From: Segetibacter sp.
GTDB lineage: Bacteria > Bacteroidota > Bacteroidia > Chitinophagales > Chitinophagaceae
Direction of reading: 5' to 3'
NCBI RefSeq assembly: GCF_025963695.1
Contig: NZ_JAOQAH010000030.1
Location: 2,396 to 66,395, forward strand
Length of the DNA stretch: 64,000 nt
The notes below the pieces were generated by a model. It saw only the letters and a list, made by a program, of their open reading frames with translations. It ran no database searches and was not told the DNA's origin. Positions 1 to 64,000 of the stretch are shown one piece after another. How positions within the stretch are numbered: position 1 is the first letter of the stretch; each line of letters starts with the position of its first letter. The position numbers were made by a program, and so were the translations under genes.

Positions 1-1188
1 ACCCACTTCTGCTTTTGAATCGGTAGGGAGATTCGTTGTCCATCTAATAGAGGCTGTTGTCTCAGTTATTTTTTCAATAAAAGGCCCACTAATAATCCTG
101 GCTTGTTCAGGTGGTTCTACAAATCCTTCCAGGCTTAAGTCGAAAGCTATATCAGTACTGGTAGGATTTGATTGATGAATTTCTACTGCAACTACGTTAA
201 TGCCTGTTGTAAAGGCCGATGCGTTAATGTTGAAGGTTCGTAGCAAGCCGTTTTCGTCAACAGAACCAAGTGCAAGGGTTGTATAAGATATAGGGCCAGA
301 AGGCATATTATTACGATATACTTCTTTACTGTTTATATAAACTATTACTCCATCATCCCTCTTTACACTAAAACTATATTTTTTAAAAGCTTCAGGATTT
401 TGCAACGAAATAGTCCGTCTAAAATACGTAGTAATGTATTTGTTGTTAGGATCGGGGCCGAAACTTACAACAGTGCTTTCATTCCTATTTCCATAGCCAA
501 GTATAGCCGGTCCGCTTTTCCAACTCGCATCCGAAAAAGATATTCCAGTCCAGGAATTGCCCTGATTGGACCCGTCATCAAGGTACTTCCACCAAGAGCT
601 AAAAGGAATTGAGGTAGGATCGCTTACTACAGGATTTGCAGTTACACGCATATCAAAACTGATGTCATTGCTGCTATGGGTAAATTGATGAATTTCAACG
701 GCAATAACATTGTTTCCTTTTAAAACCAAAGAGGCACTTGTAGTAAAGCTTCTAATATTGCTACGGTCATTACTAAGGGACGCTGCAAAGGTGTTATAAG
801 AGAGTGGGCCAGCAGGCATATTGTCACGGAAAATCTCCACACCATTCAAGTATACCACCACCCCATCATCCCTTTTTATTTCCGATAAAAAGGAAGAAAA
901 AAAAGAAGGATCGCCACAATGTTCTATCCTTCTGAAGTAAGTAGTTATGTGTTTTTTTCTTGGGTTAGAACCATAGCTTATTACTGTACTTTCATCCCCA
1001 TCCCCATAACCCAGTTCTCCGGTACCGCTCTTCCAGTTGCTGTCGTCATAGTTAAGACCAGTCCATGCAGACCCTTGGTTTGAGCCGTCATCGAGGTACT
1101 TCCAGGAAGAGCCAAATGGAAATACTGTTTGAGCAGCTAATTCAAATGCAGGAATCGCTAGTAGTAAGATGAGGATAAGTTTTTTCAT
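1..1188 (-). CDS. Secreted protein with two tandem ~170-aa galactose-binding-like beta-sandwich domains followed by the start of a purple-acid-phosphatase/FN3-like N-terminal segment (partial, runs off the left edge; absent from the ORF track)
   Basis: Manual translation from ATG 1188 is open for 396 codons. Signal peptide MKKLILILLLAIPAFELAAQ. Two copies of WKYLDDGSNQG..W...W.SG...LGYG...E.TV.S.G...K.ITTYFRR...KRDDGV.VY.N..E..R.NMP.GP.SY...AVEIHQ, then ISGPFIEKITETTASIRWTT. Confidence 0.8.
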   Translation of the reverse strand, partial: MKKLILILLLAIPAFELAAQTVFPFGSSWKYLDDGSNQGSAWTGLNYDDSNWKSGTGELGYGDGDESTVISYGSNPRKKHITTYFRRIEHCGDPSFFSSFLSEIKRDDGVVVYLNGVEIFRDNMPAGPLSYNTFAASLSNDRSNIRSFTTSASLVLKGNNVIAVEIHQFTHSSNDISFDMRVTANPVVSDPTSIPFSSWWKYLDDGSNQGNSWTGISFSDASWKSGPAILGYGNRNESTVVSFGPDPNNKYITTYFRRTISLQNPEAFKKYSFSVKRDDGVIVYINSKEVYRNNMPSGPISYTTLALGSVDENGLLRTFNINASAFTTGINVVAVEIHQSNPTSTDIAFDLSLEGFVEPPEQARIISGPFIEKITETTASIRWTTNLPTDSKAEVG

Positions 1189-1332
1189 GGCTATTATTTT
1201 AAATTTATAAGTATGATTTAATATTCATGTAGATTTTGTGTTCACCGTCGATCGTTGACGAGCTACTAGTACCGAAATGTTGAAGAGCGTTTAAAAGAAG
1301 TGGTTGATTTTTAAGTTGTGGAGAGGGAGACT

Positions 1333-2715
1333 CTAAAAAGCATTACTATGCACCTTACTACTAAAAACAGTTAGGAAGATAATTTTCAGATCCAGTAAAA
1401 ACGACCAATTTTCAATATACCATAAATCGTGGCGTGTCCGTTCATTTTTCTGTTGTTCTGTATCCGTTGGACCTCTCCAACCATTAACCTGAGCCCATCC
1501 TGTTATGCCGGGTTTTACATAGTGTCTAACCATATAGAGGTAAACACATTGCTGAAGTTGTTTATTGAGAAACTGCCTGTGCGGCCTTGGACCTACTACA
1601 CTCATATGTCCTAATAATACATTAAGAAACTGCGGCAGCTCATCCAAACTATATTTTCGTACTATTTTACCGAGCGTGGTAATTCTGGCGTCGTTTTTTT
1701 CCGTGGACAAAGTACCACCGGTAGAAGTGTCGCTCTGGCGCATACTTCTAAACTTAAATACTTTAAAAGGCTTCCCTGCTCTTCCTATCCTCATTGGGCA
1801 ATAAAAGACTGGCCCCGGAGACTCTAGCTTGATTAAGATAGAAAGAATTATAAACAACGGAAACAAAAAAAGTAAAACCGCTGCAGAAAATGTTCTGTCA
1901 AATAAAGTTTTACTAAAAGAAGCTAATAGTCCCTCCACTGGTAACTGGCGAACATTTATTGCATTGACCTGGCCTAATCTTGTTAATCTGCAATTTTCTC
2001 CGAAAATGTGTTTGTAATCAAAGACATACTTCACTCGAATACCATGATAGTCGGCAGCAGAAATAATATTCTGTATTTTTTTTGTCTGTTCGATGGGTAA
2101 AGCAATAACAATCTCATCGACTCTGTTCTCTTGTAAATATTGCTGAATATCCTTTAAATTACTAACTATTTTTTCATGACCTATTGTACAAACCTCTTTA
2201 CTAGCGCAATTAATAAACCCTTTAATTTGATACCCAGCCACCTTACGTGAGTAAAGCTGTTCTTCAACAATTTTTGCTATAGTTCCGGTACCTGCAATTA
2301 AAGTATAATTGACACGTTCCTCAGTTTTTCCTATGAAAGCTTTTAAACTAATAAATGCAGAATAAACTAAAATATCAAGAATGGGAATGACAATTGATAT
2401 AGCTGCTATTCCCTTTTTATTTACAATAGGAATAGGAATTAGTATATAGAATAACAGTATCGTTGCAACAAATAAACCATATGCTTTTATATAGTTAGCC
2501 GTCCACTTACTAATTGCACTATCCATTTTTGAGAAATATACTTTTCTTACATGTTCTAATAAAGCCCAGAAAAAGATAAAACACGATAGTATAATACATT
2601 CAATTCTAGAAAAGTTGTAGTGCCAAAAAAAGAAAACAGACATAATAAAGGCCGTAGTAATTGTCAGAACATCCTCTTGAAAATAAAACGGAGTTTTTAT
2701 TTTTAGGGTAATCAT
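1333..2715 (-). CDS. wcaJ: Undecaprenyl-phosphate glucose phosphotransferase (priming glycosyltransferase, WcaJ/CpsE family)
   Basis: N-terminal TM helices, CoA-binding-like middle (LIAGTGTIAK, RVDEIVIALP), C-terminal bacterial sugar transferase motifs FKFRSM, SLDELPQFLNVLLGHMSVVGPRP, KPGITGWAQVNG, DLWYIENWSFLLDLKI. Confidence 0.92.
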   Translation of the reverse strand: MITLKIKTPFYFQEDVLTITTAFIMSVFFFWHYNFSRIECIILSCFIFFWALLEHVRKVYFSKMDSAISKWTANYIKAYGLFVATILLFYILIPIPIVNKKGIAAISIVIPILDILVYSAFISLKAFIGKTEERVNYTLIAGTGTIAKIVEEQLYSRKVAGYQIKGFINCASKEVCTIGHEKIVSNLKDIQQYLQENRVDEIVIALPIEQTKKIQNIISAADYHGIRVKYVFDYKHIFGENCRLTRLGQVNAINVRQLPVEGLLASFSKTLFDRTFSAAVLLFLFPLFIILSILIKLESPGPVFYCPMRIGRAGKPFKVFKFRSMRQSDTSTGGTLSTEKNDARITTLGKIVRKYSLDELPQFLNVLLGHMSVVGPRPHRQFLNKQLQQCVYLYMVRHYVKPGITGWAQVNGWRGPTDTEQQKNERTRHDLWYIENWSFLLDLKIIFLTVFSSKVHSNAF

Positions 2716-3074
2716 AAAACATATATTAAAGATTATAGAAGAATAATTTTAAGGCTGTGTTGTATCGATTAGTAGGATAATTGTACGATATTGAATAAGG
2801 ACTAATAACTGTTCGCTAAGGGCGATAGGGCAATGAAAGCTTACCTTCTAAACGGCAAAATGTTCTTTGAATAGGAAGAACCTTTCTTAGATAGTTAAAA
2901 TAAATACAGATTAGAAACGGGGAGCAAAATGATCTTCTAAAAAGATAATAGTGGCATTAAAAGACCTAAAAGAAAGGTTGCTGATTGGAGTAGCATTTAA
3001 ATCTAATTAAAGAGAATAAAGGTTACAGACTTGGAAAAGTATGAAGTAAGACGCCTAGAGAAATAGAACGGGTC

Positions 3075-4382
3075 TTACCAACATAAACCTTCATAATTTG
3101 GCAAGTACTCAATTTCGTTTATACGAACCAGGTCTATGACAGCTTCCTTTTCTTTTAATAGGTGCCCGTATTTTGCTGCATCAAAATTTTTATGGTTTAT
3201 AACTACTACGTCATTTTGTTTTATTGCCCTTTTAAGATCATTACTTATTAATGAAGATAAATGAGGTAAGCGTTCATTTATGTAAGCTTTGTTAGCACCA
3301 ATAAGTTTTGAAAGGCGAACATTTTCATCGTAGATAGTAACATGATATCCTTTACCAATAAGCATTTCTGCAAGGTCAACAGAAGGGCTGTACCTTAAAT
3401 CATCTGTGCCTTCTTTAAAGCTTAGACCCACAAAACAAATATTTCTTTTACCCGTCTTTTCTACCATTTCAAAAGCTATCTTCTTTTGGTTCTCATTTGA
3501 GTTATTTATACATCCTAAAACAGGAGTAGACAAGTAGTTATCGTGTCCTAATGTCACAAATCCTTTCAAGTCTTTTGGGAGACAAGAACCTCCATAAGCA
3601 AATCCCGGCTTAAAATAAGAAGTTGAAATATTTAAGCGTGTATCCTTACAAAACAGTTCCATTACCTTATGAGAGTCGATGGAGACTGCTTTACATACAT
3701 TCCCTACTTCGTTTGCAAAAGCTATCTTTAAGGCATGATAAGAATTGTTTACATATTTGATTATCTCTGCAATTTTAATATCCGTAATTTCTATAGGTGC
3801 ATCTAAACCCCGATAGATAGAAGCTACTTTTTCGATGGCATAGTCATGGTCTCCGCCAATAACAGTAATTGAAGGATGATAATAATCGCGTATTGCAAAA
3901 CCTTCTCTTAAAAACTCAGGATTTGATACTACAGAAAAGCTCGTTCCTCTTTTCTTATGTGAGCTCTCTTCCATAATTTCTCCGAACTTTTGATTTGTTC
4001 CGGGCAACACAGTACTTCTTATAACTACTGTATGGAAGGTTGTCTTTTTTTGTATTGCCTTACCTACCTGCTCCGCCGTTTTGTAGATGTATGAAAGATC
4101 TAAATGGCCATGAGGAGATGATGGCGTACCTACACAAATTATAGTTAAATCAGTATTGTTAACCGCCTCATCCGCACAGGTTGTTGCGGATATTCTACCT
4201 TGTTCATATCCATCCTTAATTATGACATCAATGTCCTTTTCTAAAATTGTTGGCTTTCCGCTATTAATAAGTTCTACTTTAAAAGAACTGACATCAACTC
4301 CGATGACATCGTGGCCATTCTTCGCAAGACATCCCAAACTCACACATCCAACATATCCTAATCCGAAAACTGAAATTCTCAT
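3075..4382 (-). CDS. algD: GDP-mannose 6-dehydrogenase-like nucleotide-sugar dehydrogenase (AlgD-like)
   Basis: MRISVFGLGYVG Rossmann start, GGSCLPKD catalytic Cys motif, GLSFKEGTDDLR, AEMLIGKGY, GANKAYI and C-terminal EGLCW. These match Pseudomonas AlgD as I recall it better than generic Ugd. Confidence 0.8.
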   Translation of the reverse strand: MRISVFGLGYVGCVSLGCLAKNGHDVIGVDVSSFKVELINSGKPTILEKDIDVIIKDGYEQGRISATTCADEAVNNTDLTIICVGTPSSPHGHLDLSYIYKTAEQVGKAIQKKTTFHTVVIRSTVLPGTNQKFGEIMEESSHKKRGTSFSVVSNPEFLREGFAIRDYYHPSITVIGGDHDYAIEKVASIYRGLDAPIEITDIKIAEIIKYVNNSYHALKIAFANEVGNVCKAVSIDSHKVMELFCKDTRLNISTSYFKPGFAYGGSCLPKDLKGFVTLGHDNYLSTPVLGCINNSNENQKKIAFEMVEKTGKRNICFVGLSFKEGTDDLRYSPSVDLAEMLIGKGYHVTIYDENVRLSKLIGANKAYINERLPHLSSLISNDLKRAIKQNDVVVINHKNFDAAKYGHLLKEKEAVIDLVRINEIEYLPNYEGLCW

Positions 4383-5434
4383 TTTATAACGATTTTATAC
4401 TGGTTAATTTGATGTCTCATAAATTCCGTCATATCATCCCAACTTTCAAGCAATCCGTTTCTTACTTTTATTTGCCCCCCTTTATCAAAGGGGTCGTCAA
4501 TTGTTTGGTTGATACATGTGACTGCTTCTTCACCCCGAAGGTGTTTTAGTATTCCCTGTTTCATCAGTAATTCATTCGCTTTCATTTTTCTTATGCCACA
4601 ATAAACACTTGGAATACCTAACATCGCACCTTCTCTTGCCATACTGTCTCCTGAAGACACTACTAGTTTAGAGTAATAAATTAAGGAGTGAATGTCTTCG
4701 ACAGGCTCTTCGAGAATAGTCCAGGATTTAGGAAATCTATTAGTAATACTTTTATCTTCTAATGATAAAACCACTTTAGTATTTGCATTTATCTTTTCGC
4801 AAAAGGAACTGATAATAGCATCCTCCTGGTTATAGTAATTGAATGACTTATTGCTTACTTCCCTAATAAAAACATATTCATTAGGTGTCAGACTGTACTT
4901 GTTGAGGGTGGTGGAAACCGGATTAAATCTTCTTGGGCTCAGGTAACTCCATTCTTTAAGACAATTGAAAATAGAAGTCTTGTTTGTCTTCTCCACTATT
5001 GGCGGAAAGAAGAGCTGATTTGAAAACCTTTCGTTTAACCTATTAACTCCTTTTCTTTCAGGATCATCGTAAAATTGAATAATAGGAGTGCCAGAAATTT
5101 TACAGGCGATTGCAAGTGGAATGCTGCTGGCAGCTATACAAATGTCGTATTTGTTTTTCCTGATAAGATTTAAAAAAGTAAACATCCTTCTTACATTGCC
5201 ATGCCACAGGATAGATAACCTGGTGCCCTTGCTGCTACCAACAGGAATTGTATTGAAGCCAGCGTATTCAGTTTCGATAATGTTAGGCAGTTTGCCTCTT
5301 TTCAGGTAGGAAATTGTAACTTCCCAATTTTCATCTTTTAACTGTTTTGATAGTCCTTTAAACAAGTTAAGTTGAGCAGGATGTTTGATATCAATCAATA
5401 CCTTTTCTTTACGCCTTCTTACAAGTATGCCCAT
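4379..5434 (-). CDS. DUF354 family protein (predicted GT-B fold glycosyltransferase-like)
   Basis: IDIKHPAQLNLFK N-terminal motif, VVSSGDSMAREGAMLGIPSVY C-terminal motif. Stop overlaps the algD start (ATGA). Start taken at ATG 5434 (ORF extends to 5476). Confidence 0.75.
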   Translation of the reverse strand: MGILVRRRKEKVLIDIKHPAQLNLFKGLSKQLKDENWEVTISYLKRGKLPNIIETEYAGFNTIPVGSSKGTRLSILWHGNVRRMFTFLNLIRKNKYDICIAASSIPLAIACKISGTPIIQFYDDPERKGVNRLNERFSNQLFFPPIVEKTNKTSIFNCLKEWSYLSPRRFNPVSTTLNKYSLTPNEYVFIREVSNKSFNYYNQEDAIISSFCEKINANTKVVLSLEDKSITNRFPKSWTILEEPVEDIHSLIYYSKLVVSSGDSMAREGAMLGIPSVYCGIRKMKANELLMKQGILKHLRGEEAVTCINQTIDDPFDKGGQIKVRNGLLESWDDMTEFMRHQINQYKIVIK

Positions 5435-5505
5435 AACATTTGTTTTAATTTTTGACCTTGTTTTAAATGCTAACATTCGAGGAATTGAAGCAAGAAAATT
5501 AGATG

Positions 5506-6477
5506 CTAGCCAATAGCTGTTTTATATATCCCAATAATTCTGTGTGCAATAGTCTCTGAATCTAAGCCTAGACTCAAAATCCTTTGCTTTCCCTTAGTTC
5601 TCCCATTTGTCTTTGAAAAGTGTAGAGCGCACTCTATTTTTTTTGCAAAATCATCCACATCAAAACTAGATACATAACAACCTTCTGTATCCCCCAAAAC
5701 CCATTTTACATCTCCCATATCTGTCGCAACAATCGGGCAATTGCATGCCATGGCTTCTTTTACCACATTAGGTGAACCTTCCATTAAAGATGGAACTACA
5801 AGAACACTTGCGTTGCTTAAATATTTTGGTATTTCTTCATGCGCAACAGGATAGGGATTTATAAGTTCAACATTAGGCAAACGTAATTTTGAAACAGCAG
5901 CTTCTGCCAGTGGATAATTTTTTCTAATATCGTTTTTGTTTCCCAGAAATAAGACGCTTTCTTTTTCGTTTATTACACTTGAACTTTCATTTCCGACAAC
6001 TCTTTCTGCATCGAACTTTTGCTTGTTAATTCCGTTAGGAATAATCCAAGACTTATGCTTTAGATATACATATTTTTCTATGTTCTTAGACTTAGAAATA
6101 ATTGCTTTTACAAAAGGCTGTATCAGCAAAGTACAAAAAGTAGAGATTCTGCTACTTAAACGAACTTTGTTTACACCAATGTACTCGCCGTAGGCATCAT
6201 TGCCCAATAGTGATAAGACAACAGGTGTTTTACCAGCGCCTATTACTGCTGCCCACCCGGAATAAGTAAAGTGGGCATGAATGAGATCATACTTATTTTT
6301 CTTCCGATGTTTTCTAATTTGCATACCCGCCTTCAAGTAGCCTAAGAAGCCCTTACCAACGACCGGGAAATAATCTACTATAATTCCTTGTTCTTTCAAC
6401 GACTCGCCTTGTTCCTTGATAAAAGGAATAATCTCAAAGCTTTTAATATTACCACCACACACAAAAAGTACTCTCAT
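5506..6477 (-). CDS. Glycosyltransferase family 4
   Basis: YDLIHAHF, IIPNGIN, VPSLMEGSPNVVKEAMACNCPIVATDMG (EX7E). Start taken at MRVLFV. Confidence 0.9.
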   Translation of the reverse strand: MRVLFVCGGNIKSFEIIPFIKEQGESLKEQGIIVDYFPVVGKGFLGYLKAGMQIRKHRKKNKYDLIHAHFTYSGWAAVIGAGKTPVVLSLLGNDAYGEYIGVNKVRLSSRISTFCTLLIQPFVKAIISKSKNIEKYVYLKHKSWIIPNGINKQKFDAERVVGNESSSVINEKESVLFLGNKNDIRKNYPLAEAAVSKLRLPNVELINPYPVAHEEIPKYLSNASVLVVPSLMEGSPNVVKEAMACNCPIVATDMGDVKWVLGDTEGCYVSSFDVDDFAKKIECALHFSKTNGRTKGKQRILSLGLDSETIAHRIIGIYKTAIG

Positions 6478-6582
6478 AATTAAATATTGAATTTTTAAAA
6501 AGAAACTTCGCCTCATTTTAGACATGATAATACCGCACGTATACGAGGAGGGTCGGAAGCGACATAAATCACACTTTGGATT

Positions 6583-8469
6583 TTATAATACCGCTAATAC
6601 CGAGGGAACACTTTTATTTATCTTATTGGTCAACAGCAGAGTGCTAATTATTAAAATAAGTTCTTTTTCTTTATTACCAAAGCGCGTATGTTCATCAACG
6701 AGGTGTAAAATTGCTCCCCTATCAAATATTTTCCAGAAGAATTGGTTATCATTTCTTATAAGCCATTCTTTAATATCGCTCGAACTCTTTCTAATATACT
6801 CTTTTGATGGGCCGTGAAAAGCCAGCTTCTTACGGTTGATCATTTCTTCAGGAAGGTAGTCGCGGGCGAAGGCTTTATGTATAATCTTACCATTCCTAAA
6901 ACTATATCGATATTCCCTCGGCAGTGATTCGATAAATTCTACCAATTCATTGTCAAGCATAGGAACACGGCATTCTAAGCCGAAATGCATTGTAATTTTA
7001 TCAGTATAGTTTAAAAGCGTTTCGGAGAGTTTTGTTCTCGTATCAAGATATGGAAAGAGGTCGCTACGATAAAGCGGAAGATTATTTTTACTTTTTAAAA
7101 CAGCATAATGATTACCTAGAGCGGAGTAGTATTTTGAAGACACTACTTCAACTTCATTTTTATTCATTAGCTTATTTAAAGCATGCTCTCCGAAAAGGCT
7201 ATTGAATTCAAAATAAGCATGTAGGTTACTTGAGGTTCCTACTGAAGAAAAAACTCGGCGTAAATCACGGTGTTTGATATATTTAGAACAAAACCGGAAA
7301 AGACGGGGTAAAATAGGAGCTTTAATTAAAAAATCAATAGCGGGCAAAGCTTTATACTTAGTGTAGCCGCCCAAAGGTTCATCCGCACCTTGACCACTCA
7401 AAACTACCTTTACTTTTGAAGCAGCTAATTTAGACAACGTGTACATTGGAAATATAGAACCCGTATCTGCCGGCTCTTCTATGATGTTTACAATGTGCTC
7501 AAACTCTTCAAAGAAATTACCAAACTTTACTTCTTCTGTATAATGCTCTAATTTAAGGTAAGCAGCAGTTTTACTTGCGCTTCCCCGCTCATCGAGTAAT
7601 TTATCGTCAAAGCCAACCGTGAAGCCTTTAATATTTTCCACTTTTGTTTTTGCAATAGCAGCTATAAGCGAAGAGTCAACACCTCCACTAAGAAAAATGC
7701 CGACTTCAACATCCGAAAGTAATTGTCTTTCCACAGCCTTTTCAAGAAGTTGTCCATACTCAACAACCAATTGTTTTTTAGTGCCATTAATCAATCCTTT
7801 CTTCTTTGGCAAATCAGCATAATAGCTTCTCGAAATTGAAAGTGTATCATTTAAATCAATGGTAATTAGTTGCCCTGGCTCAACCTTAAATATATCCTTT
7901 AACAATGTCTGGGGCGGGGGGACATGTCGAAATTGAAGGGCAGTTGTAACTGCACCAATAGAATACCGCGGCTCTACTTCGCTTATAATAGTTCTTAGCT
8001 CTGAAGAGAAGAGAAATTCATTATCCTTGAAGTAATAATACAAAGGCTTTACGCCGAAACGGTCTCGTGCCAGGTAAATCTTCTTGTCGATAATATCTAC
8101 ATAGGCAAAACTGAAAATCCCGTTAAGTCTTGCCAATGAATTAGGGGTACACTCATTGCGACAAAAATTTACAAGAGTTTCTGTATCAGAATGACCTTTA
8201 AAATGCACGTTGCTAAGAGTACTGCGAAGCTGGACGTGATTATAGATTTCGCCATTAAAAATAATGACCCCCTGTTCATCCGACGACATCATTGGCTGGC
8301 TCCCATTGCTGCTTAAATCCAATATTGACAGACGGTGATGAAATAATTGAACCGAACAAGAGTCAATCCTAAACTTTTTCAGACCGAATTCATCTGGACC
8401 ACGGTGGCGGATAAGCTGAACTACTTTATTAGATAAATTATGATTTATACTACCAACTATTCCGCACAT
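6583..8469 (-). CDS. asnB: Asparagine synthase (glutamine-hydrolysing)-like amidotransferase
   Basis: N-terminal MCGIVG (Ntn Cys), HRGPD, RLSILDLS, FNGEIYNH, ARDRFGVKPLYY, LSGGVDSS, LSGQGADE, ECRVPMLD. Confidence 0.93.
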   Translation of the reverse strand: MCGIVGSINHNLSNKVVQLIRHRGPDEFGLKKFRIDSCSVQLFHHRLSILDLSSNGSQPMMSSDEQGVIIFNGEIYNHVQLRSTLSNVHFKGHSDTETLVNFCRNECTPNSLARLNGIFSFAYVDIIDKKIYLARDRFGVKPLYYYFKDNEFLFSSELRTIISEVEPRYSIGAVTTALQFRHVPPPQTLLKDIFKVEPGQLITIDLNDTLSISRSYYADLPKKKGLINGTKKQLVVEYGQLLEKAVERQLLSDVEVGIFLSGGVDSSLIAAIAKTKVENIKGFTVGFDDKLLDERGSASKTAAYLKLEHYTEEVKFGNFFEEFEHIVNIIEEPADTGSIFPMYTLSKLAASKVKVVLSGQGADEPLGGYTKYKALPAIDFLIKAPILPRLFRFCSKYIKHRDLRRVFSSVGTSSNLHAYFEFNSLFGEHALNKLMNKNEVEVVSSKYYSALGNHYAVLKSKNNLPLYRSDLFPYLDTRTKLSETLLNYTDKITMHFGLECRVPMLDNELVEFIESLPREYRYSFRNGKIIHKAFARDYLPEEMINRKKLAFHGPSKEYIRKSSSDIKEWLIRNDNQFFWKIFDRGAILHLVDEHTRFGNKEKELILIISTLLLTNKINKSVPSVLAVL

Positions 8470-8558
8470 GGCTTAAAGATTTGGGTTATTAAAAAATTGA
8501 CTTTATTAGAATATGATTTCTTTGACTGTGGGGGCAAAAATGCAAGTACAAGGTTCAA

Positions 8559-9818
8559 CTAACCCGCGTATACCACCGCGTGCTCATCTTCTTCGGCCTG
8601 GGGCACTTCCGAATATTGTTCGCCATATTTTAATGCTGATAATAATAGCATAAGGAGGGGGGGGAAACTAAGCGTTCCAATAAAACGTCCAGGTATCAAG
8701 ACGATCAAAAAGTTAAATAATAGTGGATAAAACAATTTCTTGTTTTCTTGCGACATTATATTATTTCCTTTAAAAAAGTAATGGCTAAAAAACAAAATGA
8801 AAAGAAACATACCTACTATTCCTGTACTAAAAATTATCATGTTAATATCACTATGGATAGGCCTGTCTCTACCAAAATATCTCGTACCGAAAGCATAAGT
8901 ATCAAATAAATTCACTCCAAATAGTATCTCGGCAGGATCCCTTTTCTTTCTATGATAATCAATTAAGTAAAAGGTTTCTAAATATCTCCCTTCCTCCTCC
9001 AAACTATTTAGATTTTCTATGCGCTCCCTTTTCTCAAGCTGCCCCATAAGGCGTTCCTGGTAGAGGGGAAAGCTAATGATCAAAGCGGATATTAAGATAA
9101 AAACCAGCATCAACATCTTTAAGAATAACTTTTTATTGAAGAGCGCATAAATCATTATTGCTGCAGCAAGCATTAATAAGGTAGTTCGCCTTGTACTTAA
9201 TAAGAGCATACAAACATTTATGAGAATAAATGATACATCAACTACTTGAAGATACCGGTTTTTGTCTTTGTCAGTAAGAGCATAATGAATAGCTAAAAAA
9301 ACGATGATAGGAATGACATATAATCTTGAAGTAATTAGAAAACCAGTAGAGAATGCATCAGAATAAAACCCGGCTATACCTACTTTATTTGCATAGATTA
9401 TATAAAGTGGCAGTGCAATCAACAGTAGCCGGTTGTACTTCTTAAAACCTGTAAGCACATTATTGCTTTTACCGAAGTGAATGCCTACAGGAATCATTAA
9501 TAATGTAATAATTACAGGCAATACACTTTTTGCAGTTATAATCTGATCCCCGGGGTTTAGTAGCCATAACAAAAGGAGATACGACACCAGAACAACAAAA
9601 ATAAATTCTATGTGCTTTACTATTCTATACTTTATAATGTAGAACAGCACCAACGTTAACGGTACTAAGTAACGTAAAACTGCAAAAATTTTATCGTCTT
9701 TATAAAAGCCATCAAACATGTCGTAGAAGACAAAAAATAACATTAGCAGGTATGGGAATGGCCTGGTATCAATTAAAAATGATACTATTAAAAGAAGGGC
9801 TAAAACAATTAATATCAT
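8559..9818 (-). CDS. Wzy-like polysaccharide polymerase / O-antigen ligase-like membrane protein
   Basis: About ten hydrophobic helices, LLSTRRT loop, periplasmic loop with R..Y and H (RPIHSD), position within a wzx-containing locus. Confidence 0.7.
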   Translation of the reverse strand: MILIVLALLLIVSFLIDTRPFPYLLMLFFVFYDMFDGFYKDDKIFAVLRYLVPLTLVLFYIIKYRIVKHIEFIFVVLVSYLLLLWLLNPGDQIITAKSVLPVIITLLMIPVGIHFGKSNNVLTGFKKYNRLLLIALPLYIIYANKVGIAGFYSDAFSTGFLITSRLYVIPIIVFLAIHYALTDKDKNRYLQVVDVSFILINVCMLLLSTRRTTLLMLAAAIMIYALFNKKLFLKMLMLVFILISALIISFPLYQERLMGQLEKRERIENLNSLEEEGRYLETFYLIDYHRKKRDPAEILFGVNLFDTYAFGTRYFGRDRPIHSDINMIIFSTGIVGMFLFILFFSHYFFKGNNIMSQENKKLFYPLLFNFLIVLIPGRFIGTLSFPPLLMLLLSALKYGEQYSEVPQAEEDEHAVVYAG

Positions 9819-9827
9819 ACAGGCGTT

Positions 9828-10574
9828 TTAGTTGAACTGGTAATTCATTTTACAATGCTCGGCAACCAGCGCTGCGTTTCTTTCGGGGCTGTTGTTGCCT
9901 GAGAACAAGTATTTCTGCACGCATTCAGAACTCTCGAAAAGCTGGAACAGGTAAGAGGTATATTTTTCCAATTCTTGTATCCTTTTCTCTGGTGCCATTC
10001 GGTCAAACCTGCTTGTCTTTGTAGGCCGCATCTCTATTCTTTCTGCTGCAGTGTTTACATCAATATCGAAATAGTAAATGACATCAGTTCTAAAATAAAA
10101 CCTCGATAAACTTTTGCTTATACTGCTATACGACTTGGCCCTAAATATAGTAGCTGACCACATCTCTTGGATAGTCCATTGATCAAGCAACACAACATCA
10201 ATTTTTCCGTTCTTTTTTATTTGTTCTAGGGCAAGGTCAAAAAGTGTTAATCTAATGTATCTGTAAATTGAATTTGTGCTATAAATTCTGTTATTCGCGA
10301 GAGATATCATATAGAGTATTAAAGATTGACCTCTACATAAGACAAGCTTTAATACCAGTATACACTTTTCAATAAACGCCATTTTTCTTATATAGTCCTT
10401 CATATCCTGCCATGTACATACCGTGTAGCCATTACTCTCAAGCAAGCCCGATAAACATTTGCAACTTGTAGTCTTACCAGCACCAGGAGGACCTACAAAT
10501 TCAATTGTATACGCTTTTTGCTTTAAGATCTTTTTGCCGTGAGGCCTGTCTACAAACTTGTAATTGTTAAGCAT
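9828..10574 (-). CDS. P-loop nucleoside-monophosphate-kinase-like protein (thymidylate-kinase-like fold)
   Basis: IEFVGPPGAGKTT Walker A, VLLDQW, TDVIYYFDIDVNTAAERIEMR lid-like segment. ATG 10574 preferred over TTG 10622. Confidence 0.7.
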   Translation of the reverse strand: MLNNYKFVDRPHGKKILKQKAYTIEFVGPPGAGKTTSCKCLSGLLESNGYTVCTWQDMKDYIRKMAFIEKCILVLKLVLCRGQSLILYMISLANNRIYSTNSIYRYIRLTLFDLALEQIKKNGKIDVVLLDQWTIQEMWSATIFRAKSYSSISKSLSRFYFRTDVIYYFDIDVNTAAERIEMRPTKTSRFDRMAPEKRIQELEKYTSYLFQLFESSECVQKYLFSGNNSPERNAALVAEHCKMNYQFN

Positions 10575-10587
10575 TGTAATAGATCTA

Positions 10588-12144
10588 TTAGAGATAAGAA
10601 GCCCATATTTCTTTTTTGGCAATAAAAAGCACCTCTTCTAAGGGTTGAGCTGCATCTACACTAACAACCTTGCATTTTTCTGAAACTTTCAGGTTTCTAA
10701 AACCTGCTATTTTTTTCTGAAGCGTTTCCAGGGAATGTTCTCCTGGCTTGCGGGCTTCTACTACTTCTGCACCAGCAATTAATTTAAACAATACGTCCGG
10801 GGGGCTGGCTTCTGCCAAGGCATAAGCACGGGCTTCTTTTTTAGCTACAGCCCTAAAAAGGATATTGCGGGATGTAGAAAGATGATTAAGCAGAGGACCG
10901 TCATTATAAGCCATCACTTGATTCTGGGGAAACCTATCGCATATTACAAGCATTCCTTTCTTTTTGGCCACCTGCATCAAAGCAAGATTATTGCGTTTTT
11001 CATTGGCCACAATAAGTGCCTCTATACACTTGTAAACATTTGCAATAAATCCCTTTCTTGCGCCTGAAACTTTTTTGCACGATTCTTTGCTTTGCTTTTG
11101 AGACTGATTCCTGACGAACAATTTCTTAAAACCAAAAAGTATCTTTCTTGGTAATGATACTCTTCCGGCTCCCCTACCAAAATAAATTTTATAAACGTCG
11201 AGCTTTTTTTCGAACGTCTTATGCAGGTTAGCAGTAACTGTTGATTTACCTGATCCGTCTGCTCCCACTACCCCGATAATAAGACCCCCGCGCGGGTTAA
11301 TTCTATGTGACATTATGGGGCGATTAAGAAGCCTGGACGTTTTTCTATAGAATTTTACACTTACCTCTCTGTACCACCGCCTGGCGAGAGCGCTTAAGGG
11401 CGTGAACTGCCTGTATTTGCTAAATTCTTTTTTAATTATTACAGATAACTTAAGCAGTTCAATACGATTAAATTTACCGAAGACAATGAAAAACACGGGC
11501 AGGTAATTGGTGAATATGCCTTTAAGTATTGTTTCTATATCCTCATTTGAACACCGCTGTTTCAACCAATTATATTCCCTGATAAGATTTGCTGAATAGT
11601 ATATTTTGTTTTTCAGATACATCTTAATCACGTCCCTGTTCCTTATTTTTAAAGCTTCTCTTATAAAAAGAAGTATTAATTCCATATTAGGATCAGAACG
11701 GTATATCCCGAATTCATCATCCCAAACCCTACCTTCCAAAATCTTATTATGCAGATCGAGTTGATAGCTTTTTAAATAAGGTTCGCCCAGGGTTAACCTG
11801 TAATGTGAATGCAAATGAACCACCTTACCGGAATGTAAATCCAACCCAATAAAATCTTCTATATCCTTGTACTGTTTTTGCCTGATCGAATCAAATTTCT
11901 TGAAGCCTAACTTCATCAACAGAACTTCCAGTTCGTCTTTCTGGTTTTCATTAAAGAGTATGTCAAGATCTGTATCAGCGGTCATTGAAGCATCTAAATG
12001 TTCATTACTTTTCCAATGACAATAGCTGATCCTTTGGGCATGAAGCAACGTTAGAAGATCATCTATTAATGGTACTTTCCTGACCGGGAGATTACTTGCA
12101 GAAATAGTCGTGGACGGATTTGGTGTAAATGTTATTTCATTCAT
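10588..12144 (-). CDS. Fusion of an N-terminal Pol-beta-type nucleotidyltransferase-like domain and a C-terminal thymidylate-kinase-like domain
   Basis: WKSNEHL...DTDLDIL (DxD) at the N-terminus; GVVGADGSGKST P-loop, CDRFP and PPDVLFKL in the C-terminal half. Start overlaps the wzx stop (ATGA). Confidence 0.7.
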   Translation of the reverse strand: MNEITFTPNPSTTISASNLPVRKVPLIDDLLTLLHAQRISYCHWKSNEHLDASMTADTDLDILFNENQKDELEVLLMKLGFKKFDSIRQKQYKDIEDFIGLDLHSGKVVHLHSHYRLTLGEPYLKSYQLDLHNKILEGRVWDDEFGIYRSDPNMELILLFIREALKIRNRDVIKMYLKNKIYYSANLIREYNWLKQRCSNEDIETILKGIFTNYLPVFFIVFGKFNRIELLKLSVIIKKEFSKYRQFTPLSALARRWYREVSVKFYRKTSRLLNRPIMSHRINPRGGLIIGVVGADGSGKSTVTANLHKTFEKKLDVYKIYFGRGAGRVSLPRKILFGFKKLFVRNQSQKQSKESCKKVSGARKGFIANVYKCIEALIVANEKRNNLALMQVAKKKGMLVICDRFPQNQVMAYNDGPLLNHLSTSRNILFRAVAKKEARAYALAEASPPDVLFKLIAGAEVVEARKPGEHSLETLQKKIAGFRNLKVSEKCKVVSVDAAQPLEEVLFIAKKEIWASYL

Positions 12145-13634
12145 ACAACTTGAACAGATATTTTTTTAAACCGTTTAAGAATGAGTTTTTCAACTAATGC
12201 TTTATGGTCACTCCTGATAAAAAAACTTGGGAATAACCCAATGACTAAAAACAATAAAACCATTACTCCTACTCCGGTGCACAATAGAGTTACATACAAG
12301 GTGTTGAATTGCCGGCTTATAGTAACAATGAAATAACTAAAGACACCTGTTGTTATTCCTAAAAGAATTCCGTGAGTATGAGCCTTAACCAGGTCGAGCC
12401 AAGTACTACCAATCAGTTTGATACTTAATTGACTCATCATTAAAAAGTTGCCTACTAAAGTTAACGCTACACCCCAGGCTACACCATTAAGACCCCAAAA
12501 ATGTCCGATATATGAGCTTATGAACACTGCTCCTGCGTATATCAATTGTCTCCATGCCCTTCTGTAAACCGCACCGGTTGCCCTGGCAAGAGAGTCACTC
12601 ATTTTATAACTCATTCTGAAAAGGAGACTGCAAGCAAGTATTCTAAATGGATTTATTACCTCTGTCCATTGTGGGCCTAACAATACTAGTATGATTTCGG
12701 GAGCCAGAAATACAAACAAGACACTGATAGGAATTGCAATCAATGCAATAAGGCTAGTTCCTGTCAAATAAGCTTTCATAAGCTTTTGTTTATCGTCCTG
12801 CACTTTTGACATTGCAGGAAACAATACTTTGTCTAATGTATTACCGAAAAGACTTGAGGGCATAACCATGAACTGATAAGCACGTCCGTAAATACCTAAT
12901 GAAGCAGCCCCAAGTGTTCTTCCTACAACCAGGTTATCGCCTTGAACAGCTAAGTAATTTCCTATTCTTGCAAGCGTATGCCCCCCACCAAAACGTATTA
13001 ATTCTTTGAATGCGCTATAGTTAAATCGCGGACGCTTTGAGAACGGTTGAACAATCATCACTAAAGCGGCATATAAAACGGCTTGGGATATATTTGCAAT
13101 AACCAGGGCCCATACACCCATACCTAAATATCCTAAGCTTATACCAACCGCTCCGTAACCAACAGCATAAGATATAACGTCAAGGGCAGCAATTACTTTA
13201 AACTTCATATTGCGCTGCATCTGTGCCTGGCCTATAAGAGTAATTGAATCGACAAAGAAAACTATTGAAACAGCCCTTAGTACAGGAGCCAGCCCCTCCA
13301 TACGAAAAAAAACTTCCAGTACAGGAGCGCCGAGCAGCAAGACGCCGGCAAAAAGAAGACCCATGCACAAGGAAATCGTAAAGCCTGTAGTTAGGTGCCT
13401 GTCTTCCAATTCCTTTCGTTGTACTATAGCGGGACCCACCCCCATCTGTGTAAACAACTTTGAGAACTCAACTATAATTATAGCTATACCGGCTAAGCCA
13501 AACTCCTTTGGACTTATAAGACGGGCTAAAACTGCAAGCACCCCTATTTTCAGAAACACCTGAATACCACTTGCAGAAAGCAAATAAATGAACCCGGAAA
13601 AAGTGCGACTAGTGAGTTTATGATCTGGGGTCAT
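12141..13634 (-). CDS. wzx: Wzx flippase (PST/MOP family, WzxC-like)
   Basis: VLARLISPKEFGL, QMGVGPAIVQ, DNLVVGRTLGAASLGIYGRAY, VLFPAMSKVQDD; 12-14 TM helices. Confidence 0.9.
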   Translation of the reverse strand: MTPDHKLTSRTFSGFIYLLSASGIQVFLKIGVLAVLARLISPKEFGLAGIAIIIVEFSKLFTQMGVGPAIVQRKELEDRHLTTGFTISLCMGLLFAGVLLLGAPVLEVFFRMEGLAPVLRAVSIVFFVDSITLIGQAQMQRNMKFKVIAALDVISYAVGYGAVGISLGYLGMGVWALVIANISQAVLYAALVMIVQPFSKRPRFNYSAFKELIRFGGGHTLARIGNYLAVQGDNLVVGRTLGAASLGIYGRAYQFMVMPSSLFGNTLDKVLFPAMSKVQDDKQKLMKAYLTGTSLIALIAIPISVLFVFLAPEIILVLLGPQWTEVINPFRILACSLLFRMSYKMSDSLARATGAVYRRAWRQLIYAGAVFISSYIGHFWGLNGVAWGVALTLVGNFLMMSQLSIKLIGSTWLDLVKAHTHGILLGITTGVFSYFIVTISRQFNTLYVTLLCTGVGVMVLLFLVIGLFPSFFIRSDHKALVEKLILKRFKKISVQVV

Positions 13635-13757
13635 GCGGTCATGGCTTTTATAACAGTTTAATTAAAGGATGGTGATAAGTTGATAAGGTTACTACTAATA
13701 AAAAACTGATCTTTTATGAAAGCTTATTTATTAAGGTGCATTATTCCATTAGCGTTC

Positions 13758-14843
13758 TTAAGCATTTGCAAGCATTGCCGTTGCTTCTTCTTCAACCCCG
13801 TAATAGCTTTTATACCAATCAATGAACCTTTTTAATCCGCTTTGTATTGTAGTCTCAGGCTTGTAATTAAACTTCTTTATCAAATCATCCACATTCGCCC
13901 AGGTGGCAATTACATCACCGGGCTGCATTCCTTTCATTTCTATTCTTGCTTTTTTGCCTATATTTTTTTCGAGCTCCTTTATGAAGACCATCAACTCTAC
14001 AGGTTTATTATTTCCTATGTTGTAAACAGAGTATGGGGCAATGGATGAAGAAGGACCTGGTTGTTTACCATTCCATTTTTTGTTGGAGGTAGCAGGTTTC
14101 TCAAGTACATTAACTATACCTTCTACTATATCATCGATATAGGTAAAATCTCTTTTCATTTTACCATAATTGAAAACCGGGATAGGCTTGTCCGCCAATA
14201 TAGAATCAGTAAAAAGGAAATAAGCCATGTCCGGCCGGCCCCATGGGCCATATACTGTAAAAAAGCGCAGCCCTGTTGTAGGTAAATGGTACAGGTAGCT
14301 GTACGAATGAGCCATTAATTCATTGGCTTTTTTTGTAGCAGCATAAAGTGAAACCGGGTGATTAGTGTTATGCTCAACAGAGAATGGTATTTGTTCATTT
14401 AAACCATAAACGCTTGAAGAACTTGCATAAATTAAATGCTTAACCTTATTGTGTCGGCAAACCTCCAACAGATTAAGAAAGCCTACAAGGTTAGATTGTA
14501 TATAGGCGTCTGGATTTAATATTGAATACCTCACTCCTGCTTGTGCTGCAAGGTTAATAACAACATCAAAATTATTTTTTTTACAAAATGCCATTAACTC
14601 CCTTTTATCTTCGAGATTTAATTTAATAAACCTGTAGAGTTTATATTTGGTGCTTCTCACTTCTTTATTCCAAGCAATTTCTGTTGTATCAATTCCAGTT
14701 TCATTCAGACGTGCATATTTTAGGTTGACGTCATAGTAGTTGTTTATATTATCCAGACCGACTACTTCGTGTTCTTCTTTTAGCAAGGCAATGCTTAAAT
14801 GAAAGCCAATAAAGCCCGCACTTCCGGTAACTAATATCTTCAT
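13758..14843 (-). CDS. NAD-dependent epimerase, UDP-glucuronate 4-epimerase-like
   Basis: MKILVTGSAGFIG, NLAAQAGVRYS, YASSSSVYG, YAATK (YxxxK), LRFFTVYGPWGRPDMA, MQPGDVIATWA. Confidence 0.9.
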   Translation of the reverse strand: MKILVTGSAGFIGFHLSIALLKEEHEVVGLDNINNYYDVNLKYARLNETGIDTTEIAWNKEVRSTKYKLYRFIKLNLEDKRELMAFCKKNNFDVVINLAAQAGVRYSILNPDAYIQSNLVGFLNLLEVCRHNKVKHLIYASSSSVYGLNEQIPFSVEHNTNHPVSLYAATKKANELMAHSYSYLYHLPTTGLRFFTVYGPWGRPDMAYFLFTDSILADKPIPVFNYGKMKRDFTYIDDIVEGIVNVLEKPATSNKKWNGKQPGPSSSIAPYSVYNIGNNKPVELMVFIKELEKNIGKKARIEMKGMQPGDVIATWANVDDLIKKFNYKPETTIQSGLKRFIDWYKSYYGVEEEATAMLANA

Positions 14844-14930
14844 CTGAATGCTTTTTAATTTGTTTAAATTGAAGAGCAATCTCATCTCTTGATTGTCTTG
14901 TTAGGGTAGAATGAAAGAGTAAACAAATAT

Positions 14931-15476
14931 TTAATGGAAACTGGACACGTGTCTTTGGGCACCTGCTCTTTGCGACCTTGCAAGAACCGTTACATTAGAT
15001 TTTTCAACTTCTGCTGTCATTTGATAACCTAAAGCAGGAAGAACTACTGTAACTGAATTACTCTTGATGGAGATTATACTTCCTTCACGTTTATTTAATA
15101 ATCCACTTTCAATACGAACCAAATCATTAACGCCAATATCCAGCTTTTCCAATTTAACGTTGGTGTGTTCATCTAAAAATTTTTTTATAATTTCAATCTC
15201 TACATCTCTTATAACCGCAGGTGTATTGGACCAACTGACAAATTTGACCACCCCCTCAATTTCTTTAACCTTAATCATTTCCCGCTCATCTACCTTGACG
15301 AAAACGTAGCAAGAAAACAGAGGTTCTCGAACTATTTTTTTACGATCACTCCATTGTCTTAATACGGAATTAAGAGGACAATAGACTGTTATATCTTGCC
15401 GGCTCAGGGTTTCAGCTATTTTCTTTTCCCACCTGGGCATGGTATAAATAGCAAACCAGTTCTTGCGTGTTAACAT
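14931..15476 (-). CDS. upxY: UpxY-family (NusG/RfaH paralogue) transcription antiterminator
   Basis: NWFAIYTMPRWEKK, RQWSDRKKIVREPLFSCYVFV, KOW-like VRIESGLLNKREG. Start taken at MLTRKNW. Confidence 0.88.
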   Translation of the reverse strand: MLTRKNWFAIYTMPRWEKKIAETLSRQDITVYCPLNSVLRQWSDRKKIVREPLFSCYVFVKVDEREMIKVKEIEGVVKFVSWSNTPAVIRDVEIEIIKKFLDEHTNVKLEKLDIGVNDLVRIESGLLNKREGSIISIKSNSVTVVLPALGYQMTAEVEKSNVTVLARSQRAGAQRHVSSFH

Positions 15477-15593
15477 AATTATTTTCTTTAATTTAGTGGT
15501 TCTTTTAAGAGAATAAGCTTCGCTTAGCTGGGCTACAAGTGGCGCCAGGTTAAGGTTCAACAAAATCTTGCAGTATGTAGGCGGCTGAATAGT

Positions 15594-15716
15594 GGAAGCG
15601 TGTACAAACGATGCGTTACGCTTCCCATTTCCTATCGCCGTTGTTCAACACCGATCTATCAGTTCCCTCAGCTTTTTTGCATTTAAGGGATCTTTATCTT
15701 AAAGAATGGGCTTCGC
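15594..15716 (-). promoter_or_regulatory. Candidate ops-like pause element GGGCGAAGCCC plus a downstream leader hairpin in front of upxY
   Basis: Minus-strand GCGAAGC at 15716-15710 inside GGGC-GAA-GCCC. 8-bp inverted repeat GGAAGCGT (15594-15601) / ACGCTTCC (15618-15625). Both lie in the ~310-nt wzc-upxY spacer. Confidence 0.45.
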
Positions 15717-15787
15717 CCAACCTAGCTACAGTTGGTAGTTAAGCAGAAAGTTTAGAACGAAAATTTTAGGGAAAAGGAAAAAAGTGT

Positions 15788-18130
15788 TTAAACGTTACCA
15801 GCCGCGCTTCGCCCTTCATAAACGCTGTCACTATATACCTTTTTAAGTCCATAACCGAACCCACTACCATATCTCTTCCTTAAGAAACCCCTAGGCTTAA
15901 TTCCATTAAAAACAATAGATACGTTGCGAAGAGCATTTACTTTATTACTTGCATCTAATAGTTCTACCATCGCTTTTGTTGTGAAATCATGTCTTACAAC
16001 AAATAAAGTGGAGCTACAATATTCAGAAAGTATATAAGCATCAGTAACAGGATCAATGGGGCTAGAATCAATGATTATAAAATCAAAAATGTTGTTGAGA
16101 TAGTCAAATAGTTTACTCAAATCCGAATTCAACAGCAACTCAGTGGGATTACTTCTGGAGTTGCCTGCAGGTATCAAAAAGAGTTCCGAGTGATCGGTTT
16201 TGTAAATAATGTCATCAATTTCTTGTTCACTTCTTTCCAAAAAATCCGCAATTCCTTTATCGACTGATTTTTTATACCAGCCTGAGGTTTTAGGATTTCG
16301 CAAATCGAAATCGATTAATACTACCTTTCTACCTGAGTTAGCAATACTTAATGCAAGGTTATTACTGATAAAAGTCTTCCCTTCAGAAGCAATGCTTGAG
16401 GTAACAAGTATCCTTTTATTTTGCAGTTGCCTGTTGTTTAAACCTAGATTAGCTCTAAGGTGTCGGAATTGCTCAATTGATGCAGTCTGTTTAATAGTAT
16501 TATTTATGATAAAAGAATTTTTCTTCCCCTTAACTCTAATTACTTCGGCCACTATTGGAGCGTTTGTAATAGTTTCAATGTCGGTACGAAATAAAATTTT
16601 GTTTGTTAGCAATTCTTTTCCACTTATAAAAACTAGCCCCGAAATCATTGAAAGCGCAAATGCCCCTAAGAATATTAGCCACACCTTTGGGCTGACGGGC
16701 AGAAATGATGCATCCGGGTGATCAATAATTCTACTATCTGCAACAGTAGCTGCATTTGCTAATGCTGTTTCCTCTCTCTTCTGCAATAAGAAGGAATAAG
16801 CCGCATTTTTTATAGTTTGTTGTCGGCTTATATTCAACAAATCTCTTTCCTTTCCGGGGATTGATTGAAGCATAGAATTGTATGTGCCGGTGCTTGCACT
16901 TAAATTGCTTTTTCTTGCGTGCACGCTTACCCTTTGGTTTTGGATATTTTCCAAAATCGTCGGCTTCATTTTGTCAATTTCATTTCGCAGAGAAAACATT
17001 ATTGGATTTCCTCCTGGTATCGTCTTTCTTAATCTTTCATATTGCATTTGGGTATCGTAGTACCTTTGTAATAATTGCGCAAGCAAGGGATCTTTTAACC
17101 CAGTTACAGAAGGTACTATGCCTATTTGATTATCCTTGGCCTGCACATATTTTTCAACTTCATTTAACATTGCCATCTCCATATTTACCTCGGTCATTTT
17201 ACGGTCGTTATCACCTACATTCTGTAAGTAAAGTCGTCCTTGCTCACCTATATCAACAACTCCTTTGTCAGTCTTAAATTTTCGCAATTGATTTTCAATT
17301 GAATCGAGCTCTCTAACTACGTATTTAATGCGGCTTTCCACAAATGAAAGTGTATTCGAGGTCAAAAGGTTTTTGTCATTTATTGCAGCCTGGTTATACT
17401 CACTAATAAGAAGGTTTAATATCTCTTTACCTCGTTGAGTTACTTCATCCTTAATAGTTAAATGAATTACAGACGAAAGCTTATTTATCGGAGATACATT
17501 TAGATTTAGAATAAGGCGATTAAGAGCTTGTTTTGGCGGAACCAGAGAAAAGTATAAACGGTTGGTAGTTTGTGTTTTAAAGTATCGGTTAATATTAAAT
17601 TTGGCTGTCCCAAATGAAGTAGTAACGAATTGATTTAAAGGGTAGGTTTTGTCCCCTATATCAACAGTCTTATTTACTTCGTTAAAAGTAAAATCAACTC
17701 TTTCTACAACTTCCACTATCATATTTGGATCGGCTAATTCGACCGTAACGGGTGACGAAGTAAAAGCGGAATAGGAAACTAAAGGTGTGGCCTCAAAAAC
17801 AGGAGCATAAAGACTTAAACTATTTACCACCTTCTTTAGTAATTCTCTAGATTGAATAACTTCAATTTCATTTTCGACAATCTTATTAGAAGAATAAATA
17901 TTTAGAGCATCTAGTATTTTCGAATCATCAGCTCCTTTTTTCTCGTCTTTAATTAGTATATCAGCAGATATTTCATAGACGGGTTTGGTGAGGTATAGGT
18001 AAAAACTTCCGGCGACTAAGAATACCACTAGTAGTAGGGCAAACAGGGGCCAGTAAGGTAAATAACTGTATACTAATCGCTCAACAACTCCCTTTTCCTT
18101 CTTTGAAATAACCGGCTTTTTCGCGTCCAT
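15788..18130 (-). CDS. wzc: Wzc-type polysaccharide co-polymerase / tyrosine autokinase
   Basis: Wzz-like N-terminal TM, coiled periplasmic region, VTSSIASEGKTF Walker A, VVLIDFDLR, IIIDSSP, Tyr/Gly tail RYGSGFGYG. Start taken at MDAKK. Confidence 0.93.
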   Translation of the reverse strand: MDAKKPVISKKEKGVVERLVYSYLPYWPLFALLLVVFLVAGSFYLYLTKPVYEISADILIKDEKKGADDSKILDALNIYSSNKIVENEIEVIQSRELLKKVVNSLSLYAPVFEATPLVSYSAFTSSPVTVELADPNMIVEVVERVDFTFNEVNKTVDIGDKTYPLNQFVTTSFGTAKFNINRYFKTQTTNRLYFSLVPPKQALNRLILNLNVSPINKLSSVIHLTIKDEVTQRGKEILNLLISEYNQAAINDKNLLTSNTLSFVESRIKYVVRELDSIENQLRKFKTDKGVVDIGEQGRLYLQNVGDNDRKMTEVNMEMAMLNEVEKYVQAKDNQIGIVPSVTGLKDPLLAQLLQRYYDTQMQYERLRKTIPGGNPIMFSLRNEIDKMKPTILENIQNQRVSVHARKSNLSASTGTYNSMLQSIPGKERDLLNISRQQTIKNAAYSFLLQKREETALANAATVADSRIIDHPDASFLPVSPKVWLIFLGAFALSMISGLVFISGKELLTNKILFRTDIETITNAPIVAEVIRVKGKKNSFIINNTIKQTASIEQFRHLRANLGLNNRQLQNKRILVTSSIASEGKTFISNNLALSIANSGRKVVLIDFDLRNPKTSGWYKKSVDKGIADFLERSEQEIDDIIYKTDHSELFLIPAGNSRSNPTELLLNSDLSKLFDYLNNIFDFIIIDSSPIDPVTDAYILSEYCSSTLFVVRHDFTTKAMVELLDASNKVNALRNVSIVFNGIKPRGFLRKRYGSGFGYGLKKVYSDSVYEGRSAAGNV

Positions 18131-18147
18131 GTCGTTATATTTATAAA

Positions 18148-18933
18148 TTATCTGGTTAATCGATCTACCACAATTGCAATAAATGAGAGGCTGCTGATAA
18201 ACACAGGAAGCCATTGTTTCGTGGTACTGGCACTTGCCACCTTAGCTTCATTTGCCGCAACATATACTACATCATTTGACTTTAGATAGTAGTATGGAGA
18301 CGTCAATAATTCATTATCATTTAGATTAATTCGCTTTGCCACTCTCTTGCCTTCTTCGACTTCGTGTAGAATTAGAATGTTATCGCGTCTTGCGTATGGT
18401 GTCAGGTCGCCGGCAAGCCCTAAGGCTTCAAGGAGGGTAATTTTTTCGCTTGGCACATTAAACACTGATGGATGTATTACTTCACCCAGAACAGTCACTT
18501 TATAATTTAAATATCGAATGTCAACAACAGGATCAAACAAAAGATTTCTTTGTATTAATTCTCTGGTAATAATACTTTTCAACTGTTTTTTTGTTAAGCC
18601 TGCTGCTTTTATTCTTCCCAACATTGGAAACTGCAGGCTGCCGTCTTGATCTACTAAAAAGCCATTGCTTTGTGAGGCTGTACCTGCATTTACGCTGCCT
18701 TGAGAAGTTGTTTTAGCATATAAATTGAAGGGGACTGTAGCTTCAGCATTCACACTGCTTACAGAAATGCTCAAGATGTCATTTTTCTGAATTACCGGTT
18801 CGAGGTTTTCCGTCTTGTACTCGATTGTGCTATCAGCCAAATTATTAAAGTTTGTAGCCTTTCTTGTGTTAACACAAGATAAAAAGAGGGGTAAAAGAAA
18901 GAGCATAGCGCTGCATGAACGATGCGTAATCAT
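18148..18933 (-). CDS. wza: Wza-type polysaccharide export outer-membrane lipoprotein
   Basis: Lipobox LFLSC, IQKNDILSISV, VDQDGSLQFPMLGRIKAAG, VTVLGEV..P, TLLEALGLAGD (SLBB), C-terminal amphipathic helix. Confidence 0.92.
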   Translation of the reverse strand: MITHRSCSAMLFLLPLFLSCVNTRKATNFNNLADSTIEYKTENLEPVIQKNDILSISVSSVNAEATVPFNLYAKTTSQGSVNAGTASQSNGFLVDQDGSLQFPMLGRIKAAGLTKKQLKSIITRELIQRNLLFDPVVDIRYLNYKVTVLGEVIHPSVFNVPSEKITLLEALGLAGDLTPYARRDNILILHEVEEGKRVAKRINLNDNELLTSPYYYLKSNDVVYVAANEAKVASASTTKQWLPVFISSLSFIAIVVDRLTR

Positions 18934-19353
18934 TTAATAATAGTTTTGGTAGTTAAGTAAGTATTGATTGGTAGAAACTAATTGGAAATCACAATTTCTA
19001 AATTTGAAAATTTCCCTGACCGTTCTACTGTGGGGCGACAAGTAAAATGTCCGATCACTTAGCTCTAAGTCTTGATTTAACAACAGTTAAATGACACATT
19101 ATATTTCTTATTAACCTAATTCTTTCTCTAAGATATAGTGCCGTTGGCCCAATTTTTTGTCCACTTTTGCTCATTAAATCAGCGACTAACTCCTTCTAAT
19201 ATCCGTTCATTTTTAGAGACATAAAAACACTGGGATAGACCCTCTACTCCTTTAACAAGCTTTAACAGCAAGGTTACTTGCTGAAGAGATTTCTGCGCAC
19301 TGCCAATCCGATTAGCGGCTTATTTGAAAACCAGTTCTAGCAGACAGATTAGC

Positions 19354-20589
19354 CTATGTTACCAAATAACCAAATGCTTGAAAGTTAGTTAAGACAAGTA
19401 GAACTACTGCTATAGTTTCCATACTTTTAACAAGTAGCTTTTTGAATCCTGTCTGCTCCACTAAATATTGTAATTGCTCATCAACCGATTTTCTTTTTTT
19501 AATTGTTTGCTGTAAGGAGAAATACAAGATTCGATTAAAGTTTCTTGACAAGAAATAAAAATTCATAGCAGTGATTGTCTCTAATATATCCAAAGATTTT
19601 TCTTCTCTGCCAATATTTGCAAATGCTATTGCCTGATTTAAATATATAGATTCAAATAATCTCAAGTCAACATGAGGAGCCACTTTATTGTTCCTTTTTT
19701 TAATTGCTTCATGTATATAAAATAATGCTTCCTCATATTGATAAGTAAGCACCAGCGCTTCTGATAATATGTATTCAAAAGCCGGAAAATCCTGATAGAT
19801 GAATTTTGAAGGTTTTATGGAACTGTAGAACTCCCTGGCTTGAGTTAAGATAGAGCCGATTTCCCTATTAAAAGCTTCTGCAAAATATAGTTGCGCAGCA
19901 AAATATCTACCTGCTATAGACGGTGGCACACTTTCATTAATGGTATAACATAAAATTTCGTTGTGGTGCTTTTTAATTGCTTCCATATTCATGGTAAGCC
20001 AGTAACGAAAACAGAGTAAAGAGTTTCCAAATATTTGGGCTTCAACTGTTCTTTTTTCATTTAAATAATAGCACAAGCCTACTCCATAGTATGAGTCCAG
20101 CTTATCGATATTAACCGATTGTTCATAATAGAATATTTGCCCATTTAATGTTTTTGCTATTCGTCGTTGAAGCTGATCTATAATGTTCGGCTTTTTGTCC
20201 AAATAAATAATGGTAGTATGTATTAAGTTAATGTAGGTCACATCGTTAATACACTTTACATCTGAATCATTAAACAGTAAGGTCAGAAAATTCAATAATC
20301 CCTGGTCATTGCCACTGCTGTTCTGTTGCATTTCCTCGCCATTATCTGCCAATTCCGAGAAGGAAGGAAAGCCGCAATAACGGGATAATAGATCTAAAGT
20401 AAATAAGGACACCTGATACTTGCTCTTTATTAAATTGAAAAAGCGTCTGAGAGTATTTAAACTTAGTTTAACATTGGTCTGCCGGTAAATATCCTTGCTT
20501 AAACTATCACAATCCGACGCAATAAGAATTTTTCTACCAAACGCCTTTTCAACCACTTCTTTTAAAAGTGTTACTTTTTTGACTTCCAT
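19354..20589 (-). CDS. Hypothetical protein with an N-terminal HTH-like segment and helical-repeat (TPR-like) C-terminus; possible regulator
   Basis: CDSLSKDIYRQTNVKLSLNTLRRFF...SLFTLDLLSRYCGF resembles a Bacteroidota XRE-like DNA-binding segment. C-terminal YEEALFYI...IAFANIGREEKSL repeats. 411-codon ORF. Confidence 0.6.
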   Translation of the reverse strand: MEVKKVTLLKEVVEKAFGRKILIASDCDSLSKDIYRQTNVKLSLNTLRRFFNLIKSKYQVSLFTLDLLSRYCGFPSFSELADNGEEMQQNSSGNDQGLLNFLTLLFNDSDVKCINDVTYINLIHTTIIYLDKKPNIIDQLQRRIAKTLNGQIFYYEQSVNIDKLDSYYGVGLCYYLNEKRTVEAQIFGNSLLCFRYWLTMNMEAIKKHHNEILCYTINESVPPSIAGRYFAAQLYFAEAFNREIGSILTQAREFYSSIKPSKFIYQDFPAFEYILSEALVLTYQYEEALFYIHEAIKKRNNKVAPHVDLRLFESIYLNQAIAFANIGREEKSLDILETITAMNFYFLSRNFNRILYFSLQQTIKKRKSVDEQLQYLVEQTGFKKLLVKSMETIAVVLLVLTNFQAFGYLVT

Positions 20590-21121
20590 AAAAGCAATTA
20601 GTTGGTTTTAAGATTCAAATAATAGATTTCCTCACGCCGAATTTTAGCAATCAGACATTTTCTAATTAATTCAAAAGCTGAAATAATGCTTAGCCTAATA
20701 ATTTGTCGTGACCGAGAAGGGGAGATTACAAATTCTGTTTCTATTGGAGAACGTAACAATATTATAGTATTACCCGCACTCTTATATTATACTTTTGTAC
20801 GATATTGATGTATAATTTACAGATTTTACGATAATTCGTAATTATTCTGCATGAGGATCCTAAAAGGGTCAATAGCAGATTTTGAAATAATAATAACTGC
20901 AGGGTACTAGCAACGATGAAAAATATGACACTTTTTACGCTTATAAAACATTCGCAACTTTTGCTAGTAATAGAAAATATGTTTCACTATATTCACAGTA
21001 AGAAAAGAAAGTCTTTTTCTAAGCATATCAGGCTTTTTTACTTTAATCGCTCCCCCAATATTCTTTCCCGTTCGTGCTTGCCATTTGATTACAAATCTTA
21101 TTTGTAACAAAAACCGAACAT

Positions 21122-21658
21122 ATGAAAATCTTTATCGGAAATATGATTTGCCCTTGCTGCATCGAGGTTGTGAGGCTTTTATTACAAAAAATGGAAATTG
21201 CTTATGTTTCTATAGAAGCAGGCATAGTTGAATTAAAAGAAACTGTAAGTACAGAACAACTCCTTCTACTAGGTCGTGAATTGAAGAAATATGACCTGGA
21301 ATTATCAGTCGATCTGCATATAATACTGACAGAAAAAATTAAAAAATTAATAATAGAATTAGTTTACTACAACCGAGAGCAATTACCCACAAACTTATCT
21401 GACTATTTAAGTCAGAAATTAAATTACAATTATAGATACTTGTCAAATCTCTTTAAGTTACAAGAAGGAGAAACAATTGAACATTTTTTTATCGAGAATA
21501 AAATACATCGGGCCAAAGAATTATTAACGTTTGGATATTTGTCTCTCAATCAAACAGCTGATATGCTTAATTATAGTAGTATAGCCTATTTATCCAAACA
21601 GTTTAAAAAAGTGACCGGACAAAGTCCTTCTTTTTTTAAGAAGGCTTTCTTTAAATAA
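21122..21658 (+). CDS. AraC-family regulator with an HMA-like Cys-containing N-terminal domain
   Basis: NMICPCCIEVV N-terminus; YRYLSNLF, TIEHFFI..KI.RAKELL, LSLNQTADMLNYSSIAYLSKQFKKVTG (AraC double HTH). Confidence 0.88.
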   Translation: MKIFIGNMICPCCIEVVRLLLQKMEIAYVSIEAGIVELKETVSTEQLLLLGRELKKYDLELSVDLHIILTEKIKKLIIELVYYNREQLPTNLSDYLSQKLNYNYRYLSNLFKLQEGETIEHFFIENKIHRAKELLTFGYLSLNQTADMLNYSSIAYLSKQFKKVTGQSPSFFKKAFFK

Positions 21659-22176
21659 TGGTAAATTGAGTAGAAAAAGGTGCTTTTGCTTAATTGACAT
21701 ATAACCGTCATTAAAAATGAAAATTTAATTTTTAGTCTTTAGCTCCTTAAAATGCATTTTGCAAAAATTCTAAATCTCCTTATCGTCATCAATAATAATA
21801 TTTGCACATTAATTCTTGTTCAGGGTAGTGTTGTTTATAGTACCGTAGATTTAAGAAATTCCTCTTAAAAGAGATTGTGTTTAGAGTTATTGTTTTCCTA
21901 TAAAGGTGTTATCCTTCAGGCAGTATATTTTTAAATTAAGATTTAGTTTAAGCAATGTGGATGTAGAAAAATTCTAACGCCAATTTGTATCTCAGTTGAT
22001 TGATATACTACAGTTTTATTATGCAACATGCTCTGTGAAGCTGGTAAACAAAAAGGCAAGCAGAAAAGCAGCTAATATAATGTACTTCCCAACCATTTAT
22101 TGAACAACATTGACAGCCTTATTGCAACTGCAAGAAGCAATAACGGCGCTACTACTTTAGGCGTTCAAGACTTTAG

Positions 22177-22719
22177 CCAGGTAAGAAAAGATTAGGTAAA
22201 GAACAGGCTGATGTAATAATAAATATTACGGCAAATATTATAGGCGGACAAGTAACCCGAGATACAGCTAAACAGTCGTCAGAAAGGTTTGAGAAGATTA
22301 TGCAGGAAAAAGCGATGTTTTCTATTAACAGTTCAGACACTTCAGTTAGCCATTCTAAATAATTAAAATCCACTATTCCGCCTTCCAAAATTCCCGCTTT
22401 AAGTTTTGCAGAATTTGTGGGTATGGCTGCTAATGATCATTCTGAAATGATAGAGAGAAAAGCCTTCTAGTGCCAGATTTTAAACGACCATGAAGCATTG
22501 AAAAACAAACAGGATAGGTATAAGAAAATACCTATTGCACTAAGTTTGATAGGTAATAATACAAAAACTATACAAAGCATAAAGGTAGCAGACCGTGAAG
22601 CGAACGTTGCTATAATGTGTACGCTAGTTGAACGAATAGTGATCGAGCACAAAGCAAAACCGGTTAACGTAATTGTATCAGAATCATTGAGATCGCTCGC
22701 ATTGAAAAGGACAGGTTGA
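22177..22719 (+). pseudogene. Probable decayed gene of unknown family
   Basis: One frame runs about 180 codons with only two internal stops in AT-rich DNA. No recognisable start or family. Confidence 0.3.
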
Positions 22720-22723
22720 AATG

Positions 22724-22769
22724 CAAAAAAAGCACTTCCAAAGGAAGTTTTGCAAGGCATTGCAAAACT
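22724..22769 (-). terminator. Probable intrinsic terminator after the second susD
   Basis: 10-bp stem AGTTTTGCAA-GGCA-TTGCAAAACT (22746-22769) 17 nt past the susD stop, followed on the minus strand by a second short stem and a T-run. Confidence 0.5.
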
Positions 22770-22786
22770 AAATCTCTTCTGTTTTT

Positions 22787-24427
22787 CTACCAGGACGGAT
22801 TTTGAACAAGTTTGGTCGCCCGGGTTAATTCACTTTGCGGAAAAGGAAATCGGTAATTCTTTTCTGAAAAAATCCTGCTTTCTACCGTAAATACCTCGTA
22901 GGTTAGTACAGTCCCGTTTTTGGTTATACGCATACCTGAAACCGGTTTATTTAAAAATTCCTCACCCTTTTTCCAACGTCTTACATCAAAAAAGCGGTGT
23001 TCCTCAAAACAAAGCTCCACGCGTCTTTCATTCTGTATCCGCAAACGCATCTGGTCTTTACTTAGACCGGCCGGTAGGGCTGGCATTCCTGCCCGTGTTC
23101 TTAAAAGGTTGATATTGGTATAGACCTCTGCAATTGGTCCCTGTGCCTCATTTAGCGCCTCTGCATAATTTAGCAACACTTCCGCATACCTAAAATGAAC
23201 CCATGGCCTTCTAACATTACTGGCTGAGTTAACTGCCCAGTTTGCCGCATCATAAAGAAACTTTCGCATGTAATATCCCGTTTTAGTAGTATTTACATTA
23301 GAAATTACATTGTCTTTACCCCCAACAAAGGTTTCAACGATTTTTGGTGATTTAAAAATCGCCCCGTTCACCATAATAAATAGATTCAACCTTGGATCCC
23401 TATTGGCATAAGGATTATTTCTGTCATAACCGGATGTAGCATCGGTAATTGGCTTACCTGTTGTTCGCATTTCAAAAGCATCCACTAATTCTTGTGTGGG
23501 ATTAGTTCTGCCGCGGGCTCCGTCGTAACTAATCGGGCCGTTTGCGCTTTCAATGTTATTTACATTGTCCGCTACAGACGCAAATATCACCTCGTTGTTG
23601 TATGCGTTTGTTGTATAATTCCAGATGTTAGCATGTTGTGCTGTAACCAGTAAGGAATGTTTGTTTAAGCTAATGACTGCTTTAGCTGCATCTGCGGCTT
23701 GTTGCCATTTTGTAACATCCCCTGTTGGATTATTTAAAGGGCTTGCAGCATACAATAACGTTCTTGCTTTAAGCGCAAGGGCAGCTGTTTGTGTTGCTCT
23801 TCCTTTATCCGTAGCTGATTGATCGGATAGTGATGGCAGGAGGGTCGTGGCGGCCGAGTCGCAGTCGGACGTGATTTGATTTACAACTTCTTCAAACGTA
23901 TTTTTTGGGATGTCCAATTCTTGTGTAGGAGAAAATGCACGATTTGCAATTATGATTGCTCCATATCTTTTAAATAGCTCGAAGTGATAATAAGCCCTCA
24001 AAAAGAAAGCCTCACCACGCAACGACGGAATAGCACTCACCGGTACAATACTACTTGTAGCACTTTTCTCGAGGAAGAGGTTTGTTCTTCTAATATAGTT
24101 ATACATGTTAGTATACTGATCATCCAGGGTGCGAAGTGGTCCCCATGTTCCGTTATTGAAAATATTTATGGTTGACCCCTGGTTTGAATTAACCGCCTCG
24201 TCAGAAGCTGATGCGAGTAAAGCTCCGTCGGTAAGATCATACCTACGAAGTATTCCCAGATAAGCGTTGTTTAAAAAACCCCTTGCGAGCCTGTCGGAAG
24301 TCCAAACATCCTTCTCCTTTACTCCACCATCGGTGTAATCAAAGCTCAGGTAGTCCTTCTTACAGCTTGCAAGCAAAACAACGGTACAACATATACCTAC
24401 CAAAGATTTTATGCTAATCGTACTCAT
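22787..24427 (-). CDS. susD: RagB/SusD family nutrient-binding lipoprotein (pair 2)
   Basis: Lipobox LLASC, GEAFFLRAYYHFEL, ALALKARTLLYAAS, NPTQELVDAF, RDPRL, FRYAEVLLNYAEA, ERRVELCFEEHRFFDVRRW, QNPSW. Confidence 0.93.
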   Translation of the reverse strand: MSTISIKSLVGICCTVVLLASCKKDYLSFDYTDGGVKEKDVWTSDRLARGFLNNAYLGILRRYDLTDGALLASASDEAVNSNQGSTINIFNNGTWGPLRTLDDQYTNMYNYIRRTNLFLEKSATSSIVPVSAIPSLRGEAFFLRAYYHFELFKRYGAIIIANRAFSPTQELDIPKNTFEEVVNQITSDCDSAATTLLPSLSDQSATDKGRATQTAALALKARTLLYAASPLNNPTGDVTKWQQAADAAKAVISLNKHSLLVTAQHANIWNYTTNAYNNEVIFASVADNVNNIESANGPISYDGARGRTNPTQELVDAFEMRTTGKPITDATSGYDRNNPYANRDPRLNLFIMVNGAIFKSPKIVETFVGGKDNVISNVNTTKTGYYMRKFLYDAANWAVNSASNVRRPWVHFRYAEVLLNYAEALNEAQGPIAEVYTNINLLRTRAGMPALPAGLSKDQMRLRIQNERRVELCFEEHRFFDVRRWKKGEEFLNKPVSGMRITKNGTVLTYEVFTVESRIFSEKNYRFPFPQSELTRATKLVQNPSW

Positions 24428-24466
24428 ATATAAGTTCTAAAATTTAGTCGACATTAATTTTATCAA

Positions 24467-27400
24467 TTAAAACGTTGCCCGTAAACCGAAGCTGTATGTT
24501 TTTAGATAAGGATAAGCATCTCCACTACCTGCTGATGGAATTTCAGGGTCTACATCGATATCTAGTTTTGTAAAGGTCAGTAGATTTGAACCGCCGATAT
24601 AAAACCTCATCTTCTTCATGTGAAATCTACTTAATACCTTTTGTGGTAGTGAAACCCCGGCTTCAATATATTTTAGACGGAGATAATCGCCGGACCTTCT
24701 CCAGAAATCCGACCCGGCTGTATTATTTCCACGATCAGTTAAACCAACCCTAGGATATTTTGCAGTTTCCGCGGTTGCGGGAGTCCAACGTTTTAATGTT
24801 TCCTCGTTAAACGAGAAAGGGCCACTGTTCACCAAACCTTGTATATCTATTGTTTTTCCTTTGACCCCTTGCCAGTAGGTTGAGAAGTCAAAAATTTTAA
24901 AATTCACTGCAGTTCCAAAACCGTAGTAAATATTAGGGAGATCTCTTTTGTTCACTCTTATCCGGTCGAAATTATCAATAATGCCATCCGGCTTTCCTGT
25001 AATGCCTCCAATATCTTTGTATTTTATATCCCCTGGAATTATTCTCCCAAAAAAGCTTTGACTTGGACTTGCAGTAATTTCAGCCTGGTCCTTAAATAAT
25101 CCATCTGAAACAAATAACAGGGAAGACCCAGCTATATTACCAATAGTTTTTTGGTAATCAGGTATCCCATTCTGGCCGTTTTGAGCAATTACTTTATCAT
25201 CAGAAAATAAAATATTACCGTTTACCGATACATCGAATCGACCCACTTTCTTGGTATAATCCATCCCGAGTTCAATCCCTCTGCTGTCTACTTGTCCCTC
25301 GTTTACCGTACCTAGAGCTTGCCCGAGAATATTAGGAATGACAGCATCGGTAAGTATACCCGTCCTGCTTGATTTATAAACATCGCCTGTAAGCGAAAGA
25401 GAATTGCGGAACAATCTTATCTCTATGCCAGCATTAACCGTTTCAAATGTTTCCCAGGTAATTTCAGGGTTACCGAGGCTGCTTTCATTTGCAGAAGGGG
25501 TAGCCGAAAAACCGGTGCCAAAGGTGTAACCTCCACCTCCTGTATTACGAGCATAAAAACTTTCAAAAGGGAAGCGGTTTCCACCAATATTACTACTACC
25601 TGCTTTGCCTGCAGATGCTCTTAGTTTGAGATAGGTAAGCAAGTTACTAGTCTTTAAAAAATCTTCTTCTGTAACTACCCAGCCTGCAGATACAGCAGGA
25701 AAAAATCCATAGCGCTTGTGTGGTGGAAAGTTTTCAGAACCTGAATAGCTTGTTACCAGTCCCACGTAATACTTGTCTTTATATCCATAATCTACTCTGC
25801 CTGAAACTCCCTGGCCCCTAAAGTCGAGTCTTTCTGGTGAGGCATCTACATATCTTTGCCCAAGAACAGTAGCTTTTAAACTGTGGTTTCCAAATGTCCG
25901 ATCATAATCGAAGCCCGTCCAGAATTCATTCCTTCTGTTATTGTTGGTAAAGGCAGCACTACGATACCCTAAAGGTGTTTTAGTTCGGAACAATTGTGTG
26001 GGGGAAGTGTTGAAATCATAAATTTCGTAATCTCGGTTCAACCCCGCAGAATAAGTGCCGGATACATCATGGCTATAATAAACAATTGCAGATAATCCCT
26101 TTGTTAGAAAATCGAGCTTTTGTTTTGCATTTAATGAGGCTAAAAGCACTCGGTCTACAACAGTGTTGTACCCCCTGTCTTTAAGCATACCTAAAGGGTT
26201 ATTGCGAAAATCGGTTGTTCCACCATACGTTCCGTTTTCATTTCGAATTGGAAATGCATTGGGGGGAGTGTTATAAAGAGCACTTAAAAAAGGGTTGGCA
26301 TTATCTCCCGGGTTTAACCGATTTTCTGACCGCCCGCCGGAATTTAGGGTAATAGTTAGGTTTTTGTTTACATTAAAATCAATGTTACCTCTGAAATTAA
26401 AACGTGTAAAGCCGGTGTTTGAATTAAAGTCGTTTGATTTGGCGCCTTTGAACAAACCACCCTGATCAAAATAACTAAGCAATACAAAGTAACGGAGTGT
26501 GCTATTACCCCCGTCGGCGGATAGTACATAACGTTGAACGGAGGAGGTTTTGTTTAAAAAGTCTCCTACAAAATTGTTAGTAGGATATTTATACTGGTTA
26601 CTGCCGGTTTGGTATGCGGCAAGAGCCACATTATCATAAACAGGGGTAGCATTATCATTCAGTCGCGCCTCATTGTATAAACTTGCAAACTGGTACGAAC
26701 TCAGTGGTTTAATAATTTTTTCAACCTGCTGTACACCTCCTTGTATGTCAAGACTTATACTTGATCTTGTGGCGCTCCCTTTTCTAGTAGTAACCAAAAC
26801 TACTCCATGACCGGCTCTTAGTCCGTACCACGCCAGAGCAGCCGCATCTTTTAATACCGTGACACTTTCAATCTCATTTAAATCCATATCCTGAAAGTCT
26901 CTTTGCACGCCATCCACCAATATCCTGGCAGCAGAACTTCCATAAGAAGAACGCCCTCTTACAAAAATGTTTGCGTTATCATTTCCAGGTCGGTTGTCCG
27001 TTTGTTGTATGTATAAACCCGGAATTCTGCCCGAGAACGAATTAATCAGGTTCGCCATTGGAATTTGCGGAAGATTAGCGGTGTTATAAGAACTTATAGA
27101 AGAAGTTATTTCTCGTTTCTTTCGCACACCAAAAGGGATTTCAATATCGTCATCTTCGCCCGCATCAATTAGCGCAACATCTAATTCAATATTGAGATCT
27201 GCAAAAGAACTTAGTTCAAGCTGCTTTGTGTGAAACCCGGTTTTTTTTATAATAATTATATCCTTCGATTCAGCTTTGATCGTAAACTTTCCAGTTTTGT
27301 CGGTAAATAAAACAGTATTCTTCTCCTGAACGGCAATACTTGCATTTTCAACAGGCTTCTTACTTTTATCAGTTACAAACCCAGTAAATTGTTTTAGAGG

Positions 27401-27484
27401 TATAGCCGTTTCCTGTGCAAAAATTGAAGCGTGTAAAAGCACGAAAGACAACACCATTATAGTATGCTCGTAAAATTTTCTCAT
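24467..27484 (-). CDS. susC: SusC/RagA TonB-dependent transporter (pair 2)
   Basis: Signal peptide, plug motif ILVDGVQR..IESVTVLKDAAA..YGLRAGHGVVLVTT, YGFFPAVSAGWV, DIKYKDI, C-terminal YSFGLRATF. Confidence 0.93.
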   Translation of the reverse strand: MRKFYEHTIMVLSFVLLHASIFAQETAIPLKQFTGFVTDKSKKPVENASIAVQEKNTVLFTDKTGKFTIKAESKDIIIIKKTGFHTKQLELSSFADLNIELDVALIDAGEDDDIEIPFGVRKKREITSSISSYNTANLPQIPMANLINSFSGRIPGLYIQQTDNRPGNDNANIFVRGRSSYGSSAARILVDGVQRDFQDMDLNEIESVTVLKDAAALAWYGLRAGHGVVLVTTRKGSATRSSISLDIQGGVQQVEKIIKPLSSYQFASLYNEARLNDNATPVYDNVALAAYQTGSNQYKYPTNNFVGDFLNKTSSVQRYVLSADGGNSTLRYFVLLSYFDQGGLFKGAKSNDFNSNTGFTRFNFRGNIDFNVNKNLTITLNSGGRSENRLNPGDNANPFLSALYNTPPNAFPIRNENGTYGGTTDFRNNPLGMLKDRGYNTVVDRVLLASLNAKQKLDFLTKGLSAIVYYSHDVSGTYSAGLNRDYEIYDFNTSPTQLFRTKTPLGYRSAAFTNNNRRNEFWTGFDYDRTFGNHSLKATVLGQRYVDASPERLDFRGQGVSGRVDYGYKDKYYVGLVTSYSGSENFPPHKRYGFFPAVSAGWVVTEEDFLKTSNLLTYLKLRASAGKAGSSNIGGNRFPFESFYARNTGGGGYTFGTGFSATPSANESSLGNPEITWETFETVNAGIEIRLFRNSLSLTGDVYKSSRTGILTDAVIPNILGQALGTVNEGQVDSRGIELGMDYTKKVGRFDVSVNGNILFSDDKVIAQNGQNGIPDYQKTIGNIAGSSLLFVSDGLFKDQAEITASPSQSFFGRIIPGDIKYKDIGGITGKPDGIIDNFDRIRVNKRDLPNIYYGFGTAVNFKIFDFSTYWQGVKGKTIDIQGLVNSGPFSFNEETLKRWTPATAETAKYPRVGLTDRGNNTAGSDFWRRSGDYLRLKYIEAGVSLPQKVLSRFHMKKMRFYIGGSNLLTFTKLDIDVDPEIPSAGSGDAYPYLKTYSFGLRATF

Positions 27485-27534
27485 ATAAGTTATCGTCTAT
27501 TTATTAAGATTACTCTTCAATTAATGTTTGTGTA

Positions 27535-29220
27535 TTATTCCCACCCCGGGTTTTGTTTAAGAACACCATTGCTTTTATCTATTTCGGCTCTTGGTATTGG
27601 GTAATTAAACATGCGGTCACTGAATTCCCGTTGGTACAAAGCAGGGAGCGGAACAACATTATAAGTAAACCCGGTAGCTGTTTTAGTAACGTTTATGGCA
27701 TTAACGACAGCCTTAATGGTTTCACCATCACGCCACCTTAACAGATCCCACCACCGCATTTCTTCAAAAGCAAATTCCACCGCTCTTTCGTTTCGAATGC
27801 GCTTACGCATTTGATCTTTTGTTAAGCCTGCAGGAAGATTGGGCATTCCTGCGCGTGTCCGTACTTGATTGGCGTAAGTGTATACATCTGCAACAGGACC
27901 GTCGGCTTCATTAAGGGCTTCGGCATAGTTTAACAACACCTCTGCGTAGCGGAAAAATATAAAGTTCACTATTCCGGTAGCGGTAGAGTTTCCTCTGATG
28001 GCTTCAGGCCACAATCGCTTGCAATAATACCGGGTGCGGGTTGTACTGTTAGAGGCGGGCACGTAGTCGACTCCTCCGTCATACATCTGTATTTTTCTTC
28101 CTTGCCAGGTCATGTCGTTATAAATAATATTATTATAGAAACGAAGGTCCCTGTTAACATAGGGAGCTTGCGGGTTATAGCCAGAAGTAGCGTCAGTAAT
28201 AGGCTTTCCATTACTCATTTCATATAAGTCAACGTGGTTCTGAGTAGGATTCAAAAGACCTTGTGCTCCACCTGAGCTGGGAGGCATTATGAAATCACTT
28301 AGCATACCACCTAACGAACGGGGACCCCTTACCTTAATCATAATGTACTCAGGAGAGGTACTCACGTTTAGCAAGGTAGTATAGGTAGGGTGTAGCGAAT
28401 ACTTATTCATGCTGATAATCCCCTTGGCAGCATCTGCAGCTTTCTTCCATTTTGCCGCAGTACCGGCAGGATTTTGGTTAGGACTAGCATCAAGCATTAA
28501 AAGACGAAGCCGAAGAGCTTTAACTGCTCCGCCTGTAGCCCGTCCATAATTTCTTGCATCCCAATCCGTATCCGGAGCATAAACCCTTCCGGAAGGCAGA
28601 TCAAATGTGACTGTTGAAAATAACGTCTCAGCGGCCGCAAGATCTTTTAATATAAAATTTACCGTTTCATCATAAGTGTTTCTTGGCAAGTCAAGGTTGT
28701 CGGTTAGCGCTGGAGCTTTGTCAAGCAGAATGACACCCCCAAAACGTTTAACCAGTTCAAAGTAGAACATCCCTCTTAAAAAAAGCATTTGTGCCTTTAT
28801 CAGTTGAGGACTTTGTAAAGTTGACCACGGAACACTATCGACTTTTGACAGCATTACGTTCACATTGCGAATACCCTGGTACATCCTGTTGTAAATGGAG
28901 ACTACATCCGTAGCTGAAGGGTCCAGGAATTTACCAGAGGTCATAACTGCAACAAATGGATAGGAGTCAGAGGCGCCGGAAGAAATTGCTTCATCACAAA
29001 ACTGACCTGTAGTTCCTTTATATCCCTGGCTCATGCGGCCGAATTCATCAATCATATAATTGTATGAATTGTCAGCAAAGCGCGACGCGAGTACGGGGTC
29101 GCCAAACACGTTTTCGCGGGTTATGGGGGCACCTGGGTCACGCTGTAAAAAATCTTTTTTGCAGCCCGTAATTCCTACAAAAGCCATACATAAAAAAGAA
29201 AGAAAAAAATATTTCATCAC
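27535..29220 (-). CDS. susD: RagB/SusD family nutrient-binding lipoprotein (pair 1)
   Basis: Lipobox ITGC, AQMLFLRGMFYFEL, NPTQNHVDLY, RDLRF, FRYAEVLLNYAEA, ERAVEFAFEEMRWWDLLRW, QNPGWE. Confidence 0.93.
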   Translation of the reverse strand: MMKYFFLSFLCMAFVGITGCKKDFLQRDPGAPITRENVFGDPVLASRFADNSYNYMIDEFGRMSQGYKGTTGQFCDEAISSGASDSYPFVAVMTSGKFLDPSATDVVSIYNRMYQGIRNVNVMLSKVDSVPWSTLQSPQLIKAQMLFLRGMFYFELVKRFGGVILLDKAPALTDNLDLPRNTYDETVNFILKDLAAAETLFSTVTFDLPSGRVYAPDTDWDARNYGRATGGAVKALRLRLLMLDASPNQNPAGTAAKWKKAADAAKGIISMNKYSLHPTYTTLLNVSTSPEYIMIKVRGPRSLGGMLSDFIMPPSSGGAQGLLNPTQNHVDLYEMSNGKPITDATSGYNPQAPYVNRDLRFYNNIIYNDMTWQGRKIQMYDGGVDYVPASNSTTRTRYYCKRLWPEAIRGNSTATGIVNFIFFRYAEVLLNYAEALNEADGPVADVYTYANQVRTRAGMPNLPAGLTKDQMRKRIRNERAVEFAFEEMRWWDLLRWRDGETIKAVVNAINVTKTATGFTYNVVPLPALYQREFSDRMFNYPIPRAEIDKSNGVLKQNPGWE

Positions 29221-29241
29221 TATAAATTGAAGTGTTTAGCC

Positions 29242-32200
29242 CTAGAATTGAATGTTCAAGCCGAAGTTGTAGATTTTTGTTACGGGATAGCTAAAGGCAG
29301 GATTGTTGAAAGCTCCCTGGTCGTTAAGCAGCGACGTATTAATTGCATTTTCAGGATCAAGTCCTACGAATTTTGTCCATGTCGCTAAGTTCTGTCCGTT
29401 GAAGTAAGCGCGTATACTTTCTATACCTGCTTTTTTACTGAGCTTTGAAGGAACCAGGAAGGATACTTCTATATTTCTTAGTTTGAGATACGAAGAATTC
29501 TGCAGCAGGAACGAATTTGTTACATAGCTTGGGTTACCACCCGTTGCGCCGGTTCGCATAACCGGCCATGTTGCATTAGTAGGATTTTCGGGAGTCCAAC
29601 GGTCAAACATTTGAGCATAATATTGGTTACGGCCGTTCCCGTCTAATTGCACGTTAGAGCTTACTTTATCAGCTCCTTGCAATAACGCGGACAGCGTAAT
29701 GCTTCTCCAGCTAATGCTTGGTTCTATACCAAACACGTTTTGAGGCACATCGGCATAGCCAATAGCAACTCTATCCTGATCATCTATAACTCCGTCTGCA
29801 TTTGTATCATTATATTTCAAATCACCCGGAATTACCTGGGTACCTACTCTGCTTACCGGACTTTTGTTGATTTCATCAAGTGACTGGTAAAAGCCGATGA
29901 CCTGGTATCCCCGATATTGGCCAATTGGTAGCCCGCTGTTTTTCAAATCTGCTGCAAGATTTAGCGGTTCATCAGTTTTAACTATCTTATTCTTTGCATG
30001 GGTGTATTGAAGATTAAGACTAAATTTCCAATCCTTTGTATTCACTCTGTAACTAACCTCCGCTTCGTACCCGCTATTGTAGTTTTCGCCGTAATTGCTG
30101 AGAGGACGTGTTTCACCATAAATATTTGGTGAAGAATTATTCCGGGATAAGAGTATATCATATCGCTTTTCATCAAACACATCCACATTAACCGACAACT
30201 TACTTTTAAACCAAGAGGTTTCAATTCCAATATTTCTCTTGATCGATTTTTCCCAGCTCACAAAGGGATTGCCAGGCTTGCTGTGCCAAACCACAGGATT
30301 ATTAACAATAGAATTTGGATTTCCAAATTGCACCTGGCTGTTAGGGTTGGTAATCCCTCCTCCTACACCTACGGTACCTCCGCCGTTTGAATATTCATCA
30401 AGGTAAATAAACCGAGTACCACCAACATTTCCATAACCAATAAGCCCATATGAACCACGTATTTTCATGTAATTCAAAACCTTCACGCTTTTCATGAACT
30501 TTTCTTCGGTTAGTGTCCATCCTGCAGAAACTGCCGGAAATAATCCGTAACGCTCGCTTTTCGGATAGTTTTCGGAGCCGTTGTAAGAACCGTTGATTTC
30601 AAAGAAGTATTTGCTCTTGTAATTATAGGTCATTCTTAGCACCAATCCTTCGTTCGCAAAAGGAGCCTGAGCTCCTTCAGCACCCCTTAACTCCCTCTGG
30701 CCAACAAATACCCCTGAAACAGCATGCTGACCGAACTGCCGCGTATAATTAAGCGCGGCCTGTATATTAGTTTTTACGTAACCGGAGCGACCGGTACCTG
30801 GAGCATTCAGGGCATCTTCAAAAGTAGCCCTGCTAACCGTTAATTCTTTAGTACTCTTATCAAGCGTATAGCTTGTGAAAGATCCCGTTTGTAATCTTGC
30901 CCCGCTGATATACGCGTCATACGCAAAAGTGATTTTTGCGCTCAAACCGTTAACGACGCTGTTTAACTTCTGGTCAAGTACAAAGACGCTTTCCAAGGCA
31001 TTATTATCTGTATTAACATAACCACTGCGCTTTAGAATTCCATAAGGGTTAAAAGTGTTTACCCCAAGTGTGCCTATATCTTCAATCTGGTTATAAGTTT
31101 CATCAAGCAATCTCATTTCCGGTGTTGTAGGATTGGTGTATTCAGGAAAGAAAGGAAGGCCCCACGCGGGGATAGCAGTTATCCTGCTTACAAGACCGGC
31201 TACTCCACTTCTTTGCCTGTTAAACAAGTTGCCCTGGCCAGCGTTTCCGACCGGAGAATACCTGTTTTCAAGTCGACCAGCCATTCGAAGACTTAATACG
31301 GTACTACTTGTGAGAGTAAAATCAAGATTCGAACGGAAGTTGTAGCGTGTGTATGAAGGTGTAGTTTTATAACCCGACGGTGTCTTGAAATCTTTCAACA
31401 TACCATCTTCAAAAAGGTATCCTACTGAAACAAAATATTTTGTAAGTCGTGAGCCTCCTGTAAAATTAAGATTATGCTGGTTGCGCGACCATGCGGGTCT
31501 CGTAAGCGCTTTATACCAATTTACGTTCGGATATATTAACGGATCTCCTGTTCCCTCTTTATAAATTTGAAGGTCCTGTGCTGTAAATAGTTTTTTATAG
31601 CCTGCAGGTACAAGGTTGTACTTAATTAAATTTTCTTCCGCTTCGTTATGAAGAAAAGCGCTACGATAAGCGTCGAGGAATTCAGGTAATTCAGTGGGCT
31701 TTACTACACCAACATTACCTGAATAAGACACTTTTGCTTTTCCGGCTTTCCCGGTTTTAGTGGTAATAATAATAACACCATTAGCTCCTTTAATACCAAA
31801 CAAAGCCGTTGACGAAGCATCTTTAAGAACGCTGATAGCCTCAATTTCGTTGGGGTCAATATCACCGAAACCCTGTCTTTCAACACCGTCCACTATTATT
31901 AACGCTGCCGAATTTGCAGAAGCACGCCCGCGGATAAAAATATCTGATCCGTTATCCCCAGGCAATCCTGATCGTTGTTGCGCAAACAAGCCTGGAACCC
32001 TTCCTACGAGTGAATTAGTGGCATCAGACACAGGCGACTTTACTATATCTTTTCCTGAAACAGTACTGATGGCAGCTGTTTGCTCCTTTTTCTTTTGAGT
32101 GCCGTAGCCTATAACAATTACTTCGCTTAACTTATTATTAGCAGGTGTGAGCTGCACGAAAAGATTATTGCTTTTTGCTACTACCACTTCCTTAGTATCA

Positions 32201-32427
32201 TAACCTACAGAACTAAAAACTAATGTAGAACCGGGCGTTGTGTTGATGGAAAAATTACCCGCTTCGTTTGTAGAAGTGCCTGTTCGGGTTCCTTTAATAT
32301 TGATAGAAACTCCAACTAACGACCCACTATCGGAAGAAGCAACTCTTCCAGTTATATAGCGGGTTTGTGCAGAAACGGTAAAAAAAAATAATATGAATAC
32401 AACTGAAAGGAGTTGAAATCTCATCAT
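29242..32427 (-). CDS. susC: SusC/RagA TonB-dependent transporter (pair 1)
   Basis: CarboxypepD-reg-like N-domain (GTSTNEAGNFSI, LVFSSVGY), EVIVIGYGTQKK, IEAISVLKDASSTALFGIKGANGVIIITT, YGLFPAVSAGW, C-terminal YNFGLNIQF. Confidence 0.95.
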   Translation of the reverse strand: MMRFQLLSVVFILFFFTVSAQTRYITGRVASSDSGSLVGVSINIKGTRTGTSTNEAGNFSINTTPGSTLVFSSVGYDTKEVVVAKSNNLFVQLTPANNKLSEVIVIGYGTQKKKEQTAAISTVSGKDIVKSPVSDATNSLVGRVPGLFAQQRSGLPGDNGSDIFIRGRASANSAALIIVDGVERQGFGDIDPNEIEAISVLKDASSTALFGIKGANGVIIITTKTGKAGKAKVSYSGNVGVVKPTELPEFLDAYRSAFLHNEAEENLIKYNLVPAGYKKLFTAQDLQIYKEGTGDPLIYPNVNWYKALTRPAWSRNQHNLNFTGGSRLTKYFVSVGYLFEDGMLKDFKTPSGYKTTPSYTRYNFRSNLDFTLTSSTVLSLRMAGRLENRYSPVGNAGQGNLFNRQRSGVAGLVSRITAIPAWGLPFFPEYTNPTTPEMRLLDETYNQIEDIGTLGVNTFNPYGILKRSGYVNTDNNALESVFVLDQKLNSVVNGLSAKITFAYDAYISGARLQTGSFTSYTLDKSTKELTVSRATFEDALNAPGTGRSGYVKTNIQAALNYTRQFGQHAVSGVFVGQRELRGAEGAQAPFANEGLVLRMTYNYKSKYFFEINGSYNGSENYPKSERYGLFPAVSAGWTLTEEKFMKSVKVLNYMKIRGSYGLIGYGNVGGTRFIYLDEYSNGGGTVGVGGGITNPNSQVQFGNPNSIVNNPVVWHSKPGNPFVSWEKSIKRNIGIETSWFKSKLSVNVDVFDEKRYDILLSRNNSSPNIYGETRPLSNYGENYNSGYEAEVSYRVNTKDWKFSLNLQYTHAKNKIVKTDEPLNLAADLKNSGLPIGQYRGYQVIGFYQSLDEINKSPVSRVGTQVIPGDLKYNDTNADGVIDDQDRVAIGYADVPQNVFGIEPSISWRSITLSALLQGADKVSSNVQLDGNGRNQYYAQMFDRWTPENPTNATWPVMRTGATGGNPSYVTNSFLLQNSSYLKLRNIEVSFLVPSKLSKKAGIESIRAYFNGQNLATWTKFVGLDPENAINTSLLNDQGAFNNPAFSYPVTKIYNFGLNIQF

Positions 32428-32562
32428 GACAAGCAAATTTGATTTTAAATGTATGCTATATAATTCGGTACAAAAAAATTAACGAGTAATTGTTAAAACG
32501 CTCTCAATCAACTTATTTGTAATGTGTTTTGGACGGGGTATTTTAAAAACAACGTGCTACTG

Positions 32563-32891
32563 ATAGGTTACAAATGAATGCTGGAGTTCGTGGGAAACAA
32601 ATAAACCTTGTTTGAGTAGATGCATGGGCCCAGATAATCGTACAGGGTAGGAAGGGGATATTTATGAACAGTGCGAAACGCTGCCAGATGAACCCACCCA
32701 TTTCCTTTGCCGGAAAAATCAGTCCGAATAATACCTGAAGGGCGAAAGTTGTTAGTAAAGTAGGTCAACTGGATATGGCAGGAACATATCAGCTAAAATT
32801 TAAGGGAGACAAAAGAAAAGGTCAACCCGAAAGGGTTTCAGCGAAATTAGGCGCACCAAGATTATCAACAATTGTAGGTGAACCAAATTAG
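32563..32891 (+). mobile_element. Degenerate IS4-family (IS50/Tn5-like) transposase fragment
   Basis: Stitching frames gives GYK*..DAWAQIIVQG[D]R/EGDIYEQCETLPDEPTHFLCRKN/RIIPEGRKLL/AGTYQLKFKGDKRKGQPER, resembling the DREGDIYE..H.L.R catalytic region of IS4 transposases. Contains frameshifts and stops. Confidence 0.6.
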
Positions 32892-32940
32892 TCGCCAGAA
32901 GCTTGAGTTTACCTGATACGATTTGAAGGAGAAAAGCAAC

Positions 32941-32973
32941 AAAAAAGCCCGTAAAATTTGCATTTACGGGCTT
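32941..32973 (-). terminator. Intrinsic terminator downstream of tRNA-Ser
   Basis: 11-bp stem AAGCCCGTAAA / TTTACGGGCTT with a T-run on the minus strand. Confidence 0.85.
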
Positions 32974-32996
32974 ATGTTACTCTTGATGATTGTCTG

Positions 32997-33081
32997 CGGA
33001 GAGTTAGGGATTCGAACCCCAGGACCTGTTACAGTCAACAGTTTTCAAGACTGCCGCAATCGACCGCTCTGCCAACTCTCC
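32997..33081 (-). tRNA. tRNA-Ser (anticodon TGA), CCA not encoded
   Basis: GGAGAGTTGGCAGAGCGGTCGATTGCGGCAGTC-TTGAAA-ACTGTT, long variable arm, GGTTCGAATCCC T-loop, CTCTCCG acceptor end; 85 nt. Confidence 0.97.
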
Positions 33082-33085
33082 GGCG

Positions 33086-33115
33086 CAAAAGTACGGGTTG
33101 AGTTATAACTACAAA
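33086..33115 (-). promoter_or_regulatory. Bacteroidota primary-sigma promoter of tRNA-Ser
   Basis: -7 box TACTTTTG (33093-33086) and TTTG (33115-33112) 18 nt upstream. Confidence 0.7.
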
Positions 33116-33303
33116 AAAAACTTTTCATTTTTTTTGTTTTTCTTCGGTGCATGTAGAACAATTCTTATACGACCTTATGTTATCAGCGAAGGAGTTTAAA
33201 CCTGATTTGATCGAATTGCCGGCAGGTAAGCTTGTTTCAATTATCATTAGATCTCTACTTAGGTTGGCAGAGATTTAGCAGAAAAACCGTTTAAAAACTA
33301 TTA

Positions 33304-34203
33304 ATGAAATATAAACAATTAGGGAAGTCTGACCTTACAATAAGTGCTATTGGTTTCGGATGCATGTCTTTACAATTAGACGAAAGGGAGAATGAAAAAA
33401 TCATACACAAGGCAGTAGATTTCGGTATCAACTTTTTTGATACTGCAGATTTATATGATAAAGGCATGAATGAGATGTTCGTTGGTAAGGCGTTACAAGG
33501 AAAACGGGACAAGGTTATCATAGCGACAAAAGTTGGCAACCAGTGGAGAAAGGACGGCAGCGGTTGGGATTGGAACCCAAAAAAAGATTATATACTTTCC
33601 TGTGCAGAACAAAGCCTGAAGAGATTGCAAACAGACTATATAGACTTATACCAGTTGCACGGAGGAACAATCGATGACCCAATAGAAGAAACAATAGATG
33701 CTTTTGAGATTTTGAAAAAACAAGGCAAAATCCGTCATTACGGCATCTCTTCTATCAGGCCCAACGTCATAAAGAAATATGTAAGCCTTTCAAACATTGT
33801 AAGTGTGATGATGCAGTATAGTTTATTGGATCGTCGACCTGAAGAAGTTTGTTTGCCCCTGCTGCAGAAGCACCAAATAGGGGTGTTGGCAAGAGGCAGT
33901 GTGGCAAATGGTCTATTGGTAAATAAGCCGGCGAAAAGCTATCTTAATTACGATGAACACGAAGTGCGTAAGGCTGCTAAAAACGTAAAAGACATGTCAA
34001 CACAAGATCGAAGTGCTGCCCAAACGGCAATACAATTTGTATCAGGTAATTCAGCTATTACTTCGGCAGTTGTAGGAATTCGAACCTTAGAGCAGTTGAA
34101 AGAAGCGGCAGAAGCCATCTCAGCAACTCAACTTAGTACAACGGAAAGAGAAGAACTAACCAAATTAATAGCAGTGAACTACTACACTGATCATCGCGAA
34201 TGA
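33304..34203 (+). CDS. Aldo/keto reductase
   Basis: ISAIGFGCM, GINFFDTADLY, IATKVG, SLKRLQTDYIDLYQLH, GKIRHYGISS, MMQYSLLDRRPE. Confidence 0.93.
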   Translation: MKYKQLGKSDLTISAIGFGCMSLQLDERENEKIIHKAVDFGINFFDTADLYDKGMNEMFVGKALQGKRDKVIIATKVGNQWRKDGSGWDWNPKKDYILSCAEQSLKRLQTDYIDLYQLHGGTIDDPIEETIDAFEILKKQGKIRHYGISSIRPNVIKKYVSLSNIVSVMMQYSLLDRRPEEVCLPLLQKHQIGVLARGSVANGLLVNKPAKSYLNYDEHEVRKAAKNVKDMSTQDRSAAQTAIQFVSGNSAITSAVVGIRTLEQLKEAAEAISATQLSTTEREELTKLIAVNYYTDHRE

Positions 34204-34637
34204 CTTATTATAATTCGTTGTAAGGATATCCTTTCTGTAAAATATTTCCACAAGGTCCTTTTTTCAACTTTTAACGACTCATTCATTTCGCCTTAATGTT
34301 GGCGTTGAGGCGCTGCGACCATATGGGCAATTCTCTTTGCCGGTAATTCTATTCTTAACATAAACGCCGGGCTTATAGAAATTCCAGGTAAAGGAAACGG
34401 TTCATTTGATAAGCACTACATTCGTTACGGTGAAAGCTAGCGGAAGTAATTCGGACACGAACGCCTCAGGAACGACAATAAAAATTCGACCCGTCGTTTC
34501 ACCCTGCTGTCCAGACTTTTTTTATACTACAAGTAAATTCAATTGAAGTGAACAACAGTTTATTAGATGTGACGCTTGAAAAATTATACAAGTATCGGAT
34601 TGAAGATGTTTTTTAAAATAAGCTGCGGTAAGATTTG

Positions 34638-34665
34638 CCGACGAACGAAATGCGACGCAACGATG
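34638..34665 (+). repeat. Dispersed mini-hairpin repeat, copy A
   Basis: CCGACGAACGAAATGCGACGCAACGATG; 23/28 identical to copy E. Confidence 0.7.
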
Positions 34666-34846
34666 AATAAACAAAGAACAAGTGCTTGTAACATAAAAAT
34701 TTTTATAATCTATTGTAGCCCTTGTACAGAGTAAGTGCAGCGCACCACTAACTTAACTATTTGTGCAGCAGTAGTTTTGCAAGGGCAATGTTTTTAAATC
34801 AATTTTCACGAGGTATAGTTTTTTCTGTTATGAACATAAAATTTTT

Positions 34847-35590
34847 ATGGAAAAAATGAACGATTTAAAAGCTTTATTAGCACATGAAGTGCAGGATCTT
34901 ATTTCGGTAGAAGACCAGATAATCGAAGCGATGCCGGCAATGATTGCAAAGGCACAAAATGGTGAATTAAAAAAAGCACTCGAGCAACATTTGTCGGTAA
35001 CAGAAAAACAAAGAACGAGGCTGGATGAAGTTCAGAAGCTAGTTAATGGAGGAGCAAGCGAAGAAAACAAAGGATTTTTGTCAGGCTTATTTGGAGCCAT
35101 AACCGGCGGAGAAAAGTGTAAAGGAATGGAAGGAATCATAAGTGAAGGCGAAAAAATTATGCGCGCCGACATGGATGTGGATGTGAAAGATGCAGCAATA
35201 ATAGCCTGCGCTCAAAAAATAGAGCACTATGAAATATGCGGTTACGGTACTGCCCGAGCTTATGCAATGGAACTTGGCCTGAAAGAAGCTGAGAGTCTGC
35301 TACGCCAAACATTAGACGAAGAATACTTCGCCGATAACTTGCTGACCAGGCTTGCCTACTCAGGTATAAACGAGGATGCAGAAACTACAGATGAAACAAA
35401 AGCAGGTGGCGCCGCTGCAAAAAGTAATAACGCGCCTAAAAAAGCAGCGGCAAAAAAGAAAGTTGAACCAAAAAAGGCTGCTACTCCTAACATTAACAAA
35501 GCGGCAGCAAAAGCTGAAAACGGCAAAGCTGCAAGTAAGAAAGTGGCGGCAAAAACCTCGGCGCCTAAAAAGGCAAGTGGTAAAAAATAA
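34847..35590 (+). CDS. yciF: YciE/YciF (DUF892) ferritin-like protein with a Lys/Ala-rich C-terminal tail
   Basis: EVQDLISVEDQI, LEQHL..T..Q..RL, CKGMEGIISEGE, DAAIIACAQKIEHYEICGYGT, LRQTLDEE...D..LT; tail rich in PKKAAAK-type units. Confidence 0.88.
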   Translation: MEKMNDLKALLAHEVQDLISVEDQIIEAMPAMIAKAQNGELKKALEQHLSVTEKQRTRLDEVQKLVNGGASEENKGFLSGLFGAITGGEKCKGMEGIISEGEKIMRADMDVDVKDAAIIACAQKIEHYEICGYGTARAYAMELGLKEAESLLRQTLDEEYFADNLLTRLAYSGINEDAETTDETKAGGAAAKSNNAPKKAAAKKKVEPKKAATPNINKAAAKAENGKAASKKVAAKTSAPKKASGKK

Positions 35591-35646
35591 CATCGGCTGC
35601 TATCTACAATGAAGATAATTTGCTCCAAAGGAAGTCATTAATACCT

Positions 35647-36252
35647 ATGAAGGCTTTACTCTTGATTGACATACAAAATGATTTTATGCCTGGCGGGGCA
35701 CTGGCAGTTCCGGGTGGAGATGAAATTGTTGCTATAGTAAACCAGCTGCAACTTCGGTTTGAACTGGTTGTCGCAACGCAAGACTGGCATCCGCAAAATC
35801 ATAAGAGCTTTGCAGTAAACCATGCAGGAAAACAAGTTTTTGAAGAAATTGATCTAAACGGATTGAACCAGGTTTTGTGGCCAATACACTGTGTGCAGGG
35901 AACGAAGGGAGCTGAGTTTTCGAAAAACCTGTTAATGAATAAAGTGGAGGCTATTTTTAGAAAAGGTACAGATAGTGAAATTGATAGCTATAGCGGGTTT
36001 TATGACAACGGACATCGCAAGTCTACTGCACTTACAGAATATTTAAAAGGCAAGCAGGTAACTGAAGTATATATTGCTGGCCTTGCCGCTGACTACTGCG
36101 TTTATTACACAGCCAAAGACGCTTTGGAAGAAGGCTTTAAAACTTACATAGTCGAAGATGCCGTAAGAGCGATTAACCAGGATGGATTCAAAAAAGCAAA
36201 AGAAGATATAACAAACAACGGGGCAATAATAATCGACAGCACTTCTCTCTGA
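35647..36252 (+). CDS. pncA: Nicotinamidase/pyrazinamidase
   Basis: LLLIDIQNDFMPGGALAV, TQDWHP, WPIHCVQGT, FRKG..DSYSGF, GLAADYCV. Confidence 0.93.
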   Translation: MKALLLIDIQNDFMPGGALAVPGGDEIVAIVNQLQLRFELVVATQDWHPQNHKSFAVNHAGKQVFEEIDLNGLNQVLWPIHCVQGTKGAEFSKNLLMNKVEAIFRKGTDSEIDSYSGFYDNGHRKSTALTEYLKGKQVTEVYIAGLAADYCVYYTAKDALEEGFKTYIVEDAVRAINQDGFKKAKEDITNNGAIIIDSTSL

Positions 36253-36312
36253 TAGCACCCCTCCTATCAGTGGCATAAAAATTTAATCTTCTTTATTTTA
36301 AAAATACAGATT

Positions 36313-36522
36313 ATGCCACTAAATAATGAAACCCCTAAAGTCAGAAACAATCCTCACCCAACGCCTACAGATGAAGCCGTTATTGCCGCACATGAACAGG
36401 CAGATAAAGATATAGACCTCGATCCTGATTTAACTCCAACTCCGAGTCCATTAGACGATCTTGACGAGGGAGAAACTGCCCGTTATGGAGACGAGGCACC
36501 GAAAGATGATGATGAAAAATAA
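36313..36522 (+). CDS. Small acidic, Pro-rich, probably disordered protein
   Basis: 69 aa with 20 D/E; A-rich 5' region before ATG; terminator immediately after the stop. Confidence 0.65.
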   Translation: MPLNNETPKVRNNPHPTPTDEAVIAAHEQADKDIDLDPDLTPTPSPLDDLDEGETARYGDEAPKDDDEK

Positions 36523-36528
36523 CTATCA

Positions 36529-36552
36529 CCCCACGCAATGTGGGGCTTTTTG
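36529..36552 (+). terminator. Intrinsic terminator
   Basis: CCCCAC-GCAAT-GTGGGG followed by CTTTTTG. Confidence 0.75.
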
Positions 36553-36576
36553 TTTTTGTTTTTTTTATAAATCAAC

Positions 36577-37017
36577 TCACCCTTTAGTCGGATAACCTTT
36601 GTCTATCCAATCAGTTTTAATATTCTTTGGCAGGTTGAGTAGCTGGTAGTTGGTAAATTTCATTTCTTTCAGGGCATCTATAGCAGGCCTAACATTAGGG
36701 CAATGTTCAAAAGGGCAACAGCCGCAATAGACCACAACTTGTGTTTCTTTCGATAAACCACTTAACTCCTTTTTTAGCTTATCCATATTTTCTTTGTCCT
36801 TTCCCATTCCTATGTCAATCGAATGAGGAATAGGCGCCCCCGGTCCCACGCTAAATATTACAGGCACTTCTTTATTGGCTGTGATTTTTTGGGCCAGTTC
36901 TGCTGGTTGAATCAGTTGCTTGCTTGTCCAATTTTCAGGGTTCTGGGCGAATGTTTTTTCCATCGAGAAAAAAGCTAACAACACAAAGAAGAAGGTGAAA
37001 GGCTTACGTTTTTTCAT
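36577..37017 (-). CDS. Exported rhodanese-like domain protein with a CGCCPxxxC motif
   Basis: Signal peptide MKKRKPFTFFFVLLAFFSMEKTFAQ; IPHSIDIG, VVVYCGCCPFEHCPNVRPA, DWIDKGYP. Confidence 0.75.
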   Translation of the reverse strand: MKKRKPFTFFFVLLAFFSMEKTFAQNPENWTSKQLIQPAELAQKITANKEVPVIFSVGPGAPIPHSIDIGMGKDKENMDKLKKELSGLSKETQVVVYCGCCPFEHCPNVRPAIDALKEMKFTNYQLLNLPKNIKTDWIDKGYPTKG

Positions 37018-37267
37018 GTTCAATAAGTTAATTTACCAGCTAAAGTAAAAGGTAATTTTAGATAAAGATCGAGATTGCCAAAGACTTTAACTAATTCAGC
37101 AACTATTAGAACAACTCTTTTTTGATGCCGCCATCTTGCTACTATTAAACATTTTTGCGTCGCACTCTTGTACAGTTTCTTCTTTACTCGCCAAAATACC
37201 CACATCACTAATTAATTTCCTGCCACTATAAAACCTTTTACTTTTGTCGCAAGACTCAAAAGTAAAA

Positions 37268-38245
37268 ATGGATCTATTACGTGTATCAGGAATAAATAAG
37301 CGATCGGAAGGTTTTGCATTAAATAATATCAGCTTCAATTTAAAAAGAGGGCAGAAACTTTCTATTGCCGGAGAGACAGGTTCGGGGAAAAGTACATTAT
37401 TGAAAATCATAGCAGGGTTGGTTCAGCCCGAATCGGGGTCGATAGAATTTGAGAATGAAAAGGTTTTAGGCCCCGAAGAGAAATTAATACCAGGGCACCC
37501 CCGCATTGCTTATTTATCTCAACATTTTGAACTGCGAAATAATTATAAGGTTGAAGAGTTGTTGGATATGGCGAATAAATTGCCTGTTGATGAAGCTGAA
37601 ACGATTTACGAAGTGTGCCAGATCGAACACCTTTTAAAACGCAAGACGTCAGAACTATCAGGCGGCGAAAAACAACGTATTGCAACAGCCAAGCTATTGA
37701 TAACTTCTCCAAAGCTGCTATTGCTCGACGAGCCCTACTCTAACCTTGACATGGGGCACAAGAAGATCCTGAAGTCCGTTATCAATGACATCACTAAAAA
37801 GCTCTCTATTACCTGTATCATGGTTTCACATGACCCACCTGAAACCCTATCTTGGGCAGACGAGATTATGATAATGGAAGCTGGACATATCATCCAGGCA
37901 GGAACACCGGAGGAGGTTTACAGAAAACCACACAGTAAGTACGTGGCAAGCCTTTTTGGTGATTATAACATAATCCGCCACCAGGAGGCAACCCGTATGG
38001 GTGCCTCAACAGAGAACATAATTGGCAAAAATATTTTTACGAGACCAGAGGATTATAAAATTGTACAACATGAAGAGCAAGCCGTTATTGGCGAAGTTGA
38101 AAAAATCTGTTTTTTAGGTAGCTATTATCAAATAGAAGTTAGCATTGATGAAACCTTAATTACAGTAAATGCATGTGAATGTACAGTTGCAAAGGGAGAC
38201 CTGGTATATCTTTCGCTTCAACTGAATGAGCCCTGGTATCTTTAA
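37268..38245 (+). CDS. Stand-alone ABC transporter ATP-binding protein (PotA/CysA-like, C-terminal TOBE-like domain)
   Basis: GETGSGKST Walker A, LSGGEKQR signature, LLLLDEP Walker B, VSHD. No permease adjacent. Confidence 0.88.
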   Translation: MDLLRVSGINKRSEGFALNNISFNLKRGQKLSIAGETGSGKSTLLKIIAGLVQPESGSIEFENEKVLGPEEKLIPGHPRIAYLSQHFELRNNYKVEELLDMANKLPVDEAETIYEVCQIEHLLKRKTSELSGGEKQRIATAKLLITSPKLLLLDEPYSNLDMGHKKILKSVINDITKKLSITCIMVSHDPPETLSWADEIMIMEAGHIIQAGTPEEVYRKPHSKYVASLFGDYNIIRHQEATRMGASTENIIGKNIFTRPEDYKIVQHEEQAVIGEVEKICFLGSYYQIEVSIDETLITVNACECTVAKGDLVYLSLQLNEPWYL

Positions 38246-38420
38246 AAGTATACTAAATCCAAACCTAAGAAAACTGTGTATATAGTATCGAAACGTTTAG
38301 ATAATGGTTAAACAAGAACGTTTCGAACCGAAGGAATCAATAAGCTTACCATTGCTAAAGTTTATGGTTCAAAACCTGCGCCCACAATTGTACCGGCTTT
38401 AGGAGACTTAAAACTAAAAG

Positions 38421-39710
38421 CTATAATACATGTTGCTGTCTCATCGGTAGTACAATAATAAAGTTCGAACCTTTGCCTTCGGTGCTTTTTGCAATAATAC
38501 TACCGTTATGCTTTTCTATAATCCTTTTGGTAATAGCGAGCCCAATTCCTGTGCCTTCGTATTTATCTTTTGTGTGTAGCCTTTTAAATAGGGTAAAGAC
38601 GTTCGACATATATTTCTCATCGAAGCCAATACCGTTGTCTTTTATATTTATGCAGGCGTAGGGGCCTGCTGTGTCTGGCGAACTATCATAAACACTATCA
38701 CAAATCCTCGAAGCGGAAATGGTTATAATGGGACTAACGCCAGGCCTTGAAAACTTCAATGCATTACTAATAACGTTTTGAAATACCTGCCTTATTTGTC
38801 CAGGGTTTACTTCTATAACCGGAATCTCTTCAATAGTTATCGTAGCTTTCTTTTCTTCAATTATTAATTCAAAATCTTTCAACAACTCTGCAATCAGCAG
38901 TTTTAAATCTGTAAGCTCAAACTTATTGTCTTTATCCGATAAACGCGAGAATGAAAGAATATCGTGTATAAGCACCCTCATTCTTTCTGATGAACTAATG
39001 ATTTTTTGCAAGTAAGTACCCGCAGAAGCCGAAAACTGGGCAGCATGTTTTTCCTTTAAAAGATTTGAGTAAATCTGAATTTTACGCAATGGTTCCTGCA
39101 AATCATGGGAAGCTACAGAAGCAAATTGTTGAAGATCGTGGTTGCTGATTTCGAGAGCGTGGTTAATCTCTTCGAGTTGTTGATTATTTAGCTTCAATTG
39201 TCTCTGCGTCTCTTTTTGCTCTGTGAGATCTGTGAGAATAATGCTTAATGATACACCTTCGTCCAATTCGAGGGTTGTAAAGGATAGTTGAAATTCTACG
39301 TATCGCTGCTGATTAATTAAAGAAATTTCGCCCTTGCAATCCTGCCCCCAACCCCTTTTAAAAAGTGCATTGAACTGATCAACAAAAGCCGGAGCAATGA
39401 AATTAGAGAACGGAAGGCCGAGCACTTTTGACATCGGCAGGTTCAACATTGAGGCAAATTGGGTGTTGCTGTAAACAATAATTCCCTCGCGGTTTAAGGT
39501 AACTGCTCCCTCATTCATCTTTTCGATGAAGAGGCGATAAGTTTGGTCGGCTGTTTTTAAAGTATACAATTCGTGCCCCTTTTCTCCAAGTACCACAAGC
39601 GCATCAACCCGGCCGGTCCTAATGGCATCAATTGTATCGTTTGCCTCCTCAAGCTGCTGACGCAGATCTGTTACTTCATTTAAAAGTTCTTCGTAAGTTT
39701 TTGCTTTCAT
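38421..39710 (-). CDS. PAS-domain sensor histidine kinase of the kai operon
   Basis: N-terminal coil IDAIRTGRVDALVV, PAS (MNEGAVTLNREGIIVYSN), H-box ASHDLQEPLRKI, N-box NVISNALKF, DNGIGF, GTGIGLAI. Confidence 0.92.
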   Translation of the reverse strand: MKAKTYEELLNEVTDLRQQLEEANDTIDAIRTGRVDALVVLGEKGHELYTLKTADQTYRLFIEKMNEGAVTLNREGIIVYSNTQFASMLNLPMSKVLGLPFSNFIAPAFVDQFNALFKRGWGQDCKGEISLINQQRYVEFQLSFTTLELDEGVSLSIILTDLTEQKETQRQLKLNNQQLEEINHALEISNHDLQQFASVASHDLQEPLRKIQIYSNLLKEKHAAQFSASAGTYLQKIISSSERMRVLIHDILSFSRLSDKDNKFELTDLKLLIAELLKDFELIIEEKKATITIEEIPVIEVNPGQIRQVFQNVISNALKFSRPGVSPIITISASRICDSVYDSSPDTAGPYACINIKDNGIGFDEKYMSNVFTLFKRLHTKDKYEGTGIGLAITKRIIEKHNGSIIAKSTEGKGSNFIIVLPMRQQHVL

Positions 39711-39716
39711 CTGCAA

Positions 39717-40034
39717 CTATACATTGATACCTAAACCCCGAAGAACCCTGTTTGTATCAGACATGTCGCCAATAAGTCTTCTCTCGGGTAAAGGCAATGT
39801 TTTAATAAGAAGGGGTAGCGCGATTAGTTGTTTCGTTTCAGCTATGTCCTTTTGTTGGTACACATCAATAATGTCCAAAGTATATCTTCCTTTAATATGG
39901 GTTTCGCAAATTTGTTTCAAATTGGTTATAGCCCTTACAGAATTGGAAGAAGCTCCAATAACATATAAGCGAAGTACAAACTCTATTTGTTCTTCATTAT
40001 TTTTTTCTAACTCTTCGGGTTCTTCGCTGGCCAT
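39717..40034 (-). CDS. kaiB: KaiB-family protein (divergent paralogue)
   Basis: FVLRLYVIGASSNSVRAITNL..ICE, LDIIDV, ALPLLIKTLPLPERRLIGDMS. Confidence 0.9.
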   Translation of the reverse strand: MASEEPEELEKNNEEQIEFVLRLYVIGASSNSVRAITNLKQICETHIKGRYTLDIIDVYQQKDIAETKQLIALPLLIKTLPLPERRLIGDMSDTNRVLRGLGINV

Positions 40035-40035
40035 A

Positions 40036-40323
40036 CTATTGTTTTGCAGGACGGATGTTCAAGCCAACCAAAACCTTTTCTTCATTAGATAGGTCGCCTA
40101 TTATTTTACGTATCGGTTCAGGAACTTTTTTTACTAATGTGGGTATAGCAAATATCTGGTCACCTTCAGCTAATTGAGGTTGTACCAGCAAGTCTATGAC
40201 CTCAATAACATATTTACCTTTCAGATGCTCTTCACACAATTTATTGAGGTTACTTATTGCCGCTACCGATTTAGATGTTTTACCGGCCACATATAACCTT
40301 AATTCGTATTTTTCTTCGTTCAT
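40036..40323 (-). CDS. kaiB: KaiB-family protein (canonical-like)
   Basis: [57 protein letters not shown] 40323 preferred (ORF extends to 40365, inside kaiC). Confidence 0.93.
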
Positions 40324-40333
40324 CGACTCCGTT

Positions 40334-42040
40334 TTACTTTCCGGATCCGTTACTATTTCCATCATGCCTTTTTTTAATTAATTCTTCGCGATTCTTTTCC
40401 ATTACCTCTTTTCTCAATTCTTCTTCTATATAGCTTTTATTCAGCTCATCAGTCACTGATTCAAATTCTTCTTTCAGACTTTCTATTTTAGCCTGCAACA
40501 CATTTCTCTTCCTTTCTATTTCCTTGTCCTTTCTTGTTACTGCATGTGTTCGCAATACAACCCCTGTTTCCTCCATCAATTGTTGAGCCTCCCTTGCAGA
40601 TCCTGTTAAAACGCCTTCAGGTCCCAGGTAAACATCAACCAGTTGTACCCCGTCGTCGGAGATTACAAATTCACGCACCTGGTTAGAATGACGCATTCCC
40701 CTAGATTTCATAATATACATTCCGCGGTTTCTCTCGCCGTTATTTTCAATATCCCGTACCAGTAGCCACGCATCTACCAGGGATGATACGCCTTCGTCCG
40801 TTTGTTCGTTAACAACGGTATTTAAGGTTAATGCTGTAAACATTACGGTAACCTGTTCTGCCTGTAAAAAATCTATCAGCCTTATCAACATTCCTTTTAC
40901 TTCGCTTACAGACCCCACAGTAATCAGGTTCGTTATGGGATCAAGTATGATGGCGGACGGCTTAAATCTTTTAACCATTTTATGAATAGTCAAAAGGTGC
41001 ATCTCCAGGCCATTTAAAGTTGGTCTCGACGCATTGAATTGAAGGTATCCATTATCAATATGCTGTTGTAGATCGATACCAATGGAACGCATATTCCTTA
41101 TAATCTGCTGCGGCGATTCTTCGAAGGCAAAGTAAAGGCACCGTTCTTTTCGCTTACTGGTTTCATTAGCGAAATATGCAGCAATACTGGTCTTTCCTGT
41201 ACCAGCAGTACCAGATACCAGAATACTGCTTCCCCTAAAGAAACCACGCCCTTCTAGCATTTGGTCCAGCGACTCTACGCCAGATGAAACTCTTTCCGAA
41301 GAAACAGGATGTTCAAGTCTAAGCGCAGTAATAGGCAATACTGAAATTCCCTGCTCATCTATTAAAAATGGGTATTCATTAGTTCCATGAACTGATCCCC
41401 TATATTTCACAATTCTTAAAAGCCTGGTTGAGATCTGGTTAATAACGCGATGATCCAATAAAATTACACAGTCAGAAACATACTCTTCAAGTCCCTGCCT
41501 TGTAAGGAAACCTTCACCTTTTTCGCCGGTGATGATAGCCGTAACACCTTTTTCTTTAAGCCATTGAAACAATCTTCGCAGCTCTGCACGCAATATTGCC
41601 ATGTTTGATAAGCCTGTAAACAAGTTCTCAATCGTATCCAACACAACGCGTTTTGCTTTTATGCTGTCAATAGCATACCCGAGTCTTATAAACAGTCCAT
41701 CCAAATCATACTCGCCCGTTTCTTCTATTTCGCTTCGCTCAACATGTACGTAATCCACTTTAATTTTTTTATCCCTTTGTAGCCTGTCAAGGTCAAAACC
41801 CAGCGATGCAACGTTTATAGCTAATTCCTCTGCTTTCTCTTCAAAAGCCATAAAAACACCTGGCTCATCAAATTCTAACGCACCTTTCACAATAAACTCA
41901 AGCGAAAACAATGTTTTTCCGCACCCTGCCGCACCACAAATAAGGGTAGGTCTGCCAGTAGGTAGCCCTCCACCTGTTATTTCATCTAACCCGGCTATTC
42001 CACTTCGTGTTTTGGAAAGAGACTTTTTAAGTTGTTCCAT
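40334..42040 (-). CDS. kaiC: Double-domain KaiC ATPase/autokinase with a long C-terminal coiled coil
   Basis: [17 protein letters not shown]; [18 protein letters not shown]; predicted phospho-site segment GVSSLVDAW; helical tail [20 protein letters not shown]. Confidence 0.95.
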
Positions 42041-42259
42041 ATTTTCTTTTAGGTAAAACATTTATTTAACTTGTAGCCACTGGCAACATAAAAAATATCA
42101 TGCCTTTACTGCCCCCGTACTTGATGTGAAATAGGTTTGCAACTTAAATTAAGGTGGCAAGTATAAATAAAACCGACGTCTTCAACCAAGTTTCTCTACA
42201 CAATAGCTGCTATTTCTCTTTTGGAATATTTTCTGGTTACCAGCACAAGTTTTTCATTG

Positions 42260-42288
42260 TCATCATTGTTGCGTCGCACACTTGTACC
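42260..42288 (-). repeat. Dispersed mini-hairpin repeat, copy B
   Basis: GGTACAAGTGTGCGACGCAACAATGATGA; identical (29/29) to copy C. Confidence 0.85.
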
Positions 42289-42405
42289 TGCAGAATTAAA
42301 ATCAGCACAAGTATTACTTACTTGTAATGACAGTAATAAAGACCATCTAAATTTGTGAGAAGGGAATTGCTTCGTTCTTGAAATGGAGGAAGCATAATGC
42401 CGGCA

Positions 42406-43386
42406 TTACCTCTTTGGCTGATGCATCATCAATATATCTATCAACTCTTGCACCTCTGAAGCTGGCCTGTCTTCTACCAGGTAGAAATGATTACCGCCCT
42501 TATCGTTCCATGTATTGCTTCCCTTTTCCGTTACCTCAATAGTTCCGGCCACTAATTTATAGTAAGGTTTATAACCGGCTATAGCTACAAGTACTGCTGT
42601 CTCATCCCAGCTCATCCTTCCTGCTTTGTCCTGCGGATCAAGGGGAATACTAATGCGGAATACATCTTTTACAGGACTGTTTCGGATAGTACTGTTATTT
42701 ATCAGCGGCAACCCTGTTTTTATTTTTTGGCCTATTTCCCAACCGCTAAAAATGATAGGGGTACTCCAGTTTTCAAACACATATTTTCCTGAAGCGGCAT
42801 CCTGGTCAATATTAAATTCGCTTCCCGAAGGAAAGCGGCCTGCCATACTAACCAATGATTTCACTTTTTTTGCTACCAGTTGCATTCCCGTCAGCGGTGA
42901 ATATTTATCAGGCCGGGACTTAAGCAGATTAGCCAGGTTAGTCAGGAAACCAACAGTAACGACCGTCACACTTTTGTCGGGTTGCTTTGCTAATACTTTC
43001 CGATATACCTCAACAGCATCAGGAACATCATTATTATTTTTCATGGCATGGGGATACTTGCTAATCAAAGTATCCGTCCAATGTTGAAAGTCTTTTTTTG
43101 TTAGTGCCGATCCCTTCGGAACTCCAATAGGCAAACCCGGCCTTTTGAAGTAAGTATTGAAAACGTTTATTACTGCAGCCACTCCCTCATATTTTGTACT
43201 GGCTACTGTTGCCAAAATTTTAGCCTTGCCCTCATCTGCAAAAGCGTGTAACAACGCAATAGCGCCTGCATCGTCATAATCGGGCCCCATATCAGTGTCA
43301 AAAATTACAGGGACAGCTTTCTTGCCTTGCGCATGCATAACAGAAGCAGAAAGTAACAATGCATTTAGTAGAATAATCTTTATCAT
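42406..43386 (-). CDS. Exported nucleoside hydrolase (IU-NH family)
   Basis: Signal peptide; VIFDTDMGPDYDD Ca-binding motif, VGFLTNLA, SEFNI, RMSWDETAVL. Confidence 0.88.
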   Translation of the reverse strand: MIKIILLNALLLSASVMHAQGKKAVPVIFDTDMGPDYDDAGAIALLHAFADEGKAKILATVASTKYEGVAAVINVFNTYFKRPGLPIGVPKGSALTKKDFQHWTDTLISKYPHAMKNNNDVPDAVEVYRKVLAKQPDKSVTVVTVGFLTNLANLLKSRPDKYSPLTGMQLVAKKVKSLVSMAGRFPSGSEFNIDQDAASGKYVFENWSTPIIFSGWEIGQKIKTGLPLINNSTIRNSPVKDVFRISIPLDPQDKAGRMSWDETAVLVAIAGYKPYYKLVAGTIEVTEKGSNTWNDKGGNHFYLVEDRPASEVQELIDILMMHQPKR

Positions 43387-43565
43387 ATAGAGTGGGGTTT
43401 AAGCAATTTTAGCACACCTCAAATTACTGAAAGTTACCATTGAAGCAACTGGAACATCACAATGCTATTTTGTAAGTATAATTGGTAATTCATGATATTT
43501 TAAAGATCATTTTATGGCTACTACCTATAGATCTAAAAGCAATTAAAAATCTTTTGATAATATTT

Positions 43566-45017
43566 CTACTCCTCCTCATCCGCTAACAGTTCTCCATTAG
43601 TCAATTCGGGCAAAATAATTTTTACCTGTTCATCACTTAACGTATCTACACCTTTCAGTCTTTTTTGGATAGCTCTTGTTCGTACACCTGCTACATTTTC
43701 AAGTTGATCTAATCCGGTTTGTATGTTTCTCTGGGCTTTTTCGAGTAAGCCGCTAAAATTGCCAAACTCAGTTTTTACTGCGCTCAACAATTGCCATACT
43801 TCCCCGCTTCGTTTTTCTATAGCTAACGTACGAAAGCCCATTTGTAAACTGCTTAAGAAGGCAGAAAGAGTGGTAGGACCGGCGATGTTTATTTTACATT
43901 CTGTCCGTATGCTTTCAAATAGCCCCGGGGTTCGCAGCACTTCAGCATATAAACTTTCAAACGGCAGAAACAAAATAGCGAAGTCTGTTGTATTGGGAGG
44001 ATCAATATAGCGACCGCAAATATCGCTTGCACATTTTTTTATCCCTCTTACAAAAGCTTTACGGCTTTCTTCAATCTGCTCAACGTCGCCTATTTCATAA
44101 GCCTGCATCAGCCATTCAAAATCTTCTTTGGGAAACTTTGAGTCAATGGGCAGCCATAAAGTTTTGTCTTTGTTGCCCGGAAGTTTTACAGCAAACTCTA
44201 CCAATGCGTTGCTACCTTCTTTTGTTTTTACATTCTTGGCGAATTGATCAGGGGTTAGTGTTTGTTCAAGAAGGTTTTCTAATTGGTATTCGCCTAGTAG
44301 ACCACGAGTTTTTACATTGCCAAGTACACGTTTAAGATCGCCTACACCTGTTGCCAGTTGTTGCATGTCTCCAAGACCTTTGTGTACGGCTTCGAGTCTT
44401 TCGCTTACCAGTTTGAATGACTCTCCCAAGCGTGTTTCAAGTGTCTGCTGTAATTTTTCGTCTACCGTTATTCTTATTTGTTCCAGCTTTTGTTCGTTGC
44501 CTTGTTGAAGTTCGGCAATCTTCTTTTCAAGAGTCAAACGCATGCTATCAAGACGGTTACTGGTATCGTTGTTTTGTTCGCTCTGTTTGTTTAGAAGCGC
44601 ATAAAAGTTGTCTTTTTGTAGCGCGTTCAATTCTTGAATGGATAGGGCAAGGTCTTTTTTAAAAGTGTCAAGGGCTTGTTTTATCTCGGTTCGGGTTTCT
44701 TTTACATTGCTATTATTGGCTTCACTGAAAGCTGTGAGTTTATGATCGATAGTATTGGTGAGATGATTTAATTTTTCTTCAAAAGAAATAAGGGACGATG
44801 CAAGTTCTCTTCGGGCAAGGGCAGCATTGTCAAAAGTCTCTTTTCGGTTAGAAGCAATTTCTGTTTTTACAGATGCTTCTACCCTTTGCATTTCAAGCCC
44901 TAGCGAGTCTAGTTTATAGGGAAAGCCGGCGTCTTTGTTGTTGGTTGCGCGGGATGACATAATAAGGTTGATAACGAGCAGCAGAATAATGATCGCCAGA
45001 AGGATGTAAATAATCAT
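43566..45017 (-). CDS. rmuC: DNA recombination protein RmuC
   Basis: N-terminal TM then coiled coil, KTRGLLGEYQLE, PIDSKFP, PPNTTDFAILFLPFESLYAE, PTTLSAFLSSL. Confidence 0.93.
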   Translation of the reverse strand: MIIYILLAIIILLLVINLIMSSRATNNKDAGFPYKLDSLGLEMQRVEASVKTEIASNRKETFDNAALARRELASSLISFEEKLNHLTNTIDHKLTAFSEANNSNVKETRTEIKQALDTFKKDLALSIQELNALQKDNFYALLNKQSEQNNDTSNRLDSMRLTLEKKIAELQQGNEQKLEQIRITVDEKLQQTLETRLGESFKLVSERLEAVHKGLGDMQQLATGVGDLKRVLGNVKTRGLLGEYQLENLLEQTLTPDQFAKNVKTKEGSNALVEFAVKLPGNKDKTLWLPIDSKFPKEDFEWLMQAYEIGDVEQIEESRKAFVRGIKKCASDICGRYIDPPNTTDFAILFLPFESLYAEVLRTPGLFESIRTECKINIAGPTTLSAFLSSLQMGFRTLAIEKRSGEVWQLLSAVKTEFGNFSGLLEKAQRNIQTGLDQLENVAGVRTRAIQKRLKGVDTLSDEQVKIILPELTNGELLADEEE

Positions 45018-45126
45018 GAAGCAATTTAACCGCTTACAATTGAATAATGAACAGGATAATGGTTGCTTTGAGTTTTGCTGCCATTTTGCTTTGGATAGAA
45101 CTCCCCGGTGTTGTATAAAAACCACT

Positions 45127-45800
45127 ATGGGACGTTAAAAACAAACGAACCGTCGAACATTCTACCAACAAAATGTTCCGCTGGAACATTTACATGTGGT
45201 ACCAGGAACATGCGTACACACTTTAGGTACAAGAACCACCGTATAGAGTCATCTTGCTTTAATGTCCCGTAGGGACATGTGGTAGGTAGAGGAAAGGTTG
45301 TTGTGCTTACGTGATATAGGGAACGTTTGGTGCAGAATGAAATACATATCAAATCACCAGGCGTCCCAAATGGGACGTTAAAAACAAACGAACCGTCAAA
45401 CATTCTACCAACAAAATGTTCCGCTGGAACATTTACATGTGGTACCAGGAACATGCGAGCACACTTTAGGTACAAGAACCACCGCATAGACTCATCTTGC
45501 TTTAATGTCCCGTAGGGACATGTGGTAGGTAGAGGAAAGGTTGTTGTGTGGACGTGATATAGGGAAAGTTTGGTGCAGAATGAAATACATATCAAATCAC
45601 CAGGCGTCCCAAATGGGACGTTAAAACCAACGAGCCGTCAAACATCTACCAACAAATTGTTCCGCTGGAACATTTAGATGTGGTACCAGGAAGATACGTA
45701 CACGCTGTAGATACAAAAACCACCGTATAAATACATCTTGCTTTAATGTCCCGTAGGGACATGTGGTAGGTAGAGGAAAGGTTGTTGTGTGGACGTGATA
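45127..45800. repeat. Tandem array of ~2.8 copies of a 243-bp unit built from REP-like palindromes (REPIN/BIME-like)
   Basis: Units start at 45127, 45370 and 45613. Each has TCTACC-N6-ATGTTCC(GCT)GGAACAT and an inverted partner ATGTCCC(GTA)GGGACAT-N6-GGTAGA, forming 130-bp modules at 45161-45290, 45404-45533 and 45645-45774. CGTCCC(AAAT)GGGACG lies at the unit junctions. Confidence 0.92.
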
Positions 45801-45802
45801 TC

Positions 45803-45831
45803 GGTACAAGTGTGCGACGCAACAATGATGA
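45803..45831 (+). repeat. Dispersed mini-hairpin repeat, copy C
   Basis: GGTACAAGTGTGCGACGCAACAATGATGA, abutting the truncated third 243-bp unit. Confidence 0.85.
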
Positions 45832-46022
45832 TTTGAAAAACAAATGCCGGTAACAAAAAAAAACAACCCAGCGCAAAGATCAAAAATGAAAACCGTTGCT
45901 TCTACCAGAGGCAATACCGTAGCATTTCAATAAGCGTTATTTGTAAACCTCTATATTTGATTAACAAAAAGAGCTAACGGTTGCAAGATAACTTTGAGCA
46001 TTCGTTGTAGTGGTAGTAATTG

Positions 46023-46403
46023 ATGAAAACAAACCTTATTTTAATTGGCTTAGGTGGTGCGCTTGGCAGTATATTAAGATACCTGACTTCATTGTACGTA
46101 GCAAGGCACTTTTCTACTATGATTTTTCCCTATGGCACTTTTGCAGTTAATGTAATTGGTTGTATAATTATTGGGATAATTTATGGAATGTCTGAAAGAT
46201 TTCAGTGGCTGACTCCTACCCTACGATTATTTCTGGTGACAGGCTTTTGCGGAGGATTTACAACTTTTTCCGCTTTTGCATATGAGAATTTGCAGCTACT
46301 ACAAGGTTCAAACTTTACCGGGTTTGCGCTTTATTCTATTTTAAGTTTCATTGTCTGCATTGCCGCAGTTTATGCAGGACTACTATTAGTAAAGAGCATT
46401 TAA
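46023..46403 (+). CDS. crcB: Fluoride channel Fluc/CrcB
   Basis: GGALGSILRY, FPYGTFAVNVIGC, GFCGGFTTFSAF; four TM helices. Confidence 0.95.
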   Translation: MKTNLILIGLGGALGSILRYLTSLYVARHFSTMIFPYGTFAVNVIGCIIIGIIYGMSERFQWLTPTLRLFLVTGFCGGFTTFSAFAYENLQLLQGSNFTGFALYSILSFIVCIAAVYAGLLLVKSI

Positions 46404-46463
46404 ATTGAGAATTAGTCTGGATAAAATATATTTTCAGAGATAAGCGCAGACTGCTTTACCTGT

Positions 46464-49280
46464 TTATTCAATTGGTAAAAATATTTTGAAAGTTGCTCCC
46501 TGCCCCGGTTCGCTCTCCGCTTTGATAAATCCTTTATGATTTTCGATTACCTTTCTTACAATGGCGAGACCAATGCCGGTGCCTTCATACTCTGCCTTTC
46601 CATGTAGTCTTTGAAACATTTTAAAGATCTTATCTGCGTAAGCTTGTTCAAAACCTATCCCATTATCAGAAACTTTAAGCAGGTTATACAGCTTCTCCGG
46701 AGAAACATTGTGAAGATCATCGCCTTGAATGTCTTCTCCCTTTACTACCGATGAGGTAATGTGGATTTCAGGACGGATGTCGGGTCGGCTAAACTTAAGA
46801 GCGTTTGTAATAAGATTCTGAAATACTTGTTGTATCTGCCTTCTATGTCCGGTTATTACAGGCAGCGGGCCAACTATTACCCGGGCATTTTTTTCCGCTA
46901 CAATCACTTCAAGATCCTCTAAAACCAGGGCTACTTTTTTATCGAGGTTAATTTCTTCGAAATTGGTATTTCCGTTTGAGGTGTGCGAAAATTCTAAAAG
47001 ATCATTAATAAGTAGCTGCATGCGTTCAGTGGCTTTCTCCATCCGCTGAAAGTAGTGTTGATCCTTTTCCAACAGTCTTACTCCCAGGTTATTTTTCAAC
47101 CTTTCAGAAAAAGTGCGGATCTTCCTGATAGGTTCTTTAAGGTCGTGCGAAGCTGCATATGCGAAATCCTCCAGATTCGCATTGGATCGTTTAAGTTCCT
47201 GGATCGTACGTTCCAGCTCAAGCTGGGATTGCTTGTTTACAGTAACATCGGTGAATATGTGAATGAGGTGATTTTCGTCCATCCGGGAAATAGTGAGTTC
47301 AAGCCATTTATTAATTGCCCCAAGGTGATGTTGAATGATAGTAGGCTCACCCGACGCTAACGTGTTTAAGCAAGCGCGTCCATACGGGGAACTAAAAATA
47401 TCAGGATCAAGATCACGGGCTCTTTGATTCAAATAAATGTCTTTAGGAATACCTACATATTTTACTGCTGACTCATTGGCAAGAATTGTTCTGGCATCAT
47501 ATACCCTACCTTCTTCATCCCTGATCATTTCACTCACCGAAATACCATTGGACGAGTTTGTTAAAATATTATCTAACAAACTTTTCTGGCTTTCAAGATC
47601 CCTGGTACGCTCTACTACCCTTTCTTCTAACAAATCGGTATTCTTCTTCTGATCATCAATGTCTGTGCAGGTGCCATACCATTTATAAATATTGCCGCCG
47701 TCATCTTTTAATGGCAATGCCCTTCCAAGAAACCAGCGATATTGGCCATCAAATCGTTTAAAACGATATTCGATTTCGTAAGGATCGCCTGTTTTCAGAC
47801 TGTGCCTCCAAACCTCCCAGGCCTTTTCCTGGTCATCGGGGTGCAAAACTGCGTTCCATCCAGTATCTTTTGATTGTTCATAAGTTAAGCCTGTGTAATC
47901 GTACCATCGCTTGTTATAAAACTCGTGATAGCCATCCGCTTTTGTTGACCAGATTATCTGGGGCATAAAGTCTGTTACGAACTTAAATTCCTTATTGCTC
48001 TCCTCTACCTTCATTCTCGCCAGCACCTGCTCGGTAACTTCCGTTGCAACCACCATGATGCCTACATTCCCTCCATTTTCCTGCACCGGCGTAAAAGCGA
48101 GTTTGAAGTACCGCTCTTCCATTAAAGTATCTCGCATCAGGGGAACAAGACGCTCGTAATCAAAGTACGGTTCTCCCGTTTTATATACTCTACGGAAAAT
48201 ATCAATGACGGGTTGGCCCTTTAGTTCGGGAAGAACGTTTAGCAGTGGTTTTCCAATAATCTCGCTGGTCTTATCAATCAGCGCCAGCATACTTTGATTA
48301 ACGGTATCAAAGATTAAATCTTCCCCTTTAAAAATCAGCATTGCCACAGGAGCAGTATTGATGATATTACGGAAGTTTTTATCTTTTTGGATTAACAGTT
48401 CTTCCGTCTTCTTCCTGTCGGTAATATCCTGCATTGACCCAAGCATCCGGTACGGCTTGCCATCCTGGTTGTGCAAAATATATCCTCTATCCAGTACCCT
48501 TGCGTAGCTGCCATCCTTTCTACCGAAGCGGTATTCTGCCAACCATTGGCTACCACCCTTGTCTATTACGTCGTGTATGCTTTGAATTACCCACTCCCGG
48601 TCTTCCGGATGAAGCCCTATGTACCAGGAATCTATAGTAGGATAAATCTCTTCTTGTGCGTAACCAAAAAGTTCTTTAAATCCCTCGTTCCACCACATCT
48701 TATTAGTCAAAAGGTTCCAATCCCAAACCGCATCATGGGTAGCTTTGGCGATAAGTTCAAATCGTTCTTTAGCTTCGAATATGTCTCGCGATTGTTCTTT
48801 TAAGCGCCTGTCCAATTCCCGGTTTAGCTGTTGCAATTCTTCAAGTTCTTCCGGGCTAATAACCAAAGGGTCTGAAGCGGCGGGTTTACGAAATTCTACC
48901 TGGCCACTCTCGTGAACCAGGGTTTCGACTGTTGAAAGTAATTCCACCAGCTCATCCGAAATTAGCTCCATCTCATCCAGTCCTACCCTGGCTTCGGCTA
49001 CCTTGCCAGTCTTATACAAATCAACCAATTTTCTTGCAACCGTATGAAGGGTAGTGTGCACTTGCTCCAACTTGTGCATTTCAGGAATGTTTGCATAAGC
49101 ACTTAGGGCATGTCCGTAAATCCATTGCCCAACTGCACAATCGTAGTGAGAAATTACAGGAGCTGCGTCCAGGTCAGCTCCATAAAGAATAGAGCGCAAT
49201 CTTGTTTTAAACAGAAGGTGCTTTACACGCGCCTGCTCAAAATCAAATTTAATCCAACGTCCCTCCTGTTCTTTGTGCAT
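46464..49280 (-). CDS. Cytoplasmic sensor histidine kinase: CZB zinc-binding domain, four PAS domains, HisKA, HATPase
   Basis: CZB ligands VKH, HYDCAVGQW, VHTTLH; PAS_3-like LHPEDR and LHPDDQ; PAS_4-like GKPLLNVLPEL; H-box ASHDLKEPIRKI; NLITNALKF; DNGIGF; GTGIGLAI. Confidence 0.9.
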   Translation of the reverse strand: MHKEQEGRWIKFDFEQARVKHLLFKTRLRSILYGADLDAAPVISHYDCAVGQWIYGHALSAYANIPEMHKLEQVHTTLHTVARKLVDLYKTGKVAEARVGLDEMELISDELVELLSTVETLVHESGQVEFRKPAASDPLVISPEELEELQQLNRELDRRLKEQSRDIFEAKERFELIAKATHDAVWDWNLLTNKMWWNEGFKELFGYAQEEIYPTIDSWYIGLHPEDREWVIQSIHDVIDKGGSQWLAEYRFGRKDGSYARVLDRGYILHNQDGKPYRMLGSMQDITDRKKTEELLIQKDKNFRNIINTAPVAMLIFKGEDLIFDTVNQSMLALIDKTSEIIGKPLLNVLPELKGQPVIDIFRRVYKTGEPYFDYERLVPLMRDTLMEERYFKLAFTPVQENGGNVGIMVVATEVTEQVLARMKVEESNKEFKFVTDFMPQIIWSTKADGYHEFYNKRWYDYTGLTYEQSKDTGWNAVLHPDDQEKAWEVWRHSLKTGDPYEIEYRFKRFDGQYRWFLGRALPLKDDGGNIYKWYGTCTDIDDQKKNTDLLEERVVERTRDLESQKSLLDNILTNSSNGISVSEMIRDEEGRVYDARTILANESAVKYVGIPKDIYLNQRARDLDPDIFSSPYGRACLNTLASGEPTIIQHHLGAINKWLELTISRMDENHLIHIFTDVTVNKQSQLELERTIQELKRSNANLEDFAYAASHDLKEPIRKIRTFSERLKNNLGVRLLEKDQHYFQRMEKATERMQLLINDLLEFSHTSNGNTNFEEINLDKKVALVLEDLEVIVAEKNARVIVGPLPVITGHRRQIQQVFQNLITNALKFSRPDIRPEIHITSSVVKGEDIQGDDLHNVSPEKLYNLLKVSDNGIGFEQAYADKIFKMFQRLHGKAEYEGTGIGLAIVRKVIENHKGFIKAESEPGQGATFKIFLPIE

Positions 49281-49909
49281 ATTATTTTGGTCAATTCGGT
49301 TTAAGCCGCATCTAAATTAGACCGAAAGTATGGATTGATAAAAATTAAGGATTTCCATTTAAGAGAGTAGCAGAATTAATTGAAGGGTGAAGTGAATATT
49401 CCGTAAAGGAGAGATTTTTATTTAGTTAAAAAGTTCCTTATTTAACCTAGCCTTTTAACAGCTTCCTCCCACAAATTGCAGATGAAGTTCTGTTGCGACC
49501 ATCTTGTAAATAATACTTTGATTGTTAGTTCCGATTCATTTCTTGTTTTCGCAATCATGTAATTTCTTCTTGCCAAGCGCGTCTTTATTTGTTGTTTTTT
49601 TAGTTTGGCTTTTATATCCATTTGATAATAGTCGTAAATAATTTTTAAACTTCTTTTTAAAGTATTAGTACTTCGTAAATCTACTATTAAGATTTGAGAT
49701 TCAAAATGGAAGTTTACGACCTGATGGATACACATTGGAGGAATTTAATTAAAGAAAAAAGCATTGATTGAACCAGAGATGTACTTATTACTTCCGAACT
49801 GCTCGCCCATGCCCGCAAAAATGCTTTTTTGTCTTACCTAATATCAGTGCTTCTTATTCTTCTTATCTAAAATATTTTTTATGTTAACAGCTTCAGCACT
49901 TTGGTCTGG

Positions 49910-50020
49910 CATCGTTGTGTCACTCACTTGGACTGTTGAAGTCCACTTCGGCAACTAGCATTTCAGGTGTCCCTAACCGGTGCTGAGAGAGGTGAGCCCC
50001 GGCCGCAAAACAGCTATGCC
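49910..50020 (-). ncRNA. Candidate structured RNA element ending in dispersed repeat copy D
   Basis: GC-rich island in an AT-rich spacer with four stems foldable by eye, followed by GTCCAAGTGAGTGACACAACGATG (49933-49910). No known family recognised. Confidence 0.35.
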
Positions 50021-50055
50021 AAATCGTATTGCTATTGATACCGAACAGTCAATTT

Positions 50056-51867
50056 CTATTTGTTACTCAACACTACTATATCCATAGGTTTTAGTATCAC
50101 TTGCTTTGCAATGGCTTGTGTGAATACATTTTTAAATGCTCCCTTATTCAAAACTGCATGAGTAAAAGGTATAGCCTCATCACTTCTGTTTACTAATACA
50201 ATCACTTCCTCGTTATTGTATTTCCGGCTGAAGGCATATAACTGCCTCGCATCATCTTTTACCACGGTAGTATAATTTCCAAGCTTAATAGATTTAAATT
50301 CTTGTCGAAGCCGTATAAATTTTTTGTACCACTCAAATAAATCTTTGTTGAAAACGACCTCATCCGGCTCATGCTTACTTTGGTTGGGGTTATACATCTC
50401 TGCATCATATTTCATTTCGGGCCAAACCATTGGTTTACGACAATCAGGATCGTTGGCACCCCACATACCCATCTCATCGCCATAAAAAAACATCGGTGAA
50501 CCTAAGTACAGCATTTGAAAAGCTACTATTAACTTCTGCTTTTGCACCTGTGCAGTAGTGGGTTTGCGGGCATTGTAATTTCTATTGTTGCTCTTCTGGC
50601 TCCAGTTAAAATATTTCCCCCAATTACCCATTTTCTCTCCGTCAGGATTGGCTACAGCACTTGCAAGCCGTGTTGCATCGTGGCTGTTCATCAGGTTTTG
50701 CATATTCAAAGCAACCCCTTCTCCAAAAGCCTCCCTCAATTCTTTAAGTCTTGTATCAAATTGCGTAACTGTTATAGCACTTGTATCCTGAACAAAGAAG
50801 TCGTGCATGATAAAAGCAAAGTTGTAATTCATAGTGGCATCAAATTCATCGCCACTTAGGTACGGCCTCGTTTTCTCAACCGGGTCAACTAACTCTGCAG
50901 TCATATATGCCTGGGAATTAATACTACGTACCCATCGGCGCCAGTCTTTCCAGAAAGGGTGCCCAACGTTATAGGCAACATCAAGGCGCCAGCCATCAAT
51001 ACCGGCTGCAGCACCTCTATTCATAGGGTTCATCCAACGTTTGGTAGCATTGAAAATATATTCTTTAGGTCCTGCAACAATACCGGTACTATCTTCTTTT
51101 AACTCCGGCAATGTTTTTACCCCAAACCATCCCTTGTATTGAAACGTTGTTCCCTTCGCGGTGTCGCGCCAGCTATCTACCATAAACCAGTCTTTGTACG
51201 GCGAAGCCTGCTGGTTCTTTTCAACATCCTGAAATGCAAAGTTTTTAATGCCGAGGTGGTTAAATACACCATCAAAGATGATGTACATCTTCCGTTTGTG
51301 TACCTCCTCTATCAGCTTCAGAGCAAGTAAATCCGCTTTCGTCCACACCCATGAGGCAGTGTTTAACGGATTCTCCTTTGCTATCAATTTTTTATCACCT
51401 TCCGGGTCCGGACCAAAAGTAGGGTCTACGTGATGATAAGTTAATGCATCATATTTATGAGACGATGGAGACCAAAAAACGGGCGTCATGTAAATGGCAT
51501 TAACACCAATCGATTTAATATAATCAAGCTTGTTAATTACACCTTGCAAATCGCCGCCATAGCGACGCCTTTGAATGTTGTAATAAATATCCTTACCGTT
51601 TTTCTGTTCATAAGGCTGCAGTTGATACCAATCACTTGTCCATGGATGGACTTGAAAAGGCGAGGTATCATCAAAAGGATAAGCACCATTTTGATCTGTT
51701 ACTTTAGGATCATTTGTTGGATCACCATTACTAAAACGTTCGGGGAAGATCTGGTACCAAACTACACCTTTGCTCCAGCGAGGCGTAAAATCTGTTTGAG
51801 CCAAGGTTAACATTGAACTGAATAATAAAGTTGCTAATACCAGGGGAGCTATTAAAATCTTTTTCAT
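50056..51867 (-). CDS. Exported GH13 alpha-amylase family protein (neopullulanase/cyclomaltodextrinase-like)
   Basis: Signal peptide; WYQIFPERF, YGGDLQGVINKLDYI, DGVFNH, GIDGWRLDVA (nucleophile), AELV (acid/base), NSHDATR. Confidence 0.92.
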   Translation of the reverse strand: MKKILIAPLVLATLLFSSMLTLAQTDFTPRWSKGVVWYQIFPERFSNGDPTNDPKVTDQNGAYPFDDTSPFQVHPWTSDWYQLQPYEQKNGKDIYYNIQRRRYGGDLQGVINKLDYIKSIGVNAIYMTPVFWSPSSHKYDALTYHHVDPTFGPDPEGDKKLIAKENPLNTASWVWTKADLLALKLIEEVHKRKMYIIFDGVFNHLGIKNFAFQDVEKNQQASPYKDWFMVDSWRDTAKGTTFQYKGWFGVKTLPELKEDSTGIVAGPKEYIFNATKRWMNPMNRGAAAGIDGWRLDVAYNVGHPFWKDWRRWVRSINSQAYMTAELVDPVEKTRPYLSGDEFDATMNYNFAFIMHDFFVQDTSAITVTQFDTRLKELREAFGEGVALNMQNLMNSHDATRLASAVANPDGEKMGNWGKYFNWSQKSNNRNYNARKPTTAQVQKQKLIVAFQMLYLGSPMFFYGDEMGMWGANDPDCRKPMVWPEMKYDAEMYNPNQSKHEPDEVVFNKDLFEWYKKFIRLRQEFKSIKLGNYTTVVKDDARQLYAFSRKYNNEEVIVLVNRSDEAIPFTHAVLNKGAFKNVFTQAIAKQVILKPMDIVVLSNK

Positions 51868-51873
51868 ACGTAG

Positions 51874-51881
51874 CAAAAATA
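51874..51881 (-). promoter_or_regulatory. -7 box of the GH13 gene
   Basis: TATTTTTG ending 6 nt before the ATG. Confidence 0.5.
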
Positions 51882-52038
51882 ATATGGAGACTGGTTAAAG
51901 TAAATCAGTTTTCTACCATTGTTACATTTCGGCAGCACCTTAAACAAAATGGAAAATAAGAACAGTATTTCCTAATTTCTATATTCATGGCAAATCCTGC
52001 AATTAAGTATAATCATCCCACCAATGCTGTGACCCCAA

Positions 52039-52641
52039 TTACTTCTCTATTTTCAGCAGCCTGAAAAATTCCTCTTCCCCAATTTCTTTTACTTCACCTG
52101 GCTGCAGGTCACCTAATAAGATATCTTCAATTGCAACCCGTACCAATCGCTTGCATCTGTGTCCGACCGCAGCAACCATTTTTCGTACCTGGTGATACTT
52201 TCCTTCTATTAAAGTCATCATCAACCAGGCGGAGGCTGTGTACTCAACTTGGTATGCTGGTAATGTAATGTAATCAGAAGGATTTAAAACTACCTCCACC
52301 GCTTCTGGTACTGCCGTATAGTAACTTCCTCCCTTTACCTGTATCGAAACACCGCTGCGAAGTTTCTCCAACGTTTCTTGTGTTACAATATGTTTTACCA
52401 GCACCAGGTATTTCCGCTGATGGCTAACCTTGCCTTGGAAAAGCTTCTTTGTAATTGTTTTATTCGTCGTTAGCAATAGCAAACCTTCTGATTGATTGTC
52501 TAATCTTCCTATTGCATGTGTGCCTTCGGGAAATTCAAAATTTATATCTCCTAATAAAACTACATCGTGGCTGCTTTTAAACTGCGAAACCATATTGCAG
52601 GGCTTATAAAGGATGAAGTACCGATGCGAAATTTCGTTCAT
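52039..52641 (-). CDS. rRNA pseudouridine synthase, RsuA/RluE family (no S4 domain)
   Basis: ILYKP, AIGRLDNQSEGLLLLT (catalytic Asp), LIEGKYHQVRKMVAAVG, RLVRVAI. Confidence 0.9.
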   Translation of the reverse strand: MNEISHRYFILYKPCNMVSQFKSSHDVVLLGDINFEFPEGTHAIGRLDNQSEGLLLLTTNKTITKKLFQGKVSHQRKYLVLVKHIVTQETLEKLRSGVSIQVKGGSYYTAVPEAVEVVLNPSDYITLPAYQVEYTASAWLMMTLIEGKYHQVRKMVAAVGHRCKRLVRVAIEDILLGDLQPGEVKEIGEEEFFRLLKIEK

Positions 52642-52987
52642 AATTTAACTGTAATCTACTATAGGAATTCAAGATAAATGCCTGCCTTATTGCGTACCAA
52701 CATGCTACCGTTCTCGTCGTTATTTTTTCTTTAGTTACTGTCTTTTTATTCTTCCGGGAAAGTAACAAATGCTTGAAAGAGTGGAAAAGGATTATTCGGT
52801 ACACCAAGATTTGCCAGATGAATGGACTGTGGAAAAAACGAATAATAGTAGTGTAAAGATGCGTCTTACAATTAAGTTTTTTTGCTACTTTCCAGATAAA
52901 CGACGTAAAGCGAGAGATGGTAATACTAAAAGAAGTTAAAATGGAAACAGCAATTAATAAGCTTTTAAGAAAAAAAGCTCGTTACTG

Positions 52988-54076
52988 CTAATAAGCCAGC
53001 GTAACTGCCACCGGGTAGTGATCGGATAATTGCCGACGGATAACACGATAATCTGTAACCTCAAAGAATGGTTTTACCATGACATAATCAATTTGAAAAT
53101 CAGGTAACCCGCCATTAAAAGTTACCCTGTAACCCCTTCCCTTTTCGCGAAAAGCATTTTTCATTTCCCGCATGGTATAATTAACCGCATATGAAGAAGG
53201 CGTATCGTTAAAATCACCCGCAATGATAATTGGATACTCGCAAGAACTTGCGTGCTCTTTAACCATTTTCACCTGTTTACTTCTATTTCTGTAAGCGAAA
53301 GAAAACTTATCCTTGACTTTAAAAAGAAATTTAAATTTGCCTATTATATCTGCGTTTCGCCATTCTTCATACTCGTACGGCTGAAAACCAAACGATTGAA
53401 AATGCACATTATAAACCCTTATAATTTTACCATTTGTGTTAATGTCGGTAAAAATTGCCTGGTTACCACCTGACGTTTCCGAAAAAAGAATAAACCCGGT
53501 ATTGACAATAGGAAATTTTGAAAGCGTTGCAATGGATTCCGTAGGAAAAACATTGGGATCGTTTGGACCATCATAATAGTAAGACGCCTTAAGAATAATT
53601 TTAAGAGAGTCTAGTGTATTTAAGCCGACTCCCCTATTGTTTTGAAAATCCTGCATACAAAGTATATCTGGTTGTTCCCCCTGGATCAGCTGTAGTATTG
53701 AACCCTGTACACTTGTCTCTATATCATTAGCATCTGTAAACATGTGTACGTTATAAGTCATAAACTTAAGTTTATTGCCGCCCTGCTTTACATCAGAGGG
53801 AAAGAAATTCGCCCCAAATGAATTCAGAAAAATATTTATTGTAAATAACGCAGGGATAAGAAAGAGTATTGAAGATATATTTCTTTTAATAAGTATATAA
53901 AGAACAAACAGTGCAAGATGCAGTAATAGGAGGAATGGATATATTAAGCCAAAAAAGGCAATAAAATCAAAATTTGCAGGATCTACATAAGGAGCGGCAG
54001 CGGCAGCAATAAGTGCAACGGAGGTCACGATTATCGAAAACCCTATTAAACTACTAAATACCTTTTTAACTATCAT
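52988..54076 (-). CDS. Membrane-anchored endonuclease/exonuclease/phosphatase family protein
   Basis: Three N-terminal TM helices; MTYNV, PDILCMQD, IAGDFNDTP, QIDYV, SDHYPV. Confidence 0.88.
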   Translation of the reverse strand: MIVKKVFSSLIGFSIIVTSVALIAAAAAPYVDPANFDFIAFFGLIYPFLLLLHLALFVLYILIKRNISSILFLIPALFTINIFLNSFGANFFPSDVKQGGNKLKFMTYNVHMFTDANDIETSVQGSILQLIQGEQPDILCMQDFQNNRGVGLNTLDSLKIILKASYYYDGPNDPNVFPTESIATLSKFPIVNTGFILFSETSGGNQAIFTDINTNGKIIRVYNVHFQSFGFQPYEYEEWRNADIIGKFKFLFKVKDKFSFAYRNRSKQVKMVKEHASSCEYPIIIAGDFNDTPSSYAVNYTMREMKNAFREKGRGYRVTFNGGLPDFQIDYVMVKPFFEVTDYRVIRRQLSDHYPVAVTLAY

Positions 54077-54363
54077 TAACTTCTTCTTCCTAGTGTTTAT
54101 AAAAGCTTAACTAATCCAGAATTTAGGGTAAGATTAAAAAGCAGTGCAAAATTATTTAAAGCACTACCAATAAGACAATAAAAAAGGTAACGATAGTTGC
54201 AAAATAAGAAAGTATTGAAAGCGTCTTCAGCGTTATTGAAAATCTAGCTGCAATATATAAGATAAAAATCTTAACTCCTCTAGGTTTGTAGCGCTCTTGT
54301 GGGGGAACGTTTAGCGCAGTAACGCCCTTAGAACTTCTATCCTCATAATGCTAACTCTCCCTT

Positions 54364-54394
54364 AAAAAAAAACCACTTCTTTTAGGAAGTGGCC
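54364..54394 (-). terminator. Intrinsic terminator of rpoD
   Basis: Minus strand GGCCACTTC-CTAAAA-GAAGTGGTT followed by a T-run. Confidence 0.8.
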
Positions 54395-54418
54395 TTTTTA
54401 AAAAATTAGTAATGAAAT

Positions 54419-55276
54419 TTAGCCCAAATAAGCTTTCAGAGCATTACTATAACGTGCTTTTTGTAGGCGCTTAATAGCTCTTTCTTTAATTTGCCTGATA
54501 CGCTCTTTCGTTAAATCGTATTTCTGGCCAATCTGCTCGATGGTAACACCGTTCTCTCCGTCTAGGCCAAAATATGCGTTTACAATTTCTGCTTCCCTTG
54601 GTGAAAGTGATTTGAGTACTCTACGAATTTCCTCTCTCAAACTATCCTTCATTACGTCATCGTCTGTATCATCTCCACCTTCTAATAAATCACCCATTGC
54701 CACATCTTCTGCTTCGTGTACCGGAGCATCTAAGGATGTATGACGTGTATTGCTTTGAAATATATTATTAATCTCAGTTTCGCTCATCTCAAGAATGTCC
54801 GCTAGCTCTTCTGTACTAGGTTCCCTCTCATGCTCCTGCTCAAAAGCCATATAGGCTTTGTTTGCTTTGTTGTATGTGCCGATTTTATTTTGAGGCAAAC
54901 GAACGAGACGTCCTTGTTCAGCTAATGCCTGTAATATAGATTGGCGGATCCACCAAACGGCGTAAGAAATAAACTTGAAACCTTTAGTCTCATCAAAACG
55001 TTGTGCTGCTTTAATTAAACCTAAATTTCCTTCATTTATCAAATCACTTAAAGATAACCCCTGGTGTTGATACTGCTTGGCCACTGACACCACAAAACGC
55101 AGGTTGGCGGTGGTTAATCTTTCAAGAGCCCTTTGATCACCCATTTTAATCTTTTGGGCCAAAATGGTCTCCTCTTCAGGAGTAATCATAGGTATTTTAG
55201 AAATCTCCTGAAGGTATTTTTCAACCGCTTGGGAGTCTCGGTTTGTAATCTGTGTCGCAATTTTGAGTTGCCTCAT
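54419..55276 (-). CDS. rpoD: Primary RNA polymerase sigma-70 factor of Bacteroidota type (lacks region 1.1)
   Basis: MRQLKI start, ANLRFVVSVAKQY, DLINEGNLGLIKAAQRFD, KFISYAVWWIRQSI, LTKERIRQIKE. Confidence 0.95.
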   Translation of the reverse strand: MRQLKIATQITNRDSQAVEKYLQEISKIPMITPEEETILAQKIKMGDQRALERLTTANLRFVVSVAKQYQHQGLSLSDLINEGNLGLIKAAQRFDETKGFKFISYAVWWIRQSILQALAEQGRLVRLPQNKIGTYNKANKAYMAFEQEHEREPSTEELADILEMSETEINNIFQSNTRHTSLDAPVHEAEDVAMGDLLEGGDDTDDDVMKDSLREEIRRVLKSLSPREAEIVNAYFGLDGENGVTIEQIGQKYDLTKERIRQIKERAIKRLQKARYSNALKAYLG

Positions 55277-55600
55277 GCTGTAGTATATTTAAAAATTATA
55301 ACGCCTTAAAGACCGCTGTAGTTCATTTATTAGTATAATAGACGTCTGCAAGTGCGGCGAAGTTACGTGTCGGCATCCGTTTTTACCAGTATTTGTGGAA
55401 AAAGGCACCTGTTTTGTCTATAAATTAACCTGATGTCAGCTTTTCTTTAGCTAAATTTTTGTTTTTTATAATATGGTTACACTTACTTTGAAAAAGTTAA
55501 TCTATATCTCTGCACTTAGTACATTGGGTGTTGATTATGTTACTATAAAATATTCTTCAAAAAGCATACCCTTAGATCTCACAATAACTTCTTATTCTCT

Positions 55601-55608
55601 TAATTTCG
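55601..55608 (+). promoter_or_regulatory. -7-like box of ltaE
   Basis: TAATTTCG (one mismatch to TAnnTTTG) ending 6 nt before the ATG. Confidence 0.4.
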
Positions 55609-55614
55609 CGGCTT

Positions 55615-56628
55615 ATGATTGACTACAGGTCCGACACCTTTACCAAACCGTCCCCGCAAATGTTAGAGGCGATGTTTAAAGCGGAAGTTGGTGACGATGT
55701 GTATGGAGAAGACAGCACTGTAAACAAACTCGAAGGAATATCGGCAGATATGTTTGGAATGGAGGCCGCTATTTTTTGTCCAAGCGGCACTATGACAAAC
55801 CAGATTGCAATAAAATGCCATACGGTGCCAGGGGATGAAGTGATATGTGACCATGTATCTCACGTGTATATTTACGAGGGAGGTGGTATAGCCCTAAATT
55901 CTGCCAGTTCTGTCCGCCCTGTTTTAGGTAACAGCGGAAGACTTACAGCAGAGCAGGTACTTGACTCAATTAACCCTGATGATATACATAAACCCCGAAC
56001 TAGTCTTGTTAGCCTTGAAAATACGGCAAACCGTGGAGGGGGAAGCTGCTACGCGTTGGGAGAGCTAGAGAAAATTAAAGAAGTTTGTGCGAAAAACAAG
56101 CTGGCCTTACACCTGGATGGAGCGCGTTTGTTTAATGCGATGGTTGCAAAAGGAGAAAAGCCAAAAGACCATGGAAAAATTTTCGATAGTATTTCCATTT
56201 GCCTAAGTAAAGGTTTAGGCACACCAGTAGGAAGTGTTTTACTTGGAACCAAAGATTTAATTAAAAGAGCAAGAAGAATAAGAAAAGTTTTTGGTGGAGG
56301 GATGAGACAGGCAGGATATCTTGCTGCTGCAGGAATTTATGCGCTCGAAAACAACATAAACCGCCTTGAAGAGGATCATCAAAATGCGCAGAAGATAGCT
56401 AATGCACTTGCGAAAAAAGACTTTATTGGCGCTATCCTACCCGTAGAAACAAACATTATTATTTTTGAAGTAAGTGGAAGACTTAGCCCCGTTGGCTTTG
56501 CAGAAAAGATGGCCGAAAATAATATAAAGGTCACGGTTATTTCTAAAACCCAGGTGAGAATTGTTTTACATTTGGATGTAACAGGGGATATGGTATTGAA
56601 AACAATAAAGGTGATTGATCAACTATAA
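55615..56628 (+). CDS. ltaE: Low-specificity L-threonine aldolase
   Basis: DYRSDTFTKP, GDDVYGED, SGTMTNQ, LENTAN, HLDGARLFNA, SICLSKGLG (PLP Lys), GGGMRQAG. Confidence 0.93.
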   Translation: MIDYRSDTFTKPSPQMLEAMFKAEVGDDVYGEDSTVNKLEGISADMFGMEAAIFCPSGTMTNQIAIKCHTVPGDEVICDHVSHVYIYEGGGIALNSASSVRPVLGNSGRLTAEQVLDSINPDDIHKPRTSLVSLENTANRGGGSCYALGELEKIKEVCAKNKLALHLDGARLFNAMVAKGEKPKDHGKIFDSISICLSKGLGTPVGSVLLGTKDLIKRARRIRKVFGGGMRQAGYLAAAGIYALENNINRLEEDHQNAQKIANALAKKDFIGAILPVETNIIIFEVSGRLSPVGFAEKMAENNIKVTVISKTQVRIVLHLDVTGDMVLKTIKVIDQL

Positions 56629-56667
56629 GCAGTAGTCTTTTAAACATAGAAAAACACAGGCAAAATA

Positions 56668-58326
56668 ATGCTTCCCAAAAATAATCCAACTAATACGCAG
56701 GCATGGCTTCTCTTAAAACGACATTACGATGAAGAAATGCAGCGCACACATCTTCGAAAATTATTTACTGCAGACCCTGACCGTTTTAAGAAATTTTCTA
56801 TTTCGTTCAATAATATTTTATTTGACTACTCCAAAAATATTATCAACAATAAAACACTTCAATTATTATTTCAAATTGCCGAAGAGTGCCAGGTAAAAGA
56901 TGGCATACAGGCAATGTTTAACGGTGAAAAGATAAATGAGACGGAAAACAGAGCTGTTTTACATGTAGCCCTTCGAAATTTTTCAGACAGACCTTATCAT
57001 TCAGAAGGGCAAAATGTAATGCCCGATGTTGAAAAAGTACGGGCGCATATGAAGTCTTTTACAGAAAAAGTGCATTCGGGCGAGTGGAAGGGATACACAG
57101 GAAAACCTATAAAATATATAGTAAATATTGGCATCGGGGGAAGCGATCTCGGACCGGTAATGGTGACCGAAGCTCTAAAACCCTATTGGAAAGAAGGAAT
57201 TCAGCCGCATTTTGTTAGTAACGTAGATGGAACGCATATAGCCGAGACACTAAAGAAAATAACTCCGGATGAAACATTGTTTCTCGTTGCCTCAAAAACG
57301 TTTACTACACAGGAGACGATGACAAATGCACGTACGGCAAGAGATTGGTTTATGAAATCAGCCGGAGATGAAGCACATGTAGCGAAGCACTTTATTGCCT
57401 TAAGCACGAATGAAAAAGAAGTGGTTTCTTTTGGAATTGCACCGGAGAACATGTTTGTTTTTTGGGATTGGGTTGGAGGAAGATATTCACTATGGAGCGC
57501 TATAGGACTGTCTATTGCATTAACTATAGGGTACGAAAACTTCGAAGAACTCCTAAAAGGAGCGTTCGAGGTTGATGAACATTTTAGAACAGAAAAGTTT
57601 GCAACCAATATACCAGTTATAATGGCGCTTATTGGAGTATGGTACACTAACTTTTTTGGAGCACAAAGCGAAGCAATACTTCCGTACGATCAATATATGC
57701 ACCGATTTGCTGCATACTTTCAGCAGGGAAATATGGAAAGCAATGGTAAAAGCGTTGACAGAAACGCTTATGAAGTAAACTATTCTACGGGCCCGGTTAT
57801 TTGGGGTGAAGCCGGTACAAACGGGCAACACGCTTTTTATCAACTGATCCACCAGGGTACTTTAATTATCCCATGTGACTTCATTGCTCCAGCAATTAGC
57901 CATAACCCTATCGGCGATCATCATATAAAGCTGTTAAGCAATTTTTTTGCGCAGACAGAAGCAATGATGAATGGAAAGACAGAAGAAGAAGTAACAGCTG
58001 AATTGGTAAAAGCAGGTAAATCAAAAGAAGAAATAAAGAAACTACTAAAGTTTAAAACTTTTAAGGGAAACAAACCAACCAACTCTTTTCTAATTAAAGA
58101 AATTACCCCGCGAACGTTGGGTAGTTTAATAGCAATGTATGAACATAAGATTTTTGTTCAGGGCATTTTATGGAACATTTTCAGCTTCGATCAATGGGGC
58201 GTTGAGTTGGGAAAACAACTTGCTAATAAAATACTTCCTGAACTGGAAAACCTGGATGAAGTAAAAGGTCACGATTCATCAACAAATGGATTGATTAATC
58301 ATTTTAAAAATATCAGAACAGCCTAA
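56668..58326 (+). CDS. pgi: Glucose-6-phosphate isomerase
   Basis: [67 protein letters not shown]. Confidence 0.98.
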
Positions 58327-58489
58327 GCAATATATTTTGTAGCGGACAATCGCGAATAGTAATTGGAGTTCTCACGTATAATTCTAAACTATTCTTCGAG
58401 CTTCAGTCACAGTCTTCCTTTTTTTGCAAGCTTTATTACAGCCCCTTGCCCGATGCATTTGGAAACTGTTAATTAAAAAAATGCCAGAA

Positions 58490-58558
58490 AAGCTAAATAG
58501 TAGTACAACCGATGAACGGACTGCGACGCAAGAATGTTAAATCGGAGCTATTTAGCTT
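58490..58558 (+). repeat. Dispersed mini-hairpin repeat, copy E, enclosed in an 11-bp inverted repeat
   Basis: Core CCGATGAACGGACTGCGACGCAAGAATG (58509-58536) flanked by AAGCTAAATAG (58490-58500) and CTATTTAGCTT (58548-58558). Confidence 0.7.
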
Positions 58559-58582
58559 GCTACAAAAATAATAAAGCAACCA

Positions 58583-59746
58583 TTATAAGGTTCTACGAAG
58601 CTGTCTATTGTTTCTGCGGGTGAATACTACCAGTAAGACAATACCACTAATAATAAGAAAAGCAGCTATTAGCTCAGCTTGAGTAGGGCTAATACCCCAG
58701 AAATGATATTTGGTATTTACTCTTATTAACTCAATGCAGAACCTTTCGATGCCATTTACAATTAAATAAATGGCAGCTAAAACACCGGGTGTTTTAATTC
58801 TTTTGCGGATACTCCAAAGGAAACCGAATAATAAAAGACAAGCAATAATTTCATACAAAGGTGTCGGAAAAACGGCCTGCGGCAGTTCTGCGCAGTACTG
58901 GCCAACACAACCTGGAATATGAACGCCTTCGCTAATCACGTTATGAGGATAAGTATAAGCCCAAGCCCAGTCTGGTAGCCAGGAAAAAGGTTTTGGATGA
59001 GTGTTTACAATTCCCCAATCGCCATCACCCGCCACCTGGCAACCAATACGACCCAGTCCATAAGCCAACATCATTGCGGGCGCAAATGTATCAGCCACAT
59101 GTATTGCGTTCATATTGTTCTTTCGGCAATACCTCCAGATAGCGATAGTAGCGCAGATTAAACCACCGTAAAAAGTTAACCCGCTAAATGAAATAAGAGA
59201 ACCTATCGGATCCCTAATTAAATCGTTTATATTCTCAAGATTATGGAAAATTTTAGCGCCTAAAAAACCGAAAATAAAGGCATAGATAACCATGTCACCT
59301 ACCCTTTCGTGGGGCCATATTTTTATGGTTCTTTCCTCAGGTTTTGCAAGTTTAGTCTTGTTTTTTTCCTGCCATTTTAAAAAAGCAAATAGAAGGGCCA
59401 TTAAAATTCCGGCTCCCCAACTACCCTGACCTGAAAGAATATAAGTTTGAGTATCTACTAATGCTTCACGATCTAAGAAAGCGCCAATCAACTTAAAACC
59501 CATTACAAAACCCAGAATAAAATTTATTAAAAGTTCACCAACCGAGGCGGGTTTACCTACGACCACTTTTTCTTCTTTATAGGTAAGTAACCCTTCCTTC
59601 GTTTTTCTTCTTAGCTCGGCAGTTAAAACAAATGCAGTTGCGATAAAAGACAGGGCAACAAAAAAACCAAAAGAGTTTATGAGTTTAAGACCGGTCCATT
59701 CTACTCCAAACAAATCTTTAAAAGCGTAGTATAAATTAGGATACAT
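58583..59746 (-). CDS. lgt: Prolipoprotein diacylglyceryl transferase family protein (long Bacteroidota form)
   Basis: GLTFYGGLI, AYGLGRIGCQVAGDG, PTPLYE, ERFCIELIR; multiple TM helices. Confidence 0.85.
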   Translation of the reverse strand: MYPNLYYAFKDLFGVEWTGLKLINSFGFFVALSFIATAFVLTAELRRKTKEGLLTYKEEKVVVGKPASVGELLINFILGFVMGFKLIGAFLDREALVDTQTYILSGQGSWGAGILMALLFAFLKWQEKNKTKLAKPEERTIKIWPHERVGDMVIYAFIFGFLGAKIFHNLENINDLIRDPIGSLISFSGLTFYGGLICATIAIWRYCRKNNMNAIHVADTFAPAMMLAYGLGRIGCQVAGDGDWGIVNTHPKPFSWLPDWAWAYTYPHNVISEGVHIPGCVGQYCAELPQAVFPTPLYEIIACLLLFGFLWSIRKRIKTPGVLAAIYLIVNGIERFCIELIRVNTKYHFWGISPTQAELIAAFLIISGIVLLVVFTRRNNRQLRRTL

Positions 59747-59765
59747 TGATAATTATTCTGGTGCG

Positions 59766-59773
59766 CAAAAGTA
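59766..59773 (-). promoter_or_regulatory. -7 box of lgt
   Basis: TACTTTTG 19 nt upstream of the ATG. Confidence 0.55.
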
Positions 59774-60003
59774 TGAATTGCAATGTTAATGAGAAGTTTG
59801 CATTAATGAAGACACATGCCGGAAAGAATTGGAACACCGATGACAAGGATTGGACTGATGAGCACAAATGTTTCTGCTTCTTTTGGTAATAAATTTACTG
59901 ATGAGTTTTAGTACCTGTTTTTCTATAAAACGCAAAACTTTTATCTTCCTAAATCTATCAACCTCCTTTAAATTCGCGCTATCTGTGTTCCAGTTATTTC
60001 TGT

Positions 60004-60035
60004 AAAAAAAACCTCCCCCATTGAAATGGAGGAGG
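60004..60035 (-). terminator. Intrinsic terminator after brxA/B
   Basis: Minus strand CCTCCTCCA-TTTCAA-TGGGGGAGG followed by T8. Confidence 0.75.
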
Positions 60036-60104
60036 ATATTTACTAACCCATCCGCGGCAAAGGCAATTAAGCCAGGATGAAAATTTACATATCTTTAATT
60101 GCGT

Positions 60105-60518
60105 TTAGCAATGTTCTTCAAAAGCGGCAATAAGGTTACGTGCAATCATTTGAGCCGGACGACCTTCTATCATGTGTCTTTCAATAAAATGAACCAGTTC
60201 ACCGTTTTTAAATAATGCAATAGCTGGTGAAGATGGAGGATAAGGCAATAAATGCTCACGAACTCTTTGAATGGCAGCAGTATCGAAACCGGCAAAACTT
60301 GTGGTCAGGTTTTCAGGTTTCTTAGTAGAATTTGCAACAGCCATTAAAACACCGGGGCGCGCCGAACCTGCACTGCAACCGCAAACGCTATTAATCATCA
60401 ATAAAGTTGTTCCTTCTTTACTTACATACTCATCCACAAGTTCAGGTGTATCTAAATCTTCAAAGCCATTATCGGTAAGCTCGGCTTTCATTGGTAATAC
60501 TATTTCTTCTGGATACAT
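60105..60518 (-). CDS. BrxA/BrxB family bacilliredoxin
   Basis: INSVCGCSAGSARP (CGC motif), TSFAGFD, PPSSPAIALFKNGELVHFIERHMIEG. Confidence 0.93.
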   Translation of the reverse strand: MYPEEIVLPMKAELTDNGFEDLDTPELVDEYVSKEGTTLLMINSVCGCSAGSARPGVLMAVANSTKKPENLTTSFAGFDTAAIQRVREHLLPYPPSSPAIALFKNGELVHFIERHMIEGRPAQMIARNLIAAFEEHC

Positions 60519-60739
60519 TTATTTTAATTTAGATGTGACTTATAATTTATCAGGCAACAAAAATACGTAGAAATGCAATTAATATTCAAAAAAGGAATGT
60601 TAATGGCAATTGTGTCAGTAAAATCAGAAGAAACAAGACTATATGGCAGCAAAAATATAATTTCCTGACTTTTACACTGATTTCTTTGAAAGGAACGGCG
60701 TTTGATCTAGCTGTACCAAACAAATAAAAAATAAAAACT

Positions 60740-61171
60740 ATGATACTTACAAAAACTTATCCCGCAAGCAACAGCTTAAACAAAGTATTTGACGAGTTGT
60801 TCAGTACTTTCCCGGCAACCCGGGGAAACGACGTTTGGACTAATACATCAGCTCCGGTAAACATTAACGAAACAGAAAATGGTTACGATCTTCAGTTCAA
60901 CGTTCCCGGAAGAAACAAAGAAGATTTTAAAATTAATGTAGAGAACAAATTACTTACAGTTAGCCACGAAAAGAAAGAAGAGGCTGAAGTAAAAGAATTT
61001 AAACCTGTAAGAAGAGAGTGGGCTTTCCAGAACTTCAAACGTTCGTTTACACTTGATGAAAAAATTAATGCAGACAAAATAGAGGCGAAGTATGAGAACG
61101 GCATTTTAAACGTTTTTCTTCCTAAAAAAGAAGAAGTTAAAAATGCTCCAAAACAAATTTCCATACAATAA
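60740..61171 (+). CDS. Hsp20/alpha-crystallin small heat-shock protein
   Basis: PVNINETENGY, VPGRNKEDFKI, FKRSFTL, IEAKYENGILNVFLPK. Confidence 0.93.
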   Translation: MILTKTYPASNSLNKVFDELFSTFPATRGNDVWTNTSAPVNINETENGYDLQFNVPGRNKEDFKINVENKLLTVSHEKKEEAEVKEFKPVRREWAFQNFKRSFTLDEKINADKIEAKYENGILNVFLPKKEEVKNAPKQISIQ

Positions 61172-61252
61172 TCTATTAAACCTTTTTTTAAAAAAGCAGT
61201 TTAACTACTGATTAATAAAGATTGTTTCATAGCAGTTGGTTTTGGTTTTGTG

Positions 61253-61287
61253 AAACCCGGTGTTTTTACGCCGGGTTTGTTTTTTTA
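61253..61287 (+). terminator. Intrinsic terminator after hsp20
   Basis: AAACCCGGTGT-TTTT-ACGCCGGGTTT followed by a T-run. Confidence 0.8.
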
Positions 61288-61347
61288 TAATATTTTCACT
61301 CCCACAATTTCAGCAAATCGCAGTTGTACTCACATTTAGATAAAATC

Positions 61348-62211
61348 ATGCAAAAAACCACCCTGATCATATTATCGTTCTTAACCTCCTTCCTCTCTTC
61401 TACCGCCCAAATACCTAAAGAAAAAACTTTACTTTGGAAGGTTTCTGGCAAAGGAATTACAGCCCCTTCATACCTTTTTGGCACTATCCATCTGATGTGC
61501 TCCGGCGAAATGAAAATGCCACAGATTGTAAAAGAAAAGTTTAATACTGCCCGCGAACTATACCTTGAAGTTGACATAGACGATCCGAACATGATGAAAG
61601 AAATGATGGAGGGAATGCAAATGAAAGATTCTTCGACATTAGAAAATTTGATGGGAAGTAAATTTGAAAGCGTAAGTGCCATTTTCAAAAACTCCACAGG
61701 CATGCCTTTAAAAATGCTTAATACAGCAAAGCCTATGCTGGTGATGTCTATGATTTATCCTTCTTTACTAGGTTGCGCACCTGTTAGTTGGGAAAGTGTT
61801 TTTCAAACAATGGCTAAAGAAAAATCGATAGCAATAAAAGGCCTTGAAAAGGTGCGGGACCAGATTGATGTTTTCGACAAAATTCCATACAAAGTACAAT
61901 CCGACATGTTGCTGAAAACACTCCTAAATATGGATAGCGCTAAAATTGAATTTCACGAAATGCTGGACGTTTATAAAAAGAAAGACATCCATCAAATGAA
62001 TATATTAACTACCAAAGAAGAAGACTTCGGCCCATACACTGACATTCTTTTAAGTAATCGCAATCGTAATTGGATACCGGTTATAGGTGAAGAAGCTAAA
62101 AAACGTGCTACTTTCTTTGCTTTTGGTGCAGGGCATTTGGGTGGAGAAACCGGTGTTATAAACTTATTGAGAAAAGCAGGATTTACGGTAACCCCGGTAT
62201 TTTATCAATAA
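61348..62211 (+). CDS. TraB/GumN family protein
   Basis: Signal peptide; LLWKVSG, SYLFGTIH, GLEKVRDQ, RNRNW, FAFGAGHL, LLRKAGFTV. Confidence 0.9.
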   Translation: MQKTTLIILSFLTSFLSSTAQIPKEKTLLWKVSGKGITAPSYLFGTIHLMCSGEMKMPQIVKEKFNTARELYLEVDIDDPNMMKEMMEGMQMKDSSTLENLMGSKFESVSAIFKNSTGMPLKMLNTAKPMLVMSMIYPSLLGCAPVSWESVFQTMAKEKSIAIKGLEKVRDQIDVFDKIPYKVQSDMLLKTLLNMDSAKIEFHEMLDVYKKKDIHQMNILTTKEEDFGPYTDILLSNRNRNWIPVIGEEAKKRATFFAFGAGHLGGETGVINLLRKAGFTVTPVFYQ

Positions 62212-62261
62212 CGTTTAATCAATATTTTTCGTTTGTTTACCAACATTTGTTTTCATAGCAA

Positions 62262-62280
62262 CATTGTTGTGTCACTCACT
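62262..62280 (-). repeat. Dispersed mini-hairpin repeat, copy F
   Basis: AGTGAGTGACACAACAATG, same variant class as copy D. Confidence 0.7.
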
Positions 62281-62742
62281 GCAACGCTAAATCTTCCTTC
62301 AACTATTTTCATAATTTCTCAAATCAACTATATATCCGTTACTTACGCCATCACATAAAACCCGTGGCTGTTTTCGCATAAGTAGATTTCGTTATAGTAA
62401 TGCGCCCCGTATTGCTGTAATAGTGCAAAAGGTAAATTCTTAGTATCGCCAGCCCGTGGTTTTTGTCGTGGTCTTGTTGTCTTCAACAATTCATTTAACC
62501 GCCACTTCAATTTTTACAGCGAACTCAATCAAAACGATTGAATGAAAATCATCATTAAAACACCGTCATTTTATTTATAGGCAATTGGGCGCAATCAGCT
62601 ACCTGGCAGGCAAAATTAAAACACTTTGTAAAGCTTAAAAAGCAGGGCAATAAAATGCAGACTTTTCACTCTTGATTATCTAAAAACACTTCTCGTCTTT
62701 TATTTTCATCGTATTCAAAAATACCAGTTCCTCATACTCGTC

Positions 62743-63195
62743 TTAAATACAATTATCCTTTCTCCTTGTGTCAATTAGATATTGAATTTTCCATTCGCCA
62801 TTTATTCTTACCAAATGGAAAGAGTTTACGCCGCAGTGGCTAAAACTTCCTTTATAATAAAATTGATAGGGAGTCCATACAATTGCCAGGTCAGCATCAA
62901 CTTTTACCATGTTAAAAGTTATTCGTTCATCTGCATCGCCTTTAGGCATGCCTGCGATCTGTTTCGCAAAATCACGAACATCTTCATTTCTTATTGAAAC
63001 TTTTCCTTCTTTGGTTTTAGCTACGGTTTGCAAAATGGCACTGTCGGTAAAACATTGCGTAAGCATAAGACTATCTCCTGCCTTCATTGCCGTAAACAGT
63101 TTGCCTACTACCATTTTAACCGAATCAGTTGGAGTTTGACTGAATCCAAGAATGCTGCATAACAGGCACCCAGCAACAAAAAAGCACGTTTTCAT
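62743..63195 (-). CDS. Exported NTF2-like (DUF4440/SnoaL-like) protein
   Basis: Signal peptide; LFTAMKAGDS, DLAIVWTPYQFY, HCGVNSFHLV, WKIQYLIDTRR. Confidence 0.8.
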   Translation of the reverse strand: MKTCFFVAGCLLCSILGFSQTPTDSVKMVVGKLFTAMKAGDSLMLTQCFTDSAILQTVAKTKEGKVSIRNEDVRDFAKQIAGMPKGDADERITFNMVKVDADLAIVWTPYQFYYKGSFSHCGVNSFHLVRINGEWKIQYLIDTRRKDNCI

Positions 63196-63218
63196 ATTTT
63201 CAATTTTGGAAGAATCTT

Positions 63219-63524
63219 CTATACTAAAGCCTTTCCTTCAAATTCCAATCCCCTGTCATTTTTGTCCAACGCCTGTTTTAGTTCCACTAGCTCTGCTTGT
63301 GGTGCAGCCGGTAATGCGTAATGCGTCGAAATAGTAAGAAAGGCACTCATGAACGCAGTGGTATTATCTTCTAAGGTTGAAAACATAGAACCCAGGTATT
63401 CATAATACGCCTTTCCTTCCCGCACGTGTTGTTTTAAAAAAACATAGAGCCTGCCTCCTACTATATCAATTGAGTTGTTTAATTCATAGACATATTGAAT
63501 TTTGCCCAAAATTTCAACCATCAT
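63219..63524 (-). CDS. Hypothetical protein (~100 aa)
   Basis: Protein-like 3' part of the 141-codon ORF from MMVEILG; lies directly upstream of and co-directional with the NTF2-like gene. Confidence 0.45.
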   Translation of the reverse strand: MMVEILGKIQYVYELNNSIDIVGGRLYVFLKQHVREGKAYYEYLGSMFSTLEDNTTAFMSAFLTISTHYALPAAPQAELVELKQALDKNDRGLEFEGKALV

Positions 63525-63775
63525 AATCATCAATAATTTCAAGGTTAATAATAAAATACTGCAGCTGTTATAAGCAAAAGCTACGCCGACACAAAGTGTA
63601 ATAAAAGCTCCCCAAAAGATTTGCGGTTGAACCGAGCGTGGCAACGATGCTACTTTACTTTGCTACAGTTGATACCCAAAAATAAAAACCTCAAAAAGTA
63701 CAATTGATTAAGAATTAGAAGAAATTTCGGACTTTTAAAAAAAAGCCTGCAAATAATTGCTGTAGCGTGATAACT

Positions 63776-63805
63776 AAAAAAGCCACCAACAATGGCGGCT
63801 TTTTT
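63776..63805 (-). terminator. Intrinsic (possibly bidirectional) terminator after speA
   Basis: Minus strand AAAAAGCCGCCA-TTGT-TGGTGGCTTTTT. Confidence 0.8.
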
Positions 63806-63823
63806 AATAGAATTTTATGAGGC

Positions 63824-64000
63824 TTACATATACCCTAATATCTTCAACATACTCTGGGCAGTCTGTTCTTTAGCATACACCCAATCTTTTAGCTTACCGT
63901 CTTTATCATGCCCGACAATAATGTGTTTTGGACTTGGGATTAAACAGTGCTTAATACCTCCGTAGCCGCTGATCTGGTCCTGGTAAGCGCCGGTATGAAA
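63824..64000 (-). CDS. speA: C-terminal end of arginine decarboxylase (partial; absent from the ORF track)
   Basis: Manual translation FHTGAYQDQISGYGGIKHCLIPSPKHIIV...EQTAQSMLKILGYM* fits the Bacteroidota SpeA C-terminus. Confidence 0.8.
   Translation of the reverse strand, partial: FHTGAYQDQISGYGGIKHCLIPSPKHIIVGHDKDGKLKDWVYAKEQTAQSMLKILGYM

Follow-up and report, generated by a model that had tools for sequence, protein, structure and literature searches.

The window, that is, the whole 64-kb stretch of Segetibacter sp. DNA analysed here, carries one long tandem repeat, which is situated between the divergent genes rmuC and crcB. Tandem Repeats Finder places it at 45127–45801 (period 243, 2.8 copies, 93% matches, score 1182) and gives no other long tandem repeat in the 64 kb. 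The principal features of the locus are:

43566–45017, minus strand: rmuC, from the list of open reading frames; likely start ATG 45017, 110 nt from the left end of the array; 91% identical to RmuC of Segetibacter aerophilus
45127–45801, no strand: whole array, 2.8 x 243 bp, with six two-hairpin modules making up three inverted pairs (Tandem Repeats Finder, covariance model R1 and the independent contig L254, both described below)
45804–45915, no strand: homologue of the sequence just past the stop codon of the S. aerophilus TauE-like gene (blastn against the locus of that species, L002); not part of the array but a marker of the ancestral context
46023–46403, plus strand: crcB (PF02537, CRCB)

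The RmuC domain (PF02646) was found on the identical rmuC gene of L254. The initial annotation assigned the array to a promoter region shared by the two genes. It does lie between divergent genes, but the core promoter of crcB is elsewhere, two Bacteroidetes-type -7 boxes (TATATTTG at 45952–45959 and TAACTTTG at 45989–45996) being located downstream of the array. No exact -7 box was found upstream of rmuC, nor any inside the array, where the relaxed matches (TACATGTG) are themselves repeat sequence. Any effect on the expression of rmuC or crcB would be secondary.

The insertion site corresponds to the spacer downstream of the TauE-like gene, which is present in S. aerophilus and has been lost here; the homologous stretch opens with a separate dispersed motif of 27 nt (45804–45830). 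The array is absent from the orthologous sites of S. aerophilus and Segetibacter sp. RYN_279 (L003), both of which were read directly, and the latter has approximately 640 nt of unrelated extra sequence at this position. The spacer is too diverged for a clean insertion junction to be defined against either.

Structure of the array

Each repeat contains a 130-bp block bounded by TCTACC and GGTAGA (45161–45290, 45404–45533 and 45645–45774). Within it are two inverted hairpins, ATGTTCC-GCT-GGAACAT (A) and ATGTCCC-GTA-GGGACAT (B), each 6 nt from its own tag and differing from one another by a single compensatory T-A to C-G pair. The hairpin CGTCCC-AAAT-GGGACG (C) occurs at 45362–45377 and 45605–45620, and the array starts with half a copy of it. 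Altogether there are eight hairpins of the form GTYCC-N3-4-GGRAC in the window, all within the array, with perfect stems of 6–9 bp and loops of 3–4 nt; shuffled sequences gave an expectation of 0.19.

Units 1 and 2 differ at nine positions, none of them in stems or tags. Between units 2 and 3 there are 16 differing positions, and unit 3 has in addition two 1-nt deletions which Tandem Repeats Finder missed; its left hairpin has one change, at the outermost pair, whereas no unit departs from the others in the right-hand hairpin or its tag. When the two unit comparisons are pooled, one of the 25 substitutions lies in a hairpin or tag, where 6.9 would be expected (P = 0.003), and most unit-to-unit differences fall within a 68-nt spacer. 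The initial annotation had described the 243-bp array of 2.8 units, the 130-bp modules with their two tagged hairpins, the roughly nine differences between the first two units and a more diverged third unit with its right-hand hairpin intact, and in all of this it was correct. It also counted a third hairpin at the unit junctions. This sequence is present, but it is not a separate element: hairpin C is the second hairpin of a minus-strand module, and a fourth, decayed hairpin (45310–45325 and 45553–45568) completes the plus-strand module.

These modules were delimited with a covariance model, R1, constructed from 58 external modules with the window sequence left out. It gave six significant matches in the 64 kb (E 3e-9 to 6e-4), all inside the array, the best match elsewhere having an E value of 0.59:

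45136–45191, minus strand: minus-strand module 1, truncated (R1 24.0 bits, E 5.6e-4); hairpin A 45173–45189, tail, and tag TCTACC 45161–45166; half second hairpin 45127–45134 (parts read from the sequence)
45192–45259, no strand: 68-nt spacer separating a minus module from the plus module that follows, from unit comparison; again at 45435–45502 and 45676–45743
45260–45340, plus strand: plus-strand module 1 (R1 47.4 bits, E 3.3e-9)
45262–45278, plus strand: hairpin B of plus-strand module 1, ATGTCCC-GTA-GGGACAT, with tail GTGGTA and tag GGTAGA 45285–45290
45310–45325, plus strand: decayed second hairpin of plus-strand module 1, CGTGATATAGGGAACG, with tail TTTGGTG 45326–45332
45347–45434, minus strand: minus-strand module 2 (R1 42.7 bits, E 3.8e-8), both hairpins aligned to the model
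45416–45432, minus strand: hairpin A of minus-strand module 2, ATGTTCC-GCT-GGAACAT, with tail and tag TCTACC 45404–45409
45362–45377, minus strand: hairpin C of minus-strand module 2, CGTCCC-AAAT-GGGACG, with tail CACCAGG 45355–45361
45503–45583, plus strand: plus-strand module 2 (R1 41.5 bits, E 7e-8); hairpin B 45505–45521, tag 45528–45533, decayed second hairpin 45553–45568
45590–45675, minus strand: minus-strand module 3 (R1 37.7 bits, E 4.8e-7); hairpin A 45657–45673 with one outer mismatch, tag 45645–45650, hairpin C 45605–45620
45744–45801, plus strand: plus-strand module 3 (R1 41.7 bits over 45744–45838); hairpin B 45746–45762, tag 45769–45774

The last module is cut short within its second hairpin, whose loop marks the right end of the array, and the sequence past 45801 is non-repeat. 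The six modules are alternately minus and plus, separated by gaps of 68 and 6 nt, and the pattern repeats with a period of 243. A unit is composed of a minus module, the 68-nt spacer and a plus module; where two units meet, a plus and a minus module 6 nt apart form a doublet, and this is the arrangement most often seen in the family elsewhere.

Short-read contigs mostly break within the array, and one might suspect a collapsed or chimeric assembly, an artefact which the initial annotation had also considered. L254, an independent JGI contig of 13 kb, nevertheless spans the array with both flanks, identical ends and 2.8 copies, while L085, L087 and L088 cover parts of it and agree on the internal order. 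Unit-specific variants recur in separate runs, and the array unitig has two to four times the depth of its flanks in three soil runs. The probability that the array is an artefact is negligible. Copy number, whose comparison between strains or long reads the initial annotation had proposed, differs between assemblies: the window and L254 have 2.8 copies, and L087 has no fewer than 3.6. The second unit of L254 is a mosaic.

The contig depths suggest that identical copies are rare or absent elsewhere in the source genome, so the array may be an orphan cluster grown by local recombination. No module lies elsewhere in the 64 kb, and in the source organism modules were seen only in this cluster, to which the elements seem to be confined. 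Exact scans of a genome collection that does not include the source genome, for the window variant TGTCCCGTAGGGACATGTGGTAGG and the form ending GGTAGAGG, gave no match.

Could the repeat be translated? A period of 243 is divisible by three, the minus strand has ORFs of 156 and 97 aa in the window, and the JGI annotation places a 263-aa hypothetical protein across the array of L254, as one would expect of a protein-coding repeat of 81 codons in an open minus-strand frame. That frame is, however, broken by the two 1-nt deletions in unit 3 of the window, the nine nucleotide differences between units 1 and 2 would produce five amino-acid changes, and the ORF lacks a plausible start context. A single matching protein cluster was found among 5.8 billion; it is the same locus and has no Pfam domain. 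We rejected the coding repeat as extremely improbable, the frame-breaking deletions and the identity of the sole protein cluster effectively refuting it.

A module family in other Bacteroidota

The module is bipartite and about 83 nt in length. Hairpin 1 (ATGTYCC-N3-GGRACAT) is followed by a single-stranded tail, N-TGGT-N-GGTAGA, which includes GTAG; after a variable stretch of approximately 22–25 nt comes hairpin 2 (CGTYCC-N3-4-GGRACG), followed by YTGGTG. The GTAG is conserved within the tail TGGTNGGTAGA, and a GTAG is also present across the loop and stem (GTA-G).

The motif GTAGGGACAT-N-TGGT-N-GGTAGA was discovered in Chitinophagales and Cytophagales, in 57 stretches from metagenomes and 28 from genomes, and R1 recognized 189 modules in the 568 kb of motif-bearing loci. 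Open frames of at least 150 codons take up 9% of the module bases versus 77% of these loci overall. Among 93 neighbouring pairs 73 are inverted (54 plus/minus and 19 minus/plus), the others being minus/minus (16) or plus/plus (4); clusters contain one module (32 cases), two (49), three to five (9) or 19 (1). In the isolate Flavisolibacter ginsengisoli DSM 18119 modules occur at four loci, of which one adjoins a Y1 gene, and single MAGs have modules at several loci. In one soil population a palindromic element of 265 nt with sharp ends occurs with at least nine different flanks. An outer terminal inverted repeat like that of this element was sought in the 68-nt spacer of the array, where a 5-bp GGTAC/GTACC pair was all that was found. 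Some flanks of the 265-nt element resemble 2-bp direct repeats; HUH transposition would not generate these.

Compensatory changes in hairpin 2 affect four pairs (31 cells), a result which none of 500 shuffles reached, and in one hairpin-2 subfamily the sense strand retains a G-U pair, A-C never being found. The compensatory changes bear upon the possibility that the palindromes of 16–17 bp are operators for a dimeric regulator, multiplied in a divergent rmuC-crcB control region. Each unit does possess three palindromes with a common GTYCC...GGRAC core, and they do lie between divergent genes. What the stem changes preserve is pairing, however, and not sequence; the same modules occur by the hundreds near unrelated genes and around the Y1 transposase gene; and both the promoter elements of crcB and the conserved sequence next to rmuC are outside the array. 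The orthologous regions read in relatives are without such sites, and R1 detected no module at the rmuC loci of related genomes (among 80 rmuC loci of other genomes there were two weak matches, both at one locus). We regard operators as highly improbable.

The G-U pair might point instead to a single-stranded functional form, and the units would then represent structured non-coding or cis-regulatory RNA in tandem, either an sRNA array or a leader of crcB or rmuC. Compared with shuffled sequences, one unit has a better predicted fold on the plus strand (z -3.3) but not on the minus strand (z -0.9), and co-transcribed REPs can function as RNA elements (PMC3733652). On the other hand, G-T pairs are expected equally in hairpins of single-stranded DNA, every unit has modules in both orientations, the family is found elsewhere in all orientations and contexts, and a crcB leader is at odds with promoter boxes downstream of the array. 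Rfam 15 gave no match at gathering score over the whole window, and within the region at E values up to 10 the best was L19_leader (E 0.16), a weak match caused by hairpin A. No Rfam family matched the 20 related loci, and none of these scans revealed a fluoride riboswitch. The only RNA runs from the same study, small soil metatranscriptomes, contained no reads or contig on the locus, an uninformative result. An RNA function appears unlikely.

The adjoining Y1 gene and known systems

Modules lie beside the Y1 gene at all of the first five loci and within 1.5 kb of it at 78 of 80 further loci. Among the 80, 64 have a plus module no more than 150 nt upstream of the gene (median 34 nt) and 47 a minus module no more than 150 nt after its stop codon (median 8 nt). 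Module, gene and module constitute a 650-bp block with sharp ends, the modules on the two sides typically being in inverted orientation. The initial annotation had envisaged that the motif might prove unique to its locus and be without an HUH nuclease; it is in fact dispersed, and the Y1 gene adjoins modules. As it had also stated, the window itself contains no cognate transposase: tblastn found no Y1 gene in the 64 kb.

At the related loci the gene product matches PF01797 (3e-33, 114.8 bits, cut-off 23) and the NCBIfam IS200 family NF033573 (94.1 bits, cut-off 55), whereas NF047646 [REP_Tyr_transpos] scored 32.8 bits, below its cut-off of 80. The nearest solved structures are the TnpA proteins of ISDra2 (3e-12) and IS608; TnpAREP of E. 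coli (4er8) is absent among its PDB matches. The Y1 proteins encoded beside the modules are of 150–153 aa, occur in low copy number in Bacteroidota and have the motifs DHIH, WQ and YI(R/Q)NQE(E/A)HH. In an alignment of five sequences HIH and the Y are invariant, and one of the five has DHLH rather than DH[IV]H. Judged by these motifs, the predicted enzyme shows the hallmarks of TnpAY1 subclass 1.2, a group listed as “REP: no” and generally without terminal secondary structures (Quentin et al. 2018, PMC6006769). The link to an HUH/Y1 enzyme drawn in the initial annotation is thus borne out in other genomes, the enzyme being IS200-like and of class 1.2 and not a classical RAYT.

With the REP/REPIN-RAYT systems of Escherichia coli and Pseudomonas the family shares extragenic hairpin palindromes, inverted doublets, clusters, a conserved GTAG single-stranded tag, inverted elements flanking a low-copy HUH/Y1 gene (seen in other genomes, the window having no such gene), and the presence of that gene at orthologous positions in related species. 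Unlike them, the unit here is bipartite, with two different hairpins about 25 nt apart. Canonical REPs have GT[AG]G at the 5' foot of the hairpin, whereas here GTAG is found 8 nt 3' of hairpin 1 and not at the 5' foot. RAYTs belong to class 2 (Y---NP), and the enzyme here to class 1.2 (Y---Q--HH; YIRNQEEHH, 153 aa). REPs are high-copy and dispersed; modules do occur at several loci of other genomes, and in the 64 kb of the source genome they lie in the array alone, whose depth is 2–4 times that of the flanks. GTAG REPs in Bacteroidetes were not reported by Di Nocera et al. 2013 (PMC3733652). The BIME/REP clusters of E. coli likewise display alternating palindromes with regular spacing, tandem repetition of a dimer together with its neighbouring DNA, and a copy number that varies (PMC3733652); unlike them, the array has a longer period (243 bp), no known IHF or gyrase sites, and is a single isolated cluster as against hundreds.

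Members of TnpAY1 subclass 1.2, proteins of about 148 aa from Bacteroidetes or Cyanobacteria, have in common with the enzyme here DH[IV]H, WQ, Y---Q--HH, low copy number and divergent copies in the same genome (PMC6006769), but the published absence of REPs contrasts with the modules at 78 of 80 loci. The IS200/IS605 elements (IS608, ISDra2) have the closest enzymes by sequence and also use subterminal hairpins read on single-stranded DNA. Their ends are two same-strand hairpins, those here inverted copies of one module; copies of an active IS are near-identical, whereas same-genome copies of the Y1 gene, in the two pairs compared, are 71–80% identical; and tnpB is absent here. Finally, TnpAY1 subclass 2.6 (RAYT group 5, Bacteroidetes) and class 3 (Acidobacteria) also comprise Y1 genes flanked by genome-recurrent non-canonical hairpins, described as “atypical secondary structures” (PMC6006769). 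Their proteins, with NH[LIV]H, YIH[QN]NP and 179 aa in subclass 2.6 and NHVH, YV..EQ and 178 aa in class 3, are unlike the enzyme here.

Origin and meaning of the array

Taken by itself the array is unremarkable and of a kind already known; the module family looks undescribed. Six R1 matches, the dispersal of the modules and their association with the Y1 gene support in its essentials the proposal of the initial annotation, a non-autonomous REP/REPIN-like element amplified in tandem. Based upon these comparisons we consider it likely that the array is a cluster of REP/REPIN-type elements in which a doublet was amplified, and the elements are probably mobile DNA.

The Y1 enzyme would bind the hairpins in single-stranded DNA, and would cut and rejoin near the GTAG-bearing tail, with the result that gene-less doublets could move as non-autonomous elements. 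In this lineage one doublet may have inserted in the spacer that separates rmuC from the TauE-like gene, after which it would have been amplified in tandem along with adjacent DNA, either by unequal recombination or by replication slippage; gene conversion presumably occurred between units, and selection or conversion may have preserved the hairpins and tags. In the source genome the array is probably an isolated cluster and possibly an orphan.

On balance we incline, with some reserve, to a wider interpretation as well. The array may be the local trace of an undescribed REPtron-type system across Bacteroidota (Chitinophagales, Cytophagales, Sphingobacteriales and Flavobacteriales), in which a bipartite REP family with two hairpins is served by IS200-like Y1 enzymes belonging to subclass 1.2. 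Such a system would stand between an autonomous IS200 and a domesticated RAYT/REPIN, its gene-less doublets and clusters being derived from a still recognisable module-gene-module block.

For the window this means a lineage-specific insertion and amplification adjoining the rmuC control region, where a neighbouring gene was lost, and the consequence is modest. More generally, the modules break short-read assemblies and give rise to false gene predictions, of which the “hypothetical protein” of L254 is an example, and copy number is likely to vary at clusters like that between rmuC and crcB. Studies of REP/REPIN-RAYT systems have dealt chiefly with Proteobacteria. If the association of modules and Y1 gene holds, it would provide a substrate for the orphan enzyme subclass 1.2, extend REPIN-type elements to a major soil phylum, and offer an intermediate between IS200 and RAYT that would be useful for asking how transposases become domesticated.

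Anatomy and composition of the array

The region between the divergent genes rmuC (-) and crcB (+) was resolved by Tandem Repeats Finder as a single array (45127–45801; period 243, 2.8 copies, 93% matches), and no second long tandem repeat was found in the 64-kb window. Each unit contains a 130-bp block, TCTACC...GGTAGA, with two 17-bp palindromes situated 6 nt from their respective tags, while the unit junctions are occupied by CGTCCC-AAAT-GGGACG. Nine positions distinguish units 1 and 2, all of them outside the stems and tags. Unit 3 is more diverged, carrying two 1-nt deletions and a single change in the outermost base pair of the left-hand hairpin, with the right-hand palindrome and tag unchanged. 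When both unit comparisons are pooled, one of 25 substitutions hits the hairpins and tags versus 6.9 expected (P = 0.003). The initial annotation had described this array from the sequence, and every detail of the blocks, palindromes, junction hairpin and unit differences was confirmed.

It had also raised the possibility of an assembly artefact, which is excluded by an independent 13-kb JGI contig (L254) spanning the array and both flanks with identical ends and 2.8 copies. The array is real. Parts of it are covered by other assemblies as well, and in three soil runs the depth of the array unitig was 2–4x that of the single-copy flanks. Since another metagenome contig (L087) carries at least 3.6 units and the second unit of L254 is a mosaic drawn from window units 2 and 3, copy number and unit content vary between populations or assemblies.

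The period corresponds to 81 codons, as might be expected of a protein-coding repeat, but the frame is broken by the two 1-nt deletions, most differences between units change the amino acid, and one protein cluster matches and no other. The 81-codon period keeps a frame open through the array (window 45125–45914, -; L254 117–908), over which the JGI annotation places a 263-aa hypothetical protein (P0001). The latter looks like a spurious gene call produced by the repeat.

A covariance model (R1) of the bipartite, two-hairpin module of ~83 nt, trained on 58 external modules with the window left out, was run unfiltered over all 64 kb of the window. It gave six significant matches, all within the array; the top match in the rest of the window had E = 0.59.

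Modules matched by R1 in the window
45136–45191, - strand, minus module
45260–45340, + strand, plus module
45347–45434, - strand, minus module
45503–45583, + strand, plus module
45590–45675, - strand, minus module
45744–45838, + strand, plus module

The junction palindrome, initially taken for a separate third hairpin, belongs to the minus module as its hairpin 2, and the plus module is completed by a decayed hairpin 2, CGTGATATAGGGAACG plus TTTGGTG. Three inverted module pairs thus make up the array, and each of its ends falls within a hairpin 2 loop. A unit can be read as a minus module, 68 nt and a plus module or, across the junction, as a plus/minus doublet separated by 6 nt; plus/minus is the order most often seen among neighbouring pairs elsewhere (54 of 93).

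Genomic setting

The source belongs to the Chitinophagaceae and is Segetibacter-like, with an RmuC sharing 91% identity with its S. aerophilus counterpart. In S. aerophilus (L002), crcB points leftward and is followed by a 269-aa TauE-like gene (L002 2936–3745) and then by rmuC; in Segetibacter sp. RYN_279 the TauE-like gene is reduced to its last third (L003 2924–3199). Window positions ~45804–45915, compared with L002 and L003 over 45830–45915, represent sequence just past the TauE-like stop codon, the gene itself having been lost, and the array therefore sits in the former spacer between the end of this gene and rmuC. Its site is a formerly co-directional gap, a typical location for REPs, and not a primary divergent promoter, the initial annotation having placed the array in the shared promoter region of the two genes; the Bacteroidetes-type -7 boxes of crcB (45952 and 45989) both lie outside it. 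Neither a fluoride riboswitch nor any other Rfam family was found upstream of crcB (45830–46022), even at E up to 10. Between rmuC and the array are ~110 nt of rmuC-proximal sequence, partly conserved with S. aerophilus.

The array is absent from the related genomes examined, and R1 found no module at 80 rmuC loci of other genomes save for two weak matches in one Prevotellaceae MAG. These (L076 79–236; 26 and 23.5 bits) lie next to rmuC as an inverted pair, in the genome of a distant gut member of the Bacteroidales.

Directly abutting the right end of the array is a separate dispersed motif of 27 nt, GTACAAG-N-GTGCGACGCAA(CAATGATG) (45804–45830, +). Other copies occur in the window (42261–42287, -; 37155–37175, -) and in Chitinophagaceae and Sphingobacteriales genomes (L002, L003, L004, L026, L118, L235, L241); in soil contigs it has many differing continuations on either side. 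Read by eye, its opposite strand lies within small hydrophobic ORFs ending in ...VASH(S/T)CT.

A dispersed family associated with a Y1 gene

The motif GTAGGGACAT-N-TGGT-N-GGTAGA was matched by 57 metagenome stretches, many of them on separate contigs within the same samples and several carrying two inverted copies, and by 28 stretches in species-representative genomes, their hosts being Chitinophagaceae MAGs, Flavisolibacter ginsengisoli DSM 18119, Lacibacter, Dyadobacter and Algoriphagus. Aligned, they reveal the bipartite module: hairpin 1 with its tail TGGTNGGTAGA, ~22–25 variable nt, and hairpin 2 (CGTYCC-N3-4-GGRACG) followed by YTGGTG. Rfam has no family covering it. Hairpin 2 displays compensatory changes at four pairs (31 cells), a result equalled in none of 500 shuffles and collapsing in slid controls. 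One subfamily has exclusively a G-T pair and never A-C, which is compatible with a single-stranded, strand-specific substrate, though its nine sequences may share one origin.

The family is dispersed outside genes. R1 identified 189 modules in 568 kb of motif-bearing loci, where open frames of at least 150 codons cover 9% of module bases versus 77% of the loci overall. An array of operators does not fit, as the stem changes are compensatory and the locations, numbering in the hundreds, are unrelated. An array of structured RNAs finds some support in the folding of the plus strand (z = -3.3 versus -0.9 for the minus strand), but modules are present in both orientations and the family is indifferent to context.

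Clusters comprised one module (32 cases), two (49), three to five (9) or 19 (1). The largest, in Dyadobacter sp. MAG OZ257152.1 (L150 2350–3770 = L174 1–1500), has ~19–20 tandem modules of two sub-variants alternating with a period of ~110 nt, directly upstream of a Y1 gene. In one soil population, the whole element is a sharp-ended palindrome of 265 nt (ATAGGATTAGGTAGAAT ... ATTCTACCTAATCCTAT) that occupies at least nine unrelated flanks, a hallmark of small mobile elements. Among the element ends aligned (L073-type alignment: L092, L100, L107, L108, L119, L144), most copies have AT or AC on both sides, which may reflect target preference or a duplication of 2 bp; the latter would not be expected from HUH transposition.

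The Dyadobacter array ends ~100 nt upstream of its 153-aa gene, which matches PF01797 (Y1_Tnp; 3e-33) and the NCBIfam IS200/IS605 transposase model (94 bits, cut-off 55); it scores 32.8 with the REP-associated tyrosine transposase model, below the cut-off of 80. Y1 homologues adjoin modules at four further loci in different genomes; the gene in F. ginsengisoli has a plus module ahead of it and a minus module behind it. At least 537 relatives across Bacteroidota emerged from a profile scan, and among the best 80 of these the association is tight and oriented: modules lie within 1.5 kb in 78, with a plus module no more than 150 nt upstream of the start in 64 (median 34 nt) and a minus module no more than 150 nt past the stop in 47 (median 8 nt). 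The 80% identity between two copies in one MAG extends exactly across module-gene-module (651 nt), the flanks being unrelated; related species have the flanks in common too. This looks like an old IS-like unit, now low-copy and at the same position in the related-species pairs compared. In Dyadobacter koreensis DSM 19938 (L226), cobalamin riboswitch matches (821–1107, -; 2582–2877, +), each ~290 nt versus a 189-position model, bracket the Y1 gene and modules in opposite orientation.

Mechanism and relation to known systems

IS200/IS605 and RAYT enzymes are HUH/Y1 nucleases reading hairpins and a short guide on single-stranded DNA. By analogy with these, the Y1 enzyme may mobilise gene-less doublets, and the conserved GTAG-bearing tail may take part in recognition or cleavage. 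The cluster most likely grew in tandem through unequal recombination or slippage from one module to the next, a route described generally for REP clusters (PMC3733652).

As the initial annotation had noted, the 64-kb window holds no Y1 gene; since read depth gives no sign of further identical copies in the source genome, the cluster may be an orphan there. The REP/REPIN-like interpretation is nonetheless supported, with its details corrected, by the R1 modules, the dispersal of the family and its Y1 association.

Among solved structures, those nearest to the Y1 protein belong to the transposases of ISDra2 and IS608; TnpAREP of E. coli was not matched. Its signature (DHIH / WQ / YI(R/Q)NQE(E/A)HH) and length of 150–153 aa agree with TnpAY1 subclass 1.2, which is listed with "REP: no", 1.7 copies per genome and occurrence in Cyanobacteria and Bacteroidetes (Quentin et al. 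2018, PMC6006769). GTAG-type REPs were not found in Bacteroidetes by Di Nocera et al. 2013 (PMC3733652), and we found no later paper, among the literature searched, linking subclass 1.2 with such repeats. While the array in the window is an ordinary BIME-like REP cluster, the family behind it appears to be undescribed: its bipartite module, the position of GTAG and the link to an IS200-like subclass 1.2 enzyme make it a variant distinct from known REP systems.
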